Assembly (NCBI GenBank): GCA_963706285.1 | Contig: CAVPLU010000012.1 | Coordinates: 123,154 to 155,153, forward strand | DNA: 32,000 bases | Direction: 5' to 3' | Source of the DNA: Candidatus Bathyarchaeota archaeon | Lineage (GTDB): Archaea > Thermoproteota > Bathyarchaeia > 40CM-2-53-6 | Part shown: positions 1 through 32,000 of the stretch, one piece after another | Position numbering within the stretch: position 1 is the first letter of the stretch | Layout: each line of letters begins with the position of its first letter | Position numbers and translations under genes: made by a program | The notes under the pieces: model-generated | What the model was told of the DNA's origin: nothing | The model's database searches: none | Seen by the model: only the letters and a program-made list of their open reading frames with translations

Positions 1-121
1 AATTCAACGACTTCAATACGAGCTTCAGCACGTAGTCTTGATGTGTTAGTGCACCCGGGGGCCCATTTACCCCATTTGGGAATACTTATCCAGACAGACA
101 CCATTCTATACTATGGGGTAA

Positions 122-559
122 TTGTACGTGTCCATCCCTGAGACGATCAAGGACAAGGAATACTGGGCCGAGTACATGAAAAAACATGGCTTCGCAACCC
201 CCAAGATCGAGGCCGATCGCACCAGCATCGGCGACTTGAAAGTATTCTGCAGCATACTATTCCCATACAATCCAAGGAAGGCTGAGCTGGCAGAAGCGAT
301 CCTTCGAGAAATGAGCCGAGCTCGCCTCAGCAAAGTCGAACTGTACAAGGACCTGGCTCCAAAACTGATCCGAGAGAAGCATTGCTCTGCGAGAACGCTA
401 AGCCAAACTTGGCAGTCGCTTCTAAGGAGCGGCCTCCTAAGCCGCGCAAGAAGAAATGAACCAGCACAACTAAGCGACAAGTTCTCTAACAGATTGGAAA
501 TGCTCGCACGCTATTGGCGCGAAAGGATCGTCGAAATACCCAAAGGAGAACTGGCCTAA
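122..559 (+). CDS. hypothetical protein (145 aa, charged/helical, no family recognised)
   Basis: Longest sensible ORF here. It has a TTG start at 122, and the first ATG is at codon 19. It is followed by T-run hairpin repeats at 666-710. The overlapping antisense ORF 106-480 is Arg/Ser/Leu-rich and looks less protein-like. Confidence 0.35.
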   Translation: MYVSIPETIKDKEYWAEYMKKHGFATPKIEADRTSIGDLKVFCSILFPYNPRKAELAEAILREMSRARLSKVELYKDLAPKLIREKHCSARTLSQTWQSLLRSGLLSRARRNEPAQLSDKFSNRLEMLARYWRERIVEIPKGELA

Positions 560-665
560 TCCTCGAATCTTGACCTCATTGAACGCAACGCCATCCTCAG
601 TGAATGTGCTCATGCCCCCAATGGGTTGCGGGCTCTCCGGCACGTTGGCCGTTGCGAAAACTCGG

Positions 666-710
666 CAATCCAATTTTTTGGATTGTTTCTGAACAATCCA
701 GTTTTTTGGA
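666..710 (+). terminator. two copies of a 17-nt hairpin/T6 element (CAATCCA[A/G]TTTTTTGGA), a likely archaeal oligo-T terminator between convergent genes
   Basis: Copies at 666-682 and 694-710 match at 16 of 17 positions. Each contains a TCCA..TGGA palindrome around a T6 run. The element lies downstream of the + gene ending at 559 and abuts the stop of the - gene at 711. Confidence 0.3.
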
Positions 711-1133
711 CTACGCGGTGTATCGATTGTCAGTCTTTGGAGCGGCTTGACTTGCAGCCGGACTGGGAAGGGGCGGCAACGGGGCCGGAATGCCAATCGT
801 CTTTGAGATCAAAATCGCTTCCGCGATCGCCGTGCCTGAAATGGCTTGAATGACTTGCCCTGGAGGAGCTTTCTTCTCCTTCTGTTCCTGAAGGATCTTC
901 TGCAGCTCATCCTTCTCGCCTTGGATCTTTGCGCGACCTTTGATGCTGATCTGCGCGATCGCAGGCGTGAAGTTAACAGTGAACACGAACGGCGACCGTA
1001 GGCTCCCGTCGCTCTGCTCTTCTATCCCAAGCACGTTGATGTTCACCCCTATCTGAATCTGCGACGGCAAGTCCTTCTCGACATCCCACAAACGCTCGCC
1101 TGTCATGTTCGTCACAAATACGTTGACCTTCAC
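711..1133 (-). CDS. hypothetical protein (140 aa, Pro-rich C-terminal tail)
   Basis: Clean ATG ORF with a protein-like composition (MKVNVFVTNMTGERLWDVEKD...). I do not recognise the family. Confidence 0.5.
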   Translation of the reverse strand: MKVNVFVTNMTGERLWDVEKDLPSQIQIGVNINVLGIEEQSDGSLRSPFVFTVNFTPAIAQISIKGRAKIQGEKDELQKILQEQKEKKAPPGQVIQAISGTAIAEAILISKTIGIPAPLPPLPSPAASQAAPKTDNRYTA

Positions 1134-1268
1134 CCTGCAAACCTCAACCTACTACGCAGTCCCTCACGCCTCTTTAACCTTGTCAAACCACCCCTGTCAC
1201 GACTCGGTTCGACTTGACAGAAAGCCTCAAGTCATGGTTTTATGCGTGCGTTCCATTTTCCTATCCAT

Positions 1269-1293
1269 ATTCCGTTCCGCTTTGGAACGGAAT
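1269..1293. promoter_or_regulatory. perfect 10-bp inverted repeat ATTCCGTTCC-gcttt-GGAACGGAAT upstream of the AbrB-like gene
   Basis: Read directly from the sequence. It ends 17 nt upstream of the ATG at 1310 and lies downstream of a TTTTAT TATA-like element at about 1236-1241. Confidence 0.35.
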
Positions 1294-1309
1294 GCACATC
1301 GACTGACAG

Positions 1310-1579
1310 ATGATCGAATTGCTGGAAGTTTTGGCAAATTACGTCGCGACGAGAAAAAGAGGAAGAAACGGAAAAGTGTACGAATCGCCGCGGATCTACC
1401 TTCCAACGAAGCTGACGTGTGATTCGGGCTTTCCGCTGGCTGGAAGGATGACTAGAGTGAGAGTAAGGGTAGAGGGAAGGCGCCTGGTCGTAGAGAAGGC
1501 GTCAAAGAAGGATCTGAGGAGATTCGGCGAGTTGCCTGTCAAACGGACCAAACGTAAGAAACGCAGGAAGAGGCGATAG
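1310..1579 (+). CDS. small basic DNA-binding-like protein, AbrB/SpoVT-like swapped-hairpin pattern with a Lys/Arg tail
   Basis: 89-aa ATG ORF. The segment RIYLPTKL...GRMTRVRVRVEGRRLVVEKA resembles the AbrB/MazE-type motif (xIxIPxxl...Gd.v.v.v.g..l.i). The C-terminal tail is KRTKRKKRRKRR. Confidence 0.45.
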   Translation: MIELLEVLANYVATRKRGRNGKVYESPRIYLPTKLTCDSGFPLAGRMTRVRVRVEGRRLVVEKASKKDLRRFGELPVKRTKRKKRRKRR

Positions 1580-2075
1580 TGCTCGTTACTTTGGGAGAGG
1601 ATCGAGCGCGACCAGACTGATGGATACGTTCGAGGTAGCCCTCGCGGTCTATCTCCCCCGCCCTTATGCGCGTCGAGGAAATCGGCTCGAAGTCCTCAGC
1701 GACAACCATTCCGATAGAAAGTACCGGTAAAGGCCTGAGGCCACGCCGTCTCCTTATCGTGTTGATCCTGTCAGCTGTCTTCTTGGTCAGTCGGCTCACT
1801 ATGAGCGCAGCAATTGTCGAGTCATTGATCGCGGGGCCGTACGGGTCGTCCAAGGGCACTATCTTTGCCCTATCAGCAAGCTGCTCCTTCTTGAGGAAGG
1901 AGATGAGTTCCCGTTTTCTTTTCGGGTAGGGATCCACTCGATGATTCTTGACGAGTCGTTTGACGAAACCGTTGCGGCTCAAGCCAATTAGGACTCGGTC
2001 GCCTGCTCGAAAAGCCGTTCTGAGGAGGATCTTGTGGCCCCTGTGAAGTGCATCGAAGGTTCCGCCAACGGCCAC
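1539..2075 (-). CDS. coaD: phosphopantetheine adenylyltransferase, archaeal type (cytidylyltransferase family)
   Basis: Carries the VGGTFDALHRGHKILL nucleotidyltransferase (H/T)xGH motif and a C-terminal ISSTRIRAGEID motif. It lies directly downstream of pantoate kinase. The tabulated ORF start at 2465 overlaps pantoate kinase by more than 360 nt and is rejected. GTG at 2075 is the only canonical start near the conserved N-terminus, so the start is uncertain by about 40 nt. Confidence 0.75.
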   Translation of the reverse strand: MAVGGTFDALHRGHKILLRTAFRAGDRVLIGLSRNGFVKRLVKNHRVDPYPKRKRELISFLKKEQLADRAKIVPLDDPYGPAINDSTIAALIVSRLTKKTADRINTIRRRRGLRPLPVLSIGMVVAEDFEPISSTRIRAGEIDREGYLERIHQSGRARSSPKVTSTIASSCVSYVWSV

Positions 2076-2101
2076 TTCTCGGAAAGGCGGCCTTTTTGAA
2101 G

Positions 2102-3028
2102 TCAGAGCAACCGAGCCCCTGCGAAGTCCAAGGAAGACGAGAATGCTTGCACTCTGGGAAAGCGTTTTTTGACGGCTGCCAAGACCCTGCCTGCCAAATC
2201 CTCGATGGCAATCGCGTGAACTGCTTGTCCCAGCATGTTCTGGGTTGCACCGATTGCTCCAGCGTCCTCCATCACCTCTATGAGTTGGGCAGTCTGAGGC
2301 GACATCAAGCCCAATCCATAGGCAAATTCCTTTGAGGCAGTCATGAAGTTGGATGGTCGAAGATCTCTCACGATCGATTGAAAGGCCTCCTTGCCCAACG
2401 CATTGACTTTCTTCCTCAGATCTCTTGATCGTAGGGCTTCCTTGGTCGGTATTGGACCAACACATGCGGAGACAACTTTCAGATCAGGCGGGACTGATAC
2501 TCTGTCAATCACAGCAATACCGGGACCTCCACTCTTCCGAGTAATGACAAAACCCCCCGTGAGGATTGGACCTACAGTTCCCAAGCCCGTTCCGTTAGCG
2601 ATCTCTGCTCCATGCACTATTCGTCCAATCTCGTTGACGGACATTCCAAGATCTGCACCTTCAGCGAACGCAAGAGCTGCTGACATAGAACCCGCAGCGC
2701 TGGCTCCGTAGCCTGCGCCAATCGGAACACGTACATCGTGCTCGACGATGACTTCGTACTTCTCTCCCGAGACCTGAAGAAGTCTTGAGATCGCTGAAAT
2801 GGTAGTCCTCGCTTCCTTGGCAAGCCGCTTGTTGATTCGAACAGAAATCTGCGATGTGTTTGCGTGCTTCAGTCGCACACGTGTTAGCACGCCTCTGGAT
2901 ATCACCAACCCGCCACCTCGGGCGCCGGCGTATGAAGGATCTTTGAAGGGGCGCCCGTCGGGCCGCTTGTCGCGAATCTCGAAGAAGCTGCTGATCCCCG
3001 CAGGTGAGAACGCAGATGTCTCATGCAT
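2102..3028 (-). CDS. pok: pantoate kinase (archaeal CoA pathway, GHMP kinase family)
   Basis: 308 aa with the GHMP-kinase signature PIGAGYGASAAGSMSAALA. The N-terminal AFSPAGISSFFEI and overall layout match archaeal PoK (COG1829). It is adjacent to archaeal PPAT. Confidence 0.8.
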   Translation of the reverse strand: MHETSAFSPAGISSFFEIRDKRPDGRPFKDPSYAGARGGGLVISRGVLTRVRLKHANTSQISVRINKRLAKEARTTISAISRLLQVSGEKYEVIVEHDVRVPIGAGYGASAAGSMSAALAFAEGADLGMSVNEIGRIVHGAEIANGTGLGTVGPILTGGFVITRKSGGPGIAVIDRVSVPPDLKVVSACVGPIPTKEALRSRDLRKKVNALGKEAFQSIVRDLRPSNFMTASKEFAYGLGLMSPQTAQLIEVMEDAGAIGATQNMLGQAVHAIAIEDLAGRVLAAVKKRFPRVQAFSSSLDFAGARLL

Positions 3029-3774
3029 TTGCGTTCTTGCTCTTCGCTGCTCGCCCGATTCTGAGACTTGGCAAAGTCGCCTGTACTGCCTTGACTATGG
3101 GCGGGGTAAGCACCAGTAGGAACGGGATCTCAGACAAGTAGGTCCAGAGCGTGGTTCCGTATGCGAAGACGATCGGCAGAGGGCTAGAACCCAGACCCAG
3201 AACTTGAGGCATCACAAACAAAGAGCTGTACGCGACTAACCCGAATCCGATTATGAGGCTTCCTAACGCGAGCCCGATTGACGAAGCCGCTTGCACATCC
3301 GCCCAAGACGAGCGCGCCAGATAAGGCACGGCGACCAGCGCGACCACAAGGGCACTGATTCCCGGCGAGAATTGACAATGTTGACCCCGAAAGACGCGTA
3401 CACGCCGTACGCCGCTATGATGATCGGAGCCGCAATGCCTGCAATGATATTTCCGTATCTTGCTGCACCTTTCAGCGACCTTTGGAGAGAAATCCTAGAA
3501 CACTGAATGCGACAAAGTTCGATGGCACACCGACGAGAAGACTGAGGAGCGCGTCGTGATGACCGTAGACTACGTCGGCGATGAAGATTCCAACTGCTGC
3601 ACCTACGCCGCCGACCCATGGCCCAAAGAGAACCGCGAACGCGCCAGGAACAAAGACTTGGGGCCAGAATCTAACCCCGAAGAGAGTCGGAAGCGAGGCT
3701 GACAGTACACCCAAAGCGGCGTATAGCGCCGCGTTGAGGGAGGCCGTGGCTACCTGTAGTGCGGTCTCTCTCAT
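3021..3774 (-). pseudogene. ECF S-component-like / vitamin-transporter-like polytopic membrane protein, split over three frames
   Basis: Three collinear hydrophobic segments lie in different frames: 3472-3774, about 3368-3475 (LKGAARYGNIIAGIAAPIIIAAYGVYASFGVNIVNS) and 3021-3367 (PGISALVVALVAVPYL...). The motif RFWPQVFVPGAFAVLFGPWVGGVGAAVGIFIADV resembles S-component proteins. The gene overlaps the pantoate kinase start by 8 nt, suggesting an operon. Confidence 0.55.
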
Positions 3775-4113
3775 CTCAAATCGTCAGAGGCACGAGGCGC
3801 ATATGCCTTAACACTTCCCTAGAGACACTGGGCATGTCTCCAAAGTGTATATAGAATGGATTTCAGCATTTCCACTGGAAATCGACGAGCGCTAGGACCA
3901 CCGCGCCGCATCCTTTCTGTCTGAACTTCGATGAGCTCCAAGCGCGTTTTGATTACTTTTGATGGTGAGTTGCTGCATCTTCGCGACATCTGGAGCTTCC
4001 ATGATAACAATTCCGAATTCTGCGAATCCACAGTGACCAGAGAGTGGACACTCGCTTTTTCGCGCCCAGTCGCAAGTCATCAACACTGCGGATCAAGAAG
4101 ATCCGGATGTGAA

Positions 4114-4122
4114 GGTTTTTAC
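4114..4122 (+). promoter_or_regulatory. TATA-like element (GGTTTTTAC) upstream of the tRNA gene
   Basis: AT-rich box centred about 33 nt upstream of tRNA position 1. Assigned by position only. Confidence 0.25.
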
Positions 4123-4150
4123 GGGCACAAGCGCTCTCAACTGTTTGCGT

Positions 4151-4315
4151 AGCCCGGTGGTGTAGCGGTCAAACAGCCTAATGGACTAGGCATAGCAATG
4201 GCGCCAGACCAATGAGGCCACTAGATGGCTCTGGATCCCGCACTAGGAGAAGAAACCTGCCGACGGGAGTTCGAATGGTTCGTTAGAGAACCCGAACATC
4301 TCCCCCGGGCTACCA
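4151..4315 (+). tRNA. tRNA-Gln (anticodon CTG) with four BHB introns and encoded CCA
   Basis: The acceptor stem is AGCCCGG/CCGGGCT, followed by discriminator A and CCA. Exons are 4151-4172, 4190-4197, 4227-4234, 4255-4275 and 4299-4315. Introns are 4173-4189 (17 nt), 4198-4226 (29 nt), 4235-4254 (20 nt) and 4276-4298 (23 nt). The spliced product is AGCCCGGTGGTGTAGCGGTCAAGCATAGCAGGCTCTGGACCTGCCGACGGGAGTTCGAATCTCCCCCGGGCTACCA. It folds as a canonical cloverleaf with D stem GTGT/GCAT, anticodon stem GCAGG/CCTGC, anticodon loop CTCTGGA and T arm GGGAG-TTCGAAT-CTCCC. The conserved U8, A14, GG, U33, TTC and A58 are all present. Confidence 0.85.
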
Positions 4316-4616
4316 TCAACCACCGCCATTAGATTAGAGGTGGTTTCTCATCAGGGCAATCAACGCCATGACCCACGCCTTTCCGGCGTTGATGAGAACT
4401 CTCAAAGCGGCCCCTCTTTCCCGGAAAGCGGCCCCTCTTTGGAGGATGTGATCAAGCACCATGCTAGCGGTCCACCACCTAGACGGCAACAAGTGCAATC
4501 TTCTACCCGTGGAATCTGGCTCAACTGAGGACTCTCCTGCTGTGACGAGCCTGGCGTGACTCAAATCCATGCATCTGAACCCAAAGACATCATTATGCTT
4601 CCAAGAAACCGATTAG

Positions 4617-7046
4617 CTACGCACTAGCCCGTTGACGCTTCTTCTTCATCACAAGTGAGAGGCCCGCAACACCCAATATCACTGCCACAATTGTCGCAAC
4701 AACCATCGGCATTTGCAGCAGGTCTAGGGACCATGGACCACCGTTCGATGTCGTTCCTGTCTCTGTCTGAGTTTGATACTGACTTCTCACAAAATAGTAG
4801 ATGCCGTCCGATCCTAGTGCGGCTACGATGCAGCATGCATTCCCTGAGATCGCGACGTGGCCACCACCCGTAACATCCGCTTGTCCCGGGTAAGTGTAGT
4901 TCCCCAACAAGTGACCGTCGTCGCTCAGAATTTGAAGCGTTCGAAATGTACCAGAATCAGAATAGGGGCTTGAAATAATCACGACGGAGACGTCTCCTCT
5001 GTCCGACATGGATACTGATACAACTGATCCGTTCACGTCCGTCTCCCAGTACGGTCCGGTCGCATTTCCAAGGAGCAACGCTCCTTCGGGGCTACCGGCA
5101 AGGAATCTTTCGCCACTCTCAGAAATCGTGACCATAGGTTTGTTCACGGACCTGCTCCATAGGATTCTCCCTTCGTGATCAAATGCATCAAGCTGGGAAT
5201 CGCTCCCAGCCAGAACGTATCGGCCATCTTTGGATACAGCAACGTTCCAGACACATCTTGGAGCGACATATTTCCAAATCTGCTTTCCTTCTCTGTCGTA
5301 CAGAACTACTCCATTTCTTCCACCGCAGACTGATCCGAAGCGGACGGACTGTTCTCTCATAGCGGCGGCCACGTACAATCCGTCAGCGGAGACTGCCACG
5401 TTACTGTGCACGTGAAGGAATTCATAGTATCCCACGAGTTCAGTTGCATTCGTGATCTGTTTCCACAACTGGCGGCCTTGCGAGTCGAATGCAGAAATGA
5501 AGGTATAGTTGCCCCAGACGACACCTGATACCGCCACCAGACTACCGTCATCAGACATTGATAATGAACTTGCGACTGATTTCGCGTCCAACGCCGTGGT
5601 CCTAATCTGGCGTCCGGTGCTTACGTCATACCAGGCTAGGACAGTCTGCTCTTGGTTCCCTGTTTCGGTCGAGTTGACTGTCACTAGAATTTGGCCGTTC
5701 GACGAAATTGCCGAGATACTTGTGGATCCGTAGATTCCGATTGGGCTTATTGTTCCAGTCATCATTATCGTTCCATTGTCATTGATGACAGCAGTGCCCA
5801 GTGATTCTCCTGATGAGTATCCGATGGCTATTCTTTTCCCGTCCTGTGAAGTCTGAATGTTGAACGGGAGGGAGGACCCGATCTCGGTGTGCATCCATAG
5901 GATATTTGCCCCTGCATCTAGCACGTACATCACGTTCTCGCCTCCAACCGCGGCCATTATTCCCGGCCCTCCTATTGCGACCGATCGCACTACCGAACGC
6001 AGATTTCTCCTTGACAATACGTTGCCAGATCGGTCCAGAACGTGGATAGTGCCATTCAAATCGCCTACAACGAATCTGGAGCCATCGTTGGCTACGGCGA
6101 AGGCTTCCACGCTATAGGGCACCTGAGAATCCCACAGTTTCTTGCCGTTCACATCGAACAATATGACATGAGCGTCGTTGAAGAGTCCGCCTGCTACAGC
6201 GACGTATTCTCCTGAATCAGACACCCAGAGGTGCGGATACGACTCAGCGTATTCGAAAAGGCGGGGTAGTGGTGCAGACCATAACGGATTGCCGTTCTGA
6301 TCGAAAAGATAGACCCCTCTTGGGCCCGCGGCAGCAATCACCAGTCCATTCGACGACATAGCCACGTAGACAACAGCATCGTGAACGGTTGCATTCCATT
6401 TCTTTCCGGAATCAAGATTGGCAAAGTAGAGGAAGTGATCTCTGTCTGTCCTGCTCCATGTTCCAACCGCAACGTACCGTCCGTCCTTGGAGATGACCGG
6501 TGCGCTTGCAAGATCTGATTCGCTTCCGAATCTCTGATCTAGAAGAATGGCTCCACTTCTGTCCTTCACGACAAGCCGTTTTTGCCACCCGTTCGAAAGG
6601 CGATTGGCGCCCACTATCGCTGCCCTTACGCTATCCGTGGAAAGTGCAGAGTGATCGATCTTATCTAGGGTGTAGTTCCATTGCCTTTGCAGTGTGTCCG
6701 TGTCAATCAAAGACACTCCCTGTGCTCCCACCACGGTAGGGTATTCGGTTCCCAGAAGTGCTGATTTGCCATCAGAGGAGAACTGCGCGAAAACAGCATT
6801 ACGATCGGGCAGATGCCAGATCAATCTCCCCTTGGAGTCATAGAGGTAGTAACCATCAAAAAGAACTGGGAGTAGGATCTTCTGGCCGTCTGGTGAAACA
6901 GCTGCCAACTGAAGATCTCCCACGGGGAGTTTCCAAGCCAGTTTGTAGTCATCGGAGACTTCGTTAGAAGCCACTGATAGTTGACTGCTTGATGCACAAG
7001 ATACTAGGATCAGCGTCATTAGCAGCAGAGATGACAAAGATTTCAT
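4617..7046 (-). CDS. cell-surface beta-propeller repeat protein (PQQ/BamB-like or WD40-like repeats), probable lipoprotein with a C-terminal membrane anchor
   Basis: 809 aa. The N-terminal signal peptide has a lipobox-like LVSC (MKSLSSLLLMTLILVSCASS). There are many repeats of the form G..(L/I)W... (GRLIWHLP, GNPLWSAP, GKKLWDSQ, GRQLWKQI, GKQIWKYV, GRILWSRS). A Thr-rich linker precedes a C-terminal TM helix and KKKRQR tail. Confidence 0.8.
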   Translation of the reverse strand: MKSLSSLLLMTLILVSCASSSQLSVASNEVSDDYKLAWKLPVGDLQLAAVSPDGQKILLPVLFDGYYLYDSKGRLIWHLPDRNAVFAQFSSDGKSALLGTEYPTVVGAQGVSLIDTDTLQRQWNYTLDKIDHSALSTDSVRAAIVGANRLSNGWQKRLVVKDRSGAILLDQRFGSESDLASAPVISKDGRYVAVGTWSRTDRDHFLYFANLDSGKKWNATVHDAVVYVAMSSNGLVIAAAGPRGVYLFDQNGNPLWSAPLPRLFEYAESYPHLWVSDSGEYVAVAGGLFNDAHVILFDVNGKKLWDSQVPYSVEAFAVANDGSRFVVGDLNGTIHVLDRSGNVLSRRNLRSVVRSVAIGGPGIMAAVGGENVMYVLDAGANILWMHTEIGSSLPFNIQTSQDGKRIAIGYSSGESLGTAVINDNGTIMMTGTISPIGIYGSTSISAISSNGQILVTVNSTETGNQEQTVLAWYDVSTGRQIRTTALDAKSVASSLSMSDDGSLVAVSGVVWGNYTFISAFDSQGRQLWKQITNATELVGYYEFLHVHSNVAVSADGLYVAAAMREQSVRFGSVCGGRNGVVLYDREGKQIWKYVAPRCVWNVAVSKDGRYVLAGSDSQLDAFDHEGRILWSRSVNKPMVTISESGERFLAGSPEGALLLGNATGPYWETDVNGSVVSVSMSDRGDVSVVIISSPYSDSGTFRTLQILSDDGHLLGNYTYPGQADVTGGGHVAISGNACCIVAALGSDGIYYFVRSQYQTQTETGTTSNGGPWSLDLLQMPMVVATIVAVILGVAGLSLVMKKKRQRASA

Positions 7047-7137
7047 TTGGACTCCACCTCACACGACCAGAATTCAATCTGCCCAAAACGGAGAGCGGAA
7101 GAATAGTGTCTGCGCTCGCACAACACGATTCCTGCGA

Positions 7138-7926
7138 CTAGAAGTGTGTCAGGCGGTACTCAAGCGCATCCATTTCAGTGAGGATCTCGCGTGGTAGTCG
7201 GTCGCCGAATTGTTCAAAGAATTTGCGCTGGTCAGTGATGTCTTCAAGCCAGGCGGATCTATCTACTTCAAGGAGCGCCTCCATGTCGTGGTCCGATATT
7301 TCAAGTCCCGTCAAATCGAGGCTTGACTTGTGGGGCAGGTAACCTAATGGAGTGGTGACCGCTTCTGCTTCGCCTCTACTCCGTGCGAGGATCCACTCGA
7401 TGATCCTTAGATTCTCTCCGTAGCCTGGCCAGAGGTAACGTCCGTTGGCGTCCTGCCTGAACCAGTTCACGTGAAATATCTTGGGTGGCTCAAGCATTCG
7501 GGCGCCCATCCTAAGCCAGTGCACGAAGTAGTCAGCCATATTGTACCCGCAGAATGGCAACATCGCCATTGGGTCACGCCGCAACTGGCCCTGCTTGCCG
7601 TACTGAGCAGCAGTCAGCTCCGATGCTGCCGTCGCTCCGACATAGACGCCGTGCTGCCAACTGAATGCCTGATAGACCAATGGAGCCAAGTGAGCGCGTC
7701 GGCCTCCAAAGACGATCGCCGAGATCGGCACGCCGTGGTGCTGCTCAAGCCGGAAGGAGACAGATGGCACTTGAGAAAGAGGCGCAGTAAAGCGGCTGTT
7801 AGGGTGCGCCCCCAAGACGGGGTTACCGTTCTCGTCTTTCATTCTGAGAGTTCCAAGGGCGACCACGCCAATCGAGACCTTCGCTGGGAGGCGGATCGTC
7901 TCCGCCCTCCCACCACACTCCTCCAT
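7138..7926 (-). CDS. pckG: phosphoenolpyruvate carboxykinase (GTP), C-terminal fragment
   Basis: Carries the PEPCK-GTP motifs AHPNSRFTAP, GGRR, YQAFSWQHGVYVGA, FHVNWFRQD..G.YLWPGYGEN and the tail PLGYLP. The conserved sequence is in frame from about 7842 downward. The ORF start at 7926 is not the real N-terminus. Confidence 0.85.
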   Translation of the reverse strand: MEECGGRAETIRLPAKVSIGVVALGTLRMKDENGNPVLGAHPNSRFTAPLSQVPSVSFRLEQHHGVPISAIVFGGRRAHLAPLVYQAFSWQHGVYVGATAASELTAAQYGKQGQLRRDPMAMLPFCGYNMADYFVHWLRMGARMLEPPKIFHVNWFRQDANGRYLWPGYGENLRIIEWILARSRGEAEAVTTPLGYLPHKSSLDLTGLEISDHDMEALLEVDRSAWLEDITDQRKFFEQFGDRLPREILTEMDALEYRLTHF

Positions 7927-26377: not shown

Positions 26378-27037
26378 CTAGCCGGTCAACGCGATTACTC
26401 TGATGAGGTCAACAACATCTACGCCGAGGTCGGCAATTTCCTCGGCTCGTTCTACGATGTCGCGCAAAAGGAAGATTTCGTGTAGGGGAAGCTTGCCCGA
26501 TAGTATTTCAAAGTCGAGATTTCTAGAATTGATATCGATCTTTCTCTCAAGCTCCTCCACCGATTTGGACGATTCAACTGCCTTGTCGGGATCGAACGCT
26601 AGGGAATGAAGAGTCTCCTTCATCCTTGTCACTTCGCTAAGAACGAGCGACAGTATCTTGGACAGGCTCTCCATGTATTTCTTCTCCAACTTCCAGTTCC
26701 TGTCCGTTGCTCCCATTAACCGGAATCCCAAAGCCTCCGCGTAGTCTGCGATTGTGGTCATGCAAAACATCAGACGCAGGAAGTCTTCCCGACTGGTCAG
26801 AAGCGAACCTGCGGAAGCAACTTCCTCCAGCAAAGTGGTTCGAAGCTTGTCATTGTCGGCGATGAGCTTCAGCATTCCTTCATAGTGCGTCTTCGTAGCC
26901 CTAGGTTTCCTTTCAGCGACACTGTCAACCATGAGGGCAAGTTCTCGTACAATATCAACAATCGTTCGCGCTTGGCTCTGGCAGACGTCAAGTATCCTGC
27001 GTTTGATTGTGGGTTGGTTCTCGATGGGAAATGTCAT
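26378..27037 (-). CDS. DUF47 / PhoU-like family protein (COG1392-type)
   Basis: 219 aa and all-helical. It shows two repeats of the pattern seen in DUF47/TIGR00153 proteins (SREDFLRLMFCMTTIADYAE... and LLRDIVERAEEIADLGVDVVDLIRVIAL). Confidence 0.6.
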   Translation of the reverse strand: MTFPIENQPTIKRRILDVCQSQARTIVDIVRELALMVDSVAERKPRATKTHYEGMLKLIADNDKLRTTLLEEVASAGSLLTSREDFLRLMFCMTTIADYAEALGFRLMGATDRNWKLEKKYMESLSKILSLVLSEVTRMKETLHSLAFDPDKAVESSKSVEELERKIDINSRNLDFEILSGKLPLHEIFLLRDIVERAEEIADLGVDVVDLIRVIALTG

Positions 27038-27169
27038 TGACGTTCATCCTTTAGCTTGCTCAGATGGTCGCTATTCATTGTCTCCGACGCCAAATTAAAG
27101 GTCTCTCCTAGATCAAGCGACGGTCCGCTCAGCGCTCAATGTGCTTGCTGAGTGGTATCGGCTATGGGC

Positions 27170-28960
27170 TTAGGAGTCAGTACCGTCTGGTAAGGGGGTT
27201 CCGAGCGTCAAGAACGGGCAGGATCTTTCTAGGTAGGCTCTCAGTTTGTCGACGAGCGTATCAATGGGAGTTCTTACTTGTTTCCATGTCACGCGATCCC
27301 GGAGCGTGACCGTCTCATCGCTCAGGGTTTGGTAGTCGATCGTCACGCCGATTGGAACGCCGATCTCATCGGCTCTAGCGTATCGTCTTCCGATCGTCCC
27401 ACTCTCATCGTAGTCAACTTCGACCTTGGCGCGGCGGAGCATCTCGCACACTGACCGAGCTTTCACATCTAGACCATCTTTTGCCATCAGCGGGAATACA
27501 GAAGCTTGGATTGGTGCAATGTCGATTGGAATGTTGAGGACAACCCGGTCCTTCACTTGCGTGTACGCATATTCAAGAGCCGCATATAGGAGTCTTTCAG
27601 CACCGAAGCTTGGTTCTACTACTTTCGGCACGAATCTTCTGCCTGACTCCTTGGTTTCTATCCAGTCGAATCTTACATGTTCTGGAAGTATCTTGAACCC
27701 GTCTGCCGCGTAGAACCCCTTCTCTTTGATCGATTGTTCGACATCCCCACTCTTGGCGCTCTCAATCAACTTCCTAACAGTCGCAGCTTGCCCTCTGAAC
27801 GCGGGTCCTATAGCCGAATCAATTGGACGTGCAACTCTCTCTTTGCGGATCACTGGTTCGTCGTACTTCTTGAATACCGTGAGATCGGAGCCTGATCCTT
27901 TGATGTGACTTGACAGGTCGTGGTCTGACCGGTTGGCGTGACCTGCCACTTCAACCCATCCCCACCGATCCAACAGAACCTCATGATCGTACGTCTGAGA
28001 GGAATAGTGTGCACGTTCGGTTGGCGACTTTTCCTGAAAACGCTGATTTGCGGCAGGTATCCCCAAGTCTGACATGAATTGCTGTGACAAACCCATGAAA
28101 TATGCAGACCATTCAGATAGAATGAATTTCTTTTCGAGGGCTTGCCTGATCGTCGCTGTGGTTGGTTCCTCAATTCCTTTGTCTCGAAGCTGGAGCGGGA
28201 GAATCTGAACCTCCTTGTTCGCTACTTCATCGAGATATGGACATGATTGCTCTTCAGGATCGTAGAATAGCTCGAACTCCATGATTGTGAATTCTCTAAG
28301 CCTTATTGGGCCCTGACGCGGGGAGATCTCGTTCCTTAATGCGGTTCCGATCTGGGCAATAGCAATGGGCATCCTCTCTCTGAGCGACTCGTATACCCGT
28401 TTGAAATCCACGAACATGCCCTGAGCAGCTTCGGGCCGGCCATAGGCTACTGAATCGCTGTAAGGTCCAATTGTGGTTCGGAACATGGTGGAGAAGTGTT
28501 CTGGTTTGGAGAGTTGACCGCCACATTCGACGCATCTGATCTGCTTTTCCTTGATTGCTTGCTCTATTTCCGAAAGCGAGAAGGCTTCTGCCTGAATGTT
28601 GGCGGCCTCTTTCAGTAGGCTATCGGCTTTGAATCTGCGCTTACAGTTCAGGCATGCAACCATCGAATCCTTGAATTGGGCCACATGCCCCGAGGCTTCA
28701 AGGATACGCTCAGGAGTTATGATGGGTGTGGATATCTCGACGAAACCGTGCTTCCGAATAAACGTGTCGAGCCATTTCTCAATGATCCGTCTCTTCATGA
28801 TCGTTCCAAGCGGTCCGAGGTCGAGAAACCCGCTGACTCCACCATAGATTTCAAACGATGGCCAGAAAAGACCTCGTCTCCTTGCCAGATCTGCGACCAT
28901 TTCATACTTGTCCAGTTTCGCCATGTCGTCCATGTCACTGCCTTGAGTTGTTCGCGGCAT
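27170..28960 (-). CDS. glyS: glycine--tRNA ligase (archaeal/eukaryotic-type class II GlyRS)
   Basis: 596 aa with RRGLFWPSFEIYGGVSGFLDLGPLGT, class II motif 2 context FRNEISPRQGPIRLREFTIMEFELF, motif 3 VEPSFGAERL, and a C-terminal anticodon-binding domain. An alternative start at ATG 28924 is possible. Confidence 0.92.
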   Translation of the reverse strand: MPRTTQGSDMDDMAKLDKYEMVADLARRRGLFWPSFEIYGGVSGFLDLGPLGTIMKRRIIEKWLDTFIRKHGFVEISTPIITPERILEASGHVAQFKDSMVACLNCKRRFKADSLLKEAANIQAEAFSLSEIEQAIKEKQIRCVECGGQLSKPEHFSTMFRTTIGPYSDSVAYGRPEAAQGMFVDFKRVYESLRERMPIAIAQIGTALRNEISPRQGPIRLREFTIMEFELFYDPEEQSCPYLDEVANKEVQILPLQLRDKGIEEPTTATIRQALEKKFILSEWSAYFMGLSQQFMSDLGIPAANQRFQEKSPTERAHYSSQTYDHEVLLDRWGWVEVAGHANRSDHDLSSHIKGSGSDLTVFKKYDEPVIRKERVARPIDSAIGPAFRGQAATVRKLIESAKSGDVEQSIKEKGFYAADGFKILPEHVRFDWIETKESGRRFVPKVVEPSFGAERLLYAALEYAYTQVKDRVVLNIPIDIAPIQASVFPLMAKDGLDVKARSVCEMLRRAKVEVDYDESGTIGRRYARADEIGVPIGVTIDYQTLSDETVTLRDRVTWKQVRTPIDTLVDKLRAYLERSCPFLTLGTPLPDGTDS

Positions 28961-29040
28961 CTTTGATTTGTGACGAGACTTAAGCGTAGTGCAGCAAGTA
29001 CAGTGCTCGTGGCACCCACATAACCGTCGTTGAGTATTCT

Positions 29041-29379
29041 CTACTGCGCTCGCAGTTCCGTACGGGCAAGTTCAACAAGACAGCGAAAGAACTTCTCGCC
29101 TCTCTTCGGTCCAGTGCCTATTCCTGAACAATCCAAGTCCACTCCGATTTCAAGCGAGTCGGTTCCTGAGGGACGAATGCAGAATGGGTAGAATCGACAG
29201 ATGAGAGGCCTTGCTCTATAGATGGAGCATGTTGAGCCTCGAAGGAAGATGCATCTTCCCTCTCGTTTCCTAATCTTCCTGGTGTATGGCGCCGGCGCTC
29301 GCGTTGATACGCTGAACTCCCTAGCCGTCAGCTTTGTCGCGTCGGTGATCCGCTTGACGTCAAATGGGGCAAGCAGCAC
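29041..29379 (-). CDS. YkgJ-family (UPF0153) cysteine-cluster protein, N-terminus unresolved
   Basis: The C-terminal half, GRCIFLRGSTCSIYRARPLICRFYPF, matches the family. The N-terminal Cys cluster (CVRCTNSC) lies in frame upstream of the GTG at 29379. That open stretch extends to the stop at 29533 and has no canonical start codon. Confidence 0.5.
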   Translation of the reverse strand: MLLAPFDVKRITDATKLTAREFSVSTRAPAPYTRKIRKREGRCIFLRGSTCSIYRARPLICRFYPFCIRPSGTDSLEIGVDLDCSGIGTGPKRGEKFFRCLVELARTELRAQ

Positions 29380-29638
29380 GTTTCTTTTTCGCCCTGGAAG
29401 ATCACTGCACGAGTTTGTGCATCGAACGCAGACCCACCGAACGCACGCAGGATATCTAACCTTTCCCTCTTTCGAGTTGAAATTGGCCGAGGATCGTTGC
29501 TGAGGATCTGGAACTACGAGAGTTGCTTCGAATCAGATGATCCAAGCTCGAGCCTTCGACCGGCATGTTAGTGCGTTTTGTGGGGAGATATGATCAGAAG
29601 AGGAGTCATGTTCGGTGGCGAGGTGGGTCTGGCAGGAT

Positions 29639-29815
29639 CTATCTTGCCTTGACTCGCTTCACGACGGGCGGTCTCACTTTCTTCAGGACTCGGTAGCCGC
29701 AGAATGGGCATTTTGTTTCCGGAGTCATAGCCAACTGATCTAGAGTGAGCTTCTCACCGCAGCTGATGCACTGATACAGTATTCCTGTGGGAGATTGTTC
29801 TTTCTCTTCGCCCAT
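29639..29815 (-). CDS. rpoP: DNA-directed RNA polymerase subunit P (Rpo12/RpoP)
   Basis: YQCISCGEKLTLDQL.....KCPFCGYRVLKKVRPPVVKRVKA matches the RpoP zinc-ribbon consensus (Y.C..C....CP.CGY.....R.P....VKA). ATG 29815 is preferred over the upstream GTG at 29839. Confidence 0.75.
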   Translation of the reverse strand: MGEEKEQSPTGILYQCISCGEKLTLDQLAMTPETKCPFCGYRVLKKVRPPVVKRVKAR

Positions 29816-29982
29816 CGCGATCACTGGAAGACACCGCACGCAGGTTAGATTAAAGTGTTGATCAGCAGGTCTCGACGTACTCGATCACGTGATTCGATTG
29901 GGAAGTCCTGCTAAAGCTCGATCTTTCTTGACCGTTGCTCATGCAAATCTACTGGCGTATCTCTCTCGGTTTCAAGCGATGC

Positions 29983-32000
29983 TCATTCGCGTTTGCTGTG
30001 CCAAACGACGACTGCCACTATTGCGAGCAGTGCCACTGACAGGGCCCCAGTTATCAAAGGCTCTTCCCTGGATTGCAGAATCATCGGCGCGAATAGCAGT
30101 GAGATTAGGTTGATCACTTTGATCATGGGGTTCAAGGCTGGTCCCGAAGTATCCTTCAATGGGTCACCGACAGTGTCACATGTCACGGCGGCTTTGTGCT
30201 CCTCGGAACCTTTGCCGCCGTAGAATCCATCTTCAATCTTCTTCTTTGCGTTGTCCCAAGCTCCTCCAGAAGTTGCCATGAAGACTGCGAGCAATTGCCC
30301 CGTGACTATGATCCCGGCGAGGAATCCTCCGAGGGCCGCTTCTTTCAGCAGGAAGCCGAGCGCGATTGGCGTCAGGATAGCTAGCAGAGAAAGGCTGAAG
30401 AGCTCTCGTTGGGCCGCCGATGTGCATATGCTAACCACTCTTGCATAGTCCGGAGGTTTAGTTCCCTCAAATACTCCAGGAATCTTGAACTGGGCACGGA
30501 CTTCTTGCACTATGAGGGAGGCTGCGCGTCCGACCGCTCGAATTGAGATCGAACTGAACAGGAACGGGAGAGCCCCTCCGATTAGCACACCTACAAGCAC
30601 TATTGGATCTGCAATATTCACGCCGACTTTCTGCAGGCCAGTAGTTTCTGTGTAGGCACCGAAGAGTGAAACCGCTGCAAGGACGGCTGAGGCTATTGCG
30701 ATCGACTTTGTAACTGCCTTGGTTGTGTTGCCGGCGGCGTCCAGATCAGCCATAATCTGTCGCGCTTCAGGCTCCAACTGCGCCATCTCTCCGATCCCAT
30801 TAGCATTGTCGACGATGGGACCGTACGTGTCCATTGAGACATTGTTTCCCGTCAGCGTCAGCATGCCGATTCCTGCAAGTGCGACTCCATATATCGCAAA
30901 GATTGTGGAAGAACCTGTGAAGAAGAGAACTGACGCTACGATCGTTATCGCAATCACCAAGAGCCCCCAGACAGTTGCCTCAAATCCGATGGCTAGGCCT
31001 TCGAGGATCTCGGTCGCGGCTCCAGTCTGAGAGGACTTCGCCAGTCGATCGATCGCACGTTTTCTCGGATTCGTGAAGTGATCGGTAATCTTGTTGAAAC
31101 ATATCGCCAGCAGCACCCCTACTGTCGTTGCAAGAAAGACCCGGTAGTCGTGAACGTAGAGCTCTGCTAAGACGAAGAAGCTGGCAATTGAGATCCCAGC
31201 GGACAGATCGTATGAAAGGTCCATTGCCTTGAAGGCGTCGCCTTTCGTCATGCTATCCGGCCAAAGTGAGACCGCATAGGTTCCAATTATCGTGCTAACG
31301 ACTCCAATGCCACGGACAAGCAGTGGGAATAGTATCCATTTGATGTCGAATGGCGTAAGGGCAAGGCCTAGGATCATGCATGAGACTATGGTGACTTCAT
31401 AGGATTCGAATATGTCAGCAGCCATTCCAGCACAGTCCCCAACGTTGTCGCCCACTAGATCTGCAACAACGGCCGCGTTTCTGGGGTCATCTTCAGGGAT
31501 ATTCTTCTCAACCTTCCCGACAAGGTCTGCTCCGACGTCGGCGGCTTTGGTGTATATGCCTCCGCCGACTCGCATGAACAACGCAAGCAAGGTGCCTCCG
31601 AACCCGAATCCCAGGAGAACTTCGGGGGCAGATTGACGGTATATCATGAAGATCATGGTTCCTCCGAGAAGCCCGAGTCCGTCCGTTAGCATGCCCGTTA
31701 TCGTGCCCGACCGGTAAGCGATTTTGAGGGCATCACGGAAGCTCCGTCTCGCTGCCGATGCGACTCTAACGTTTCCTCTTACGGCCATGTTCATGCCCAA
31801 ATATCCAACTGAGGCCGAGAAGACCGATCCCATCAGGAAGGCACCAGCTCTGCCGATGGAGATATTGAATGGGCCTCCTACAAGGGCTGAAGTCAGATAG
31901 AGCACAATCGTCAGAATAGCGATGAAGGGTATAATGGATCTCAGTTGTGTTCTCAGGTAGGCATTGGCGCCGTTCAGTATCGCCTGCCAGACTTCTTTCA
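29983..32000 (-). CDS. hppA: membrane-bound proton/sodium-translocating pyrophosphatase, 5-prime partial (runs off the window)
   Basis: Motifs: GGIYTKAADVGADLVGKVE, DDPRNAAVVADLVGDNVGDCAGMAADIFESY, AGNTTKAVTKSIAI, SGGAWDNAKK and VGDPLKD. The frame stays open to position 32000, reading KEVWQAILNGANAYLRTQL, which is typical of the N-terminal region. Confidence 0.92.
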   Translation of the reverse strand, partial: KEVWQAILNGANAYLRTQLRSIIPFIAILTIVLYLTSALVGGPFNISIGRAGAFLMGSVFSASVGYLGMNMAVRGNVRVASAARRSFRDALKIAYRSGTITGMLTDGLGLLGGTMIFMIYRQSAPEVLLGFGFGGTLLALFMRVGGGIYTKAADVGADLVGKVEKNIPEDDPRNAAVVADLVGDNVGDCAGMAADIFESYEVTIVSCMILGLALTPFDIKWILFPLLVRGIGVVSTIIGTYAVSLWPDSMTKGDAFKAMDLSYDLSAGISIASFFVLAELYVHDYRVFLATTVGVLLAICFNKITDHFTNPRKRAIDRLAKSSQTGAATEILEGLAIGFEATVWGLLVIAITIVASVLFFTGSSTIFAIYGVALAGIGMLTLTGNNVSMDTYGPIVDNANGIGEMAQLEPEARQIMADLDAAGNTTKAVTKSIAIASAVLAAVSLFGAYTETTGLQKVGVNIADPIVLVGVLIGGALPFLFSSISIRAVGRAASLIVQEVRAQFKIPGVFEGTKPPDYARVVSICTSAAQRELFSLSLLAILTPIALGFLLKEAALGGFLAGIIVTGQLLAVFMATSGGAWDNAKKKIEDGFYGGKGSEEHKAAVTCDTVGDPLKDTSGPALNPMIKVINLISLLFAPMILQSREEPLITGALSVALLAIVAVVVWHSKRE

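Follow-up and report, generated by a model that had tools for sequence, protein, structure and literature searches.

Two tRNA-like ends lie 162 nt apart at 4151–4312 on the plus strand of the window, that is, the whole stretch of 32,000 nucleotides that was analysed, and the question raised by this locus is whether they delimit one working tRNA gene from which several introns are removed. A sequence-only reading of this DNA had proposed a tRNA-Gln(CUG) gene in five exons, separated by four bulge-helix-bulge (BHB) introns; the letters it quoted for 4151–4315 match the plus strand, and its junctions are right to the nucleotide. Comparison of the locus with its relatives suggests that 4151–4315 (+) is a functional Bathyarchaeia tRNA-Gln(CUG) gene with four introns, located at positions 21/22, 29/30, 37/38 and 59/60, a reading to which we assign a probability of about 0.9.

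Anatomy of the locus and its spliced product

When the four introns listed in Table 1 are removed from 4151–4312, concatenation of the exons gives a 73-mer that agrees letter for letter with the spliced string proposed earlier. ARAGORN calls this 73-mer plus CCA as tRNA-Gln(ctg) with a regular cloverleaf. Since its D loop comprises 9 nt and its variable loop 4 nt, the introns are numbered 21/22, 29/30, 37/38 and 59/60 in the Sprinzl system. Features of a tRNA-Gln in the spliced product are the anticodon CTG, the A1:T72 pair and A73. The combination of A1:U72 and A73 is typical of archaeal tRNA-Gln, and the GatDE amidotransferase reads A1:U72 and the D loop. The acceptor stem AGCCCGG...CYGGGCT was common to all of the 113 complete tRNA-Gln genes among the matches listed from a genome scan (described below).

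Table 1. Coordinates in the window of the tRNA-Gln(CUG) exons and introns, of flanking elements and of a putative splicing endonuclease gene
Feature	Coordinates	Strand	Remarks
Putative promoter, BRE/TATA-like element	4111..4122	+	BRE-like GAAGG, then TATA-like TTTTTAC (4116–4122), 29–35 nt before tRNA position 1
Exon 1, 22 nt	4151..4172	+	acceptor 5' strand, U8-G9, D-stem 5' strand, D loop to position 21
Intron 1, 17 nt	4173..4189	+	at 21/22, relaxed BHB site
Exon 2, 8-nt micro-exon GCATAGCA	4190..4197	+	D-stem 3' strand, position 26, positions 27–29
Intron 2, 29 nt	4198..4226	+	at 29/30, anticodon stem
Exon 3, 8-nt micro-exon GGCTCTGG	4227..4234	+	positions 30–37, anticodon CTG at 4231–4233
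Intron 3, 20 nt	4235..4254	+	canonical position 37/38
Exon 4, 21 nt	4255..4275	+	position 38, anticodon-stem 3' strand, variable loop, T-stem 5' strand, T loop to 59
Intron 4, 23 nt	4276..4298	+	at 59/60, T loop, strict hBHBh' motif
Exon 5, 14 nt, plus encoded CCA (4313–4315)	4299..4315	+	position 60, T-stem 3' strand, acceptor 3' strand, discriminator A73
Putative terminator, hairpin	4318..4349	+	AACCACC (4318–4324)/GGTGGTT (4339–4345), then TTTCTC
Putative EndA, tRNA splicing endonuclease catalytic subunit, crenarchaeal type, 186 aa	25806..26366	-	Pfam PF01974, PF02778

Of the flanking elements, the BRE/TATA-like one is a candidate archaeal promoter. Its sequence AAGGTTTTTACGG is kept in all loci of the window's clade and diverges farther upstream, and another clade has ACGAAAnnTTAAGATA at the same distance from the tRNA. 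The hairpin downstream may act as a terminator; its stem (4318–4345) is retained in the related locus L226. A search by eye of 4350–4480 for a set of C, D', C' and D boxes gave none that was convincing.

Detection by tRNA finders and relatives of the gene

In the window, ARAGORN predicted no tRNA with or without its intron mode, and Rfam models gave nothing at the gathering threshold, nor at E ≤10 on 4100–4480. As a control, the Rfam tRNA model scored the intronless gene of locus L030 with 61.7 bits, and ARAGORN detected both this gene and the single-intron gene of locus L096, while all multi-intron relatives tested were missed by ARAGORN as well as by Rfam. Across 633 kb of sequence surrounding the related loci, a single tRNA turned up. 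On account of these misses, Bathyarchaeia genomes may be reported without tRNA-Gln(CUG), and probably without other tRNAs too; missed tRNA genes would distort inferences on genome completeness and codon usage in this group.

Relatives were sought in two scans. The first, with the broad first-exon pattern AGCCCGGTGGTGTAGYGGYYAA and one genome per species, gave at least 120 matches, those listed being archaeal tRNA-Gln genes, mostly of Bathyarchaeia; the second searched metagenomes with a pattern in which introns 1 and 2 stand on either side of the 8-nt exon. Together they yielded at least 105 further four-intron tRNA-Gln(CUG) genes, in at least three Bathyarchaeia genomes and on at least 102 metagenome contigs, so that at least 106 such genes, at least 92 of them unique, are available with the window gene included. 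The metagenome-assembled Bathyarchaeia genome L111 contains a near-identical four-intron gene, with differences confined to intron bulges and loops. Flanks of the window gene are 93–94% identical to those of L226, L198 and L111, and its host is therefore assigned to the Bathyarchaeia; the mention of "Thermoproteales-type" archaea in the sequence-only reading does not fit this placement. Genes upstream of the tRNA locus are syntenic with many metagenome contigs. No record of the neighbouring 809-aa ORF turned up among the contigs searched for its protein; its start codon may differ.

Orthologues with fewer introns show what the uninterrupted sequence looks like at each site. Three introns are present in L037 and L040, two in L034 and L100, one (the canonical intron) in L096, and none in L030. 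In all five intron-containing loci, the introns that are missing are missing precisely at the predicted junctions. The spliced product of the window gene is identical to the L096 gene at 71 of 73 positions and to the intronless Bathyarchaeia tRNA-Gln(CTG) of L030 at 69 of 73. Three of the four differences to L030 fall into anticodon-stem pairs that remain paired (A29:U41 to G:C, G27:C43 to G:U), and the fourth is at position 26.

A sceptic might hold that the resemblance is due to chance, i. e., that two tRNA-like ends happen to be 162 nt apart and that the "introns" between them were picked post hoc. The segments had indeed been chosen by eye in the sequence-only reading, and no tool detects the unspliced gene. 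However, an unsupervised spliced alignment finds the same four segments in the window gene, the product closely matches the intronless gene of L030, and the layout recurs in the at least 105 further loci. Moreover, a scan of the whole window for other combinations of an acceptor stem with a T loop returned chance matches only, none of them followed by CCA. We consider the probability of a fortuitous resemblance to be vanishingly small.

Conservation of exons and introns

Only three mature sequences occur among the at least 106 four-intron genes, varying at D-loop position 16 and at pair 49:65. Exon 1 is identical throughout or shows a single C/T difference (position 16), and the two micro-exons do not vary at all. 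The sole change at paired positions of the exons, G:C to A:U at pair 49:65, is compensatory. Among the at least 92 unique genes, mean pairwise identity amounts to 99.3% for the exons, as compared to 73%, 84% and 85% for introns 1, 2 and 3, respectively, and 65–68% for the T-arm introns. An encoded CCA follows the discriminator in 103 of 103 orthologous loci among the matches listed.

These data bear on the possibility that the locus is a decaying pseudogene, disrupted by insertions and not expressed, with decoding taken over by another copy or by tRNA-Gln(UUG). Such a view could draw on the rejection of the locus by standard finders, on the imperfection of three of the four BHB motifs, which are also absent from the minimum-free-energy fold, and on the presence in the window of other apparently broken genes, namely those for PEPCK and a GTPase, both of which are divided over separate ORFs. 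In a pseudogene, however, the exons would be expected to decay as well, and insertions would hardly sit exactly at sites excisable as BHB introns in more than 100 lineages. Near-fixed exons, variable introns, the compensatory change, the retained promoter-like element and the encoded CCA argue for a functional gene, and render a pseudogene highly improbable.

Geometry of the splice sites

In the BHB motif, a 4-bp helix lies between two 3-nt bulges that hold the splice sites, and the exons are joined by the RtcB pathway (PMC4090602). We scripted one rule for all junctions, consisting of a 4-nt H strand, a 3-nt bulge and a cut after the second bulge nucleotide; each of the eight junctions fits, in agreement with the earlier proposal that a single cleavage rule reproduces them. 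The four motifs differ in quality. Intron 4 has a fully paired H helix (TTCG:CGAA, 4/4) with bulges AA|T and CA|T, an inner helix GGTTC:GAACC, and the 5-bp T stem as outer helix. The H helix of intron 3 (CTCT:GAAG) is paired at 3/4 positions, with one C.A mismatch and one G:U, and is accompanied by bulges GG|A and AA|A and the inner helix TCC:GGA; the anticodon stem serves as its outer helix and is not complete until intron 2 has been removed. Intron 2 likewise has 3/4 pairs in its H helix (ATAG:CTAG, one A.G mismatch), bulges CA|A and AT|G, an inner helix TGGC:GCCA, and a 3-bp outer helix made up of G4190:C4229, C4191:G4228 and a G:U pair with the last nucleotide of intron 1. Intron 1 has an H helix GGTC(4167–4170):GACT(4184–4187) with 4/4 pairs, one of them G:U, and bulges AA|A and AG|G, but an inner helix of 2 bp and an outer helix of 0 bp. 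Because the outer helix is absent, and not merely weak as had been stated before, the site of intron 1 is of the relaxed HBh' type.

Among the matches listed, all distinct introns at 21/22, 53/54 and 59/60 have a fully paired H helix (4/4), as do 31 of the 35 distinct introns at 37/38, where the predominant form in orthologues of intron 3 is the fully paired CTCT:GGAG. The H helix at 29/30 is less well paired, with 3/4 pairs in 38 of 47 distinct introns, 2/4 in eight and 4/4 in one; here, pairs 1–4 of the inner helix of intron 2 are formed in 96–100% of 55 distinct sequences. Inner helices of introns 1, 2 and the 59/60 intron average 2.9–4.6 bp, versus about 0.5 bp in shuffled cores, and are kept by means of differing sequences, with several pair types per position.

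The relaxed site invites the objection that the gene is real, yet that fewer than four segments are cut out by the BHB endonuclease, intron 1 being retained as part of an expanded D loop, cleaved at another junction or removed by another activity. In the window, intron 1 lacks the outer helix, forms an inner helix of just 2 bp and costs about +5 to +6 kcal/mol to fold. Against this objection, its H helix is intact in 64 of 64 distinct orthologous introns among the matches listed and covaries with the exon in L040, where GGTC:GACT has changed to GGCC:GGCT; the inner helix comprises 3–5 bp in most relatives; and L037, L096 and L030, which are devoid of intron 1, have exactly the sequence that its removal predicts. 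Besides, the endonuclease encoded in the window appears to belong to the broad-specificity type that cuts relaxed motifs. Removal of fewer than four introns by this route is thus judged very unlikely.

Putative splicing endonuclease and probable order of intron removal

The minus-strand ORF that the sequence-only reading had annotated as EndA matches both endonuclease domains, PF01974 (1.5e-24) and PF02778 (1.1e-11), which bears out that annotation. Its closest relatives of solved structure are the crenarchaeal chains 2cv8_A (4e-40), 3p1z_B (2e-37) and 2zyz_B (4e-31), in contrast to merely 8e-14 for the endonuclease 1a79. We take 3p1z to be EndA of Aeropyrum pernix, chains 3p1z_B and 2zyz_B to be catalytic alpha subunits of alpha2beta2 enzymes, and 1a79 to be an alpha4-type enzyme from Methanocaldococcus jannaschii. 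Lys39 of the window protein aligns with Lys44 of chain 3p1z_B. In A. pernix EndA, K44 in a Crenarchaea-specific loop was reported to be essential for the cleavage of relaxed, non-canonical BHB motifs (PMC3488258). We infer that the protein encoded by 25806–26366 is a broad-specificity catalytic subunit of the crenarchaeal type. Neither the structural beta subunit of the endonuclease nor RtcB was found among the approximately 30 of 53 window ORFs scanned against Pfam.

Transcription from the BRE/TATA promoter about 30 nt upstream would give a precursor of roughly 165–170 nt, in which an EndA-type endonuclease would cleave every bulge behind its second nucleotide; the five exons, including the two of 8 nt, would then be joined by an RtcB-type ligase to a 73-nt tRNA whose CCA is already encoded. 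Two of the BHB motifs are in conflict. G4228 and C4229 are claimed by the outer helix of intron 2 as well as by the intron-3 helices, and the anticodon stem is broken on its 5' strand by intron 2. Due to the competition for these two nucleotides and the broken stem, splicing is probably ordered.

When the complete precursor is folded without constraints (37 °C), its minimum-free-energy structure contains the intron-4 motif alone. Forcing the individual motifs in the full precursor costs +3.3 kcal/mol for intron 4, +4.1 for intron 2, +6.2 for intron 1 and +8.9 for intron 3. Constrained folding of intermediates indicated that the cost of the intron-3 motif drops to +2.3 kcal/mol after removal of intron 2, and that of the intron-2 motif to about 0–1 kcal/mol after removal of intron 1, and that the penalty for intron 1 stays at about +5 to +6 kcal/mol in all of the splicing intermediates that were modelled. 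Judging from these folding costs, introns 4 and 2 would probably be removed early and intron 3 after intron 2; intron 1, as the weakest site, could be excised at any stage. Iterative, ordered removal has been described for closely spaced archaeal introns (PMC8450103), and the order proposed here agrees with that description as well as with the ordered removal observed in Cyanidioschyzon merolae (PMC3728597).

Comparison with other multi-intron tRNA genes

According to the 2021 tRNAscan-SE 2.0 paper, a tRNA gene of archaea has at most three introns (PMC8450103). The same maximum was given in the sequence-only reading, which in this respect agrees with that paper but has been overtaken by four-intron genes of Asgard archaea (PMC11291895). 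In Supplementary Data 4 of Valentin-Alvarado et al. 2024 (PMC11291895), tRNA-Arg(TCT) and tRNA-Ile2(CAT) of Freyarchaeia are listed with four introns predicted and four observed, tRNA-Leu(GAG) of Freyarchaeia and tRNA-Trp(CCA) of Atabeyarchaeia-2 with three predicted and four observed, and tRNA-Lys(TTT) of Atabeyarchaeia with four predicted and three observed. In view of these genes, four introns per gene are rare, not unprecedented, and the textbook limit of three is too low. As in the Bathyarchaeia, the Asgard introns are often missed by automatic tools. The Asgard archaea differ in phylum and in the isoacceptors concerned, their tRNA-Gln having 0–2 introns; their four-intron cases appear in the supplementary table only, without discussion, and no series of more than 100 orthologues is described. 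Full-text searches of the literature on archaeal tRNAs with four introns and on introns in tRNAs of Bathyarchaeota gave nothing relevant in main texts. As far as the literature was searched, novel features are the Bathyarchaeia as lineage, tRNA-Gln(CUG) as isoacceptor, the pair of neighbouring 8-nt exons and the breadth over which the layout is conserved. Heavily interrupted tRNA genes are now represented in Bathyarchaeia besides Thermoproteales, Atabeyarchaeia and Freyarchaeia.

Within the Thermoproteales, for which tRNA genes with several BHB introns are amply documented, tRNA-Pro(UGG) of Pyrobaculum islandicum carries introns at 25/26, 37/38 and 56/57, according to Sugahara et al. 2007/2008 as cited in PMC4090602 and PMC8450103. 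The Thermoproteales resemble the present case in that neighbouring introns can need ordered removal (PMC8450103), and their broad-specificity endonuclease of the crenarchaeal type may have a counterpart in the putative EndA of the window; the difference lies in the number of introns, three versus four in the Bathyarchaeia gene, and in the two consecutive 8-nt micro-exons of the latter. The published list of intron sites, in the portion quoted, includes 29/30, 37/38, 53/54 and 59/60; the 21/22 site of the window gene is absent from this quoted portion, which gives 20/21 and 22/23 and then ends in "etc.".

Nuclear tRNA genes of C. merolae combine D-arm, 37/38 and T-loop introns of the BHB type, as does the gene studied here, and RT-PCR showed that outer introns are removed before the one at 37/38, which resembles the order predicted above (PMC3728597). 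In contrast to the window gene, they reside in a eukaryotic nucleus, have three introns at most and are in some instances circularly permuted (PMC3728597). The split and tri-split tRNAs of Nanoarchaeum equitans and Caldivirga maquilingensis, as outlined in PMC3218864 and PMC8450103, likewise consist of short pieces with BHB-like junctions that are processed by the same endonuclease and ligase. As far as those outlines go, their pieces derive from separate loci and are joined in trans, whereas the five exons of the window gene are collinear and would belong to one transcript.

The T-arm intron

The fourth intron is located at 53/54 in at least 79 of the four-intron genes, among them those of L017 and L073, and at 59/60 in at least 27, the window gene included. 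Five-intron genes with introns at both 53/54 and 59/60 did not occur among the 106 genes listed. L136, L166 and L231, the closest relatives of the window gene among the loci listed, have introns 1–3 that are identical to those of the window or nearly so, and carry a 15-nt intron at 53/54 in place of the 23-nt intron at 59/60. In a rough neighbour-joining tree based on the shared part of the loci listed, the T-arm position switches at least five times, and the clade that holds the window gene lies nested within 53/54 genes. Genes with alternative T-arm introns have synteny and the putative promoter in common, along with near-identical introns 1–3.

Both classes of T-arm intron terminate in CCCGAA, adjoining the palindromic T-loop sequence TTCGAA. 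That they represent one intron parsed in two ways can be rejected, since in front of the T-stem 3' strand the 59/60 genes read CCCGAACA|TCTCC instead of TTCGAA. The pattern would fit repeated sliding or replacement of an intron around the TTCGAA palindrome, and the switches of position may be due to sliding, replacement or recombination.

Since the intron-2 and intron-3 motifs exclude one another, the 8-nt micro-exons would need a fixed order of cleavage, refolding and ligation. That the orthologue family constitutes a natural record of intron turnover combined with obligatorily ordered splicing is a tentative reading, which we hold to be possible rather than probable. The main value of the locus lies in the annotation of Bathyarchaeia tRNAs and in a comparative system for intron turnover: orthologues with one, two, three and four introns and with alternative T-arm sites provide material for tests of intron gain, loss and movement, and the series could reveal how endonuclease and ligase handle 8-nt exons.

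T-arm introns of archaeal tRNA-Gln genes

Among the matches listed, the T-arm intron of the four-intron tRNA-Gln(CUG) orthologues occurs at either of two positions, namely at 53/54 in 79 genes and at 59/60 in 27, and none of the 106 genes carries both. Introns 1–3 are near-identical in the orthologues (loci L136, L166, L231, L130, and others) that were compared with the T-arm region of the window (4270–4299). Introns of both T-arm classes end in CCCGAA, adjoining the palindromic TTCGAA, and a rough tree indicated at least five switches between the two positions.

T-loop insertions of 28–30 nt near 59/60 were also found in the tRNA-Gln genes of loci L027, L031, L032, L061, L063, and L088, four of which are labelled Promethearchaeota and one “uncultured archaeon”, as well as in that of L074 (Nanohalarchaeota). 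The latter gene spans 307 nt, of which introns would account for about 235 nt.

In the 633 kb of DNA surrounding related four-intron genes (loci L121–L240), ARAGORN in intron mode detected a single tRNA gene (Lys). At about 46 tRNA genes per genome of about 2 Mb, a rough expectation for 633 kb is about a dozen tRNAs. Non-canonical introns may be present in many of the clade's tRNA genes, which may have escaped annotation.

DNA flanking the tRNA-Gln gene and apparently disrupted reading frames

The intergenic region at 4349–4440, 3' of the tRNA-Gln gene, comprises an inverted and a direct repeat (see Table) and shows about 93% conservation in loci L226 and L111. It did not match any Rfam family, and visual inspection did not reveal convincing C/D boxes. 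At five related loci (L177, L216, L214, L227, and L125), a T-arm-like segment, GTTCGAATCTC, followed by a run of T, is located 10–15 nt past the CCA of tRNA-Gln. This segment, which is absent from the window, could be a duplicate of a tRNA 3' fragment or a piece of another disrupted tRNA gene.

GTP-dependent PEP carboxykinase (PEPCK; 7138–9148, minus strand) is encoded by two overlapping ORFs. The frameshift that splits them lies near 7823–7926 and reflects a pseudogene or else an indel in the assembly. The gene of a ribosome-binding GTPase (21399–22445, plus strand) likewise appears to be split between frames, and the two cases together hint at indel errors in the assembly. Upstream of the tRNA-Gln gene, two ORFs in different frames of the minus strand (1539–3028) overlap by 364 nt; one of the two probably has a wrongly assigned upstream start.

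Table. Repeats and overlapping ORFs in the window
Feature	Position	Strand	Description
Cytidylyltransferase-like ORF	1539–2465	−	308 aa
GHMP-kinase-like ORF	2102–3028	−	308 aa
Inverted repeat CTCATCA...ATCAACGCC / GGCGTTGATGAG	around 4349–4395		intergenic, 3' of tRNA-Gln
Direct repeat AGCGGCCCCTCTTT	4406–4419 and 4427–4440		intergenic, 3' of tRNA-Gln
PEPCK ORF	7138–7926	−	C-domain positions 133–356
PEPCK ORF	7823–9148	−	N domain and C-domain positions 1–135
Further overlapping ORF, GTPase region	21399–21761	+	
GTPase ORF	21625–22095	+	MMR_HSR1 domain
GTPase ORF	22089–22445	+	C-terminal extension of GTPase
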